From NCBI GenBank assembly GCA_004022145.1, contig RCNU01000012.1: DNA of 64,000 nucleotides; one strand, given 5' to 3'. Under the pieces are notes generated by a model that worked only from the letters and a program-made list of their open reading frames with translations, had not been told where the DNA came from and searched no databases. The translations under genes were made by a program, and so were the position numbers. Below, in pieces: positions 1 to 64,000 of the stretch. Every line of letters begins with the position of its first letter. The first letter of the stretch is position 1. This DNA comes from Paecilomyces variotii. Taxonomy: Eukaryota.

Positions 1-107
1 CTGCAAGACTAGGTATATAAGTAGAGTCTGCCCTACCGTCTGACTGGGAGCCGAATCTGAAAAGAACTTGCTAAACCTCATAACGCTTCGTACCTGGAAT
101 AAATAAA

Positions 108-1471
108 ATGAAATTTCATCCACATATTTTTCTTCCTTTTCTTACCGCCGCAATCGCTAGGGAGATAACATTTCCTCCTGTCGCAGGAATCAAAAGATAC
201 AACACCCAGTCCCCGTTGCAGCGTTACGGCTCAGCATCAGACGAGGATGTCTCGCTAGAGACTGATCCTATGGACGGGCTGACTTCATTCGCGCATCTCC
301 CTCATGTTTCATGTTTTTCAGCTGCAGCAGACGTTGAAAGTTATGACATAGCTGTTATCGGAGCGCCTTTCGATACTGGCACGTCTTATCGACCAGGAGC
401 GCGGTTTGGACCTCATGGTATACGCGACGGGTCTAGACGTATTCGTCCGCTGCATTCATGGAATATGTATACTGGCTATAATCCATTCCTACAATGGGCA
501 AAGGCCGTCGACTGTGGAGATGCACCGTTGACATTTGTGGATAATACTGTGGCAATGAAGCAGTTGGAAAAAGCACATAAGGTAGGAACTTTTTCGCTAG
601 AAACGAAACCTCTTCCGACAAAGACCCTAATATTTTTCTCCTGGCTAGATCATATCCAATCGCCTTGCGACAAATATTTCGGCTTCCGAAGTCCCTCGAA
701 TCCTTATGCTCGGGGGCGATCATACAGTAACCCTTGCTGCCTTGCGTTCAACAATCAACCATTGGGGTATTGTAAACGTTATCCACTTCGATTCTCATAT
801 TGACACCTGGGACCCACATGCAGTTGGTGAGTATTGATACGAGAAAAGGCATTATGAACGTTGTTTATAGACTAATATCTCGTTCTAGGGGGTGGAGTGT
901 CGGACTATGCGTGAGTCCCCTGTTTCGAGTGACTATCAGCTCAAGTACGTATTGTCAGTGAGCTAACTGCCTCGTATGGTAATCCAGTGCTGTGAATCAT
1001 GGGACGTTCCTACATATCGCACACGAAGAGGGTCTTATCTCAAACGACAGTTCAATCCATGTTGGCATCCGCGCTCCACTGGGGACGCGCCACCGTGACC
1101 TAGACAACGATGCCCGGTGTGGGTTCGACATCATAAAAGCCCGTGATATTGACGAGCTTGGTGTCAAAGGTATCATTGAAAGGATAAGGGATAGAGCCGG
1201 GGATGGTAATGTTTATATTACCGTTGATATAGACGTGCTAGATCCGGCGTATGCTCCGGCAACAGGGACCGCTGAGCCAGGAGGTTGGAGCACCAGAGAG
1301 TTATTGTCAATCATTGATGGCTTATCCGGCCTAAAAGTTATTGGTGCAGATGTGGTTGAAGTTGCTCCTGCTTACGATAATACCGGAGAGACGACATGTA
1401 TCGCAGCAGGAGAGATTGCGAGAAGTTTGATCGGCCTAATGGTCGACGTCCCTGTCGTTGCATCAAGCTAA
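108..1471 (+). CDS. Agmatinase/ureohydrolase (arginase family) with N-terminal signal peptide; 4 exons
   Basis: Motifs GAPFDTGTSYRPGARFGP, GGDHT, HFDSHIDTW, DIDVLDP and VVEVAP. GT-AG introns at 582-648, 827-888 and 911-987 join ORFs 108..803 and 992..1471. Hydrophobic N-terminus MKFHPHIFLPFLTAAIA. Confidence 0.9.
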
Positions 1472-1702
1472 CAAAATCGTCGGTGGGGAGCGAAAGTACT
1501 ATACAATCGCGACAATTATTAACAACATTTCTCCGTCAAGAACATTCGAGATAAAGGACACCGAACTTTTCATATATATCCAATATAATTTCCATCCCAT
1601 TTCCACTTCCTGGTAAAGATGTATGCTGTGAATCCATACGCCCAGCCGATGCTACTGGAAGTAGAATAGCTACGCACCATACAGAACACCTCCAGAGATA
1701 GA

Positions 1703-2229
1703 TCATTCAGTGCCCTTCTCCATCCTCGGGTGGGCACCGCTGAGATTATCCAAGAACTTGTCCTTCCGAGAACAGTAGATCTCAGCTCCAACCTCGGTGA
1801 ATAAGTCACGATCATATAGTGTCCCCGATTTGATGACGATGAGGTCAGGGCTCTGGTTGGGCTCCGACGTTATAGGTGAACCGCAGTCACCACAGAACTG
1901 TCGACGCAACTTGGGCCCCGCGTCGGTGTCATCCATGAAGAGCTTGGGTTCCCCTGAGGTGAAAGTGAAAGCACTCTGGGGGACAATAATGTTTGAGGAG
2001 TATGCTGATCCCGTGTAGCGTTTGCAGCTGATGCAGTGGCAGATAACAAGCTGCGACGGGAGTTAGCATCACATTGCATTATAACTGTGTGTTTTTGGAC
2101 GCCGTCGAGATATTCATATCTCAACAATCAGGGAATGCGTACCTTCGGCAGGGGCTGGTCTGGGGAGAGATCAATGCGGTATTTGAGCTTACCGCATAAG
2201 CAGGCTCCCATGCATGTTTTGGCGGACAT
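1703..2229 (-). CDS. GFA/CENP-V (Mss4-like) zinc-binding protein
   Basis: Spliced model (intron 2051-2142) gives MSAKTCMGACLCGKLKY...LVICHCISCKRYTGS...RQFCGDCGSPI, the CxC / CxCxxC / CxxC pattern of the GFA family. Confidence 0.85.
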
Positions 2230-2683
2230 ATCGATTAACCGTCAAGACGATGCCTTGGATTATGAATCAACGGTCTGTCGCTCGATGATTACTAGGTCTG
2301 TGGGCAGATTGTCTAATTTATGAAAGCTCAGAAGTCGCCAAGTCCCCAAACAGGGCTTAGACCGTAGTCTTGACAGAAAATTCTGTCTTCGTCTATTCAG
2401 ACATAAGCGGAACCACAACCTCGAAGCATTTATTCGTTGTTGGTTCGACGCGGGGTCGAGGAACCGTTTCAACGCCAAGCAAACAGACCCCGCGTCCTTT
2501 TGACGTATCACTCGGCTATGCCGATTTGATTATTATGAAAGCAGTGATGAAAGATAAGCTGCCGAAGTCATCATCATACCTAGTCATCAGGAATGATCTT
2601 TGAGACCGAGCAAACACTTCCTCTATTTCAGTATCTCAGCTGGACGTAGACCATTCAAGAAGAAACTGCAAAATTCGAACAGC

Positions 2684-3880
2684 ATGATATCTTTGCCATC
2701 ACAGCTGCCAGACCATCACCTGGACGAGTTTTCTGTCCCGACAGACTGTGGATCTGTTGTTCACGGATATAGTCGCGGGCTCTCCATAGAACAATCAGAG
2801 GCGAACGCCGTCCTTGTTTTAATCCATGGATATCCAATGACGTGAGATGTTCCAAGATAGCAGTGGCTGACCCTGACTGACAATGAGTGAAGAAATCTAC
2901 TGTTCGTCTTTCCCCATCGATTTTATCGTAATTTGATAGTTGGGCGACGTCGTCTGGCATTGTCTCAAGCAAACACTAATCAATGAACGAGACTTCCTGT
3001 TATTCAGATGGCGTCACGTATGGTCCTGAATAGATCTTCGTGATTGTTCGAAGCTGATGATGGGGGCCAGGTCATAAAGAATCTTCCCGACGATATTCCT
3101 CTCTTTGTGCCTGATATCCCGGGATACGGTAACAGCACGCCAAGTAAGACTGGGCACGATAAAGCAACTATAGGAAAAGCTATCCTTGACGCATTGAACA
3201 AAGTGCTTCAAAATGACCCGACCAAGCCTCCAAGACGCATTGTTCTTGCAGGCCATGATCGTGGGGCGCGGATCAGCCACCGTCTCAGTGTTGATGCTGG
3301 AGAGTTCTCAGATAAGTTTACTATAATAGGCACCATACTGATGGACATCGTACCTACGGTGGTCCAGTGGCACGGCATGAAGAATCCTGTTGAGGCAGCT
3401 GGCTTCTTTCATTGGCCGTTCCTTGCGAACGTGGAGTTGGCCACATCTATGATCCTCAAGGTCGGAGGAGATGTCTTCATCCGCAGTTTATGTGAACGAT
3501 GGTTGGGAGATCTGACTTATCCGGGACGTCGGAGTCTCATACAGGACGGCGCTCAGCAGGCATACGAAGAGACTTTCAAGCGTGAAAGTGTTATCAGGGC
3601 GGCTTGCCTCGATTATGAGGCAGCTGCTACCGTGGATGTTGACCGACAGAAGTACGACCAAGAGCATGGGAGAAAGATTCAGATACCAACGTTAGTTCTC
3701 CATTGTTCTGCACTCGGCAGACGGTTCAGTATGACAGACACTTGGGAGGAATGGGTTGCTGACGGAAAGAACCTGTTGTCTGTCATGGAAATAGGTGAGG
3801 GTGCTGGGCACTCATTCCCGGAGGAAGCCCCTGAGACTACAGCAAAGGCCATGCTGGAGTGGATCAGGAGATACAATTAA
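2684..3880 (+). CDS. Alpha/beta hydrolase, haloacetate (fluoroacetate) dehalogenase/epoxide hydrolase-like
   Basis: HGYP oxyanion motif, DIPGYG, nucleophile motif GHDRGAR, FFHWPFLA, CLDYEAAA and GHSFPEEAPE. Introns at 2842-2892, 2902-3007 and 3018-3070. Confidence 0.88.
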
Positions 3881-4127
3881 ATCTAGAAATCGAGAGGAAC
3901 ACATTTATCTCCTTGACTTTTGAAAAAGACGCAATCCCCTTTTTAATAAACATCACAATTTTCAGTACTGGTAATCAGCTGTACGTAGACGACAGACCCC
4001 GATAGACTGGCATATCCCATTTCTCATAACAATAACTAATCATCTACATTAAATAATGCCCCGAGGAGCGCATATGAAGACCTTTCTCCAATTTTGTGTG
4101 CGCCAGGGTAGCAGAGAATGAGGGAAT

Positions 4128-5151
4128 TCATAGCGCCAAAAAGACAACTGAACTCACTGAGACTGCTATGGTGAGAGCTATGGAGAATTGTGAACTGGGA
4201 CTTGCAGCCCCAGGTTTGCGAGAGCCTTTCACTACGTTTACCGGCCGAATACAATTCAAGCTTCGAGTCCCGACTGGATTTTCCGCAACGATATTGGTAC
4301 CGTTGGGTCCGAATGCGATCAGCATCACAGGAGTAAAGCCCTCGATGTATTGATCGTAGGTACCGAAGACCGTACCCAGCTGTGACTGTGGCTCGGTGAA
4401 AGAAGTTACTGTGAAGGGCTGGTCGCCATTCACCCCACAGGTGGATGATGTCTCAAGAAGAACTGTGGACGAAGCAGCCTCTTATTAGCTTATCTACACC
4501 GTGGAGGCTAAGAATGAGTTTATTCCTGAGAAATGGACGTACCACCCGATGACGACCGATTCAAAAGTGACCCAATACTCGCACAAGAGCCTGGAATCTT
4601 AACGGCTCCGCTGATGGAGGCGCATATTTCGTGTGAAGTGAGATCCCCGTTCCCGGCCTCTAGAACAGCGTTTCCCAGCGCTCCTTTGAGATCTCCGATG
4701 CAATTCGGTTCGAATACGCTAGCACAGTTTCCATTGTCTTCTTGCATCTGCGCGATCACAGTGGTATTTGTGAGTCCGCCGGTAAATGCTAACGCACAGA
4801 GAGTGTATGGAGCCACGCATATTGAATTGCCTTGACCAACGAACACATCGTGTGAGCTTTCGGGATAGAAGGATAATTTTCTGCCCACTTACCGTCTAGA
4901 TCGGATAACCAAATGCTCTCAGACACTGTATACTGCAGATCCGTGTCTACTGATGAACCAGGTATGCGACTCGATCCGTAAGACACGCCAATGTTGAGCT
5001 CTAGGCCCGTAGGTTGGTAGCTATCCACATCTGGATCCCAGACCGTGAGAGTGGTATTGAGTCTTCCGGTCGCGTTCCATGCAGTTGTCAGACCCGTTGT
5101 CGCTAGGATTATCAGCACAGTATTATAAAGCGAAATGAGTAGAGACATCAT
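4128..5151 (-). CDS. Hypothetical secreted, Cys-containing, probably GPI-anchored protein
   Basis: Three minus-strand ORFs (4789..5205, 4520..4888, 4128..4433) can be joined by GT-AG introns. The N-terminus is signal-like (MMSLLISLYNTVLIILATTGLTTA) and the C-terminal tail is hydrophobic (SIALTIAVSVSSVVFLAL). Confidence 0.65.
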
Positions 5152-5908
5152 GCCTTCCGCTCCGAAGACGGCTGCATCCAACCCATTCCTACAAGCATTC
5201 TTCACAAGAGGCAGGATGAGACAGCTCCCGTGGTATTTATGGGGTGATCACTAAGTGTCTGTCACCGTCGTATTTCAAGAGTGATAAGACATGAGCCTAT
5301 TGGGCGCCCGTATTTGCGAGAAGACAATTCGCTAAATTTTGCAAGCAACCCTAGCAAGTTTTAGATGGATGTTGCTTACTGGTAAGCCAGGTTGCACTGG
5401 ACATAAGCGCGAGGGGATTTGCATGTTATTATTAGCCTGCAAAGGAGTCAGAATTGATATTGTCCTAGAATTTCCGGCCTCTTGGGTCGTCTGGTTTCCC
5501 GCCACGAAGCTTGGCTTACACTAGCGAGGACAGATGTCTCAGTTGTGATACTTAAATTCAGTGATCCCTGTGATAAAACCAACCTCGTCCCGGCTACCCA
5601 GCAGCTAAGTATATGCAATTATGTACTGTACAAAACCTAACTTTCGTTCATCACATCAATTTTTAATTCTATCACTAGATGCGTATAATTGGCGCTACTC
5701 CGGAAGATCCGACTGCAATTACTTGAGTGTTCCTGACGTCGTCGTTGAAACTGATCAAAGTGCTGGAACAGGAATACAAGGAAAGCCCGTAACAGATTTG
5801 CTTCGCTCAAAGATAGGAACACTGACTGGTGTAGAATAATATGCAATATGGCAACTGACATTGCTCATACTAAATATTACTTTTCACGCTTCTCACTGGC
5901 CGACAAAT

Positions 5909-6050
5909 CCGAGGTATTCCACCCAATCGGAGCTCCTCGGCATCAACACACATCCTCGGTAATATCATATTTGGACTAAATATTATCCCTTGACGACTCG
6001 GAAAGGCCACAACAAGAGCTAAACTATCTTTCCTAGTGAACTCACCTCGG
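5909..6050. promoter_or_regulatory. Cluster of four CCTCGG/CCGAGG motifs (FarA/FarB-type site) upstream of the Zn2Cys6 gene
   Basis: CCGAGG at 5909-5914 and CCTCGG at 5935-5940, 5954-5959 and 6045-6050. Chance expectation for a hexamer on either strand is about 1 per 2 kb. Confidence 0.6.
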
Positions 6051-6067
6051 GGAGGCGACCGTTTGAG

Positions 6068-8418
6068 ATGTCAGAACACCGTTCCCGAGCACCTGTCGCA
6101 TGCCAGAACTGTCGTAAACGCAAAGTACGGTGCAGCGTAACCGTGACTGGACTGCCTTGCGTAGGCTGTACTCAGGATCGTATCGAGTGTACCGTTCCGC
6201 CGAGAAAACCTCACCCGTAAGATGTCTGATATAGAATAATGCCATCGAGTCTGCTGATTATTGTTAGTCCGCGACGTAACCGTTCATCTGCTGCCCGCCG
6301 TATTCCTTCAAGACAGCCCAATTCTACAGTCTCGGATGGGCTTGATAATAGGCCTCGTTCGATTGTCTCCCCGGAGTCGATCAGGAGGCTTCCATTATTG
6401 GCTCCGAGTCAGCCCCCAATAATATCAAATAGAGATGATCGCATTAGCAACACGCTGCCTACAGAAGACCGACTCAGCGTGCAGGAAGAGGAGCGCAATG
6501 GGATGGACATTGCGACGGCAGCATTAGAGCAGCCACAGAGAGCGGGCCAAGTTCCTTTCTATCCAGGTAAGCAGCAACATCACTGTAGGAATGAAGAGAC
6601 TGAGTTCGATCGCAACTAGGTGAACAGACCGGGATCACATCCGTTTTCGAGATCTGCCTACCACAACATGCTCTACCTAGGCACCTTCTGGTACCTTTGC
6701 GTTCCTCATATACTATATCGCAAGAAGACCAGGACTACCTCAGAAGCAAAGGCGTTTATACATTACCGAGACACGACTCTTGCGAGTGTCTTTTGAATGC
6801 GTACTTGCATCATGTACACCCTATTATGCCAGTCGTTGATATCAGTGTCCTGATAAATCACCAACAAGAAGGACGCCTGGATCAATATAACCTCTTACTC
6901 CTGTGGAGCATATTTTTTGCAGGAGTCAATGTAAGTGACACAACATACTCATTTGGCTTGAATCCTCACAAAGTCTCCAGTTCGTCCCCGCACGCATTTG
7001 GGAACAAGAAGGCTATAAATCACGGAAAGAAATGAAAGCCACCATGTACTATCGGGCAAAGGTGAGCACTCCGTCTCTGTCAGAACGACAGTTGCTTGTG
7101 TGCGAATTCAACTCACTGGTTTTGTCCGTAGTGCATGTACAACATAGGGATCGAGAGAGATAAAATCGTGCAATTGCAAGCATCTCTCCTGCTGGGATTC
7201 TGGCACTCAGACTTGGATGAAATTACCCAACCTTGGTATTGGACAGGGATCGCCATCAACCTGTGTCAGATGCTGGGACTCCATCGTGATCCGGATGCGA
7301 GTCGATACAACTCGGCGATATCGGATGAGCAACGCCGTCTATGGCGCCGTCTCTTTTGGAACTGTCTCTTCCGAGACCGCTGGTTGAGCCTGACTCTGGG
7401 AAGGCCACTACGTATTGTTCTAAACGATTGCGATACTCCCATGCCATCAGCTTCTGATGTTCTGGATGACACCAAGAGAATATCTCAGGTCGCGGCGAAT
7501 ACATATCTCCCAAGCGACTTTGCGCAATTAGCGCAATACTGGGTCAAGCTTGTACATCTCAGTAAGCTGTTGGGCGCAACATTGACGATGAATTATCAAC
7601 TCCTTGGGCCGACACCGACACTTCATCAAGTGGAAGGCCTCGAAGGCGAAATCCTGCAGTGCAAGGTTCCAGAACAATATGACCCTGGACTGAGTCGACT
7701 TGCGATCTTCTATATGTACCACGTACAGTTACATTATCAGTGAGAACCCATGGACCATTCATTACGTGACTAGCAATGACTTATTCCGCAGGGCACTACT
7801 GATCACGTTTTACCGGCCATACATAACCAAGACCCCCGTCGGCCTCCATGATCTCCATCAGAAGGAATGGCACCACATGATACGACTAAAAGTCGAATCA
7901 GCGGCTTCGAGAACGAATTCTATTTTGGACATTATGGCCCAAGACAAGCTCCTGGAGTTTGCTTGTCCTATGACGTAAGTGATAACATTAACTCCTTTGA
8001 AGAATTTACTACGTTCTTCTGTTTGCTAAAAGTATTTGAAACCGATAGAACGCCCTTATTGATGCCCGCCATGCACACACATCTCATGAATTGCAAATCT
8101 ACAGATCCTCTCTCGCAGCGTTTGGGTCTCAACAAGCTTAACATGTGTATGATGGTGTTGCAGGAGCTACAGGAAACATACGTTGTAGCTTCTATATATC
8201 GGGGCGTCTTCTCGAAAGCGATAAAACAACTATGCCCGGAATACGCGTCAAGTATTCCCGAAGATGTCATTCGACCACCCACAGCGGAATATGCATCTGC
8301 AGAGGCAAGGAATGACGACGGGGAAGTCATAGATACGATGATTTCTGATGATCTTATTGATTCACTCATGGACGAGGCATCTATATTTAGTTTATGGGAA
8401 AGCTGGAGTCGGATGTAA
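6068..8418 (+). CDS. Zn(II)2Cys6 transcription factor with fungal-specific TF domain (CTF1/Far-like)
   Basis: First exon, missed by the ORF track, encodes MSEHRSRAPVACQNCRKRKVRCSVTVTGLPCVGCTQDRIEC. The middle homology region has YLHHVHPIMPVVD, LGLHRDP, WRRLFW and LGRPLRI. Multiple introns. Confidence 0.9.
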
Positions 8419-8594
8419 CATAGAGTAGATATTTACTTGGTATTCAGACGGCTCATGATTAGAAGGCCTTTTACGTACAATAAATGACACAAGATAATCT
8501 CACAAAATAATCTAGAGAAACCGACTAGGATGAGAAAGAGAAAATACCATATGTTTGCTATGTCTCTATAATAACAATACAAGTCGGCCGCCCT

Positions 8595-10534
8595 CTACAA
8601 AAGAGCGATACCGGTGAAGGCCCTGTAATCATCTGAATGTATCTTCTCCTTAGCCCCGCCATCCAGATGGTACCTGTAAATGTTTCCACCAAGATCCGTC
8701 AAATAGATACAACGGTTTTCGTGGTCCAGCTTCAGTCCAATTGCCTCTTTCATGTGCCGTGTGATAACCTCGTATTTCTGTGATGAAGAGATACCTATCA
8801 GCGAGCCATCGGCGTCCAGCTTCGTTCTATACAAAGCATTGCCCAAAGGGACTTCTCCACGATCGGTCCAGTAGAGTGTGCGAGACTCCTCGTCTACTTC
8901 GAGATCAATGGGTTCCGGAAGCCCACTAAGGATGCATTCGATGTCACTTCGCGATGATGCTGCCTGGTTTGAAGGAGTTTCGATATTCGCAGAGAATATA
9001 CGACCTTTTCCGGATTTGGAAAATCCCTTCTGAGTCCAGTAGAACTTTCCCAGCTTCGGTGCCACAGCGACGCCTACGCACCACTTCCGTCCATCGTTGC
9101 GCTCTTCGTCGTTCTCCCAGTCTCCATTCTTGATCAAAGTTTCCAGGTTGGAGCCGTCGTAATTGCAGCGGAAAACCCGTAGCCCTTCACGGTCACAGAA
9201 GTAAATCTTCTTTGCGGTTCTATCCAAAGCCAATTGTTTTGGTGTATTAGCTCCACCAGGGGCAACGATAGTCTTGATATCAGTGCCATCCACACCAGCG
9301 GAGTACACAGTTCCATCGTTATTTCCTGGGACGCCCATGCATGTCCAAAACATGCGTCCACTCTCATAGTCAACGTCAATTCCATCTGGTAGAGACTGGT
9401 TCTTAGCAAGAACGCGTTGTATTTTGCCATCTGTGCTCAGCTCCAGGATCTCTCCAGATGTAGTCGTTGGTTTTTCTGCGGATAGCCCGATATCCAAGGC
9501 TATTATCCTACGGCCTGCTGTGGACGCATCCTTTCCTTCTGGGGGATATAGGCCACCCTTCGAGCATTTCGCACCGAGTTTTCCGTTGTCGAGATAGTTC
9601 TTCCGCAGAAAGTCGACTGTCTTTTCTGGTGAAAGGCCACGCTCATCAATGTAGTGTTGCTCAATAAAGGCAACAGTGTCAAGTCCGACATCTAGGCGAT
9701 TGCATGTTAGAGAGAAAATCGTGTCATTCTTCCATGAAATCGACCACTTACTGTCCATCATGCGACAGGGGATTACTCCGCTCTTAATAAACATCTCTGT
9801 CCACATTGAGTCGATCTCTTCTGGAACAGAGACCCCCTCAGCCAGGATCGTCAATATCTCGCGCTTGACGGCCGCCCATATCCGATTGAAGATGAAGCCG
9901 GTGGACTCCTTCCTAGCGACATAAGGCAGAGTTGCAGCTTCTTTCGACCGTTGAACCAGGAACGTAATTATATCCTCGGCAGTATGTCCGTCAGTCATAA
10001 GTTCCACGATCATACACTGAGGGGGCATATAGTAATGCATATTCAGTATGCGAGCTCTGGCTTCGTCAGGAACCTTTTGCAGCATCTCCGATGATTTGTA
10101 AGAGGAAGAATTGGATGCAAGTATACAGTCTGTCGGAGCAACAGCTGCGAGCTCTGCAAAGGTGTCTATCTTGAAGTTGATTTTTTCCGGAATGGCTTCG
10201 ATAACGAGCCATGCGTTTTTCACTGCATCCTGTAGCGCATCGAATGCTTGAGTGGCACCGGGGGCTTTTTGTGTTTTCTTTGCGTAAGAATGGACATTTT
10301 CTTCAATGTAGGCGATGGCGTCGGCGCGTTGCTGGGAACTCGGGTCACGAATGTTAACATCATATCCTGCAGATGCCCAGATGCATCCTGTATATGAAAT
10401 TTAAATTAGTATATTTCGTTTCGACACCCAGCCATGATTATTTGAGACATACCAATCCGGCGCCCGAGAACACCACCCCCAAGGACCGCAACGGGGCGTT
10501 TGCGGTAGTCGGACGGTGGTTGCCAGGATGCCAT
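8595..10534 (-). CDS. 3-hydroxyacyl-CoA dehydrogenase fused to a C-terminal YWTD/LDLR-type beta-propeller
   Basis: First exon MASWQPPSDYRKRPVAVLGGGVLGRRI (Rossmann GxGxxG), then VIEAIPE, ASNSSS, catalytic HYYMPP...VELM and GFIFNRI. C-terminal repeats MFWTC, IYFCD, FYWTQ, LYWTD and IYLTD. Confidence 0.9.
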
Positions 10535-11080
10535 TCTGTTTAGACTATATATGCTGAGCAGGACAGGGTTGCTTTCCTTGATAAGTCGATACTGAGATTC
10601 AGTGCAATACCGTGTTGAGCCACAACCAACCGAGAAGAGAAGCTGGCGCCGTGTACTCTTTTATACACTTCCTACGCAATTCGATATAGTTCCTACGGCT
10701 ACCTTGCACACTGCCCGAGAATCTCCGGGACGGGCGGCATTATGGAGAGAATGACAAATCCCGGAAGCTCGGCCATTAACCTATGGATATTTATGCTCGG
10801 ATCTGGCTCTCCGTGGCAAATGAATAACTGGCTGTTGTGGCCTGTAAACCGATCATAGAGCGAAAACGTGGACAGAACATCGGGTACCTGAACCACGGCA
10901 AACCGGGCCCACTATCAGATCGGTTCGGCAGTCAATGATACTCGGCCCGGTTTCTAGGTCTGCCATTGAGTTCCAATTGGCTTCAATTCTGGCCGAGGTT
11001 ACTTTGAAACAGGCTTCATATCGCTCACCGAAGACCAACCGGTTCCCCCAGCGAACGTAATTTACTAGCAACACGAAAAC

Positions 11081-11082
11081 AA

Positions 11083-11112
<30 letters not shown>
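11081..11112. repeat. Compound microsatellite A10 + (AG)11
   Basis: Directly visible in the sequence. Confidence 0.9.
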
Positions 11113-11113
<1 letters not shown>

Positions 11114-11416
11114 CAAGTATGTCAAGTAGTCTGCGGATAGTTATGTAGATTGTAAGTTGTGCATGGTAATCTCTGACGATCTTTCGCATAACGTGCTAGA
11201 GGACTTCTTAGCTATGTGCTGACAATGTCCAACTTCTTCTCCTTTTTCTATTTGGGATAGAATCTAGTCCTTGGCAGAGGCCGCTCAAGAAATGAGGACA
11301 TGGAGAAGTAACCAGTAGTAGTTGAGTCTATTCTAATTCTATCAAAGTCCAAAGTTGAAAAAAAGGTGACAACAACCGAAGCACTCAACAAGTTCCAAAA
11401 CACATTGCATGCAACT

Positions 11417-12860
11417 CTAGAAGCAGAAAATTTGATCGCTCATTTTTGACACACTCCCTGGGGCTTGGAAACCCATGTTTATCAATGCTTTCTTCGAAGC
11501 ATTTACCATCCCCGGAGGTCCGCACAGCATGATTTTGGTATCCATAGATGGTTTGGGTAATTTAGCCGCCATCACATCAGCCGTAACAAATCCTTTTCCA
11601 TAGGCCCATTTCTGAGGGGGGTTGTCCAACATGTACCAAATCTTGAAGTTCCTCGGGTAGTGGCGAGCGAAGAATTCCAACTCTTTCCTTAGGAGGATAT
11701 CCTCTTCAGACCGGTTGGCATAGATCAGACTTACTTGTGTTAGGTCGGTCTCATCCTCACAGATCGCCCGAATAAGTTGATACATTGGTGTAATTCCAGT
11801 ACCTCCGGCGATCATTCCTATTTGTTTGCAGAGGCCAGAATGATACTTCATCGCACCCTTCGGGCCTCGAAATAGGACCTTGTCGCCAACCTCCAGATTT
11901 GCGAGATAATGGCCCGTGAGAACGCCATCTGGGTAGCACTTGATGACTAGCTCAAGCTTGCCTAAGTCGGTATTGTTCGACGTCGGGGTGTAAGAACGAG
12001 AGACAGCTGCCCCATTGATAGTAGCTTTGATGGCAACGTGCTGGCCGATAGGAATGCCAATTACGTCCGTTGGGTTGGGTAGTTGGAAGACAAAGCGGAA
12101 AACATTCGGCGATAGCTTGTCCTTCTTAATTAGAGGAAGACTTTTGTATTCCTTGGGTTCGAGGAAACCTCTCGCAAGATTGGGGTTGAGCTTAGCGATC
12201 TTGCGACTTTTAACATGTGGAGGGTATCTTTCGAAACCAGCCTCGATATGAAGGACCTTCGACAGCTGGACTCCTATCATTCCTCCGGCAGCTGCACATA
12301 AAGCTGTAGCGCTGATGAAGCCGTTCGAGAACCCTCCGCGTGGAAGTTGGATCTCTGGCAGATCCTTAAGCCACACCTTGGGAAGTCGGGCGAGTTTGTC
12401 GGGAAGGTCGATGTAGCTTCGGGAGAAAAACAGCAGTGATGCCAAACCACCAAGAGAGGTGATAATGGCAATATTTCCCAACATGGAGGATTTGGTTGTT
12501 GGGAGAGGTGCGCTTTGTGGAATCACACGGACAGCTTTCGGGCGAACAACCTCCTGGGAATCCTTTAAGGTGCCAATCAAGTATTGTTCGAGGATCTCAC
12601 TGGCATCCTCTGAGTGTCCGACGTCTTCGAAGGCTCCCGTTGCGTCCGTTCCGCCGACGTCGATGAGGAGGTCTTGTCCTCCAGGATGGTCTTGGATGTA
12701 CTTCGTAATGTCATAGACTGGAGTGACTGAGATTAGGGAAATGAAACGGAAGTGCCCTTTGCTCACTAGACTCACCTTTGCCATGAATGGCGACCCAAAG
12801 GTCACTTTTTGTGTTGTGACCTTCAATGTCTTTAAGAGAAAACTCCCGTGTCGATGCCAT
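11417..12860 (-). CDS. Cytochrome b5 - NADH-cytochrome b5 reductase fusion protein
   Basis: True first exon MASTREFSLKDIEGHNTKSDLWVAIHGK, intron 12718-12775. b5 heme motifs HPGG and VGHS, two hydrophobic linker segments, FAD motif RSYTP, NADH motifs AGGTGITPM and CGPPGM, and a C-terminal F. Confidence 0.92.
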
Positions 12861-13198
12861 TTTGAGATGTAGTTGTACCCCTTCGTATAGCTGACAGAAA
12901 AATCGATTGGTACAGAGTACTGTATACGCAAGAGAAACGATAAGAGCTCAAGCAATTTTATGTTGTCACCTTGGGGAAATATACTAACATATCAAGTCAG
13001 GGAAGCGAGTAGAGACGGCGTGGGGTGGTGACAAGGATATCGTTTTATGTTTCCGTCAGTAGGTATGCATATACCTCGCAATTTCCCGCCACACACATGT
13101 TCTCCTTTTCTGCTCTTATCTCTTGCCCCTACGAAAGCATCTAGATCTGCTCACTAAACCACAAAAATAGCTCACTTCGTTTCCACCGTTATATGTCA

Positions 13199-13351
13199 CC
13201 TCGGCAAGCAAAGCGTCACTAAATTAAGGAGGCTGTGATATGTCGCAGCCCCTGCAGCAAGCCGAAGAAGCCGAGGAAGCCGAGGAATTGGATGTCGATT
13301 ATCCAATCGGGATATGTATATGCAGCGCACTGTGGCCAACCAAATCCTCGG
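13199..13351. promoter_or_regulatory. Four CCTCGG/CCGAGG motifs in the divergent b5-reductase/P450 promoter
   Basis: CCTCGG at 13199-13204, CCGAGG at 13271-13276 and 13280-13285 (within a 9-bp tandem GAAGCCGAG unit), CCTCGG at 13346-13351. Confidence 0.6.
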
Positions 13352-13626
13352 CATCTCTTTTTAACCGATGGATACCCCGTCGATCATCCGGCATCCCGAT
13401 CATAGTCGTATCCGATTGGGTTTGACACTTATTTCAAGGTACAACATCGCGGCAAAGCAATATCTAAGCTGAGAGAGTTGTGGGGCATGTCATATACATA
13501 TTCCCTGGTCATTAAAAGGCGCTATCACTATATAACTCCATAGCTACGCCGGAGAGTGTGGCCAGACATGACCTAGTCAGTCACATCAATTGAACTGTGT
13601 TTTCGCAATTAACAAAGTCTAAGATC

Positions 13627-15470
13627 ATGCCTGGTCTTCAATTCCCTACAAAGCAATTCTACCTCCTTGGTGAGGAAATCTCATCTGCAAAGGAACTGGA
13701 CCTAGACCCTTCGTTGAATATCGATGGACTCCAACACTTAATCGCGGCTCACTTCGCTATTGTTGAACCGACAGGTCAGTAATTTTGTGTTTTTCTTCAT
13801 TCTTTCTTCAGCAATATACCCATGACTGGTTCCTTTCTGACAACATGATACTGACGCATGACTGGTCAGGAATTGGTTTTCAGACAAAAGATTCCACCCT
13901 CGCGGATATCGCCGATATTATCGCCTCTGACGGCCCAGTCGCAATAACAATCGATGGGCATGCGGTTAGAGAACCCCCGGGCCCGAAGGGTCTACCGTTC
14001 GTGGGAAACTTCTTGCAAGTGTACCCGGACCACCTGGGTAACCATCAGCGTCTGTTCGAACAATACGGACCGGTCATCAAGACGAATAACATGGGCCGTG
14101 TTACTTATCAGACAAATGACCCGACAATCTCCGCGATCGCTTTATCGGAGAGCGACTTCTTTACCAAGGGCATCAATGAAGCGCATCCTCTCTTCGGCCT
14201 GAAGACGCCAGAGGCTGGAATCTTCCTCGGTGATACCGATACGCCGGAGTGGAGAGTTGCCCATAAATTTATACCACCCGCTCTCGGGCCTAAGGCTGTC
14301 CGTCATTATGCGCCCACTATGCAGAAGACGGTTGAAGATTCTTTCAAGGTCTTTGACGCGCTTGACGAACAGGGTGAAGCTTGGAACGTCTACCAGTACA
14401 TGTTGAAGCTCGGCTCGCAGGCTGTCGGCAAGCTTACGCTGGGCATAGATTTCAACCACTTTACGCACCCAGATGCGCCACTTCATGAAATGGTCCATCT
14501 GATTGCTGAGCTATTATCTCTGAATAAAAAGGTCACCTCAAAGGGTGACTGGTATGCCGCTTTGCCTTTTGGTGACCCGAAACGACTTAGGGCTACCAAG
14601 CGGCGCATTGAGGAAATGGTGGATGATTCAATTCGAAAAGCTGCGAGTGGCGGAGTAGAAGACCTTCCCTTACAAGAGGCTGCATTGCTAGCTGCAAACA
14701 TGGTCGGTAAGTGATTCTGAATCAGAGTATATCCTTTCCAAAAAGCTTATGACTATGGAGACTACGCGATACGTGCCACGGACAACAAAGGCGAAAAGCT
14801 TCCCAAGGAGAGCTTAGTCTGGGCCCTTACAGTTGCGACTGGTGCGGGTTTTACAACAACTAGCTCTCTCCTCTCATGGCTTATCTACGGTCTTACTACC
14901 TATCCTGGGATGCAGGAACGCCTTCTCCAGGAACTCATCGACAACGATATTGATGAGAACACTGAGATCACCGCTGATGTTACCGACCGTTTAAGCTTCT
15001 TAGACAAATACATCAAAGAGACACAGCGTCGTCACAACCCCTCCTACCAGCCAGGACGAACTGCAAAAGTCGATCTTGTTCTTCCAGGAGGCTACAAATT
15101 GGCCAAAGACTCGATTTTGATTCCAGCGCTACATCACATCCATAACAACCCCCAACACTGGGACAACCCCGGCCGCTTCGATCCGGACCGATGGGACACT
15201 CCTGCAGTCAAGAACAGACACAAGGCTGCTTATATACCATTTGCAACGGGACAACGTATGTGCATAGGATTCAACTTTGCACTGCAGGAGATCAAGGTCT
15301 TCCTTCCGAAGCTCGTATACCGGTACAAGTTTACTCGAGAAGGGGATGGCATTATTGAGTATGATCCCATGTTCCAGCTCATCAGACCGAACAATCTCTA
15401 TGTACGTGCAGAGAGAAGAGTCAAGTGGCCGCCGAAGAGTAACGCTGCGGTTGGAAAGACTCTTTCCTGA
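13627..15470 (+). CDS. Cytochrome P450 without N-terminal membrane anchor (resembles the CYP540 family)
   Basis: PPGPKGLPFVGN, I-helix GAGFTTT, K-helix ETQR, FDPDRW and heme motif PFATGQRMCIG. Introns near 13775-13869 and 14707-14760. The family assignment is from recognition only. Confidence 0.92.
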
Positions 15471-17812
15471 GCGCAGGATGTTCGCATCCCATTCGTATAC
15501 ATTTTCAACTTGGCCGTTATCTCGGGTGATGCGTGTTGATTATTTCAGATTTAGAGAATAGAATCTACGGGTTTTGATACATTTGCGTTGGTATTTACAA
15601 TTAAGTAGGGATTATGTTAGCAACTGTAACTCTCAATTGAAAAAAACTAAGATGTCTTGTTATATGTAACCATTGCAATGAAACTCTTTCGAAATAGTCC
15701 CAGGAGTAACGTAGCTTATACGGTAGGTTTTCGCTCAGTTGTTTTATCTTTCGAACACATGTTCAGGTATGGGCTTGCTAATACCCATCTTCGCTAAGTC
15801 GAAAGGAAGAACATTGGGCCGCTCATGCTCATCTTCAAAGCTATCTCGTTCCAGGCCTGTCTCATACGATACAGTATTAGATAAAGCGCAAAACGGATTT
15901 TCACCGTTCTCGTAGAGGAATGCGTGTACTTCTTTTTCAATCCATATCCCGAACCCTGTCCAAGGACATTGCGGTGTTAATCCGATTATCAGCCTTGGTC
16001 GGGAGTTAATGTCTCGCTCGTGCCAGCCAAACGTTTCCCTAAACGGGCGGTATCGAGTTGTAGGCTATGTATGTACTATGGCCGAGCTCCAAGCGAGTTA
16101 TCTGCGAGGCCAACTCCGCTGCTATAATATAGAAGCTGGCTCGTCAAAACCTGTAATTGGCGATTATACTTGGTAGAAGAGTAAGCTACATCTATACCGT
16201 TTGTCACAGAGATATGGGTTATCTAAAATATGGTTCTTGTTTATCTGCCTCTCATGGTCTTTCTATCTAGTATAAGTGAAGGTTTCTATGGGGTCCTAGG
16301 TATTTTACTATATAGTTACCTAATATCTATATACGCAGAATGTCGGCGAATAAGTATCGATAGAAGTTAGAAATACTAGCGAGTCATTATAGAAGAATAG
16401 CTTAGCCAGGCAATCTGACATGGTCTCAGCCGCAACAGAATTTAATGGAGTAAACAACAATACGTCCTTTCCCAGACGTTCCCGGCACCCCATATATTCA
16501 ACTGCTTGATTCAAAGCGACAAAAAATGGCACTGGTGACACATACTGTACTATAAATTGGTTGAGAGGAGACCAAGAGGATTGTAGTATCCCAACACCGA
16601 AAAAGCTCAAAAAAAATCCATCGTGGTACAGGTGTATTCAGACGGTTGGGTGAGCGTGCATGTACTGCAGCAGCCCTAAGCCGTAAGGACTCCGAATCTG
16701 GTAGATAGTATTCTTTCTTAGTCTTGGTCGTACAGCCCAAATAGGACAGACAGGTTGACATTCCCTCGAGCAGTTATTGGTCAATACGAGCAGTTCTGGT
16801 GCTATAAATACTTGGCGAGTGTTTCAAAGCTTGGCTTGTAGCTAAGCTTTTGCTCGCTAACCGCTAGGGAACTAGTTCTGTTGGTATAGAGCCTGATTGC
16901 CAAATCATACGTCGCCTTCCGACCACGCTTGGAATCCACCGACGGGGAGCTTTCATTCTTTTTCGACTTCTATCATTGCGCGAATAGGCCACTGTAAGCC
17001 ACCACCTACTTATTGGAGAAAATTGACATCTATATGCGGTATTATCCTCCAGTCACAAACCACTATCGGCCCCAGCCCATGTCTCCTACCAAACTTCTCC
17101 AAGTTACCTTTTGCTGGCACTCGCCTGTCATTAACAACAAGATTACAGAAGGCCGTACGGTACGGCTTCCATTCCCTGTAAGGAGAAGGTGTCGACGATA
17201 TCCACACTAGCCGAAATAACCCATACATCTCTCTCCTTTGACGCAAAGCATCAGCCTGCAATATTCCACTATGGTATGAGCTCCATGAGAGGTTTCTCTG
17301 GCAATAGCGTCGTGGACAGATAGATAGCGAACCGGGAATTATATCAGCGCCACAACTTGTCACGCACTCTATGTATACAGCGTCTTATTCGCCCTTGAGG
17401 CATGACGGGTCAGGTGGGAGGTATCGTACTCTCACGAGGAACCGCCTCGACGATCATGAGGATGGTTCCGTGTCCTAGCCCAGGCTGTCTCCCCCTGAAG
17501 CTTGAAAGCGCTATGGCTTTGTTGACCCAGTATATGCGAGCCTGCATTGTCATGATTCGGTTAGGTCCATAAAAACATGGACGGGTGTGTACGGGACAGG
17601 TCGACCTACACTACGAGTGGGGATATCTCCATGGCTCAACTAAGTTACTGGATTAGCCCCTGCACGGTTCTTACCCTTTGGCAGAGGGGAAGATTTTAAT
17701 TTCCCGTCTATACGATGTACCATTCTTATTACTTAAAGGCGGGACCAAGTACAGTACACCCAGAAGAAACTGAGTGGAAGGCAACTTTCGACAGCAGACT
17801 CCGGTTGCTAAA

Positions 17813-19710
17813 ATGTTGCTATGGTTGACTCGATGCCTCCCGGGCTTTAGCTTGCTGGCGTTGGCATGCCTGCTGCTCTCTGCCTTTTCGGACACCCTGA
17901 AATCGCCGTCATGGAAAGGCAGAATTCCCCGACCCGGCGATGGGTCAAAAGGTGAAACGGAAAAGCCGTTGAATATGGCCCAGGAGGTGTTTGTGATATA
18001 CACCATCTTCATCCACGTCAATATGTTTGTTTTCACACTACGCCTTGCTTTCTCCCTATTCTCGATGACCAAGAAAACCCGTGGAACCGTGCTCAAGCAC
18101 CAACCAGACGCGTCAATGATGGCACTCTCCGAAGACGGTACGAAGTCTGAGGGAAGAAGGTCGGTCACGTCCGGTCTTCAGAAGCAATCCGATCTGCCTG
18201 CCAGGGAACCTACCGACGAGATCAATGACAGCAACCACAGCCGAGACCTGATACATGCGATCATTCTCCCCAACTACTGTGAGGATCTTGATACGTTACG
18301 AACAACTTTGACTGTCCTGGCGAGCCATCCGACAGCAAAATGGCAATATGATGTTAGCTGACATTCTGCGCCACTATGCCGTTCCAAACGAGACTGATAA
18401 TTTCCAGGTATATTTGGCGATGGAGCAAAAGGAAAGTAGCGCGGCCGCCAAGGCAGCACGACTGCTCTCTGAATTCGAGAAGTCCTTTCTTCATATCGGG
18501 GCGACGTTCCATCCATCCGGCTTGGTGGGGGAAATTGCAGGCAAAAGTTCGAATGTGGCCTTTGCGGCGCGACATATCCTCGAAGCGCACCGTACAGCAT
18601 TGCGCGCAGAACCCTGTAATGTGCTTGTCACCGTGATGGACGGTAAGTGCATACATAGATGCCATTCAGATGCGCAGATCGAGTCCGTCTCTAACACATT
18701 TGGCGTCCGCAGCTGATAGTCACTTGTCCCAATATTATTTTGCCGAGATCCAGCGACTGAACTCTCACCATCTTGGCGAGGCTGACCGTTCGTTTTATTG
18801 CTGTCCGATCATCTTCGACCGCAATTCGCACGATACGCCCGTGCTGGTGCGATGCGCCGATCTTCTCTGGGGGTTCGCAGGCCTGTCGACCATGTATCCG
18901 GGCACGTGGCTGGCGCTTCCGACGTCTGTTTATTCTCTGCCGCTCGCGCTGGTGGAAAGAGTTGGCGGGTGGGATAGCGACCCAACGGCGATCGGCGAAG
19001 ACCTGCACATGTTGCTCAAGTGTTATTTTGGCACGCAGGGAGACATCGTTACGCGCGTGGTTCCCGTGCCGGCGAGTCAGTGCAATGTGTCGAGCGACAA
19101 GGGCCGCGGCTGGCGGCGCCAAGTAGAGACGCTCTTTGCTCGCTATCGACAAGGTCTGCGACACATGTGGGGAGCACTCGATACAGGATTCGCAGCACGG
19201 CAGATGGCGATCAATCTTCGTCTTGGTCGCCGGCGTCTGTTTCCACGGCTGCGCGATATCACCATCGTCCATCTGCTGTGGGAGGCACACTTTTTGCCCT
19301 GCCACCTCACCGTCTTGCTGGTTTTCTCCGTCCTCTATGAACTCTGCGTTCCAACCACCCAGGTGCACCCTGCCATTGCATGGGCATTTTGGTTTACCGG
19401 TCTGCTGCGGACTCTCTCTTTTATCGGCATGAACGTCAACCTTTCCATGTACGGACGCTGGCATGCGATGTGCCTCGACATGCGGATGCAGGATATGCGT
19501 GCGGCCAACCTGACCGGAACTGGTTGCTCGCGGCGAACATGGTATCAACCGCAATATCTTCTCGAAAGGATCTGCTTTCCAGTGGCAGGAACCGTGTTCG
19601 GAGCACTACCCACTCTGCATGCCGTGTTTGCTCATTTTTGGACGGATCGCCTCGTGTATCGAGTGAGTCAGAAGCCAGTCTTCAGCGTCGAGAGCAGCGC
19701 GATTGTCTAG
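17813..19710 (+). CDS. Membrane-bound glycosyltransferase family 2 (GT2) protein
   Basis: IILPNYCED, AGKSSN, VTVMD-ADSH (DxD, split by an intron), IGEDLHM and QGLRHMWG (QxxRW-like), with flanking TM helices. Two introns. Confidence 0.85.
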
Positions 19711-20260
19711 GGTAGGGTTTCTGGTGAGTTAATCGTATTTACTGACCAGTGGCGAGGGATATATCAATGATTTTCGTTCTGTGTTGACGAGTTGGTATAC
19801 ATTATTACGTATTTTAATGATGATAATGGACCGAGTTATGCTACATGTATATAGTTGACTGTACTGTCAGTCTACTTATATTTCTATTTATCTATATTTG
19901 ATCAATATATATACATTATTTATCGATAAGAGATATAAAAAGAACAACAACTACAATGCCTACCTGATTGGGATAACGCTTAACCTAATATAGAATAGCG
20001 CCCTCGTGGTCCGGGAGATCCCTTTCGGCAGGCGGAAGACACCAGCAGAATGTGTCACCTTCGCCGCGGTATCTCCGGATTGTAATAATGTCTTCCCGCC
20101 AGGATATCTAAGGCGAATTTTTCGAATGTTCGGGGCTTAAAGAGAGGAGTCTTGAGTGAGCGGGCCAAGACCGAGGTAACATCATCACAGATAGCTCTGC
20201 GGCCGCATGGCACTAAAGACTGCGATATCACCATCGGGAGTCAAGATCCCTGTCGACCGG

Positions 20261-22058
20261 ATGGCTGACAATACTTCCGAGGCTCGTCAGTTCACCTTCG
20301 TCCTCCACGAGGGTCAACAGGGTCTCCGTAGCCATGCTATGCGAGAATACTGGAAGAAGAGGCACCAACAGAAAAGGGAAGAAGAGAGGGCTAAACCACA
20401 GCCCCTTCGTCACCTACTACCAGGCAAGGAATCAGGCGCAGAGACAGCATCGAGCACCACGAGCGGTCCATCGCCCTTACCATCATCGAATAACGGCTCC
20501 CCCACCGCGCTGTCAGTTGTCTCTCAAGAGAGACAACCTTCCACCGAAGCTCAGTACGCCCCGTCAAACCGGTCGGTGACTCATGAGCCAGTTGGGTCAC
20601 CAGATCATAAGCCGCCTTTGCCTGGTATCCCAGCTCAAGCTCTCACCGGATTAAATTATGCTCTTGCCTATACCCGGCTGGATCCGTTCGATACATTCCC
20701 CGTAAAGCTGGGCGCCAAACACCACAAGCTTCTTCACCACTGTATGCACGTCGCAAACAGAGAATTGGGGACTGGGATGAGGCTTTGCTAACTTACCATC
20801 TAGGGCTCACTACCCACGCTACTATGATGTTTGAGGAGCTCCCGATGCCTTCATTCAATCCGATGCGCGACGTCTGGTTTCCACTGGATCTCTCGAATGA
20901 AGCCTCGTTCAACGCCATCATGGCACATGCGGCGGCTCACCTAGACCAGATGCATGGTCTCAGAGCCTCGACTGACGCATTGCTATTCAAAGCCGAGGCT
21001 GTCCGGATTGTATCGACATGGCTGAACGATCCGGCCCGTGCCCTAAGCGATGAGGTCTTTGCTGCCGTTCTCCGTCTATTAACTTTCGAGGTTGGTGCCC
21101 ATTAACCATCATATGCGATCCAGATAGGCTGATATTCTTGGAAGAGGTATTGGGGAACCGAGTCAGAGTGGCGAATTCATCGTGATGGACTCCAGCGCAT
21201 GATCGAGGCCCGTGGTGGAATTGAAGCCCTCCAGAGTAATTGGCGTCTCGAACTAGTCACATTCTTGTGAGTAATGTCCCTGTGCGATAGATTGTTCAGC
21301 AGGCGACATGAGTGCTGATGAAGTCGCGTCCTAGAGTTTCCCTCATGTCGAAGCCCTCCTGGTTTGACTCCTCCAACCGCATTTGGGAGATATGCGAACA
21401 GCCATTTACACCCGATTTACATCCTATAATGGGAGATATGGAGAATCTGCATCGTGTACGCTGCCTATGGCTCATTTCCTTTATACAGGATATGCGCACC
21501 TTGATGGGCGGTTCGTCACGGCTTTACTTGAGTGGGCTGTCTTTCTATACAGCTGTACGAGATGCTGCATTACTCCTGTGGGCCGACTCTAAACATCACA
21601 CATACACGGCCATGCATCGACCCGAGTGTACCCCTGCGGAATTTCGCCGACTGGCATGTTTATTTTTCATTAGTGTGTTGTTGCAAGGGTCTATGTCGAC
21701 CCATGAATACGCCGTTTCTCCTTCCTCGCCCCAGGCCCCTATGAACTCGCCGGTTCTCGACGACCTATTACTTCTCGATACTTACCTGGACTGCTCGCGC
21801 CCATTGTGGCAGGGGTCTGTGGAAAAACTTCACACGGCTCTATTCCGCGACTTTACGGGTCTCCCTGATGGCCCACAGAAGATGAAATATGTCTTGAACA
21901 TGACTGATGTGCTCCGGTGCATGAGTGTTGAAGCGCGTCGCGGGGTCGAAAAATGCTTGTTAAATATGCTATGCCGCACCAAAGGAAGCGAACTTCGGTT
22001 CTCCCCTGATGATGACTGGACACCGGATTCTTTGTTATCATCCTTCCATGGAATCTGA
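20261..22058 (+). CDS. Fungal transcription-factor-domain protein without a visible Zn cluster (Fungal_trans_2-like)
   Basis: N-terminal FTFV...RSHAMREYW, then RLDPFDTFP, FNAIMAHAAAHL and HRDGLQRMIEARGGIEAL across spliced exons. Alternative start at 20207. Confidence 0.7.
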
Positions 22059-23941
22059 ACATTCTCGTTCACTGCATGGTTCGATTCATACACACGAAAA
22101 AAAGTTAACGGTCCTACTGAAGCGTTCTTTCACCCTCTTGATTCAACGTTGGTGATCAATGACTGCGAACCGTCTCCATCCAATCGATTATCTCGCCCTA
22201 CGGACTGTGTTCTACGTCTTTGAGACTCAGGGTGATCTTCCAAAACTTGAAGTCCTCTCAAGGCCAGTATATTTCTTTCCTTCGAGTAGGGCGGGATATG
22301 CTACCTTGAACTTGGCTTCTCTATAATCGATGAGAAGTGCGCTATCACTCGCAGAATAGCAACGTGGACAGTCTGCTTAACATCCTCACCAACGGCATAC
22401 CAGGAACTCCGTATCAAGCAGTGAGGATTGTCAGGCATGGGACTGCGTCGGTGATGCGCAGGCCCCTTGGCCCGTACTACAGCGTCTAACGATTAACAAT
22501 ATCCTATCAAATGCCATCGCCGATCTACGAGCAACAATGTGGTAGGTCGATGGAGATGCCATACAACCATTGCGGCAGACTGTTCATTTCCGCTTCTATT
22601 CAGGGGCTATACTTCCAGAAACTGGTCAGAGATTACCCTAGGACTGGGGTATTTATATTTTGGAGCATGTACCGCGACATTGTCTATGGGCTATTTTGTC
22701 TCATTATTCAGGAAGATTGGTACGAGAGTGGTTAATCTCCTGCACAAGCAAGTACTTCAGAGGTGGTTAAGGTTTGTATTTGGTTGTCTACATGGATCCA
22801 TGCGATTCAGCTTGCTTTTGCCATACGGGGAGGTACACGACGAGGTCTAGAATAACAGTTGGCCCGTCCTGATTCAGTTTCCATGTTTATATATTATGAA
22901 GCGATACGCGATGTCTGGGCCACTGGTAACAAGAGAAGTCACCCTTATAACAGGCTTTTCCATCGAAACTGACCTGTTTATCTCTTTCAGAGCAGCGCTG
23001 TCGCATTTCATTCACCGGCTGTATAACTAAGATAGAGTTCAAGATTACATGTAATATAGCAATTAGATATTGCAAAGGGTACAAAGTTTCAAGCAAGGCA
23101 ATTCAAGCTGGTTTCGATCAGACTATGCTTCCGTGCCATTTAATATATATTCGACACAACAAATGAAGTGATCATTAGGGCCCTGGGGCCACTAACTAAT
23201 GATGTAATAATTTCCCACATAACTAAAGCCTAGACTTCCGTATTGGGAAGAAGTAATTTACCAATCGCGGAAACTGATAACCAGCTGCGCTTACCAGGAA
23301 CTTAGAACGCGTCATGATCGAGAAGGATTAATAGTCCCCTATAAATAAAGAGTATAGATGCGTCCTATATGCTAAATGTAAATGGTCTTATATTGATTTT
23401 AGCTATTGGGGAAGTCTGTAAGGTAGTTCTTGCATAGATGATCTGATTAGATACTATAAATAGAGTAGCTGTCCCCGTCGTTTATGCGGTCTTTTAAGTT
23501 GCGTCTTATTTACACCTCACAATTCTATGTACATAGTAGCATTTTCTAACCTTGCACGAGAGTTGTCGCATGAATATAATACATTTATGTTTTTACACTA
23601 TTAATACACATAAAAGGATCCCTAGGAGTCACGCTATCAGAAAACGGTATCAGGCGATTAGCTGACGGAAGAGAGAATTTTCAAATTATGATATGCGCCT
23701 TAAAGACAATGGCGAACAATCCTTCGAGTCATATTTCCAGTAGAAGTCTCTAAGTCTCTATTGGCTGATATCAGACAGCGTATCATTATACTCTCCTTTC
23801 TCCCGCACGCCAGTCTTACTCGGCCTGACGATGGATCAACTAGTTACAATCACTTGTCTGCTCCAGTAGCGAGCATTCTATTCTCTGGCCGGATCGGTGC
23901 AAATCAAGAGTGTTCTCGGTGGACAGACTAACCAGCAGCAA

Positions 23942-23948
<7 letters not shown>

Positions 23949-23979
<31 letters not shown>
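23949..23979. repeat. Poly(A) tract, 31 nt
   Basis: Directly visible in the sequence. Confidence 0.9.
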
Positions 23980-23981
<2 letters not shown>

Positions 23982-24155
23982 TTTATGCATTCTGCTTTGG
24001 CATAAACTGTTTGCTTTTTCGCTGCTAAAAATTTGACATAAGGTTTATTAAGCTAAGAAGAGAAATAAATAAGGTGTCTTACACATAAAATCGTCCCATA
24101 GACTAAATAGATTCTGATTTATATAAGTTCTAACAGACTACTGCAGCAGTGCAGT

Positions 24156-25360
24156 TTACCGCTGCTTTCGCTCATTATCACGATTTGAAGTCTCCAATGG
24201 CCCCCATACCATATCACGCACATAGAACGAGTGTACGAGCGCCCACAAAGCAAACCCAATGGTGCAAAAGATAGCATCCCAACTTACGCTACTGACAGCT
24301 GGGTGCTCAAAAATAGTCGCCAGGGATCTCTCCCATGGGTTTCCTGAGCTTTCGCCGGACCTCTCCAACGCGCAGCTATCTCGTGCACGTCGCAATGGGG
24401 GTGGGGAATTGTCCGCCAGAGCAGAAAATGTCGACAAGGAAAGAAGCAAAGATGATACCGCAGAGAGGACCCAAAAGACGGAAATGTACCATCTTGTCGC
24501 TGCCTCGACGCTATAATGGAGACTGCGTAGCGACTTCGGCGCCTTCTCAGGGTTCACAATTGCCGGGATAAAGAGCACGACGTGCGGTACAAGCAGGACG
24601 AACAAGAAGTATGGCGTGGATAGGGTAGACGGGACGAGGGCGGTTATGAACAGCGAAATTGCAAGAGGCAAGAGTTCGATAACGACAGAATAGGCCCATA
24701 TGTGTGGGGAAGGCCTCTTATCGACTGGAACCGGGCGATAGAGCAGCACCGCGAGGTAAAACAGGTTCTGGGCGAATGAAATGGCGACGATTTGCCCAAG
24801 TAGCATGTATGCCCAGATATGGGGGATCTGGTTGCGGCGGCCTAGAAGTGGAAAGTTTGCGATAAGCAGACAGAAACTAGCGTTATCATTTACAATATAA
24901 AAGTATGCATATCAGATTGGAGTTTACCGGAAATGCCCAAGAAAAGACTCCATCCAGTTGTCCATAAGAAGATCTGCTCGCTCCACCAGAACCGCCATGG
25001 CGACTCCACGACTGCTCCCCAAGCTTCCCGGAAGAGCTTTGTGTCCTTTAGCCAGAGCTCAAGATCCCGCGCCGTCAGTGGTGTGCTTTCCACAAATCCC
25101 GTCCGACATGCCCAGTCCCGATAGGAATATGCGAAGAAGGAGAACATATGGTACCATGTGGCACCGAGGCTGAGAATTGCAAGGGTCGCAAATAATGGTA
25201 TGTAGCGATGCTCTGCTCGCTTTTGCCCATGCTGCCTCAGGTATCGCAGTCGGCTGTAGAGCGAATGAACAATGTATCCTGTGAGGCTTGCACATACGAG
25301 CAAGTAACCAACCAAAATTGGAAGGGATCTGTAGAAAGGACCGTCCGAAGTCGTGGACAT
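24156..25360 (-). CDS. Uncharacterised multi-pass fungal membrane protein
   Basis: Two ORFs joined by one intron (~24843-24927). Several TM segments. Motifs LFREAW, RFWWSEQIF, LLGQIVAISFAQNLF and HPAVSSVSWD. Confidence 0.75.
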
Positions 25361-25958
25361 AATGGCGGATACTATCTGTGGTGAAGCTCACAAAGCAAAG
25401 TATGCGAAGTCTTTGATGTTGCTGTCTCTCTCAGATTTCTTCTCCGGATCCACCGAAGCTGCCGCACCAATTAACTAGTGCCTCCGCTAAGAAACTGTCC
25501 GATTGGTATCAAGATTATCAACTGTATACATTCTATCAATAGCTACTTACCTTCAGTTTATAAATTTGTGTGGCCAAAATTTCTGTTATTGAATGGAGGA
25601 CTAACTTAGCAAGAGAGCCACCGAAATACTCCCTTTGAGACTTCCCAAGCATAAATCTTTGTCATGGAAGTAGATACAGCGACTATAATTCTGGTACTAT
25701 TGATAGTTTTGTCTTCAATACCAGTGAACAATAGCGATACTAGGTGTATAGGCTAGGTAATTAATAATACATGCACCGCGCTCCTGCAGATGATATCTCC
25801 AGCTCTTTGAAGGAGCCTCTGCGTATTGCATTAGGTTATGTTACAATCGCCTACATGCGTATTGTTCTAGGAGCTGTTCGGGCCTCTACAGATAACTTGC
25901 CATACTATTGTTTGTAATTGAGGTGGTCACCTGAAAACTTGAGATTTGCATGGCATCC

Positions 25959-27440
25959 TTATTTCTGTATGTCCTCCTTGCGCAGGTAGCTAGGTATCTT
26001 CTCGCCAGCACGCCATTTATATTGGCTTCCAGGATGGTCTTCCGGTAGTCTCCTAGATCCAATAAAGACTTCTCTTGCTGTCGCACCCTCCTTGGCTACT
26101 TTGCTCCGGAAACGTCCCCGCTTCCGCAGCTCTGGCAGTAGGTATTCAATAATGTCTTCAAAGGTGCCTGGATTGGTGATATGGGCTAGGTTGAACCCAT
26201 CGACTCCCGAAACCTCTACCCAACGCTCAAGCTCATCTGCAACAGTCGACGGACTACCAATGACCTTTGCTTGGAGCCCACCAACGCTGATATATTCGGC
26301 AATTCGTTTCTTAGTCCATGGGAGGTTATCAGTACCGGGGACTGTAGCAGACCATCGCCGCACAATGGACTGAACGCGTGGAGAATCACTCAACCTGAAG
26401 TCCTCATCATCGGCGTAGCCCGATAGGTCAACTCCTGTCCATCCGCCAAAAAGCGCCAGGGCACCCTCCTGATTGGCATATCCTAGGTATTCTTCCCGCT
26501 TGGCTTTGGCTTCTTCATCGGTAGCGGCCACAATCACATTGATTCCAAGAATCACTTTAATGTGATTCGGATCCCGCCCTTCCTTCTTTGCGACATTGCG
26601 AATATTATCCACGGTCACCCGAGCAACCTCCGGAGTTTGGCCACCGATAAAGATTGCTTCTCCATGTTTTCCTCCAAACCCATTACCAGCCTCTGAAACA
26701 CCGGCCTGGAACAAGAAGGGAGTGCGCTGTGGAGAGGGCTCACAGAAATGTGGCCCTGGAACCTGGAAATACTTCCCTTGATGATGAATCTGTAGCACGG
26801 CATCACTGGCGATGTACGTTCCACGTTCTCGATCTGCTAAGACGGCATCGTCGCGGAAGCTCCCCTCCCAGAGTTTGTAGAGCACCTCCATATACTCATG
26901 CGCAATCGCATATCGCTCGTCATGCGGAATTTGCTCATTCAGTCCGTGATTTCGCGCAGCACTGTCGAGATAGGATGTGACAATATTCCAGGCGACGCGT
27001 CCCTCACTGAGATGGTCCACCGTGGAAAGCCTTCGAGCCAAGGCGTATGGCTTCTCGTAAGTCAGGCTTGCAGTGACCCCGAAAATCAGATTTTTTGTTG
27101 CCGCTGCCATTGCAGGCACCAGATACAATGGGTCGTTAACGGGGAATTGTGCTCCTGCTGCTAAGGCGGGCACGACATTTGCAGGACCCTTATAAACATC
27201 ATATGGACCCAAAGTATCCGCGATGAACATGGCATGAAAACCGGCATTGTCGAGTAATCGTGCTAAGTCGGTCCAAAAAGAGAGTTTCTTGTACTGATCG
27301 GTTTTGTTTCTCGGATGGCGCCATAATCCCGGGGCCAAGTGCCCAGGAGTGTTCATCTCAAAGGCATTCAGAATGAATTCTTTCTTTTCACCAGGGCTGC
27401 CCGCATCCGTCGCTGGCGCACTACGACTGCTATCGGCCAT
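25959..27440 (-). CDS. FMNH2-dependent luciferase-like monooxygenase, DszA/SoxA/NtaA family; intronless
   Basis: GLWRHP, FIAD, STVDHLSEGRVAWNIVTS, PSPQRTPFLFQAG, GVDGFN and LLPELRKRG in a 493 aa single ORF. Confidence 0.92.
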   Translation of the reverse strand: MADSSRSAPATDAGSPGEKKEFILNAFEMNTPGHLAPGLWRHPRNKTDQYKKLSFWTDLARLLDNAGFHAMFIADTLGPYDVYKGPANVVPALAAGAQFPVNDPLYLVPAMAAATKNLIFGVTASLTYEKPYALARRLSTVDHLSEGRVAWNIVTSYLDSAARNHGLNEQIPHDERYAIAHEYMEVLYKLWEGSFRDDAVLADRERGTYIASDAVLQIHHQGKYFQVPGPHFCEPSPQRTPFLFQAGVSEAGNGFGGKHGEAIFIGGQTPEVARVTVDNIRNVAKKEGRDPNHIKVILGINVIVAATDEEAKAKREEYLGYANQEGALALFGGWTGVDLSGYADDEDFRLSDSPRVQSIVRRWSATVPGTDNLPWTKKRIAEYISVGGLQAKVIGSPSTVADELERWVEVSGVDGFNLAHITNPGTFEDIIEYLLPELRKRGRFRSKVAKEGATAREVFIGSRRLPEDHPGSQYKWRAGEKIPSYLRKEDIQK

Positions 27441-27979
27441 GCTGTTTACAACGCTGGGGTCGACCTTTTGAAGGCTAGGTGAATAGCAGATGGTGGCAAT
27501 CTGGGAAAGAATCGGGATGTCAACGTTGATAAGTAAGCACCAGTCGAGTTTCGATTTCCTTGTTAGAAAAGACCAATTAACTATTTATGCCTGTCCCGTG
27601 GTATATTTAACATATTCGGACCCCTGCCAGGATGACCACTACTGAACGTGCGCAACTTTATGTTCCTTTCAGAGAGCTTTCTTGTTGGCCGCTCACCATC
27701 GTCATACTAGGCTTATTGCACGCCATTCTACCCCACTATCAACCATTCAGTTAACTTCAGGGTACCGTGTCTCGATTATTATTTCCATTATCTTGGCAAG
27801 AGGTTTTAGTTCCTCAGACGGACTGGAAATAAAATCAGAACGTGTTCACGGCTATTTGTTAGTGATGCTGTCTTATCTAGACTGTAGATGGCCATGGGTT
27901 CTAGCCCAGCACGCCATTCTGTATAACGCCATCACTGACAGCTACGACGTGACGGTTTAAGTGGCTCGGTACAGCTTCT

Positions 27980-28000
27980 CTGTCGGAAACGTTCCGACAG
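27980..28000. promoter_or_regulatory. Perfect inverted repeat CTGTCGGAA-ACG-TTCCGACAG (CGG-N7-CCG), candidate Zn2Cys6 site
   Basis: 9-bp arms with a 3-nt spacer in the divergent promoter between the monooxygenase and the transporter. Confidence 0.45.
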
Positions 28001-28208
28001 TGATTGACAAGTTAGTTTCGAGATTAAAAAACAACTCTGTCTCTGAGGGGAAAAAAGTTCATATGTCATAAACATAAATTCGCTGACTTTCCCATACTCG
28101 ATGCAACGCTATCGATGACCAATTCACCACACTTTTATTGAGACTGAGGCTGATATATCGGAAGTATTTCTCTCTTTACTTAACTTTCCAGACCGAGCAG
28201 AAACTACC

Positions 28209-30553
28209 ATGTCTGCACAATTAGGTGCAGAGGGTCTACAATTGATCCCTCAAGGGACAGCCTATGGCTTGCTTATAGGTCTAGGTGTACTATTCTGTGC
28301 TGTCATTTTGGTTGCTATCAAGATCCAAAAAGCTTATCTATCCGAGGATTCTGGTACCTCGGAGATGTTTATGGTTGCGAATCGATGGGTTGGGACAGGG
28401 TTAACAGCATCAGCGGTGTTCTCGTCATGGATGTGGATCAATGAGACCGTTTTAGCTGCAGCGATGTGCTATAGATACGGATTAGCAGTCCCTTTAGTCA
28501 GTATCCCATCCATTCGTTTGGTATTTCGCCTCACTTCATGACAAAGTGCTAATTATTCACAAGTGGTGGGGATCAGGCCTCTGCTTCCAAATCGCCTTGA
28601 TGGCGGCACTGGGAGTCATGGCTAAAATAAAGGTCCCATATGCCCGCACATCACTCGAAATTATACGTATGCGATACGGCAAAATTGGGCATATTATATT
28701 CATCATACTAAATCTCACAAACAACGTTTTCGGATGTGCTTCAATGATTCTGACGGGCTCCCAACTTATCTACGGGGTGTCGGGCATGAACTTTGTAGCA
28801 GCAACTATCCTTATTCCTCTCGGAGGTAAGTCTTGCTAGAAATTCTTCCAATTTTCCGAAGAAGGAACGTAACTAAAACTATGGTGTCTGTCTTCCTTAG
28901 TGGTTCTTTACACGGCAGTAGGGGGCCTCAAGGCAACTTTTCTCACCGACTTCCTTCATACCGCCGTTGCTTTGATCCTAATCATATACTTCACGCTTTC
29001 TGTCCTAACTCATCCTGCAATTGGAGGACTGGGCGGTCTATATGACAAAGTGGTCGCTACTGCTAGCCAAAACTATATTCCAGGGAACTACGAAGGTTCT
29101 CTACTCACGATGAAATCTAAGAATGCAATCATATGGGGCCTGATCCTGAAATTTGGAAATCTGGCTCTTGTTGTCATGGTAGGTGCTCCATGCCCCCCTG
29201 GAAATTCATTGGATTTAGTTGCGGCCGATAACTGACCGTCATCAACAGGATACTGCATTCTGGCAGAAGTCCTTCGCCACTGAAGTCAAGGCTACAGTTC
29301 CAGGATACAACATCGCCGCGATAGCCGTCTTCGGTATTCCATGGGGTTTGGGGACTGTTATCGGTCTAGCTGCCAGAGCCCTGCATAATACGCCCATCTT
29401 TCCCACGTACCCAGGTCCTATCACTGAGGCGGAGGTCAACTCCGGCATGGTTATGCCTTACCTCGTTAAAGCCCTCATTGGTGATAAAGGACTAGTGGCT
29501 TTCTTTGTTTTGTTATTTATGGCTCTAACAAGTACAGTGTCGTCCTCAATGATTGCCGTGAGTAGCATTCTGTCATTTGATGTCTACAAGACCTACATCA
29601 ACCCGAAGACATCAGATAAGAGACTCGTCGGCGTGAGTCATATTACAGTCGTCCTCCATGCGATTTTCATCACCGGCATCTCGATAGCCATGAACTATGG
29701 TGGCGCTAACATGACCTGGATCGGCTACTTGAGGCCCATCATCTCGTGTCCTGGCATTATTCCTTTAGGTCTCACATTATTCTGGTCGGGCCAGACAAGG
29801 CTCGCAGCAATACTGTCACCTGTCCTCGGCTTCTTCACTGGCCTTGCTATTTGGTTGGCTACGGCGAAATCGATATATGGTGCCGTTAATATGACCACCA
29901 CCCAGCAAGGTGTTCCTGCGCTTTACGGAGCCATTGGGTCGTTTTTCTCCCCCGCTCTATACTCGGTCATCATATCCCTCTATAAACCGTACAAATTCGA
30001 TTGGCAGGAGTTCCTTCGAATTGAAATTGTCGAGGACGCGCAACTACACGCAACTCCCTCATCAGCCGCTAACTATACAAAGAGGGATGGCATCGTGGAA
30101 GAGAAAGCTGTTGATGATTCTATTCGCCGCATAGCCGGGGATGCCCGTCTAGAAGCTGTCGAGCCAAATGACCCTGAGCACGGTCATGGAACTTATGAAA
30201 AGACTTTAGTTTCTGCAACCTCCTCTTCGGCAAAGCTTAGTCTGGATGACGTTCGCCATCCATTCGATGACAGAACATTGAAAGAACTATACCGATGGTT
30301 GCGTATCTCCTGGATCATATTTGTTCTAATTGTCCTGGTCACGTTCATTCTCTGGCCGATGCCGCTTTACCGGAATTATATCTTCACCAAATCATTCTTC
30401 TCGGGTTGGACAACTGTGGCCATAATATGGCAATTTGGTGCCTTTTTCGCAGTTGTTATATTTCCTCTCTATGATGGACGACACGCAATCGCGAAAGGTG
30501 CAAGAGGTGTCTGGAATTCATCCAAGAAATATCTTCGCAAAGATGAGGAGTAG
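28209..30553 (+). CDS. Sodium:solute symporter family, DUR3-like urea/polyamine transporter
   Basis: EMFMVANR, GLTASAVFSSW, YTAVGGLKATFLTDFLHT, DTAFWQK and FMALTSTVSSSMIAVSSILSFDVYKTYINP. Three introns. Confidence 0.88.
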
Positions 30554-31325
30554 GAATACAGTACCCAAGACGATATACCTATCCTATCACGAATTTTATA
30601 TAGACGAGTATAGATAGATAGAAACAAACATTTATGTGAGAGTCCTTACCGCAGATATAAGTTGGCGTTACCAAGTACAATTATATCAATTTTCGAGCGA
30701 ATGCACGGGACATAGCGGAGGTTCCACGGTTTAAATGAGGCCAACAGTCTTTTAACGTTCGTCAGAATAATAGTCAAGTGCCTCGGCTCATCATGAAAAT
30801 AGAAGGTAGCTTGTCATATCACCGTTTCGTGCCCACCATGTTTAGGAGCTGACAGCCTGGCGCGCCGCAATAAGGCTCCGTGCGAGAAATAGTGAACCGA
30901 TTGGTCACTCCGCGAATTGTACGTGCAAGTCAAAGTCCATCATTGGATGTTCTTTTCTTACCAAGCATGTCAGCAGAGTTAATACAACCCAACATCGCGA
31001 CAACAGACCATTCAGCAAAGGAATGTGTCAGATTCAGGCAGACCAAAGAGGAGAATTATCCTTTGTGGTCGAGTTCTCCTCTTTGGTCGACGCCAATAGA
31101 ACGGGCCGATATGGCGCATCTCAATCTACTGTAGTGTAATCACACATGGCTTCCAATATGATTCGACCTGTCACAATGAGGCGGGCCACGCCGAATTGGT
31201 GCCACCAGTCTACTGCGGGAAATGTTTTAAATTCTGATTTCGAACACGTTAAGTAGTTCTCTTACCTAACAAACTGCTGGTATCTATTCGTGCTCACAAA
31301 CAAATCACCACAACGAGCCATAAAC

Positions 31326-32359
31326 ATGACATCACAAGCCGCAATAATTGAAGTTGATGATGGACGTGAGAATGATTCTGCAATCGGTGATAGCGACATT
31401 TCGTCGTGCACTACATCCATCGCATCAAGCGTCTTAAACTATGTCTACGAGAATGGTCGCCGCTACCATAGCTTTCGAGAAGGACAATACCTATTTCCCA
31501 ATGACGAGACTGAACAAGACCGGCTGGACATGCTTCACCATATCTTTCGACTCATGTTGGGGGGTGAACTTTACAAGGCTCCGCTACCTACATCCCCGCG
31601 ACGGATTTTGGACTATGGGACAGGTACAGGAATCTACGCGATAGATCTTGCCGATACATTCCCTAGTGCGGAAGTCATAGGAATAGATCTCAGTCCAATC
31701 CAACCACAGTTGTATGTATACCCAGCATCATTATACATGACAAACGCTGAGGATATTGCTTTTGCAGCGTCCCTCCGAATTGCAAATTTATCGTCGACGA
31801 TGTCGAAGCAGACTGGACGTATTCCGAGAAATTCGACTACATTCACCAGCGAAACATGGTAGGCAGCATCTCAGATTGGGATGAGCTCTTTCAGCAGGCA
31901 TACAAGTGGACAAATCCAGGTGGATATATTGAACTGCAGGAGTTCCGAGTCTGGTTTCATTCGCAGAATGATAGCCTCCCGGAAGCTTCTAGTATCAACC
32001 GTTGGCAGCGCATCTTGCTGGATGGAACCAAGTCTTTGGGAATGCCCATCAACATCATTGAAGAATTAGGAGATAAATTAAAGGCGGCTGGGTATACAGA
32101 CCTCCATGAACATGTGTTGAGAATCCCCATAGGAGCTTGGCCCAAGAACAAGTCCCTCAAGGAAATAGGCACTTTCATGCAAGCCCATGCAATAGAGTCT
32201 GTGGAACCGCTGACGCTGGCTCTATTTACTCGACATCTGGGGTGGACGGAAATGGAGTCTCGTATTTTCATCAAGAAGGTTTGTGATGAATTCAAAGATA
32301 CAAAGAAGCAGTTTTATGTACATGCTCATTTTATCTATGCACAAAAGCCGACTGCTTGA
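31326..32359 (+). CDS. SAM-dependent methyltransferase (LaeA-like/UMTA-type family)
   Basis: YENGRRYH, PNDETEQDRLD, ILDYGTGTGI, GIDLSPIQP, PGGYIELQE and PIGAWPK. One intron near 31712-31767. Confidence 0.9.
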
Positions 32360-33018
32360 GGACTCGAAGATGTTTCCTTTGTGCTGTGATTCTCCCGGTG
32401 AATATTTCTCAAATCTGCCCGCTATTCTCAACATTTATTGCCATTTTCAGCGTTTTGGGCGTTCTGAGCGCTAAAAAATATCTAATACCACTCCCAAGTT
32501 ATCCACAGAAAGCGTGAGTGAGAGCGTGGAGGTAGATTGGTGACGAATTCAGAGTTATTGTAGCGAACTAAGTAGTCTGGCTTGTTCCCATAATATCGGG
32601 GAGTCAGTGTTCTACCCTCTCCATCTGTTCTCTGTATCTCGTATACGTATCGTAGACGATAGTCGTCTCTATCTTTCTGCCGTACTAACGAAGAACATTG
32701 GCCGATTCGCCTTGTTCCAACGAAGACATCAATCGACCCATGGATCGCGACCTACAGATAGCATCCCTCAGAGAAACTTCAATTGGATACGTCCCAATTG
32801 TTCTGTTGCTGTCATACCTACACGAGTGGTCGCTGATTTCCACCCATGTGAAATGTACTGTTCCCTCAGAAGTGCTCATAAGACAGGTTAGCAAGCTATA
32901 TACTAGTGTTAACCAGGAAACAGTTATCAAAATTCACCCATGTGTCAAGCTCCAATCATCTCAACTCGATCTAGTAGACAAAATAACTGACTGAACTAGA
33001 TACTAACTGCGCATTCTG

Positions 33019-33672
33019 TCAATGTTCCACCGATAACTGGGGAAATATCTTGTCAAAGTTATGCTCATTCCAATAGACTCTAGGACAGACGCCAGCGAGC
33101 TTCCAACAACCATCGATCTTTTTATACCAATGCTTTACGCATGCGTGTCCATGTCCTTTTTCATCTACCACCGTGTGGTCCAGGTTTGCATAGCGCTGAT
33201 GGGCGGCACGAATCTGGTGATGACCCACGATTTCCGTTTCAGAAACTCGCTCGTATTTCGCGGCCCCCATCAAATGCTGGGTACGGACAAGCGGGTCGCC
33301 GAGGAGCTTGGGAGATCTGATCATTTCAACGAACTCTTCCGCTGGCATTTCGGGGATGCAGTCATGGCCAATGATGCTGTAGTCGACCTAGAAGAAGCTT
33401 AAGCCAAGTCGTCATACATTTAAGGTAGAAAGAATCTGAAGGGAAATATATACCATCATTGTAGGTGCAAGAACATTCCGTAGTCGATCCCAGTCCTACA
33501 GGATGTTAGGTCAATCGCAAGACGATCCGAGATGTATCACCTTAGTGTCGTAGCTATCTGCCCACTCGAAGACTATGGCGGTAATAGCAAGGTAATCTAG
33601 AAGAGCTCAGTGATTCTAGGATAAATACTCGTCCTGCAAGGGAGCAATACCTTCAAACTGAATCTGTTCCAT
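33019..33672 (-). CDS. Scytalone dehydratase-like (NTF2-fold) protein
   Basis: Spliced: MEQIQFE/DYLAITAIVFEWADSYDTK/DWDRLRNVLAPTMM/VDYS...LLGDPLVRTQHLMGA...QIRAAHQRY...HWYKKIDGCWKLAG. Confidence 0.85.
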
Positions 33673-34820
33673 CTCGGAATGTCTATCTACCAAGGAGGAA
33701 AACGAGTTGCGGTTTCAGAGTTCAAAGGGTAATCGAAACAAGTCGTCTAGTTTACTATTGTGGTATTAAATAGCGGAAGAAGACAGCGGAAGAGCCTCAA
33801 CACATCGAGGTATTTATCGGGCTCGCTACTTGCTGACCCCCTGCTGGGTGATTTCTTTGCCTGATCCCATGCACTAAGGCCCAGCGCAGTACTTATACGA
33901 AGACAGCCTTGCCGCCGCCCCCTCCCTCAACACCCCCGGCCCCTCTAGTAGAGAGGTGCTTGAAAGTTTCCAATTATTCGGCTCAAAGGAGTTTGCAGAA
34001 CTCTTTAGGGTTATTAAATTCTATCCAAGATGTGAACCTGCTAAGTAACCTAGACGCAGCAAAAGCCCACTGGGAGGCCGCGGACAACTGGCCAATGTCG
34101 CCGCTGTTTGCTTAAATCGCTTCTAGGATCATGGTTTGTATATAATTCCATGGCTTAGCACGTCCCCATACTTACCCCACGGGAAGTCACCGTGCCCCGC
34201 CGACGTCAATTAATAATACTGCTACTACTAACTACTTTATGCCAGGTCATGCCGGAGTCAACTACCGAGGTAGAGATATTCCGGGCTCTTATTGCGTCCC
34301 CAAGAGCAGATAAGCTTCGCCTCCTCATGATTATATCTGCAGTGATGGCAATGCGAAGTCCCCTTGGGATGATTGCAGGGCACGAAATCGACGTTGTACA
34401 GGACGTTGCACGTGGAGCTGGCATAAATAGGGCCCGAAGCGGAGTATAAAATGGAATAAGGCGACCAACTAAACAACCAACCAACTATATCAGGACGCCT
34501 CGTCATACTTTAAGGCGTCTCACTGATAAGACGTTTAGTTCTATTTCTCGACAAGAATAATAGTTGCTAGATATTCTCCTAGGCTTTGGCTTCTGTTCAT
34601 GAGGTTATGTCTGCAGATACTTTCTGAGAGGTGCATTCCAATAAATCGCTTTTAAAATTCATAAAACATTGACATTTCACTTTTTTTGCTTTTTTGTAAT
34701 TCAAAACTCGCAGATCCCATATGGGACGCCCTAGAAGTGAAAGAAAACTAAGATAGGGAACCAGCCAATGGAAGTTATTGTTCTCGCTCGTGGATTTTTA
34801 GGTCGAATCCACTATACTAA

Positions 34821-36332
<1,512 letters not shown>

Positions 36333-36908
36333 GTGATATATCTCGTGCGGCTATCGAAGTTAGAAGGAAACAAACAATATATGTATCCGTCTTTTTCTAA
36401 CATTTGAAGAAAAAACCTCTGTAGAGAAACCGCATAGAATAATGGCAAGTAAGAAATACTTAGGCATAGCACATTCGTAGAAAATTGCCATAATATAAAC
36501 AGCCCCGCTCCATCGACTTGAACATCTCACCATACGAATAAAGGCATCTATCAAAGAGAAAAATCCATACTAACACATTTAGGGAGGTCCATGTGAGCGA
36601 GGAATAAGATAACCTAGTCTAGTTTTCCTGAAGTGCACATTCAGGTTGGCTGCATTTACAGAAGTTTTCACGTTGACGTTCAGGCGGCGCTCGAAAGTTG
36701 GCTCCTGACAGGTTGTTGTTCTTCCCTAATATAATTCCACCTTGGTGATTGAGGTTGAAAACCTCAACAGGATCGCAATCAAAAAGTTTAGTATTTTGAA
36801 AGGAATATTACGTAGCCACTGCCACACCTGTACCGATTATCTCTACCGAGGTGAAGACGATCACTATAGTCATTCATCTTCCTAGAGAAGCTCCGTTGGA
36901 TATGCTCC

Positions 36909-38351
36909 TCACACCGATCTCTTTCTGATACGTGGTAGAACGCCCCAGCATCCTTCCATTGCCACAAACAGTCCGATACAGATAGGATGGAGGAGAAACG
37001 TTCCTACCTTCTGTGCTAGAAGACCTGTCGCCAAAGGCGCTACTGCACCCCCACTGCTACCCAAGGCACTAATAAAACTCAGACTAGACATCTGAATGTT
37101 TCGAGGGAGCAGTTTAGTAAATACCGCCGCTGCACAAGGGAATATAGGACCCAGGAGCAAACCAACAATGGCCACTGCGACAGCTTCACCGATCAAGTTT
37201 GGAACTAGCCAAACAATAAGCTGAAACCCGAGGGCACCAGCAATGGCCATGACAACAAAGAATTTCTCCCCCAATCGCTGCGCTGGGTGCGAGAGGAGGA
37301 ATCGTCCTACCGTAATACCGGCCCAGAAACCAGCACTCACGTAACCCACATCTGCAAGATTGCCATGACGGTAGGTGACCAGGAACGAAACGATCCATCC
37401 TGAAATCGAGACTTCTGCACCCTGGTAGGCGAATATGAAGAGGGCCCCAAGGATCGTGACGCGGTTCTTGATTCCTCTGAAGGTGCCAGCATGGGAGTGA
37501 TCTTCGGTATGGGGATCAGAAGACGATCGTGACATCCGCATAGCAGCCAGTTCATTCTCATAACCTCTGAATGTCCAACTCGCCAACGCAGTGTTGATGA
37601 CGGCCATTCCCAACGTTATGAAGTAGAATGGTGACCACTTCCCAGTATGAGATGCAATTGCTGTTGCCATCAGCGGGCCCAAAGTGCCACCAATGCCATA
37701 ACTGCCGTGGAGAAGTCCCAGCGCAACCGTTCCATTCGCCAGATTCGCACAGAAGACGTTACTCAACGCCAATGCAGTCGCGAGTCCGAACCCAATGGGC
37801 AAGAACGCAATCACAACGACAGGGAAAGGAGGCGTACAGACCAAAGCGAGAAAGGCCGCACAGATTGCAACCTCCGCAACCATGTATGTGCGCGCTCGGC
37901 CGAGACGTCGCTCGAGGATATGGGTACACGGAGCAGCAGCGAGAAAGCCAACCGCATTGGCAACGAAAATCAAGGATACGAGAGCGTAGCCAATATTATA
38001 TTTCTTTTCGATGTAGGGAATCAGAGCTCCTGGAGCACTATCGTTGAGCCCACCAGCAAAATTTATCAGACTGACGCTTAGAACGCGGTATCTATTGATC
38101 GCGGGGTTCGAGATGCTTGGCAGGATGATAGATGCTTCGTTTCTTCGAGAGTCTGAAGCCAGATCTTCGATCTCGAGTTGCTGTGCTGGAAAGTCTTCCG
38201 CTGGCCTGTCTGTAACACAGATTGCGACATCAATTGCTCCTGTTGCATGTCCACCAGCGTTTGTTTCTACGTCCATGCTGACCGCTGCATCATTGCCGTA
38301 GCGGTCAGACTCACGAACGGCCTCGACTGCTGAAGACCGGATAGCAGCCAT
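36909..38351 (-). CDS. MFS transporter (Bsc6/fucose-permease-like); intronless
   Basis: 480 aa with about 12 TM segments. GLNDSAPGALIPYIE, LHGSYGIGGTLGP, YQGAEVSISGW and FWAGITVGR. Confidence 0.9.
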   Translation of the reverse strand: MAAIRSSAVEAVRESDRYGNDAAVSMDVETNAGGHATGAIDVAICVTDRPAEDFPAQQLEIEDLASDSRRNEASIILPSISNPAINRYRVLSVSLINFAGGLNDSAPGALIPYIEKKYNIGYALVSLIFVANAVGFLAAAPCTHILERRLGRARTYMVAEVAICAAFLALVCTPPFPVVVIAFLPIGFGLATALALSNVFCANLANGTVALGLLHGSYGIGGTLGPLMATAIASHTGKWSPFYFITLGMAVINTALASWTFRGYENELAAMRMSRSSSDPHTEDHSHAGTFRGIKNRVTILGALFIFAYQGAEVSISGWIVSFLVTYRHGNLADVGYVSAGFWAGITVGRFLLSHPAQRLGEKFFVVMAIAGALGFQLIVWLVPNLIGEAVAVAIVGLLLGPIFPCAAAVFTKLLPRNIQMSSLSFISALGSSGGAVAPLATGLLAQKVGTFLLHPICIGLFVAMEGCWGVLPRIRKRSV

Positions 38352-39096
38352 TTTGGACCGGCGTATTGCTTTGAGGATAGGCTAATTGCATCATAAATGA
38401 GAATCATAGTTGAATCAAAACTTCTTCACTCTGGAGGATAACTAACTGGTAATATTTCCACAACTGATCCATCATTATTATTACCCCGCATCCCCAGATG
38501 ATTATTAATGCTAGATAGTGTAGATCTTGTATTATTATCCGGGCATTAAGATCCAACATTCCGCCCTCTCATGACTAGACGGTGTGTTTTTGCAATAGCT
38601 CGATGGCTTTCCCTTATCGTCCGATTAGGTTTGCATAATAGCAATACTTGCATAGTCGCTTGTGAGATTAGGCTAATCGTAACTTGGAGAGAAAAGAGCG
38701 TACAGTATCATCCATGACTGTCTCAAGTATCTTCTTAAGCAAGAATAAGTTTAAGAAGAAAAAGATCCTGCTTTCATTACAACAATAAAAAAGCAAGAGA
38801 CCTCGCGAGACGGGCAAATAAGCACAAATCTCGACCTTTGCTTACTATTTAGTGCCCGAATTCTTATCTATCAAAACGGGATTAGATACGGTTTCTGCTC
38901 CGGGAAATGGCGGGGCGTCTCTGTCCAAGCGAAAAAACGTTAATTACTTGACTGACTTGCGCGGAGAATTGAATTGACCGATGAAACATCTCTCACAATC
39001 GACCGATGGCATTATATGGACAACCAAGAATACCAGAAAACCTCAGGATAAAACTCTCAATTGCTCTCTCTTCCAAACCACCTACACTCCCCCACC

Positions 39097-39684
39097 ATGT
39101 CATCATCTAAATACGACCTCGCGCTCCGTCGCATCGACGAGGCACACTCCGCGGACCCGAACATCGTCACTGTCAATGGCGCCCAAGTACCCTACGAACT
39201 ACACTACGCGGACAAAATGACCAAATACCTCGACCTCCATACCCCCTCAGCCTCCGAACCACTGCGTCTCGCCATCCGCGCCCAACACCTCCGCCGATGG
39301 GAAGTACCCCGCAGTTCATATCCGCAGACGAAACCAGGCTACTTTGCCTGGCGAACGTTCCTAAAGAAGCGGCAAGCGGAGCTCGCGGAGAAAATCTGTC
39401 TGGAGAGCGGATACTCCGAGACGGAGGCGGCGCGTGTTGCGGCTCTGGTCCGCAAGGAGGATCTGAAGCAGGATCAGGAGACGCAGGCGCTGGAGGATGT
39501 GGCCTGCTTGGTGTTTTTGGATGACCAGTTTGAGGAATTCGAGAAGGGGTATGATGAGGAGAAGATTATTAGTATTTTGCGCAAGACGTGGGGCAAGATG
39601 TCAGAACGGGGCCATGAGCTGGCGCTGAAGATTCAGATGTCGGATCGGGCGAAAGAGTTGGTTGGGAAGGCACTGGCCGCGTGA
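39097..39684 (+). CDS. DUF4202-type conserved protein
   Basis: IDEAHSADP, PYELHY, LAIRAQHLRRWEVPR, LEDVACLVFL and ILRKTWGKMS. ATG in CCACCATG context at 39097. Confidence 0.8.
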   Translation: MSSSKYDLALRRIDEAHSADPNIVTVNGAQVPYELHYADKMTKYLDLHTPSASEPLRLAIRAQHLRRWEVPRSSYPQTKPGYFAWRTFLKKRQAELAEKICLESGYSETEAARVAALVRKEDLKQDQETQALEDVACLVFLDDQFEEFEKGYDEEKIISILRKTWGKMSERGHELALKIQMSDRAKELVGKALAA

Positions 39685-39919
39685 GATTGGGGTCAAGATT
39701 TAGAAAGGAGATTTTTCGCAAGGACAGATAAACAGGGAGTCGAAAATTTTGGAACAAGATGGAAAGATGTGAAGTGAACATTGGTATCTAACTCCTCTAT
39801 ATGCCCGATTGATATTAAACAACAAATCATCACGCCGTTATGGATATCACACAAAGTCAGAAAATCAGGGTGAGCTTTTTCCAACCGAGAACGCCAGATT
39901 AAAGCAAATTTCAAAAGAC

Positions 39920-41013
39920 TCAATGGGCACCGCCGTGGTCGATTAGCCCAACAAGAGCAATAGCTGCTCCGGCGGCGACGCCTCCGACAACCACCATCTG
40001 CAATCCACCTTTCAACCCTGCGATAACATTGTCACTACCCGCCCAGCCACGGACGATGCACGTCTTGACGTAACCGAAGGCCAAGAGAGTCACTCCCATG
40101 ACGGCGATACTGCAATACAGTGCGGTGATGACTTGGCTGGCGATGAAATAAGGAATGAGAGGAATGAAACCGCCGATGAAATATCCGAGCGCGAGCGTGA
40201 TGGCGGAGATGTAGGCCTGGTTGCAGTCCGGTTCGGATTCCTTGTGGTGGAAGGCAATGAGGAATTGGAGAAGCCTTTCAGGCGACTCGTGGAGAGAGTG
40301 GTTTAGTTCAGCAATAGCAGTGTCGGAAATGCCGTAGGCGACGAATGTCTCGCGGACAATAGCTTCAGTCTCCACCGGGGAGCTTTCGATAAGTTCTTTC
40401 GTTTCCCGTACGGTTGTCTGGTATGATTCTCTGCACAAGGATTACATGTCAGCCCCGATTCTGGTTACTTTCCAAGTCCAGTGGTTCACTCACGCTTCGC
40501 TTTTGGCACCAACATATCCACCCAGGCCCATGGAAATTGCACCAGCTGCTAGCTCAGCGAGGCCACCGAGCACAACGACCTTGGTATCTCCCAAGGCAGA
40601 CAGCCCCGCGCTGAGTGCAAAAGGAACCGTCAGTCCATCAGAAAGACCAAGGATGGCATCCGAGATGATTCGCGGGTTGATACGCGACCGGCTGCTCCCT
40701 GAGCTGCCGCCGGAGCTACTTGAATCCTCTGACGGCGTCCGGTAGAAAGTATCGTAGGAATGATTCTGGGCTTCCAGGTCGTCATGTGGGTGCTCTCCGA
40801 TGCTGCCCAAGAGAGGTTGCCCTGACGGATAGTTAGCACATGCCGCTCTCTTCAAGCAGTTGCAATCTAGAAGCAAGCATATGTGGCGATGGGGGTATAC
40901 TAACTCAAGCTCTGGGACGAAGGAACCTTCAATATCTGCTCACCTGCAGAGGATTGCTGGGATTGGCTTCCTCGGGACGGGAACAGCTTCTGCTTGATGA
41001 ACAGCAGAGCCAT
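39920..41013 (-). CDS. cccA: VIT1/CCC1 vacuolar iron/manganese transporter
   Basis: ISDAILGLSDGLTVPFALSAGLS, GGLAELAAGAISMGLGGY and GYFIGGFIPLIPY. Two introns. The start ATG at 41013 is inferred, and orthology to cccA rather than a paralogue is not verified. Confidence 0.85.
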
Positions 41014-41651
41014 ATTTTTGCTTTACCTAAAAGGGATGGGGTATTGCTCGGTACTGAAGGTATTGTATGATCTGTAGGGATCACGAGCAACTATGTACCA
41101 CCCCGAGACGGAAGATACCACCAAGGACGAAGGAGATTGATTGAGAGGAAATCTAGAAATCTCCAGGACAGAGAGGAGCGCGACATGCTCTTAACTATGC
41201 GGAGGCCCATCCTTACTTTTGTCTGATCCCTTTCTAGTCTTTGCCATAATGGGGTCTTTCGTAACATTCCTCGATGTTTCTGCGGGCGAGACTGCTGCTC
41301 CAGCCAATCACCGCTGCACCAAATGTAAGCGTCGCGGACTGAAAGCCCGACGGGGGGCGCTGCTTACTTTTATCTTCTCTTTCGTTCGCAGAACTCGATT
41401 CGCTGGTCACACTGATCGCCGTGATGCGTGAAGCATCCCTGACTGATATCGAAGGCACGATATATCCTCGCTGTGATAGGCTAACTTGACAATCCTAGAT
41501 CTCAGTCCAGCCTGAAGGCGGTTATGAGGAACGAGATCTTGGCGGGCTTGGCGAACAGTGTTAAAGTGCATAAAAATACTCTGAACGGCTTCCATTAGAT
41601 CCCGTTCTCTTGAACCCATCAGTCTGGATCTCAATATATTAATCTCTATGA

Positions 41652-41687
41652 CAAGACACATCGCAAGACACATCGCAAGACACATCG
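41652..41687. repeat. Perfect 12-bp tandem repeat (CAAGACACATCG)x3
   Basis: Directly visible upstream of the CCC1-family gene. Confidence 0.9.
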
Positions 41688-42975
41688 CTCTTTTCTCAAC
41701 TTTTCATCTAGATACTGATACATATTGAGGAACAGCAACGTGGAGGCTGGCATTCCAGGCGGGAGATCGACAACACCGTGATGGAGCAGTAAATACAAAT
41801 AATAATTAAGCATTGTTGGAACGTCAAGTAGAGTGGGTACCTGGGGATCAACGAGATTGTTTTCGAATGCGTAATTATCAACCTCATACAGGAATATATC
41901 CTCTGCACCGTTGGATCGTCGTCATATCCGTCTGCGTACAGTATCGCGCGTACCGGAGATAGCTGCCATCGAACCTGGTTGCCGTTTTCTATTCTCTAGT
42001 ATCCTCTGTCTACATCTGATCTTGTGGTTTATTGTGTTAATGACTGAGGCTGGCAATAGTTGTATACGCAGATTTTCATAGTACTCTTGGCGTTCGTCAA
42101 CGTAATTACTACTTGTTTCGCTTCCATATGATCCTTGTCATAGATGAACGGTAGGCTCATAGATCTCTAGTAACTATAAAGTCTGCGGAAACGCAAGTAC
42201 TTTAGTGTTCTCCGAATATTAAGCCTATTGTTGAGATGTCATCCGCGACCGCTGATTCCGCTATATATACTCCTTAATGTACTGGCACCCTGAAAGTTCT
42301 CATGGTACATTATCGTCAAACGTTAACCGTAAAAACTTGCGCGTCTTTCACTTAGCTTGAAATGAGAAAGGATCGGGCAGATCCCAGAATAGACTCATCG
42401 TACATCGAGTAAAGGTATATCAATCTCACGCCCAAAATAGAAACAACTCAGCTTGCAGCTGGTCTGTAAGTTCGCTTATTCTCAACACCATCCAGGACCT
42501 ATCTCCATGACTGATAACAAGATGCGTGGTCTCTTTGACGATTAAATGCGGCCATTGTTTCTTCAAAATACATGGTATAGTACAACGAAAAGCGAATCTC
42601 TTGTTCACATCTCCATGGTTACTCTTTGTGTACTGCATCTATTAGAGTGATCAACAAAGGACTAACGCTTTCATTTTCTGATTTCTTGATGGATTCTTCC
42701 TGGTTTATTCTTTTCCCTCGGATCTTTGGGCGAACCTCTTTCAGTGGGCTTTATGAATCTCAATCCCATTGTCAAATCCTTTGTTTATGAAGCAGTTACG
42801 GAGATGCCTCTTATAGTATATCTCTTCATCTTTCGCATTCGACGTATAGATGCATACTACTGTATATCAACTCTTTTTCTCATATATACATATAATATCC
42901 CCTTGTCGAACACATTTTCCTTAATCGAAGCCTGCATCCTACAGAGTAGCGGGTTTCTATATCATATCTCAAGAC

Positions 42976-45900
42976 ATGCCGCCTCGACGCTCCCGCAATC
43001 CAAGCAGAGACTACGAAGACCCTCCTGTCCGATACCCACTATATAACCTCGGACTCCTCCCCGACCCACCTGATAACTGGCTACTATGGAATGAAGACAA
43101 GAGAGCTTTCTGCGGTGGCCGTCGCGTCAGTCGCGCAAAAGCAAAGGAGTTAGCTGATTTCCATTTCTGGGGTATAAACCCCGGTATTGAAGGGCGTGAC
43201 TCTACAGAACGACTGATGGTAGCGCTCCGCAAGCTCATGTACTATCAATCCGCTCACCACAGGCCTCCTGAATATTCTGAGTTCCTCAATACGCAGAGAG
43301 ATGCCGGGCCGAGACTTCTGGATCCTAATTTGGTCCCGCAGCCTCTACCTATAAGTCGTTTCTTTTCTCTCCTTCCTCAGGATGCGCAGGCTGGAGCGCT
43401 TTCGCAGATTGATATCGCCCGACTGACCGAGAGACAGCGTTTATATCCGTCAACTCGCTCAGGTAATACGACAGCGCTTCGGAATCCAGGAGGTTTAAAT
43501 ATCAGCAGTTCAAATACGGGTTCCCTCAACCGAGGCGGGCTAAATATAAGCAGCTTCAGTCCTTTGGACAGGTACGATCCTACCGGTGGACTTACAGACG
43601 CGGATATCGACCTGATATTGCGTAACGCTACGGAGGCCCTTGCCACTCCAGTCCTGACAGGCGATCTTGCAGCAATAGGGGGCCAAGAGTTTGGACTTCG
43701 CTCTCTGGGCAGTAATGATTTCGACTCTATTCTCAGTCAGATGGCGCAGAATACACCGAGTCGTGCCATTGCTGATCCTTCTCGAACAGGCTTCCAGACA
43801 GGTACGGCGACTCGTGGATCTGAATTGAACAGGTCTCCCCTTGGAAGCCCAGAGATTACTATGGCGGATGCGGGCCCAATCTCAGGACGCAATTCTATCA
43901 GCGGAAGCCTGACGAGCTCTCAAATAAATACACAGCGTCCGATCTCGCAAGATAGTATGGGCCAAGGAGAGCTATCCCAGCAGGCCTCTAATCCACTTCA
44001 ATCTTCAAGCCCCTATACGACAGGGCAACTTCGTTCTAGTGGAATAAGCAACAACACTGATATAGTCACCGAAGAGATCCAGAGGGCCATCATGCGAATT
44101 ACGTATCGAGATCTAGAAAGACACGCCAGTGCTTTACCCCGGGGCCTGCACCCTCAGTCAATTGCAACAAATGAAGAACATCTTCTGCAAGTCCAGCAGA
44201 GAATCTCTCCAATGGCCGGTGCCGTTCGCCTGTCTAGCATTGAGGGCAGTTCCTTTCGCATAGATCCAAATGGCATTAACTATGCATATCGGGGTCGTGG
44301 ACCCGTGTGGAGGAACAACTCCTGTGCTGTTGACTGTGTCATTGTTGCTGGAAGGTTGCTTGATGCAGGATGCACAAATAAGGACCGAGCAAGTCCCGAG
44401 TGGGAGAGGTCCCTGACTATTCTTGAAAGAGCATATATCCAGGCGATAAATATAGACTGGGATATACTATCAAGAGAACAGAGTATGGATACACGGGACC
44501 GTTTCTGGGAGATCCTGGCTGGGAATATCCCCGGCATGGAAGTTGGCATTCCATCGCCACCAACATCTATATGGGAAGAATCGACCAAGTCATTTGAACA
44601 ATTCAAGTTTTCTTATACAGAGGAAATATCATATTGTTCCTGTAGAAGAATGGGGAATAGTCGCAGAACATATGCCCATCGCTCAGTGTCTCCTGCTTTT
44701 ATACCTGCTGATCAAAATGGTGTATCGATGGAAACCCTAGTACAGAGAAGTTTCAGATCTCACAGAGGGATTTGCAGATATTGTAGAAAGGGCATCGCGA
44801 TACGCAGCCGGACTTTCCACCAGCTTCCTCTCCGCATGGTTGTTGAACTGCACAAGGATGCACGTCCGAGGAACCACACGGCGAATATCACAATCGAATA
44901 TAAAGATCGAGATGGACAAGATCAAAAGGCAACTTATCGCTGGCTAGGAGGTATATACCGCACCACGTCGGGGAGATATATTAACGAGCTAGGAGAAGAA
45001 GTCGATTCGTACCATTTCCGAGTCTACTGGACCGATGTGGAAAGAGGAGAAGTCGACACTCATGAGATTCGCATGTACGACGGAATGGAGAACCTCGGTC
45101 TCATTGCGGGCAATATTGCTCCCTCCCATCGAGATGAGCGGGTTCCTGAGAAGTGGTGGAAAGATCAGTCGATACCGCTATTGTTCTATGAGCGTGTGCT
45201 GAATCCAGAGAGTGAAGTGCTATCTGCGGCCAAGGACACAATAATGAATATGATTGACGTGAAAGAGAACAATGGGCTAATTATGCAGCAGCTCTGTCAG
45301 TGGCGGCCATCCAATATGCCTGCAAATCCAATCCCACCTGAGAGAACAGTCTTTCAGCCAACTGACAGCCAAATGCTTTCCATGCCTCCCAGGGAAAATG
45401 TGACTATGGGGGCCTCTGGTGCACGGCAAATATTGGAAACTTATTTTGATGGGAATCTTCTCAATCCAAGCAGAAATCGACCTTCTTCATCTTTGGTCCC
45501 TGGTTTCACTTCTAGCAGACAAACTGAACCGATCCAGCAGAATCAACCTAAAGTTCCATCGTCTTCTGGTGCCAGTCGTCCAAGTTTCGCACAGCCAGGA
45601 GCTGTAGGGTATGCTCCCAACGATGCTAGACGCAGTGTTAAACAGAGTGAATCAACCTTTCCGACTGCAAGCTATGTGGAATCACCCAGACGACATACTC
45701 CGGGTATTCACTCGAGTGAAGTGGGCGACTCCCTTTCACATCCTGTGGTCACTGAAGATGACCAAGTGCCCGATACAGAGACACAATCCCAGAGACAAGA
45801 GCAGACACAGCACAACATGCCCTCGCAGAGCTGGCTACAGGAAACCCTTCCTTCTCTTACTCAACATCAAGAACATGATATACCACCATTGCCAGAACTG

Positions 45901-46846
45901 GACCCTCATTTCCCAGAGGATCAGCCCCATATTCCAGAGCTACCCAACTTACAAGAAGAGACACAGACTCAAGAGACAAGCCAAGGGCAACAAGAAGAGA
46001 CTACTCTCACCGGAGATCAGACAGCCACTAGACAGCCGAAACTGGCCAGCGCTGACCAACTCGATAGATTTGCTCGTGGTCTACAACAATCCTATGAGCA
46101 ACTCGATGCCGAGTCTCATGATCAATTTGATGTTTTCATGATGCATGATATAACGCCTAATGCTTGGAGACCCGGGGAGCTAAAACAGGAGAAAAAGTAT
46201 CCGACATCCGTTGGGGAAATTTGGGACTGGATAGGAAGGCTGCAACAGTTCGACCTCGAAAGGATGGAAGAGCAGTGGAAATACTTGGGCTACGTACCAG
46301 AAGAACACGCACTATGGAAAGAAACGACATTGGCACAGGCTCCGAATACAGTGTCCAAAAAGCGGAAAGTCTATTATGCAGATGATGATTTGAAGGGGGA
46401 TTTGACGTATGATTTCCCGGACATGCTACCAACGATATCGAAAGAAAGTGAAGGTAAGTTTCTGACACTCAAGAGAATCTATTTTAATCCAAATCACTAT
46501 GGGGAACAAAGGGACTAACAGAAAAGCAGGTAATTCAAACCTAATTGCCCCTGAAAAAGGCCATATCACCAGCCCATCCCACAATACGTGCCTCGGAAAA
46601 AGAAAGAGGGACACAGTGCCAAGCTCACCTCTAACTACTGAGATGTCCTGTCTTGAGGGACATACTTCATCAGCTCATAGCCAGACAGGCCACATGTCTC
46701 CTCCTCTTCCACCGCAATCGGACCATCGAGAAATATTACTCGCAGAGCCCGCTGGAGTTACTCGTGACGATATGATGGGAGAGATCGAGATAGAGGACCT
46801 CGATCAGCTTTTCGAAGACCCTGAAGAATTCTTGAGCTTTCAATGA
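42976..46846 (+). CDS. Large protein with a central divergent USP/papain-like cysteine protease domain and low-complexity flanks
   Basis: 1180 aa ORF. A probable intron at 46454-46529 extends it to 46846. Motifs WRNNSCAVD, CSC...CRYC, LPLRMVVEL, YRWLGGIY, YHF, YDG and LLFYER. Confidence 0.75.
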
Positions 46847-47223
46847 TTTCCCCTGTTTACAATTGGCCATATAATTCCATGATTCATGGTCGTTTGCTTG
46901 GTTTAATTTCTTCAGTCTAGACTAGATACAGCGTGGTCTGGATGAGGGCATAAACTGTACATTCCCAACAAACATATTTGCATAGCCTGAAATGTGAATC
47001 CCACAATAGAATATGACTGATGTTTTCATCCGGCTAAGGTACAATTTCATAGTTTACATAGTAACACCAAACGCCCGCAAGATCTTTCCAAGAAAAGTGA
47101 ACAAAAAGAGTTGGCGATGATTTGACTTCCATGATCCTGGATAGCAAGTGAGTATTCGAGATTGTTTCCGGCAAGGGAAGTCGCTAAGGAGGTCAAATGA
47201 TCCAGTTGGCTTAATAAACCACT

Positions 47224-48273
47224 TCACTGGCAGAAGAGGCGCTGGTGGAAACTTATTTGCCCTTCACGTTCATGACCAGGCTGCGCGACCGCGTCGTCAT
47301 TCTCGTCTTCTCCATCATCCTGATCATCATCCTCATCGAAACCTTCGCTCTGATATTCTTCATTCTGCTCCTCTTCATCGTCTCTCCCCATACACTCGAA
47401 TGCAAGGTGATGCCTCATGGCCGCTTCAAGTCTGCGACGACTGCGACGACGCGCGTGGTCGACCTCATCATGATCATCATCTTCATCGCAATCTTCGCTC
47501 TCATCTTCTTCATCCTCCTCCTCTTCCTCTTCTTCCCACATCCATCTTTGAAGCGTTGATATTACACCCACGAGGCCCTTGAAACAACGGTGCTGCATAC
47601 GCATACTCAACGTGGCCAATTCATTCATTTTGTTCTGCCAGTGTCCATCTCCATCATCCCAGAGGCATATCTCTTTCTGTTCCTCATAGGTCATAGCGTC
47701 CACTATCTTGGTCATTGTGTCTATCAAGGAAGTATCCCACTGAGAGCGCTTCTGTATCTCGTGGGCAAGCGGGTTTGAGCTAGTGAGAACGGTCTCTCCG
47801 ATCTTGCGGAGGCCTTCGAGACCGTTTACTTTGGTCCCCAACGACGCACTTGGTTTCGCTGCATGATCGCGAATATGCTCGATATCATAGATGATTGCAT
47901 TTTCCACATAGCCAGCTGATTCTAATTGGCGCGACGCGCTTTCCTTGCTCCAGGTGACGTTCAGCAGCTTCCAAACGTCGTCGGTCTGCCATTCAAAACC
48001 CCAAACATCAGTACTGACCGCCCGTGCGTTCAGGGCCCTGAGCACAGCGCGAATGGACATCAAAACGTCCGGGTGGGCCGTTGCTGCTTGGTGCAAGAGG
48101 TCGCGGCAGTCATTGTCGTCGAGGTCAGCTATCAAGCTGTCGATCTCTTTGCGCCTTGGGCGTTTTGCAATTCTACGCCTTGGGCGCTTTGCAATTCTAG
48201 AGCGACTGCCAGTGAAACCATCGTCGTCATCATCAGTTTCGACTCTTGGGCGTTTCGCAGGTCGAGCACTCAT
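47224..48273 (-). CDS. Hypothetical protein with repeated basic N-terminal motifs and a very acidic C-terminus
   Basis: 349 aa intronless ORF. AKRPR occurs three times (24-bp tandem duplication at 48152-48199), and the tail is E/D-rich. Confidence 0.65.
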   Translation of the reverse strand: MSARPAKRPRVETDDDDDGFTGSRSRIAKRPRRRIAKRPRRKEIDSLIADLDDNDCRDLLHQAATAHPDVLMSIRAVLRALNARAVSTDVWGFEWQTDDVWKLLNVTWSKESASRQLESAGYVENAIIYDIEHIRDHAAKPSASLGTKVNGLEGLRKIGETVLTSSNPLAHEIQKRSQWDTSLIDTMTKIVDAMTYEEQKEICLWDDGDGHWQNKMNELATLSMRMQHRCFKGLVGVISTLQRWMWEEEEEEEDEEDESEDCDEDDDHDEVDHARRRSRRRLEAAMRHHLAFECMGRDDEEEQNEEYQSEGFDEDDDQDDGEDENDDAVAQPGHEREGQISFHQRLFCQ

Positions 48274-49138
48274 GTTCCGTGGTGAGTCCCTGAGTAATTT
48301 CCCAGAGTGTTATGTTGCAGATATGGACAAGAGGAGCGATCTTCAAAGAGGAACAAAAAGATTCAGAGATATTTCGAATTCACTATCGAGACACAATCCA
48401 GAGTATTCCGGCTGTCAGAGTAATGGAGTGGTTCCTTGATGGTGCGTTGAGCGGGTTGGTTCTTCGTTAAAAAGATCTCCGGCAAACGCGTTTGTTTCGA
48501 GAAAAGGGGAGCGAACGCGACACGGCCCGCGTTTTTACGTGTCCTTGGACAAGGATGCATTTTCTTTTACGTGCAATTGCAAGTCCATGTAGTAACTACT
48601 GGTAGGAACTCATCAGAATCAATTGATACCAGAGGCGTGAGGTGGTATAACTATGCTGGTGTTTACAGAAGACATGCTTAGGATCTTCTTCGCTCTGGTT
48701 GGTCTCGCCGAGGGAAATTCTTGGTGGCTGCGGGTCTCCCGCTTTCCCCGCATTCTGCTCTCCGCATTTCAAGACTGGGCGTCTTATTTATATCGCCCCC
48801 TTATGCTCTCGAACCCCTTCGGTTTGTTTTTGTCTTCTTTTCCGGGGTCCTTTGTCATCATACAGTTCTTGACTTTGACTGTTTTTTGTTGAGAATCATG
48901 TCTTGAATCGGCTACGGAGGATTGATTCTCGATTCAGTCGGTGATTTGAACACGAAAGATCTTAGATCGATACGACTCTTTTATACCGCTCTTGTTGGAG
49001 ATGATGTGGTCGATGATGAGAATGACTGACATGAAGCTCATAAGAAGCTAGTTCACATACATATTGTCCTATCCAAAGGTATCCTGCTGTCTATTATATC
49101 CACATATGCGAAGGTGAAAAACAAAGAAAAAGAAACAT

Positions 49139-50154
49139 CTAAAGCTTGGCACGCCGGGCAATTCGCTGCTTCTTGTCGTCGGCCATGGGTCCCCCAGGCA
49201 GGTCGCTCTTCTTGGGCGCCGAGATATAACCACCCAGCTTGTTGTCGGTGTTGGTGATGTTGCCCTTCTCATCTCTCCGTATGCCAAGCTCGAGGAGCTT
49301 ACCATACGCCTTTGCGAAGTGGTCAAAGAACAAGTCCTTGTCCTCAGCATACTTGCGCACCCAGGGCTCGAAACCAGGATCGGAGACCAGCGCCATGTCG
49401 GTGGGCAGCATCATCAACGGCTCATCCTGCTCGTCTTCAGGGAGATCTTCATCGACATAGATGAACTGCTTGAAGCCGTTGTCCAACGTCGTGAGCTTCC
49501 ACTCCAGGTTTAGCAGCAGCTTGAAGTACTGGTTCGAGAAGCGGGTCGGGTTGTTGACCCAAGGACCGTTGAAGCCACTGCGGTCCTTGTGTGTGCGGCC
49601 CAGGTTGTGAGCGCCTGAGAGCGCAACGATCTCCTGGTCGTTGAAGCCCATCCGATAGAAGATGTGTCGAATGTGGTCTGCTCCCTGGGCGCCATCTGGC
49701 AGACGGCCGCGGGGCGGCAGCTTGGAGTCATCGACATAGTCCGTTCGGCCGGGCTTCCAGTCCACGTCGGGTCCTCCCATCTCCTTGAGTGCGGTGACGC
49801 CCGCCAGCGTCCACAGGTCCGAGTATGTGATCCAAGGGTGCCGTGCCTTCACGGGTTCAAGGAATGCACGTGCGTGCTCGAGACCTGCATTGGCAGGGTC
49901 ACCTCCCTCCTGCTCGTAACGCATGCCCGCACCGTTCGAGCCGCCAGTATCAGTCTCCTGATCATAGGTACCAGCGGAGTGCCTACAGTCGAGAGCGCGT
50001 TAGTTACTTTTCTCGCAAAAAGCCTGCTGCGGAATTCGACTTACCATGCGAGACGCACAAAGATAGGACCAGTGCTGCCGTCATCATAGTCGGGCTTCTT
50101 CAGCTGGGCGATGATGTCCTTGCGGACAGCATCATAATCCCCGGGTTTGCTCAT
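49139..50154 (-). CDS. Class I heme peroxidase (cytochrome c peroxidase-like, CCP2 type) with PTS1
   Basis: [11 protein letters not shown]...VRLAW/HSAGTYD (one intron), [19 protein letters not shown] and [10 protein letters not shown]. The C-terminus is -AKL and there is no mitochondrial leader. Confidence 0.93.
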
Positions 50155-51243
50155 CTCGGCCGATAAGTCTGGGGTAACGACCGCGAATCTGTGGGAAACA
50201 GCGCGCTCTGCGATCTTGACTCTCGCTCCCAACTACGGAACGCGACAAGTGTCAGATATATATGGATCTGAGAAGAGTGTCCAGAGGCAAGAAGTGAGAT
50301 TGTTGCTGGAACGAAGAAAGCAGCGTCCTGGGGGAGTGAGAGAGGCAATAATTAACTGCCTTGGGATTCCTTCAGCAACGGATCCACCAGCGCGATCCAC
50401 TCAGTTCCCTATCGCACAGTACCGAGGTCCATCCCTCCGTCGCCGACACCAACAAAATCTGGAGGCGACCAGACACGCCAGAGGGAGAATGACTCCAGGC
50501 GATAATTAATTATTATCTGCTATTTCAATCTGTCTACACTGGAGCCGTATGGCATTGCGGTCGGTTATGTGAGATGTTGAATCACAGCAACTTTTGCATC
50601 CAGATCACGTGACTGATAAGGGAATCTCTAACTATTCACTGCACGCATCTTTGCCACCTCAAGATGCGCGCCTGCTCCATACCATATGATGAATACCCGT
50701 ACAAACTACGATTACAAGTATCGCTGGAAGTCTTCTAACATCGTCAACTTCTCACGACCAGCTCCTCGGATATTGGATTCCAACGCCGTCTCATGTGCTT
50801 TTGCTCTCCCTCGGGCTGCTGCATCGGTCTTGGCGCTTCCTCAAACCAAACCGGTTTGTCCCGCGTCGCCAACGGCCTTTGCTGGTCTTGTCGGAATCTC
50901 GTCTGCTTTCCAGTCAGTCTGCGTGAACGCTTATTATCTGATCCTCTGTCTTTTTTCACGTGTCAATCGCGATTCTGGAGCCATTGTCTACATTCATCAC
51001 TGCACTATCAATTAGCAGCCAGCCCAGCTGTCTAGTTGCGTAATCATGGAGTTGGAAAAGAAATTATTAGTTATTCTATCGCGCACGTCTTTATTGGCCA
51101 TTCTCTCACCGACTATCACAAGCATTGAAATTGGACGCAATTGCAGCGAGGTGGGCATCCGCAGCAGAATCAAAGATAGACATACGGAGTATGGTATATG
51201 AGACGGGGTTTGCCACGACATTCGAGAACGGATCCTGACCGGT

Positions 51244-51762
51244 TCAAACATGTCCTGGCGGGATCTGCTCTTCCTCGCCACTCTCCTGGTTCCTGGCCCT
51301 GGTCTGTTCTGCCGCCTTCAACAGAGCATACTTCTCCCCCACAAACTCTAGCTCTCTCCTCGTCTCTTCCAGCTCCTTGCTCACACCATGCACTCTTGTT
51401 TTCCAGTCCTCGACTACTGCGTCCGCCTTCTTGGTCAAACCCATAAGCTCACGTTTCATCCACTTCCGCTCCCTCCTCAACCGTCGTTCAACTCTCTTGT
51501 ACCGCGCCAGTTTCCGCTCGAGCGCTTCCCGATGCGCAACTTCCGTGTCTTTGATGGTCCCAATGACATCGTTGATAGGGCCCGTGTGGATTGCGCTGAG
51601 ATTTCCGGCCTCCGCTTGCTTGGCGATGTAGATGAACGTTGCGGAGATGTCGGTAGCAATGGATTTGATCAGCGATGTTTTGGAGCGCGAGGAGAGTGTA
51701 TCGATGTGTGTGAGACGCATGGCACACGAACCGGGACGGAAGAGGTCAGCATCTAGAGCCAT
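51244..51762 (-). CDS. Hypothetical coiled-coil protein
   Basis: 172 aa ORF with a charged heptad-like C-terminal half. Confidence 0.6.
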   Translation of the reverse strand: MALDADLFRPGSCAMRLTHIDTLSSRSKTSLIKSIATDISATFIYIAKQAEAGNLSAIHTGPINDVIGTIKDTEVAHREALERKLARYKRVERRLRRERKWMKRELMGLTKKADAVVEDWKTRVHGVSKELEETRRELEFVGEKYALLKAAEQTRARNQESGEEEQIPPGHV

Positions 51763-52744
51763 GGCTGGTGACTTTGATTTTTATTGACGAAGAGCAGCGG
51801 TGAAAATGGCAAGGTCGTCCCAGAGGTAGGTAGACCGTAGTCTTTGGATCTCAGCGTAGGTAAGCAGTTTACCACTATCCAAAAGGTAAGACGTACAGAT
51901 AGATGTAGGCTGCTCTCATATAATATATCTACAGGGCATAAAAGATGCTCTGTACTGATCTTCGTAAGCCACATGTCTCATGATACCGTCCAGAAACGAT
52001 AACAAAGGGAGATAGCCAAGGAATATGATATTCTAATAAAGCAGCATAGAGACGATATTCATTCATATCAGCAGTTTGCTGTCTATATTCATTGTTATCG
52101 TTATTTGATGCCTTCATTTCTGGTGATATATCCATCCGCTGTCTTGCCGGCACACCAGAAAAGACCTAGTATCACGTTCTAGTCTGTACTAATATCTGAA
52201 TCCTTTCTTTAATCCCCACTAGTTACACGGATATAATGAGATCTGCCTAAACTGACTTCTTGACGATCTCCTCGTCATAAGACACTTAACTCTGCCGTAG
52301 CTGACGAAGCGGTTGGTGGTTCGCCGAACCAGAGAAGTAAGCCTCAGCGCAGGAAGAATAGTATGTTATACTGTGTTTAATTGGGATTGATATAGGTATT
52401 AATTTCTCTACGGATGCAGAATAAGAGCGGGGTAGATGTGTATTTCGGGTGGTCGCATTTTCCGAATCCATGGTTCGTACAAAGTGAAGCTTTATCATTG
52501 ATTTTGAGAAAATTCTCTGTGAAAGACCGATTTAACACTTCCCGATCATCGGATCAATTATTGTCATACCTATTGACCTCCAACACTGCATTTACCCCGA
52601 TCTCCTCTATCGGACAACCTTAAACGGCGCAAGCTTACTTAAGTGGGGAGACCTTAACATCGCTCTACAGCAAACATCCCATGCCATACCTTATATATGT
52701 CATACTCCTTCCCCATCCATAGAGTACTAGGTATCTTTATAAAA

Positions 52745-53749
52745 ATGGCACCGAAGAACATTCTCCTCATTGGAGGCCATGGGCGCACCGCTCAACTCCT
52801 CACGCCTCTCCTCTTAGCACGCTCATGGAACGTAACCAGTCTCATTCGCACAGAGGCACAACGCGATGCTATTCTGCAATTAGGGAAAGGCCAGCCAGGA
52901 AAGATTGATGTCCTGATTATAGATCTCGAGACGGTGAAAACGGAAGATGATGCGAGGGTGATTATAGACAGGGCGAGACCGGATTATGTCGTTTGGGCCG
53001 CTGGTATGTGTGAACTGTATATACAGTACTTTTCTGTGCATGTCGATCCATCTTATCGATATTTATGCGTTTCAAACGAACCCTTGGACATCTTCAACTT
53101 TATCTGCTGTATTTGGGTTATTCATCTATAAACTCCTCCATTTCCCCACCAACCATCCATACTACACACACACTCTAACCTCAACACAGGCGCCTCAGGC
53201 AAATCCGACCCCAAAACCATCTACGCCGTCGACCGCGACGCCGCCAAATCGCTCTTCCGCGCCTCCGTCTCAACACCCACCATCACCAAAATCCTCTCCA
53301 TCTCGCACCTAGGCAGCCGCAAAGCCCATCCATCATGGTGGAGTGAAGAAGAATGGAAATACATCCAATACGCAAACAGCCTGCATTACGACACGTATCT
53401 CGCAAAGAGCGAAGCAGATGAACTATTCACTGCTCTCGCGAGACGACGCGTAGTGGAAGGTGGCGATGAGGCATTTCAGGGTATTCTGCTGAGACCTGGT
53501 CGATTAGCTGATGGAGAAGCTGAGGGGAAGGTGGATTTAGGTCAGTGTCGTCCTGGGAGGCCGGTCACGAGGGCTGATGTCGCTATGGTGGCGAATGAGT
53601 TGCTTGCGAGGGAGGATACGTGGGGATGGGCGGATATAGCAGGGGGAGATGAGGGTATTGGTCATGCGGTGGAGAGGGTAGGGACGAGTAGGCCCCGTGT
53701 TGATGCTATTGAGGGTGAGGATTTGGACAGGATTTATTCTTTGAAATAG
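52745..53749 (+). CDS. Atypical SDR / NAD(P)-binding Rossmann protein (NAD_binding_10-like)
   Basis: NILLIGGHGRTA, DYVVWAAG, intron ~53004-53189, then YAVDRDAA, YxxK-like YLAKSEADE, ILLRPGRL and VTRADVA. Confidence 0.85.
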
Positions 53750-54308
53750 GAAGTTTGCGGTGCGCGTCGTAAATAGATTTTCAGAACTTCAGGTCACATA
53801 TAGGGTCAGTGTTTGGAATATTGGTACCTATGTACTGGTTCTATGGAGAATGTTAACGCTACTTTCGATATCAATAAGCCACACCGTAAAACTGTCCTGT
53901 AAGAGCGGTCCTACCTAAATAGCAGATAATGGAGCGCCATCAGCGCCTTCGAATGCTCTAGTTTGTATACCATACTCTGTATAGACACTCCATCACTTTA
54001 AAGCAATTGATCGTATTTAAAGAGATAGATAATTCCAGTTCCTGCTATTTTATGGAATCTTCGGAGATATCCACGGGTGGGGTACGTACTAAATCCGGAT
54101 CCACCCAGATTTCAAGATCTAGCAGCTTAGTCATCTACTGTCCCTCCAGTTTGCACTGTTTGTTCTTCAATGACGGATTTCTCAGCGGGGCCCGATTTCA
54201 AAAAAAAGATGATATTAGAAATAAAGTATAAGTATCTTGATCACTCTTATCTTGTTAATTCGCCTGTTCGTTGAGAGGCTGTTTTGATTCTCTTCCATAC
54301 CGTTCACC

Positions 54309-55764
54309 ATGGGCCAAATCGAGGAACTCCCCGACGACTTCGACGAGTCGCTCGATCTCAATAAACCTCCGATCGAACCTATCGCCCCGACGCTGCCACC
54401 CAGTGGTCTAGCAGCGATTACTGGTGTTTCCAATGAAGTTCCCTTCCCTATCAATGAGGATAGATTGAAAGATGTACACAATGATCCATCGGCGCCGCGG
54501 ATGCCCCCGGCAATGGAGTCTGTCAAGTCGCATACTGCAGATGAAATCTTGGAGATGATGAACAAGACGCCATTGTTCATGACGGATTTGGAAAATGCGG
54601 GTGATGAGGGTGCGTATATTGCTGTCTTATCTTATCTGTACTCTCTGACAGTGGGGTACATGATCCCTCGCTGAGGAGCCTGAGGAGTACATGGCTAATG
54701 TAAATGAAACCTGCAGAGGGAAATAATGTCATGCTCGACGCTATACGCGCTATCCAAAACGAAGGTACCCGTGGTGAAGTTGCGCAGAATTTCCGAGAGC
54801 AAGGAAACGAGTCTGCCAAGGCCAAGAATTGGAGGGACGCGAAGGAATTTTATGATAAAGCTATTGCCGTCTTGGTCGTCAAGGAAGACAGGTGGGAAAA
54901 GCCAGAGGATCCGGAGGCGGAGAAGAAGTTATTGCGGGAAGTGGAAGAGGCATGCTATGCCAATCGGGCTTTGTGCAACTTGGAACTGAGTATGTGGATG
55001 TCCTTAATGCTGCTGTCTTTTTGACAGCTCGCTGATAACGACCTGCAGGAAACTATCGATCTACGACACTGGACTGTGCCTCTGCACTGAAGGTCAACCC
55101 CAAGAACATCAAAGCCTACTACCGGTCATCCGCGGCATTGCTTGCCTTGGATAAGATTGATGAGGCTGAAGATGCCTGCTCGCGTGGTCTGCAGCTCGAC
55201 CCGACCAACAAATCACTGCAGCAAGTGGCGTCCAAGATCGCTGCTCGTAAGACTGTCGTGGAGCGCATTGCGGCAAAGAAGAAGGAGGAAGAAGAACGAG
55301 CTCGCAAGGAGAAACTGATTCTCAATACGGCATTGCGTGCCAGACAGATCAGGACAAGAATGACCAACCAGCCCCCCGATATGGAAGACGCCAAGATCAA
55401 GATGGTTCCTGATCCGCTCTCTCCTGAAAGCACGCTTGTTTTCCCGACCGTGTTCCTCTACCCTGTACACGCGCAGTCGGATTTCATCAAAGCCTTCTCA
55501 GAGATGGAGACTATTGCCGATCACCTTAGCTATATCTTCCCACTGCCATGGGATACCAAGCAGGAGTACACGCTTAATAACGTCGAGTGCTACATGGAGA
55601 CTACCACAGGTGGTCTCATCAAGGCTGGGAAGAAGCTCCCGCTGCTGAAGATCCTTGCTGGAGGCAAGGTTGAAGTTGTCGATGAACTCGTTCGCATCAA
55701 CGTCGTGCCGACAAGCCACGTTCCCAAATGGATTGAAGAAATGAAGGCCAGGAAGGCAAGCTGA
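54309..55764 (+). CDS. CNS1: Hsp70/Hsp90 co-chaperone, TPR + wheel domain (Cns1/TTC4)
   Basis: MNKTPLFMTDL, TPR repeats (AQNFREQGNE, YANRALCNLEL, NPKNIKAYYR) and C-terminal FPTVFLYP..QSDFI. Two introns. Confidence 0.88.
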
Positions 55765-56200
55765 GTTATCGGCGATCATAGTTGACTTGCCGCCAATAAG
55801 CTTGTTCGGAAAGGGCAAGCCTTGTCCAAATCTCCTCGCGACGGTGATCGATCTTCTTTTACACAGGCCGTCACCACCAGCTTGTACAGCGTAACAGCCG
55901 AGGTCCTCCCTCAATGAGGATGATAGACCACTCTGAGTTGGAGAATCCATATTCAGATGATGGTTGCCGGTGCTTGGCAGGCATACCAGGGGAGTTCGCA
56001 TGGACATTAGCGCAGGAGTAAAAAAGTGCAGAACAGGACGGAGCCTAGTCTCTCAAAGTTTGATACCCTTTTCATGATAAAATATATACCAGTGATTCCC
56101 ATGAATAATGTACATGACTATAGGCAATTAGTCATTTTTGAGTCCACGACATAGATCACTATATATCGATCATACCTATATATTTGGAAATGGTATCGCA

Positions 56201-58586
56201 TCAGGACGGAATTATCATGTCAGCGAGCAGAAAATCAAATTGACCACTGTCCAACATGTCGAGTGCAAGGTCGAATTCCTGGGAAACAGATTGATTCTGA
56301 TACTGGCTCTCACTCAGATTTGATTCCAATCCAACGACGTCCCCTCTTGTTGTCTGCAGGTCATCATGTTCCTGCAGAGTTCCAGATCTAGCCTGAGCAG
56401 AAATATCTTCATCTGTTCTCTGAGACGCGTTTAGGACGTATCCAATATCACATCGCTTTAGATACTTCCGAGTCGGCTGTTCACCGCCGAAGACGATGGC
56501 GATCTCACGGACAAGAGACTCTCGTGCCTGAGGATCGCGCGACTCGCGCTGATCAATCATATCAAGCATCTTGCGCAGAACGCGGAGCCCATCCGCGACG
56601 ATAGATCCGATGTCCTTCAGCTCAAGGTCGGAGATGACCATTTCGATATCCTTTCGCATGAGGTCTGGTGAGAAATCCGGAAAGGATCGTTCCACGAGGA
56701 GGAAAGCAGCTAGTGTGATAGCTGCTGTGTAGATTTGATAACCCTGTGCTAGATATTTCTGTGAGCGTCGGAAACGCTCGACGTCCGGCTCTCGCATGCT
56801 TCGGTACACATCTAACATCCGCTGCGCAGCTCTGGCGCAGATGCCCCATGATTCGCCAATTCTGGCGTGCAGGAACTGTCGATTCATGCGGATACGCTGC
56901 ATGCAGATGGAAATATGAAGTACGCAGTGCTGCCAGGCGATGTGGTCAAGACTAGATAGGTGTCTGGTGCTGGCTTCGCTGTTGGTCCGAAAGTATAAAG
57001 GGAAGCAGTCGACGAGTTGTTGCATTTCACCATCGATAGCTCTAATATAGTCGTAACTCGAGACATAATCTCCATCACTGACATAGATCTTCCTGAGGAT
57101 TTTAAATGCTTCTGCACGACAGATGGTAGCACTCATGTCTGTCGGCTCTTCCATGGGTCTCGGCTTCACCGCTGTCTCGGTGATATCGTGGTCATTGCAA
57201 TTGAGTGGCAGTGGAACTTTTGAGGCAGCAGTATGGATGAGAGGGGTCCTATCTAGGCATAATGATTGAAATCTGGTTGATCTGTTAGCGAGAATCAGGG
57301 AGATCCATGCAGCCTTTCCGGATCAATGATAACCTACGTGTCACAGCACCACAAGTCCCACCATGCCCGTCGCCGCAATTCCGTATCCAGACAATTGACA
57401 CCAGGAGTACCCTTGTCTAATCCCAGAGCCTGTGCGTTTCTTACCGCCTGTCCCAGTGCGCTGTATAGTTCCGGTCAATATTCTGCAGGTAAACTGAAAG
57501 CATAGATGATACGCACGAGTTCATAGCTTCAATGTTCTTTGTCGATAACCAGTACAGCTGAGTCGCTATGAACGTTTGAAGCTGCATCAGATTTGGCTTC
57601 GACTCAAACTCTCCAGCGTGTAGAGCCTGCCGTGAAGCTGAGTGCCATGTATGGGCTAGGCTTCGAATTTTCGACGGTTCAAATCCTATCGCCTCGACGA
57701 GTTCAAAGGGGATGTGAAGGGCACTGATCGAAATGATTGTAAAAAGAAGAGAAAGCCAAATAAGGTCGATGTCATCGACATTGGTGGTCCAGAACTGTGA
57801 ATACTGATGTCGAAAAGATGGCACATGGATGGCCTGGTAGAGCCAGTTGGAGTTTTCCATATAATAACACATGAGGAGATCGCATTGGTTCTGAGACGGT
57901 AGGGCAGCCGCAAGATGCGTTTTCCAGAATAACTTCGTGTCGATCGGGTCTCTGGGTACCTGGTTAAACGAAGAGAGCATACACCCGCTGAGCAACTGAG
58001 GGTGAAATAAAACGGCCGGAACATATCCAGAAGACTCGAGAGAATAGATGTTCTGAGATCCAGATGATGAAGACTGCATGAATTGCCTCCAATGTTCCGC
58101 GAATCTAGACATCTGCACTCTTCCGGTAGAGCCTTGCTTCTGTGTCTGTTCTCTACATCGTGTGTGAGCCAGATTCGAGTTCACAGTATTATCTGCAGCG
58201 CGATCTGCAATAAGTCCCTGAAGCGGCCTTGCTTGTGGGTCTTGATCGATATCCTTGGGACTCTGGCTCGCAGACGGTTCTGCAGCAACCAGAGCTCGGG
58301 ATCTCCTAAGCCCAGGTACTCTATCTTTCAGGACAGCAGATGGAGCCGGATGCTGTCTGCATTGGTCTTCTCGTCGATATCTACTGCACGTGTGGCACGG
58401 AACATGGCGATCGCATCGCAACTTATGTTGTCGACATGGCAGACAGCTTAATGTCCGTCGATTTGTCGTCCGTTTCCGATGAGGGGCTTTAACTGAAGTA
58501 GGCCGTGAAGGGGATGTAGGACCAGGTGGAGGTGAGCCAATGGATCCGGTTGTATCTGGAGGAGAGGGCAATACGCGCACCATCAT
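56201..58586 (-). CDS. Zn(II)2Cys6 transcription factor with fungal-specific TF domain
   Basis: SCLPCRQHKLRCDRHVPCHTCSRYRREDQC. The middle region includes ELRRRAWWDL (exon ~57340-57460). Multi-exon. Confidence 0.88.
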
Positions 58587-59613
58587 ACCAATCAGGGAGG
58601 AAGGTAATAATAGGTACGCAGATAATACCTATTCTGGAAGCGTGAACGGCTCTCGCGTATAAGACGTGACACAACTATGCAGGGAGACCAACTGCCACGA
58701 TGTGCTGTCCTCAGAAGTCCGCAGAAAGCGACGAGATTAGTTGTCTTTCGAGGGTTTCATTGCTGGTCTTGCGCCATTGTCGCTGGGGTACGAGATAAGA
58801 GGCCGAACACCGGTCTCCGCATATCAGAGGTACTTAGAAGTGACCTCCAATTCCGCCTTACTTTGGCGTGTTTTTTAGGTCACCAGGAGGTACCGCTAAA
58901 GTGTCTCCTACCTTAGCCGAGATAAGCAGTTCCCCACGTGTCCGGCGCGGAGAACAACCCGGATAAGGAGCATGCTTATTGGTGGAAATAAGTACGAAGA
59001 GCTTCAATTATTTAGTCGTTTACTATATAAGAGTGTCAAATACCACAAAATGGGGCTTCACGGCTGTGATGCTAAGCACATTACCCGTGGCAGCCTCGAA
59101 ATATCGTTCACCAAATCCTCGGCTCTTGGCTGCTCCCGGTTGGGGCTGGCTCTTACATGAATACAAGGGCCTCTGTTCTGGTGACTTGGTGTTACGGAAC
59201 TAGACAAGTCGAGAGCACTAGGCCTACAGTAATAGGATGCCTAGCTACAACTGGTTCTGCAGAGAGTATTATGGCTTACAAGCTATCCATGTAAAATTTA
59301 TGAAGAAGGCATGCATGTCGCATGCAGCCCATTCTCCCTGATACAAGCCGTAATCAAAGTCATTATCGTCATTAGAAACAGATCATACACAACTGATAGT
59401 CGAATATTTCTGCTGGTATATCGCTGATACGGGTTATTAGGAGATACATGCCAGTCATGAGCCAATTAAAGAAATGGTAGCGGAAGCCTGCCCTGATTGC
59501 GGATTAGGAGAGTTGTAGCATACAGACCTCCCGAGGAACGAACAACTAAACCTGAGTGTTCGTAGGAACGTGTCTTGGATGTAAAAGCACTAATGGAGCT
59601 CCCCATCCCCCGC

Positions 59614-60161
59614 CTACACTTTTCCAGGGCGGACCTTCTTCGGCAGAGTCCATGGTTCAGGGCAAACAACCTAGACGATCGTTAGTTGCGAAGAAAGACG
59701 CCATCAAGCGACCGTACTGACCTCTCCTTCACTGAAGGCCCAGAAGTAAACTCCCATGCCGATCAGGTAATAGACTGCCGCGTCTCCTGTTTGGTACAGA
59801 AGTGCGCAGATAAGTGCACTGAGGGGATAAACCACCAGGCGCAGTTCGATACTGCGGTGTGGCAGCGTTCCAGCCAGAGGCTTGAGTGGCCATTCCCACA
59901 TGAAAGCCACTAGACTCATTATCAAGTTGAGTATCTGCAAGACTGGTGCGGGTTTCACTGCGCCGTCGAGGTTGTGTGACAAGAAGTCCCAGAAGACCTT
60001 TGGCCAGAAGAAGCCTTCAATAGATCCGGCAAACTGGTCTGTAGAATGAAAGATAATCAATCAGTAAGGATTCAGGCGACATGTCATACTGGCGAGGACT
60101 TACAGAAGGCTGCTGACATGATGATCAGTCGCGCCAGATGGTTTTTGATGAGTCTGCCCAT
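59614..60161 (-). CDS. noxD: NoxD/Pro41, fungal p22phox-like NADPH oxidase partner
   Basis: Spliced: MGRLIKNHLARLIIMSAAF/YQFAGSIEGFFWPKVFWDFLSHNLDGAVKP...WEWPLK...LLYQTGDAAVYYLIG...WAFSEGE/VVCPEPWTLPKKVRPGKV*. Confidence 0.85.
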
Positions 60162-63100
60162 GTTGACGGTTGTTTTGTGGGAAAGAACGTGTGGTTTTAG
60201 CGGTCTACTGAAATCGAGGAAGGATTAAAAAGGTTGAAGTTGAATCGAAATATCTTCCGTCCGGCGGAAGAGGTGTGTGCGAGGTTGCGAAATAGTCGTA
60301 GACCGTCAAGGCCTGGTTCAGATGTCGTTCAACGGCACTTCACCGTCGTCTTTACTATTCACCTCGGAGATGCACAGCACACTCTCTAAGACCACCTCTT
60401 GTTCAGGGTCTGGGGATCACGCGTATATTAAATACAGGTATGAGAACATGTCCGCAGTCGAGGCACTGGCACTGGCAGTGGGGATCTGAGGCGCCGCGGA
60501 TATGGATCGCAAACGGCACGAGCGTTATCGTCTGACAGCAAAGGGGTTCGGGAGTCTGTTGAGGTAAAACGCGGCTGATTTGGACCGATCGAGTAGCTTA
60601 TGCTGTTTTGAGAATTGTTGCTTTGGGAAACACACTGAAGCTGTTACAGATGCCAGAATCGGGGAAGTCGCTGCCAGGTCAAGCAAGCTTAGGAGGAGAG
60701 ACATGATCGCATAAAGCTTGGAGACCAGGGTGGAAGTTCTGCAGACAACCAGCCCTGCGCCTTCTACCAAGAATCTAGAGACTAGATCTCATCGTCCATT
60801 CAGCATGGGTTCTTTCTCTGTGATTTTTTAAAAGGCACAATCGCTGACCAGTCAATAGGTTTATTCCAAGCATGGAAATGAGTGAGCCTTTGGCGAGTAC
60901 GGATAGAAACTCACGACTGGACAAGCCCCGCAACCTATCGGGCATGCATAACGGTATAATCCACAGGCTTATAATTAGCGCCAGAGTTGCAACGAGTGAC
61001 GATGGAGAGTTCCATCTCCTACAGGGACTCGGGGCGATTAGTGTTCGACTGGGCGTGATGGTGCCGCATTTGCTGCAGGAGATGAGCGGGATCGCGCCGT
61101 GGCTGGAACCTCGACTCAAGCGTCCCAGAACCGAAGCGATGACCACCTTCTGGCAGCGCATGAATCACGACAAACCGATGAAGCGACGGTGAGGGAAGAC
61201 GAGACGGTCAGGGAAATAATAGCAAGTTGACCCAGATCAGCTATTTTCCATCTTGTCGGTAAAATATCCCGTCTAGCGCCTTTTTACTGTTTACTACAAT
61301 CCAGATAAAGAAAACATGCTGGATTGCGGTAATTGTGCTCGCGACTCAGTCTGGAGCAAACCACTGTCCGCAGAACCCGTGCTAAGCACGCCACTGCGGG
61401 TGATAATAACTCTACAATCAGAGAGAGTCTCACTCAATTGCAAGTACTGAGGTTCTTGGTTCCGGCTAGAGTGCGTTTATACCTGCCAAGCTAACTTCTC
61501 ATCACACATTGATGGAGTGGGAGAAATGGGCAATGATAGTTAATATATACTTGACTGCTAACATTGCCCGCATGACCAGAGCAGGAACTGCAATGGAAAT
61601 CCGATTGGCAACTATGAAAATCGGATGGCTGCAGCGCGGTGTTCCGATGTGATTACTACTGTAGATGCGCGGCTGCAGAATTCTCATGATAGGTTCTGGG
61701 GGTCTTGGGCTTTAAGTACTTAGCAGCGTGGCTAAGCCTTTGGCCAATCCCGCCGTCAATTGAGGTTGTCGGCAGCAATTCCCACTTAACAAGGCTTCGT
61801 AGACTGCAGATGATAGACCACCGTTTGTCCAATACCAACGGCACTGCCAGCAATACCATTTTTACCTAGATACCAGTGACCTTTGAGCGCTGCCAAAAGC
61901 ATGCCCTGATCGATCCACCACATTGTTATCTGAAGAAGTTGAGTTCTAGGACTTGCGCTCATCACCGACGGCACGGACGCCAGGATGCTTTGATGAATAT
62001 CGCCTCGTCATAGATGGGGACAGTCTAGAATCATAATGTTAATTAAATATTTGCTCATATGTGTCGCGATCGGACAGATTTGGTATCGTCAGCTAAGTAG
62101 TAGCTCACGATCAGGCAGATCATTACAGACGCGCATCCGATAATAATATTCTGCCCCGGCAATCATTACTTGTAGATCGGGACTCTGGACCGAACCGCGA
62201 TGACTTCTTGTAGAGACGCTGTCAAGGCTCACTGTGTATTCTCTCGTGAACGATGTAATAATAATACCTAGATAATAATCCAGACTAGAGTTGACTCGAT
62301 CAACCCCCTCGAACCCCAGCACTAACGGCTCGGCTCGCTGTATCCCTATTCTACCAGTCAGAGGGTCGGACAAAGCACTCCAGCAGTCGGCCCTGGACCT
62401 TGCTGCACTGCTGCAGAACATCTAAATGAATACAATGTCCTCTTCACTTTCCTGTCCCTGCATACTACTTACTGTTCTTCAGACGCCATCCGACGTGATT
62501 CTCAACCCCCGCGACTATCTACACGTGCTGGCAGCGGCAATCGGTCTCTCACGCCCGCGCTCAAACAACCAGTGTCAGAGAGCACTCTCCGCAACGGACA
62601 TTTCGACAAGCACATCATACTACGAGCCGCATTATTCCTCGAACTCGAACGGCCTCAAAGGTCGACGATCTTGACATCAGCTTGAACGCACCGGTGTCGC
62701 ACTGTTCAGGGTCCTATAATATCAAAACAGGCATCGAGTGTCTAAGCTTCTTACCTCCTTTGTCGGAGAAATCCACAAGTTTCCGCACTTCATTCCTTTT
62801 TTGTCGCAACTCGAGGAAGACATCCGGTGATCGAATCCCAGTTAAGCCATTTCTAACTGTCGAAGACACGGACGGTCAGGGGAAGCAAGACAGCCTCGTG
62901 GGACTGGATCAGATCAAGTGGGTAGATCGATAGTGAACGCCAAACACGGTATCGCACTAGAACTGAAGCCATCCCGACAGCCCAAAACGGGGGCTGTCCT
63001 ACCTGGGACAGGCCTCAGGTGCGCCTGTTTAATAGTCAACGATACCTCCGCGCCATAAAATTTTCTTGGGTGGTCGTCAGGTTTGCCGGACAGCCCTCAG

Positions 63101-63344
63101 ACCCTTCGATTCCGTGGCACTCGCCGTCTGTCGTTCTCTTGGAGAGTCGTCGACTCATCAGCATCTGGGGAATCTCTCAGAGTCACTGTTCCACCAGAAG
63201 CCTCTGTACCAGAGCGCGACTTTCGTTTCTCTTCTAGTTCTCGTTCATCGCTGGTCGACGATCGGATATTTGAAACCCTTCTTTCTTCTCTTCTTTTTCT
63301 AATACGATACCTTTTCTCGTCTGTACACTTCATCGGTATTCAAC

Positions 63345-64000
63345 ATGGGGAGCTTCTTCACTGGTTATCTTGCGCCATCCAAACTTCTTTTCTACTTTCT
63401 CTTCCATGGTCTTCATCTGGCCTTATTTGCTGTAGGATGGTAAGTATCTGCTCTAAGTTGATACTCTGTTTCTTCACTGACAATTTTGCAGGTATCTACA
63501 GGAGACAAGTAAGAAGTTGACCCTTCTTAATCTATTAAACTTTTCAGTATGGATATCTCGTGGCGCCGGACTGGCCTTATCGGTTGATGGGACCCTGATC
63601 CTTCTCCCTATGTGCCGGACGCTGTTGAGAATTGTGCGACCGAAGATAAAGTGGCTACCGTTGGATGAGTCTATCTGGTTTCATCGACAAGTAGCCTACT
63701 CGCTGCTCTTCTGGACAATTGTTCATGCTTGCGGCCACTATGTCAAGTGAGACCTCCACGACAGAAAGATTAAGAGAGATTCTTGCTGACAATCCATAGC
63801 TTCTTCAACGTGGAGAAGACCCAAGTCCGTCCAAACCTAGCTGTCCAAATCCATTATGCCGAGGCTGGTGGGGTGACTGGCCATATTATGATGCTTTGCA
63901 TGCTTCTCATGTACACGACAGCCCATGCAAAGATTAGGCAGCAATCTTTCGAGACATTCTGGTACACTCATCACTTATTTATCCCGTTTATGCTTGGTCT
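63345..64000 (+). CDS. noxA: NADPH oxidase catalytic subunit (gp91phox homologue), 5' part; truncated by window end
   Basis: SVWISRGAGL, LILLPMCR, DESIWFHRQVAY..VHACGHYVN/FFNVE, TGHIMMLCMLLMYTTAH, IRQQSFETFWYTHHLF (heme-ligating His pairs). The short N-terminus lacks the NoxB-type extension. Confidence 0.9.

Follow-up and report, generated by a model that had tools for sequence, protein, structure and literature searches.

Which reaction would be served by a P450 gene that lies beside genes for its own electron donor, a dehydrogenase and a regulator? In the 64,000-nucleotide stretch of Paecilomyces variotii DNA analysed here (the window), positions 6068-15470 hold four intact genes: a Zn2Cys6 regulator, a 3HCDH-YWTD dehydrogenase, a fusion of cytochrome b5 with b5 reductase, and a P450. 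We consider it likely that the locus is the Paecilomyces member of the fungal "P450-dependent beta-oxidation bypass" cluster.

Because the four-gene system and a P. variotii entry both appear in Kojima et al. (Commun Biol 2025, PMC12462446), the finding is already known, and credit for the system, as for cataloguing the P. variotii cluster, belongs to that 2025 paper. The system is notable for a P450 served by a dedicated NADH-b5R-b5 fusion and for letting free medium-chain acids enter beta-oxidation independently of CoA. Our analysis adds details: a clade placement, the prediction of a ubiquitin-like N-terminal domain, linker helices and clusters of CCTCGG motifs. We found no other relevant paper in the CYP540 literature from 2024 on.

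Gene content and conservation of the locus

The neighbourhood of transcription factor, HAD, b5/b5R fusion and P450 that an earlier note on this DNA had recognized is borne out by Pfam domains (Table 1). Along the window the order is regulator (+), dehydrogenase (-), fusion (-), P450 (+). The dehydrogenase and fusion genes are 882 bp apart, and the divergent promoter, put at ~770 bp in the same note, measures 766 bp between the ATGs at 12860 (-) and 13627 (+).

Table 1. Positions of genes, exons and other features in the window
Feature	Position	Strand	Remarks
Four CCTCGG/CCGAGG motifs upstream of regulator ATG	5909..6050	.	Sites 5909, 5935, 5954, 6045
Zn2Cys6 transcription factor gene	6068..8418	+	Zn_clus + Fungal_trans (Pfam); candidate AN8918-like
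Regulator exons	6068-6216, 6268-6566, 6620-6930, 6981-7061, 7132-7739, 7792-7974, 8049-8418	+	Introns placed by hand
Beta-hydroxy-acid dehydrogenase gene, 604 aa	8595..10534	-	Pfam 3HCDH_N + 3HCDH; YWTD propeller
Dehydrogenase exons	10534-10453, 10387-9752, 9691-8595	-	Spliced model identical to P0241
CBBR-type cytochrome b5/linker/NADH-b5-reductase fusion gene, 461 aa	11417..12860	-	Pfam; 1 difference from P0121
Fusion exons	12860-12776, 12717-11417	-	Intron 12718-12775 confirmed by spliced X6 contig
Two hydrophobic linker helices of fusion	12263..12481	-	Residues 108-126 (12425-12481), 162-180 (12263-12319)
Divergent promoter common to fusion and P450	12861..13626	.	766 bp; ATGs from gene models
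Four CCTCGG/CCGAGG (Far/CTF1-type) motifs, shared promoter	13199..13351	.	Sites 13199, 13271, 13280, 13346
CYP540-family P450 gene, 564 aa	13627..15470	+	Pfam p450 residues 85-538; 1 difference from P0001
P450 exons	13627-13774, 13870-14706, 14761-15470	+	Intron 14707-14760 confirmed in X6
Extra N-terminal domain of P450, residues about 1-84	13627..13973	+	Coding broken by intron 13775-13869; predicted ubiquitin-like

The P450, fusion and dehydrogenase models show 0-1 differences from annotated P. variotii proteins. In the regulator, fusion and P450 genes, introns are confirmed by spliced RNA contigs. Five of the six regulator introns are confirmed in RNA runs X6 and/or X9 (6217-6267, 6567-6619, 6931-6980, 7740-7791 and 7975-8048), and the sixth, 7062-7131, has a loose contig end at 7130 as its sole support. 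The contigs of run X9 cover the regulator gene only; the dehydrogenase gene has no covering contig in X6 or X9, and contigs cannot show absence. Long contigs from runs X1 and X2 were dropped as evidence of transcription because they are unspliced across the locus and likely represent DNA in the RNA library.

Conservation was counted from names in the list of the top 120 homologues of each protein, so that all counts are lower bounds. P450 and fusion carry neighbouring locus tags at 13 or more loci in no fewer than 12 species, and the same holds for fusion and dehydrogenase in 11 species or more. An uninterrupted run of all three, with the fusion central as in the window, occurs in at least five species: Helicocarpus griseus, Talaromyces atroroseus, Scytalidium lignicola, Penicillium coprophilum and P. 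nucicola. Given these recurring tags, the arrangement is not a product of chance, and the co-conservation that the earlier note had named as a check is found, with synteny kept in 12 species or more.

The published cluster and the clade of the window P450

The A. nidulans cluster AN8918-AN8921 encodes a transcription factor, CYP540A2, the CBBR fusion and a dehydrogenase, beta-HDH (PMC12462446), and is the system to which the earlier note referred as a CYP540 with a b5/b5R fusion from Aspergillus nidulans. With CBBR and NADH, for which the system is specific, CYP540A2 yields (R)-3-hydroxy medium-chain acids (C7-C12); its products are beta-hydroxy acids, with some gamma and little alpha (PMC12462446). 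The beta-HDH converts free (R)-3-hydroxy acids and NAD+ to 3-oxo acids, and the cluster is induced by C8-C10 acids (PMC12462446). CYP540A2 turns over very slowly (k3 about 9e-3 per s; PMC12462446); thus, some other substrate may suit even the enzyme studied better than medium-chain acids do. Fusion and P450 genes are typically head to head in the published clusters. Supplementary Table 3 of the paper contains the entry [quoted passage not shown], in which all four genes are scored, the AN8918-type regulator included, and P. lecythidis is listed as well (PMC12462446).

The locus in the window resembles AN8918-AN8921 in its four gene types and in the head-to-head arrangement of fusion and P450. 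Its P450 is likewise extended at the N terminus by a domain of about 80 residues and has a Ser/Gln carboxylate clamp, its fusion consists of b5, a two-helix linker and b5R, and its dehydrogenase combines 3HCDH and YWTD domains. However, gene numbers give the A. nidulans order as transcription factor, P450, fusion, dehydrogenase, whereas the window has transcription factor, dehydrogenase, fusion, P450.

The P450s also differ. The window P450 is 52% identical to P0363. This homologue, distinct from the A. nidulans protein itself, serves as representative of the CYP540A2 type because it bears the signature peptides of CYP540A2; termini like those of AN8919, AN8920 and AN8921 occur in none of the 360 homologues listed. 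By the naming rule for P450s, members of one subfamily share more than 55% identity. The 52% value leans against CYP540A membership, as does the separate grouping in a quick tree that carries long-branch warnings and in which P0363 forms a long branch separate from the clade of the window P450. P0107, the homologue from A. mulundensis, has 77% identity in alignment A1 and is grouped with the window P450 rather than with P0363. The window P450 therefore appears, from sequence comparison, to fall in a different and widespread clade that is unusually conserved, with identity over the last exon of 80-95% across Eurotiales, Trichoderma and Metarhizium among the homologues listed.

Many species have two clusters (PMC12462446; this is also seen in the homologue lists). 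The second cluster of A. nidulans comprises AN3862 (CBBR), AN10479 (CYP540B4, or CYP540B2 in the Discussion) and AN10471 (beta-HDH), and is a redundant isozyme in the authors' view (PMC12462446). The window P450 probably belongs to the clade of this second cluster (CYP540B type), with P0107 of A. mulundensis as the bridge for orthology. The locus may represent a sister clade that is much more widespread and more conserved, and whose substrate range, whether the same or different, would show how general the bypass is. The cell location of the fusion and the fate of the 3-oxo acids (methyl ketones?) also bear on this generality.

Domains and residues of the three enzymes

The fusion has Pfam matches to Cyt-b5 (residues 9-80), FAD_binding_6 (222-320) and NAD_binding_1 (330-437). 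Its linker helices reach membrane-like hydrophobicity, with 19-residue Kyte-Doolittle means of 1.83 and 1.62, whereas the A. nidulans proteins are described as soluble and free of transmembrane residues (PMC12462446). An AlphaFold2 model places helices at residues 112-127 and 158-184, and linker residues 88-157 have pLDDT <50. Mammalian Ncb5or shares the order of b5 before b5R and NAD(P)H-driven electron transfer. However, Ncb5or has a CS hinge between b5 and b5R, and the fusion in the window has two hydrophobic helices as its linker and the neighbouring P450 as its acceptor; no CS (CHORD-SGT1) domain is matched by Pfam in the fusion at E values up to 0.001. A predicted complex of P450, b5 domain (residues 1-95) and two hemes, made without custom alignments, scored 0.12 and 0.21 against a mark of 0.34, values that count neither for nor against contact.

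The P450 contains only a p450 domain, with no diflavin reductase fused to it, and the electron-transfer domains are encoded by the neighbouring gene. The heme motif is FATGQRMCIG, with Cys496. The carboxylate-binding pair is retained as S423 and Q534, in the contexts QRRHNP-S423-YQPGR and EYDPMF-Q534-LIRPN, compared with QRLHNA-S431-FQPGR and EYDPEF-Q542-LIRPL in CYP540A2, whose peptides we obtained by translating by hand the mutagenesis primers in PMC12462446. The two residues are 111 positions apart in both proteins. Both are found in all 120 P450 homologues listed and in 36 of 37 aligned P450s, the exception being the most distant representative (42% identity). The proximal basic residues predicted to contact b5 are kept as R or K (R178, K182, K191, R194, K483). 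In contrast, K30 and R36 of the N-terminal domain, which are predicted in PMC12462446 to bind b5, are replaced by N31 and H37.

The CYP152 peroxygenases (P450BSbeta, SPalpha, OleT) similarly oxidize free fatty acids, held by the carboxylate, at the alpha or beta carbon. They use H2O2 and an active-site Arg, whereas the CYP540 system is a monooxygenase that works with O2 and NADH and clamps the carboxylate by Ser and Gln (PMC12462446).

The N-terminal domain of the P450 is predicted to have a ubiquitin-like (beta-grasp) fold. The AlphaFold2 model of residues 1-95 (mean pLDDT 79.2) has strands at 8-14, 22-25, 51-54 and 73-77 and helices at 32-42 and 63-68. The Foldseek matches listed are mostly ubiquitin or UBL proteins (best E 4e-3, TM about 0.55), and VIA-align likewise gives mostly UBL, ubiquitin and doublecortin domains (Z 8.4-7.0). 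The domain aligns with that of P0363 from residue 11, and its peptide QFYLLGEE corresponds to the primer-derived QFYLIGDE of CYP540A2. An N-terminal extension of about 87 residues that can be aligned is likewise present in some CPR-fused relatives; in hhalign, the domain profile matches the CPR-fused P0403 weakly, with a probability of 64%. This domain and the YWTD propeller of the dehydrogenase were absent from the earlier note.

The dehydrogenase, termed "HAD" in that note, carries Ser/His/Glu/Asn motifs (ASNSSS at 118, NMHYY at 143, IVELM at 154, GFIFNR at 191) that align with solved enzymes of the 3HCDH family. Its two best solved relatives, the diketoreductase 4dyd (E 7e-17) and 4om8 (E 2e-16), act on non-CoA substrates, and CoA enzymes match more weakly (about 3e-13). 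The C-terminal half is a YWTD beta-propeller, for which LRP2 propellers are the best solved matches (E 4e-28). A combination of lambda-crystallin or L-gulonate-3-dehydrogenase with an SMP30-type lactonase was considered and dropped: lambda-crystallin matches more weakly (E 1.6e-14) than diketoreductase and CoA enzymes, and the propeller, together with an SGL match below the cut-off, speaks against the lactonase half.

Proposed pathway, alternatives and regulatory motifs

In the proposed pathway, hydride from NADH would pass to FAD of the CBBR-type fusion, and electrons then to its b5 heme and to the neighbouring soluble CYP540-family P450. A free medium-chain fatty acid would be held by its carboxylate at Ser423 and Gln534 of the P450 so that C3 is hydroxylated. 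The dehydrogenase would then use NAD+ to oxidize the free 3-hydroxy acid to the 3-oxo acid. From there, a 3-ketoacid CoA-transferase with its gene elsewhere could activate the 3-oxo acid, or decarboxylation could remove it. Pfam finds no CoA-transferase, acyl-CoA ligase or thiolase among 25 flanking ORFs, where genes with short exons could escape.

This scheme is close to that of the earlier note, in which C3 hydroxylation, oxidation to the 3-oxo compound and return of NADH through the fusion bypass the acyl-CoA dehydrogenase and hydratase steps of beta-oxidation. The biochemistry of the A. nidulans enzymes supports it (PMC12462446), and the same chemistry would extend to the 52%-identical clade of the window by homology. 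The note's suggestion that the HAD acts on free acids also agrees with the activity of the A. nidulans dehydrogenase (PMC12462446), which accounts for the missing acyl-CoA ligase. The term "redox-neutral" applies to the ideal stoichiometry only: about 3.3 NADH are oxidized per P450 reduced (PMC12462446), and any channelling of NADH would be hypothetical.

A more speculative and unlikely reading is that the pathway in this clade, rather than being a soluble feeder of beta-oxidation, is the long-sought one by which toxic medium-chain fatty acids become methyl ketones with one carbon fewer. Free 3-oxo acids would lose CO2, spontaneously or by a decarboxylase, to give 2-alkanones; the fusion would be held in the membrane by a helical hairpin, a relic of the b5 tail anchor and the N-terminal anchor of b5 reductase; and the CCTCGG clusters would be the sites from which Far-type factors activate the genes. 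According to PMC3985342, fungal methyl-ketone formation halts after one "cycle", which decarboxylation of the 3-oxo acid would explain. The words ketone, decarboxyl and nonanone are absent from the main text of PMC12462446. The question bears on food moulds and on tolerance of fatty-acid preservatives.

It is distinctly unlikely that the same machinery does another job in this clade, acting on another carboxylic substrate, chain length or carbon. Cutin- or suberin-derived hydroxy or dicarboxylic acids are examples, and the dehydrogenase would then oxidize a different hydroxy acid. The 52% identity, the separate clade, the two clusters in many species and the slow action of CYP540A2 on medium-chain acids (PMC12462446) all favour such a role, and the last-exon identity among Eurotiales, Trichoderma and Metarhizium suggests that the clade has its own, constrained role. 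However, the Ser/Gln pair, which places C3 over the heme in CYP540A2, is kept in every homologue listed, the partner dehydrogenase is of the same type, and the second cluster is redundant in the view of those who described it.

A very improbable alternative is an omega-1 to omega-3 hydroxylase like BM3 or CYP505, with b5/b5R in place of a fused CPR and a dehydrogenase unrelated to the product. Outside the family, the P450s most closely related are the CYP505/CYP102 enzymes (P450foxy, P450BM3), likewise hydroxylases of fatty acids. The next relatives past CYP540 are P450-flavodoxin-FAD proteins of about 1100-1300 aa (25-31% identity), and CYP540A2 has been placed beside CYP505A8 (PMC12462446). 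CYP505/CYP102 enzymes nevertheless differ in their fused CPR, use of NADPH, subterminal hydroxylation and canonical AGHETTS I-helix. The CPR-fused P0413 has AGHETTS and differs at both carboxylate-binding positions, whereas the window P450 has AGFTTTS, S423 and Q534, as does the CYP540A2 type. The mostly beta-hydroxy products of CYP540A2 (PMC12462446) and the 3-hydroxy-acid dehydrogenase conserved alongside the P450 also argue against this alternative. A tailoring module of a secondary-metabolite cluster is most improbable: a source gives two homologues the name "alnD", but this is a transferred name, Pfam finds no PKS, NRPS or terpene synthase among the 25 other window ORFs of at least 170 aa, and in many species these three or four genes stay together with no partner genes of that kind.

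In the bypass reading, fatty acids would act through the adjacent Zn2Cys6 factor, Far-type factors at CCTCGG sites, or both, to turn the genes on. According to PMC5068947, CCTCGG is a Far-type motif and also the cutinase (CTF1) motif; the latter would fit a cutin-related substrate. In the shared promoter, RNA contigs place the leader of the fusion gene past 12989, with a 5'UTR intron at 12920-12988, and that of the P450 gene from at least 13565. The motif cluster there has four sites in 153 bp compared with ~0.1 expected, an enrichment that was noticed before it was tested and is thus post hoc. The cluster on the regulator side overlaps in part a 5' leader with an intron at 5958-6035 (RNA, X6). 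The regulatory meaning of the motifs would follow from their sequence, and the clusters are suggestive only of induction by fatty acids. The regulator leader and the shared promoter are the only two places in the 64 kb where four CCTCGG/CCGAGG sites lie within 160 bp.

Gene content and promoters

Open reading frames were taken from stop to stop with the standard code, and domains were assigned by Pfam scan. Four genes occupy positions 6068-15470 by this analysis, and their introns were positioned by reading the DNA. The spliced P450, fusion and dehydrogenase products (564, 461 and 604 amino acids) differ by one, one and zero residues from their annotated homologues P0001, P0121 and P0241, respectively, all of which are named Paecilomyces variotii by their sources. 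Thus, Pfam domains, spliced models and annotated proteins confirm the four-gene P450 module proposed in the earlier note. The C-terminus of the dehydrogenase, which that note had passed over, is a YWTD propeller (LRP2 matches, E 4e-28).

Features of the cluster and of other parts of the window
Feature	Coordinates	Strand	Description
Regulator (Zn2Cys6 factor)	6068-8418	+	Zn_clus, E 1e-8; Fungal_trans, E 3e-23
Regulator 5' UTR intron	5958-6035		spliced RNA contigs
Dehydrogenase	8595-10534	-	3HCDH_N, E 4e-26
Fusion	11417-12860	-	cytochrome b5 / FAD_binding_6 / NAD_binding_1
Fusion 5' UTR intron	12920-12988		spliced RNA contigs
Fusion linker	12263-12481	-	hydrophobic stretches, residues 108-126 and 162-180
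P450	13627-15470	+	Pfam
P450 N-terminal domain	13627-13973		residues 1-84
P450 I-helix	14700-14722 region		residues 357-363
Four motif sites, fusion/P450 shared promoter	13199-13351		CCTCGG/CCGAGG
Four motif sites, regulator leader and upstream region	5909-6050		CCTCGG/CCGAGG
Single motif site, dehydrogenase upstream region	10993		CCTCGG/CCGAGG
Gene set that includes an alpha/beta hydrolase (2 kb upstream of the cluster), a luciferase-like monooxygenase, an old-yellow-enzyme-type NADH:flavin oxidoreductase and an MFS transporter	3044-3880; 25959-27584; 35287-35979; 36909-38381	+; -; +; -	
Open frame of 1197 codons	42925-46518	+	no Pfam match at E up to 0.001

Spliced RNA contigs from runs X6 and X9 confirm five of the six regulator introns, the coding intron of the fusion gene and the second intron of the P450 gene, and spliced contigs also reveal an intron in the 5' UTR of both the regulator and the fusion genes. 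Runs X1 and X2 were left out of the splicing evidence because their contigs are exclusively unspliced. The contigs of X1, a food-fermentation library, represent a related strain that differs from the window at 41 positions in 5807-11065, the half with the regulator and dehydrogenase genes (many fall within 10023-10293), and at only one position in 11124-14575, the half with the fusion and P450 genes. Divergence is spread unevenly over the two halves of the cluster.

The start codons of the fusion and P450 genes lie 766 bp apart on opposite strands, as expected from the divergent promoter described earlier. The sequence CCTCGG/CCGAGG, given as the Far/CTF1 motif in PMC5068947, occurs 43 times in the 64-kb window, versus 27.8 ± 5.1 in shuffles. 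Groups of four sites within 160 bp are found at only two places in the 64 kb, a clustering that was seen first and tested afterwards; one is in the shared promoter and the other precedes the regulator. The dehydrogenase upstream region carries one site.

Relation to a published system

A system of this type was described previously in A. nidulans (AN8918-AN8921; Kojima et al. 2025, PMC12462446). In AN8920 (CBBR), b5 and b5 reductase are naturally fused, and the protein uses NADH to reduce CYP540A2 (AN8919). Together they convert free C7-C12 acids to (R)-3-hydroxy acids, with weak activity up to C16, and CPR with NADPH gives just 5.5% of this conversion. AN8921, which combines 3HCDH with YWTD, acts with NAD+ on free (R)-3-hydroxy acids of C8-C14 and yields the 3-oxo acids. 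The cluster genes are induced by C8-C10 acids, and decanoic acid builds up in knockouts. A cblaster search yielded 714 clusters of this kind in 662 strains, in which the fusion and P450 genes are mostly head to head (PMC12462446). Supplementary Table 3 of that paper includes two P. lecythidis strains and the row 'Paecilomyces variotii DTO 271-G3 ... 345268 355393 5.25 1 1 1 1'. Thus, the earlier note's interpretation of the cluster is supported but already published, and neither the system type nor its presence in P. variotii is new. The interest left at the locus lies in the uncharacterised clade to which its P450 belongs, in the cellular site of the fusion, and in what becomes of the free 3-oxo acids.

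Residue contexts of CYP540A2 were obtained by hand translation of the mutagenesis primers (PMC12462446). The carboxylate-binding contexts QRLHNA-S431-FQPGR and EYDPEF-Q542-LIRPL have counterparts in QRRHNP-S423-YQPGR and EYDPMF-Q534-LIRPN of the window P450, with a spacing of 111 residues in both proteins. The equivalent Ser and Gln are kept in all 120 homologues among the matches listed and in 36 of the 37 sequences of the P450 alignment A1, the exception being a representative at 42% identity. Basic residues predicted to face b5 (PMC12462446) are kept as R/K in A1; the predicted N-domain b5 contacts K30 and R36 of CYP540A2 correspond to N31 and H37 in the window P450. The 3HCDH-family motifs with Ser, His, Glu and Asn are retained in the dehydrogenase, and its two best solved relatives use substrates without CoA. 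With S423 and Q534 kept and partner types that match those of PMC12462446, these sequence comparisons support membership of the locus in the CYP540 and b5/b5R system mentioned in the earlier note.

The I-helix of the window P450, AGFTTTS, lacks the usual acidic residue and carries Thr in its place. The usual P450 motif is A/G-G-x-D/E-T-T/S. T360 and T361 are invariant in all 37 A1 sequences, including the CYP540A2 type.

Locus tags among the matches listed place the P450, fusion and dehydrogenase genes consecutively and in the same order in at least five further species. The P450 and fusion genes adjoin at at least 13 loci, and the fusion and dehydrogenase genes in at least 11 species. The A. 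nidulans termini deduced from primers are present in none of the 360 homologues listed. A search of 1.84 billion representatives produced P0363, which is assigned to the CYP540A2 type because it carries QRLHNASFQPGR, IEYDPEFQLIRPL and FYLIGDE. Its identity to the window P450 is 52%, versus 71% for P0361, the window protein's own representative. In a quick maximum-likelihood tree that returned long-branch warnings, the window P450 lies within a shallow 26-row clade that includes A. mulundensis, A. fischeri, Trichoderma and Metarhizium; a 7-row paralogue clade adjoins it, and P0363 falls outside both on a long branch. This identity and placement suggest that the window P450 is most likely of the type found in the second A. 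nidulans cluster (CYP540B4, AN3862, AN10471). The function predicted for the window locus is based on homology plus conserved key residues.

Sordariomycete homologues (P0040, P0041, P0093 and related proteins of Trichoderma and Metarhizium) share 78-85% identity with their Eurotiales counterparts, among which they fall in the quick tree. This pattern could point to strong constraint, or to a cluster that spread by horizontal transfer.

P450 N-terminal domain and fusion linker

The P450 begins with an additional domain of ~85 residues, which had escaped the earlier note and which the published work could not assign (PMC12462446). Its model (mean pLDDT 79.2) has the order beta-beta-alpha-beta-alpha-beta, and the structural matches listed are mostly ubiquitin, UBL and doublecortin. 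Individual scores are middling: the best Foldseek E is 4e-3, with TM about 0.55, and VIA-align Z values run from 8.4 to 7.0 across 64-86 residues. A ubiquitin-like fold is predicted because beta-grasp folds prevail among the matches. A similar extension of ~87 residues ahead of the P450 domain can be aligned, with weak profile support, in relatives that are fused to CPR and ~1200 aa long (P0398, P0403, P0413). Thus, the domain may not be specific to b5 docking.

The two hydrophobic stretches of the fusion linker are uncharged, have Kyte-Doolittle means of 1.83 and 1.62, respectively, and coincide with two predicted helices. At least one hydrophobic window above 1.5 is present in 110 of the 114 fusion homologues parsed from 120 listed. 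The A. nidulans proteins, in contrast, were called soluble (PMC12462446). We suggest that the linker helices are relics of the b5 tail anchor and the b5 reductase N-terminal anchor, and they may form a membrane hairpin in the fusion. Judged by eye, the C-termini of the three proteins (…TLS, …FCF, …ALL) do not resemble the peroxisomal signal -SKL.

Proposed pathway

The best-supported reading of the locus is the published scheme (PMC12462446). NADH would reduce the FAD of the fusion, whose b5 heme would relay electrons to the P450 for hydroxylation of a free medium-chain acid at C3; the dehydrogenase would then form the 3-oxo acid and regenerate NADH. The pathway had been proposed to be redox-neutral, and the two redox steps do cancel on paper. 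However, the A. nidulans system uses ~3.3 NADH for each P450 reduction, and its first electron transfer is slow (9e-3 per s; PMC12462446), so redox neutrality is idealized. Pfam detects no CoA-transferase, ligase or thiolase among 25 flanking ORFs, in agreement with the published system, where a transferase encoded elsewhere performs the activation (PMC12462446).

A bolder reading, which the earlier note offered as an alternative and which we consider improbable, is that the free 3-oxo acids made by the cluster give rise to methyl ketones. The main text of PMC12462446 does not address this fate. Conversion to methyl ketones would fit the halt after one round that PMC3985342 describes for methyl-ketone formation in fungi, an old observation.

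Follow-up and report, generated by a model that had tools for sequence, protein, structure and literature searches.

The locus and its gene

The window (the whole 64,000-nucleotide stretch of Paecilomyces variotii DNA analysed here) carries on its plus strand a long open reading frame in which a first-pass annotation had picked out eight short motifs and proposed a cryptic USP/PLpro-like cysteine protease between long disordered arms. All eight motifs do lie in this one frame, with W445, C450, H680 and D702 where they had been placed. The gene and its parts are as follows.

42976..46518, plus strand: single long open reading frame of 1180 aa, containing all eight motifs
43006..43395, plus strand: ordered N-terminal module, aa 11-140 (LxKLxYY..HRP..RDAGPRLL..PISR), from the AF2 model and conservation
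43399..44037, plus strand: disordered S/G/P/Q-rich linker, aa 142-354, mostly of pLDDT <50 and recognized also by composition
44056..44265, plus strand: ordered pre-domain segment, aa 361-430, with helix 360-376 and then strands, from AF2 and conservation
44275..45210, plus strand: predicted USP-fold domain (thumb-palm-fingers), aa ~434-745, from AF2, Foldseek, VIA-align and hhalign
45211..45291, plus strand: C-terminal helices packed on the domain in the AF2 models, aa 746-772
45328..46453, plus strand: low-complexity S/Q/P/E/T-rich C-terminal arm, by composition, with a K/R cluster (KKRK) that may be an NLS
46454-46529, plus strand: predicted intron of 76 nt (GT..AG and a CTAAC branch site)

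With the predicted intron spliced out, the protein would be 1264 aa long and end at 46846, with the same C-terminus as strain model P0005; no splice joint across 46454-46529 was seen in the read runs checked, one of which is possibly RNA. Two runs cover the gene and intergenic DNA evenly and so look like DNA, one run (its identification as RNA being a guess) yielded three small contigs on the gene at a depth of 2.5-6.5 against 241-273 for the flanks, run X14 yielded no contigs at all, and runs X14-X22 contain next to none of its sequence words. Contig depth is unfit for ranking genes by expression, and these observations can do no more than hint at low expression in culture.

The closest protein matches to the reading frame are P. 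variotii hypothetical proteins (100%, 97% and 95% identity), and a first-look search of the organism's own genome returned one match to the family, such that the gene is apparently single-copy. A peroxidase gene and a small ORF follow it downstream in the same order at 4 of 12 related loci (L025-L028, of which L025 and L026 are near-copies), while L030-L036 have other neighbours and L029 is too short to judge. Because neighbours are conserved and named sequences group by taxon on the gene tree, the gene is vertically inherited. An origin as a mobile element was rejected on the single own-genome match at first look and the conserved neighbours.

The arms are not uniformly disordered, as had been supposed. 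In an AF2 model of aa 1-785 the linker at 142-354 is indeed disordered, but aa 11-140 and the greater part of 361-430 are conserved as well as ordered, the former at pLDDT 91-98 even where it is non-regular coil, and the helix opening the latter has the consensus EAVERAxMxxAYxxL. The pTM of this model, 0.61, exceeds the ~0.5 expected if just aa 361-775 were rigid, from which the N-terminal module probably docks on the USP domain. Noise in the MI-APC coevolution signal (118 rows, Neff 91) prevented the module from being positioned, L387-T530 and F103-T530 being hints only, and in fold searches with the 785-aa model the matches went to the USP domain. The module is present in Eurotiomycetes, including Phaeomoniella and Pyrenula; all 10 named Lecanoromycete proteins tested lacked a match to it, as did loci L030-L036 (some of these models are partial), and it had neither an Atlas match nor a PDB sequence match. 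Beyond aa 785, the low-complexity character of the C-terminal arm is assigned from composition. Clusters of K/R occur in 140 of 163 long orthologue C-terminal tails, compared with 40% of shuffles; nuclear import is therefore suggested, and the protein is probably nuclear.

Fold and family

Within the domain, the motifs and candidate functional residues are distributed as follows, motifs being read from the ORF translation.

aa 442-454, plus strand: Cys box GPVWRNNSCAVDC, holding W445 and C450
44308..44310, plus strand: W445, candidate oxyanion-hole residue at Cys-5, from conservation and literature positions
44323..44325, plus strand: C450, candidate nucleophile, at the start of helix 450-462 (AF2) and placed by alignment register
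aa 554-556 and 600-603, plus strand: zinc-ribbon motifs CSC and CRYC
44635..44784, plus strand: putative zinc ribbon of the fingers (C554, C556, C600, C603), from conservation and alignment to the CxxC pairs of Ubp8
aa 614-625, plus strand: motif FHQLPLRMVVEL
aa 654-661, plus strand: YRWLGGIY
aa 678-685, plus strand: SYHFRVYW, containing H680
45013..45015, plus strand: H680, candidate general base, aligned to the GHY His of USPs
aa 700-703, plus strand: MYDG, containing D702
45079..45081, plus strand: D702, candidate third member of the triad, falling on the F-N-D motif with a register of +/- one residue
aa 733-740, plus strand: IPLLFYER

The predicted fold bears out the first-pass suggestion of a USP/papain-like protease. 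AF2 modelled aa 411-785 with high confidence (pLDDT 93.7, pTM 0.90), and the best Foldseek matches in the PDB were USP30 (E 7e-12), USP35, Ubp8 and USP46, with E values to 4e-11 at 10-14% identity. Comparison of the model with 48,161 chains by VIA-align placed USP35 at Z 19.9 (rmsd 3.9, 262 residues aligned), USP14 at 19.3 and USP30 at 19.1, followed by Pan2 and USP54 (both 17.6), USPL1 (17.0), TssM (13.3) and MERS PLpro (12.4). Methods based on sequence agree weakly: hhalign to seven own-genome USPs gave a probability of 89 (E 2e-6), the family profile against the PDB (10 rows) reached Ubp8 at E 0.063, PAN2 at 2.6 and USP9X at 5.7, phmmer found no match in the PDB, and UCH clusters lie close in ESM features (0.92). 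Taken as a model-based assignment, aa ~434-745 almost certainly adopt a USP fold. The motifs are not a chance assembly, since they fall on columns conserved across a family of 213 domains, and the stretch that contains them is modelled as this fold. The expected zinc-binding fingers are likewise recovered, as a four-Cys ribbon that aligns with the CxxC pairs of Ubp8 and in which C554, C556, C600 and C603 are each present in 192-196 of the 213 domains.

Of 1580 candidates from a search with aa 425-765, 133 proved to be family proteins; none of the 120 listed carries a Pfam domain, and each is either hypothetical by name or unnamed. A profile built from 118 sequences, after removal of three near-identical P. 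variotii entries, and run against 1.84 billion representatives matched just 346 at E<=0.001 (208 at E<=1e-30) and did not draw in canonical USPs; by this sequence measure, and among the best 150 of the 346 matches, the family is compact. Named members belong to Eurotiales, Onygenales, Arachnomyces, Phaeomoniella, Pyrenula and Lecanoromycetes. No fungal class beyond Eurotiomycetes and Lecanoromycetes appeared in word-based searches, which distant forms can escape, and a search started from Phaeomoniella, the most divergent member, returned three proteins and no new taxa; the Atlas matches do include unnamed clusters, some from Basidiomycota. For conservation counts, 225 proteins were reduced to 216 with the full domain and to 213 after three near-identical entries were dropped.

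Pfam and existing annotation pass the gene by, as the first-pass annotation had predicted. Pfam gave no UCH (PF00443) match and nothing useful on either the ORF or the domain, and a PF00443 search of the same genome returned 23 matches in 16 loci that do not include the locus at 42976-46518. Of 35 members, 5 match UCH_1 weakly (best E 1.4e-4), and the Peptidase_C98 profile matched neither the ORF nor the members scanned by Pfam.

The active site across the family

Several alignments place C450 and H680 at the catalytic positions of USPs. In structural alignments the offset from alignment start to C450 equals that to the catalytic Cys of six USP-fold proteins (start and Cys respectively: USP35, 436 and C450; USP30, 64 and C77; USP2, 264 and C276; Ubp8, 133 and C146; USP7, 209 and C223; USPL1, 225 and C236), and is one residue off for PLpro. 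These offsets assume gap-free alignment over 11-14 residues, with Cys numbers taken from PDB entry titles and papers. Similarly, hhalign sets C450 on the catalytic Cys and H680 on the GHY His. It sets D702, the single acidic residue of Y701-D702-G/S703, on the fourth critical position; the strand pattern suggests that D702 is instead the third.

Across the 213 domains C-H-D is intact in 126 and not in the other 87; W, C and H occur together (with W-C-H-D kept) in 119, across distant clades, while 44 have none of W, C and H. Cys is present in 130 domains and absent from 83, and the state of the neighbouring positions differs accordingly: of the 130 Cys-bearing domains 120 have W445 and 126 have H680, against 16 and 31 of the 83 Cys-less ones; position 702 is D in all 130 of the former and D or E in 80 of the latter. 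D453 is also invariant (130/130) in Cys-bearing members. No other of the 323 well-filled columns tracks C450 as closely as W445 and H680 do. Such tracking alone can reflect clade structure, because a control column, H634, has strongly tracking partners too (a second control, C454, has none above 0.37), and covariation controlled for phylogeny was not significant for either C-W or C-H (8 independent pairs on starred branches, median p 0.625 and 0.5). The proposed C450-H680-D702 triad thus stands as to its positions, which match the USP Cys/His register, but not as a universal feature of the family.

A FastTree gene tree, built minus the catalytic columns and unrooted, has Cys changing state 11 times, at least 8 of these forced by starred branches. 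In the clade to which the named Lecanoromycetes and Chaetothyriomycetidae belong, 62 of 63 rows have Cys, as do 46 of 48 in the Penicillium clade; because the residue is nearly fixed in the former, outlying clade, we read the changes as probable losses. It is retained in Paecilomyces, Thermoascus, most Penicillium, A. cristatus, A. candidus and most lichen fungi, and missing from groups that include A. lentulus/fumigatus, A. flavus/oryzae, black aspergilli, the A. multicolor group, Rasamsonia and Onygenales. Since 83 of 213 relatives lack Cys, many lineages can do without the catalytic residues. Once it is gone, positions 445, 450 and 680 spread over at least 10 residue types, as expected if they had been held by catalytic constraint. 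Cys-less rows nevertheless keep 24 positions at >=90%, among them the motifs G-x-G-P, YRWLGGIY (as YRWxGGxY), Y701 and YE, which are conserved to that degree in both groups, and all four zinc ligands persist in 55 of 83 Cys-less and 99 of 130 Cys-bearing rows; the fold for this reason probably has a job that does not require catalysis.

These same patterns invite the explanation that the domain is a pseudo-deubiquitinase scaffold family-wide, like PAN2 or Sad1/USP39, the P. variotii residues being relics or structural. Repeated changes of the Cys state, motifs equally conserved in both groups and the weak UCH_1 matches all accord with it, the longest structural alignment is that with N. crassa Pan2 (285 residues at Z 17.6), and these pseudo-USPs as a set (Z 15.5-17.6) do resemble the 83 Cys-less relatives. 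However, the P. variotii copy retains C450, H680 and D702, Pfam finds in it no nuclease, WD40 or ZnF-UBP domain, and both the joint retention of W-C-H-D in distant clades and the scatter of 445, 450 and 680 after Cys loss count against it. We consider such a scaffold unlikely as an account of the whole family, and the P. variotii protein is probably a working enzyme.

The family departs from USPs at the putative oxyanion hole. The oxyanion Asn at Cys-5, N218 in USP7 and N271 in USP2 (PMC10867860), is replaced by Trp in 120 of the 130 Cys-bearing domains. In SARS-CoV-2 PLpro the oxyanion hole is formed by W106, five residues before C111 (PMC11266423), and the W-x-x-N-x-C spacing singled out by the first-pass annotation does put W445 in that place by sequence position; its pattern of conservation fits a PLpro-style Trp oxyanion hole. 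PLpro also shares Cys-His-Asp and the zinc ribbon. The likeness is limited to the active site, because as a whole the modelled domain is closer to cellular USPs (Z 18-20) than to PLpro (11.7-12.4), and the family lacks both the Gly before His and a conserved equivalent of D164. Membership in PLpro was rejected: the gene sits in a fungal chromosome among ordinary neighbours, its synteny is conserved, and it does not encode a domain of a viral nsp3 polyprotein. The Trp, the narrow taxonomic range and the nearly intronless ORF could alternatively record the domestication of a viral protease, from a nidovirus PLpro or a giant-virus USP, by an ancestor of Eurotiomycetes and Lecanoromycetes, and giant-virus USPs match well (Pithovirus, E 1.5e-11, TMt 0.63). 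Viral matches are 7-14% identical, though, and the low PLpro scores, the synteny and the clustering of named rows by taxon make capture very unlikely. This proposal concerns origin only and is compatible with an isopeptidase.

Substrate site and relation to known proteases

In ubiquitin-specific USPs a conserved Glu holds R72 of ubiquitin, with two blocking loops (PMC8983731). No conserved Glu is found in either candidate register of the QQD helix (QQDxxE). In the helix-order register, probably the correct one, position 528 is P/S and 531 is A/S/T; aligning to Ubp8 with HMMER gives a register in which D508 is fairly conserved and 509 variable (E in 29/130). HxG...GH is also missing, position 679 before H680 being variable (G in 12/130), as are the KRF/KI blocking-loop motifs; by hhalign BL1 is 5-6 residues shorter than in USPs, and BL2, counted from Y654 to His, has 12 residues in 147 of 213 domains compared with 16 in one own-genome USP. 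The corresponding Gly of PLpro, G271, does not tolerate mutation (PMC11266423), for which reason a Gly-Gly tail might not fit here. Given that these canonical ubiquitin-tail motifs are missing, ubiquitin is doubtful as the substrate, and a general mono-ubiquitin hydrolase unlikely, as S1 would lack the canonical contacts and most members have short blocking loops. A broad-specificity canonical deubiquitinase that has merely diverged in sequence would account for the top structural matches, to ubiquitin-bound USP30, USP35, USP46, USP12 and Ubp8, and for the proximity of UCH clusters in ESM features. The absence of ubiquitin-tail determinants in both registers and of a Pfam UCH match, and a profile that does not spill into canonical USPs, make it very improbable.

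Weakened S1 sites accompany changed specificity elsewhere, which by analogy may apply here. USP53/USP54, with truncated BL1/BL2 and a weak S1 site, have activity on K63 chains; they share a divergent USP fold and an NSC Cys loop, but keep the oxyanion Asn (N35) and carry extra thumb zinc sites (PMC12037411). USPL1 (C98), a SUMO isopeptidase, shares the USP fold (Z 17.0, rmsd 4.5, 242 aligned) and zinc-ribbon fingers, and has likewise lost the R72-binding Glu and reduced its blocking loops (PMC8983731). In the fungal family the loops are shortened rather than absent and there is no Peptidase_C98 match; the likeness seen is structural. The missing Gly, QQD..E and KRF/KI motifs could also mean that the enzyme is an active cysteine protease and no Ub/UBL isopeptidase, cutting a specific protein or itself while fingers and N-terminal module bind a partner; viral polyprotein proteases (PLpro, FMDV leader, rubella) are among the structural matches. 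We think this rather unlikely for a full thumb-palm-fingers domain with zinc ribbon, ~260 residues of which align with Ub/UBL-binding USPs, particularly as USPL1 and USP53/54 pair weakened S1 motifs with UBL or chain activity.

With canonical USPs (C19, PF00443; USP35, USP14, USP30, USP12, USP2) the family has in common the fold (Z 18.7-19.9, rmsd 3.9-4.3, 256-269 aligned), the order Cys...CxxC...LPxxL...YxLxG...His...Asp...LFYER and the zinc ribbon. It differs in being 10-14% identical, in its Trp for the oxyanion Asn, in lacking QQDxxE and HxG...GH, in its shorter BL1, and in having the extra motifs RGRGP, GxTxxDR, RGE and GxIxGG as well as N-terminal modules. Because several sequence features that define C19 are lacking, it should be filed as a new USP-fold family, distinct from canonical USPs, USPL1 and PLpro; a 2023 classification of papain-like proteases has only UCH, UCH_1 and C98 in its USP cluster, in the accessible portion of PMC10318531. 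No published description was found in the literature searched, which was at abstract level and had most subscription papers outside its scope, and six orthologue locus tags are mentioned in no paper of that literature. Neither degradome supplement of PMC7804941 contains An08g08730, the tag of the A. niger orthologue, a member of the Cys-less clade; as one of the two files mixes in other tag styles, this absence is indicative at most.

On balance we favour an active, probably nuclear Ub/UBL isopeptidase of narrow specificity, with a Trp oxyanion hole and a separate non-catalytic role. In this mechanism C450 would act as nucleophile and H680 as base, oriented by D702; W445 would take the place of the usual oxyanion-hole Asn, like W106 of SARS PLpro, and the four-Cys zinc ribbon would steady the fingers. 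Its substrate would most likely be a single type of ubiquitin chain, a single ubiquitylated target or a different UBL, with the ordered N-terminal modules aiding specificity. The prospects are even that the substrate of an active enzyme is ubiquitin restricted by chain or target; SUMO, NEDD8 or another UBL is a lesser possibility, and a non-UBL substrate is unlikely. The fold would in addition have a binding or scaffold role independent of catalysis, and because of it lineages without C, W and H would keep the domain. More tentatively, one may picture a non-ubiquitin USP-fold family, a fungal counterpart of USPL1 or a dedicated protease, with a Trp oxyanion hole, the N-terminal module as a clamp and at least eight conversions to pseudo-enzymes; the conversions in that picture include those of Aspergillus fumigatus, A. 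flavus/oryzae, black aspergilli and Onygenales.

Inventories of deubiquitinases and peptidases in Aspergillus, Penicillium and their relatives miss this gene, because they are built on Pfam/MEROPS matches. If active, the protein would represent a new USP-fold family in which both the active site and the substrate site are non-canonical. Matched Cys-bearing and Cys-less orthologues at one locus would moreover form a natural series from deubiquitinase to pseudo-deubiquitinase, in which the use of the fold can be followed with catalysis removed.

Active-site surroundings

In Paecilomyces and Thermoascus members of the family, blocking loop 2 carries an insertion of 13-14 residues (window 44962-45006, aa 663-677), which is predicted by modelling to form a long beta-hairpin immediately preceding H680, the candidate general base; most relatives have just four residues at this position. 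R507 (window 44494-44496) is present in 127 of the 130 family members with a cysteine at position 450 versus 49 of the 83 without, and is possibly a substrate-binding or active-site-organising residue.

Gene structure and neighbourhood

Public models for the USP-fold gene conflict (675 aa (partial), 1192 aa and 1269 aa). A 76-nt intron at window 46454-46529 likely joins the long ORF to a downstream 115-aa ORF (46499-46846). Further downstream lie:

Genes downstream in the window
47224-48273, - strand: 349-aa ORF with an acidic tail, no Pfam family found
49139-49924: haem peroxidase (PF00141), first gene of a conserved block
51244-51762: small ORF of no clear family, second gene of the block
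54288-55764: Cns1/TTC4-type gene, third gene of the block

Across related loci, the haem peroxidase and small ORF recur in L025-L028, and the Cns1/TTC4-type gene in L027-L028. The acidic-tailed ORF also adjoins the USP-fold gene in the near-copies L025 and L026. Distant loci without the N-module (the ordered aa 11-140) have a CDC45 gene directly upstream on the opposite strand, in the three loci tested:

CDC45-adjacent loci
L030:6465-8393
L031:6230-8176
L033:2692-5469

Loss of catalytic residues across the family

Both Cys and His have been lost in P0313, a family member from the lichen fungus Xylographa bjoerkii that lies outside the tree set used for Cys-state changes; losses are therefore not restricted to Eurotiomycetes.
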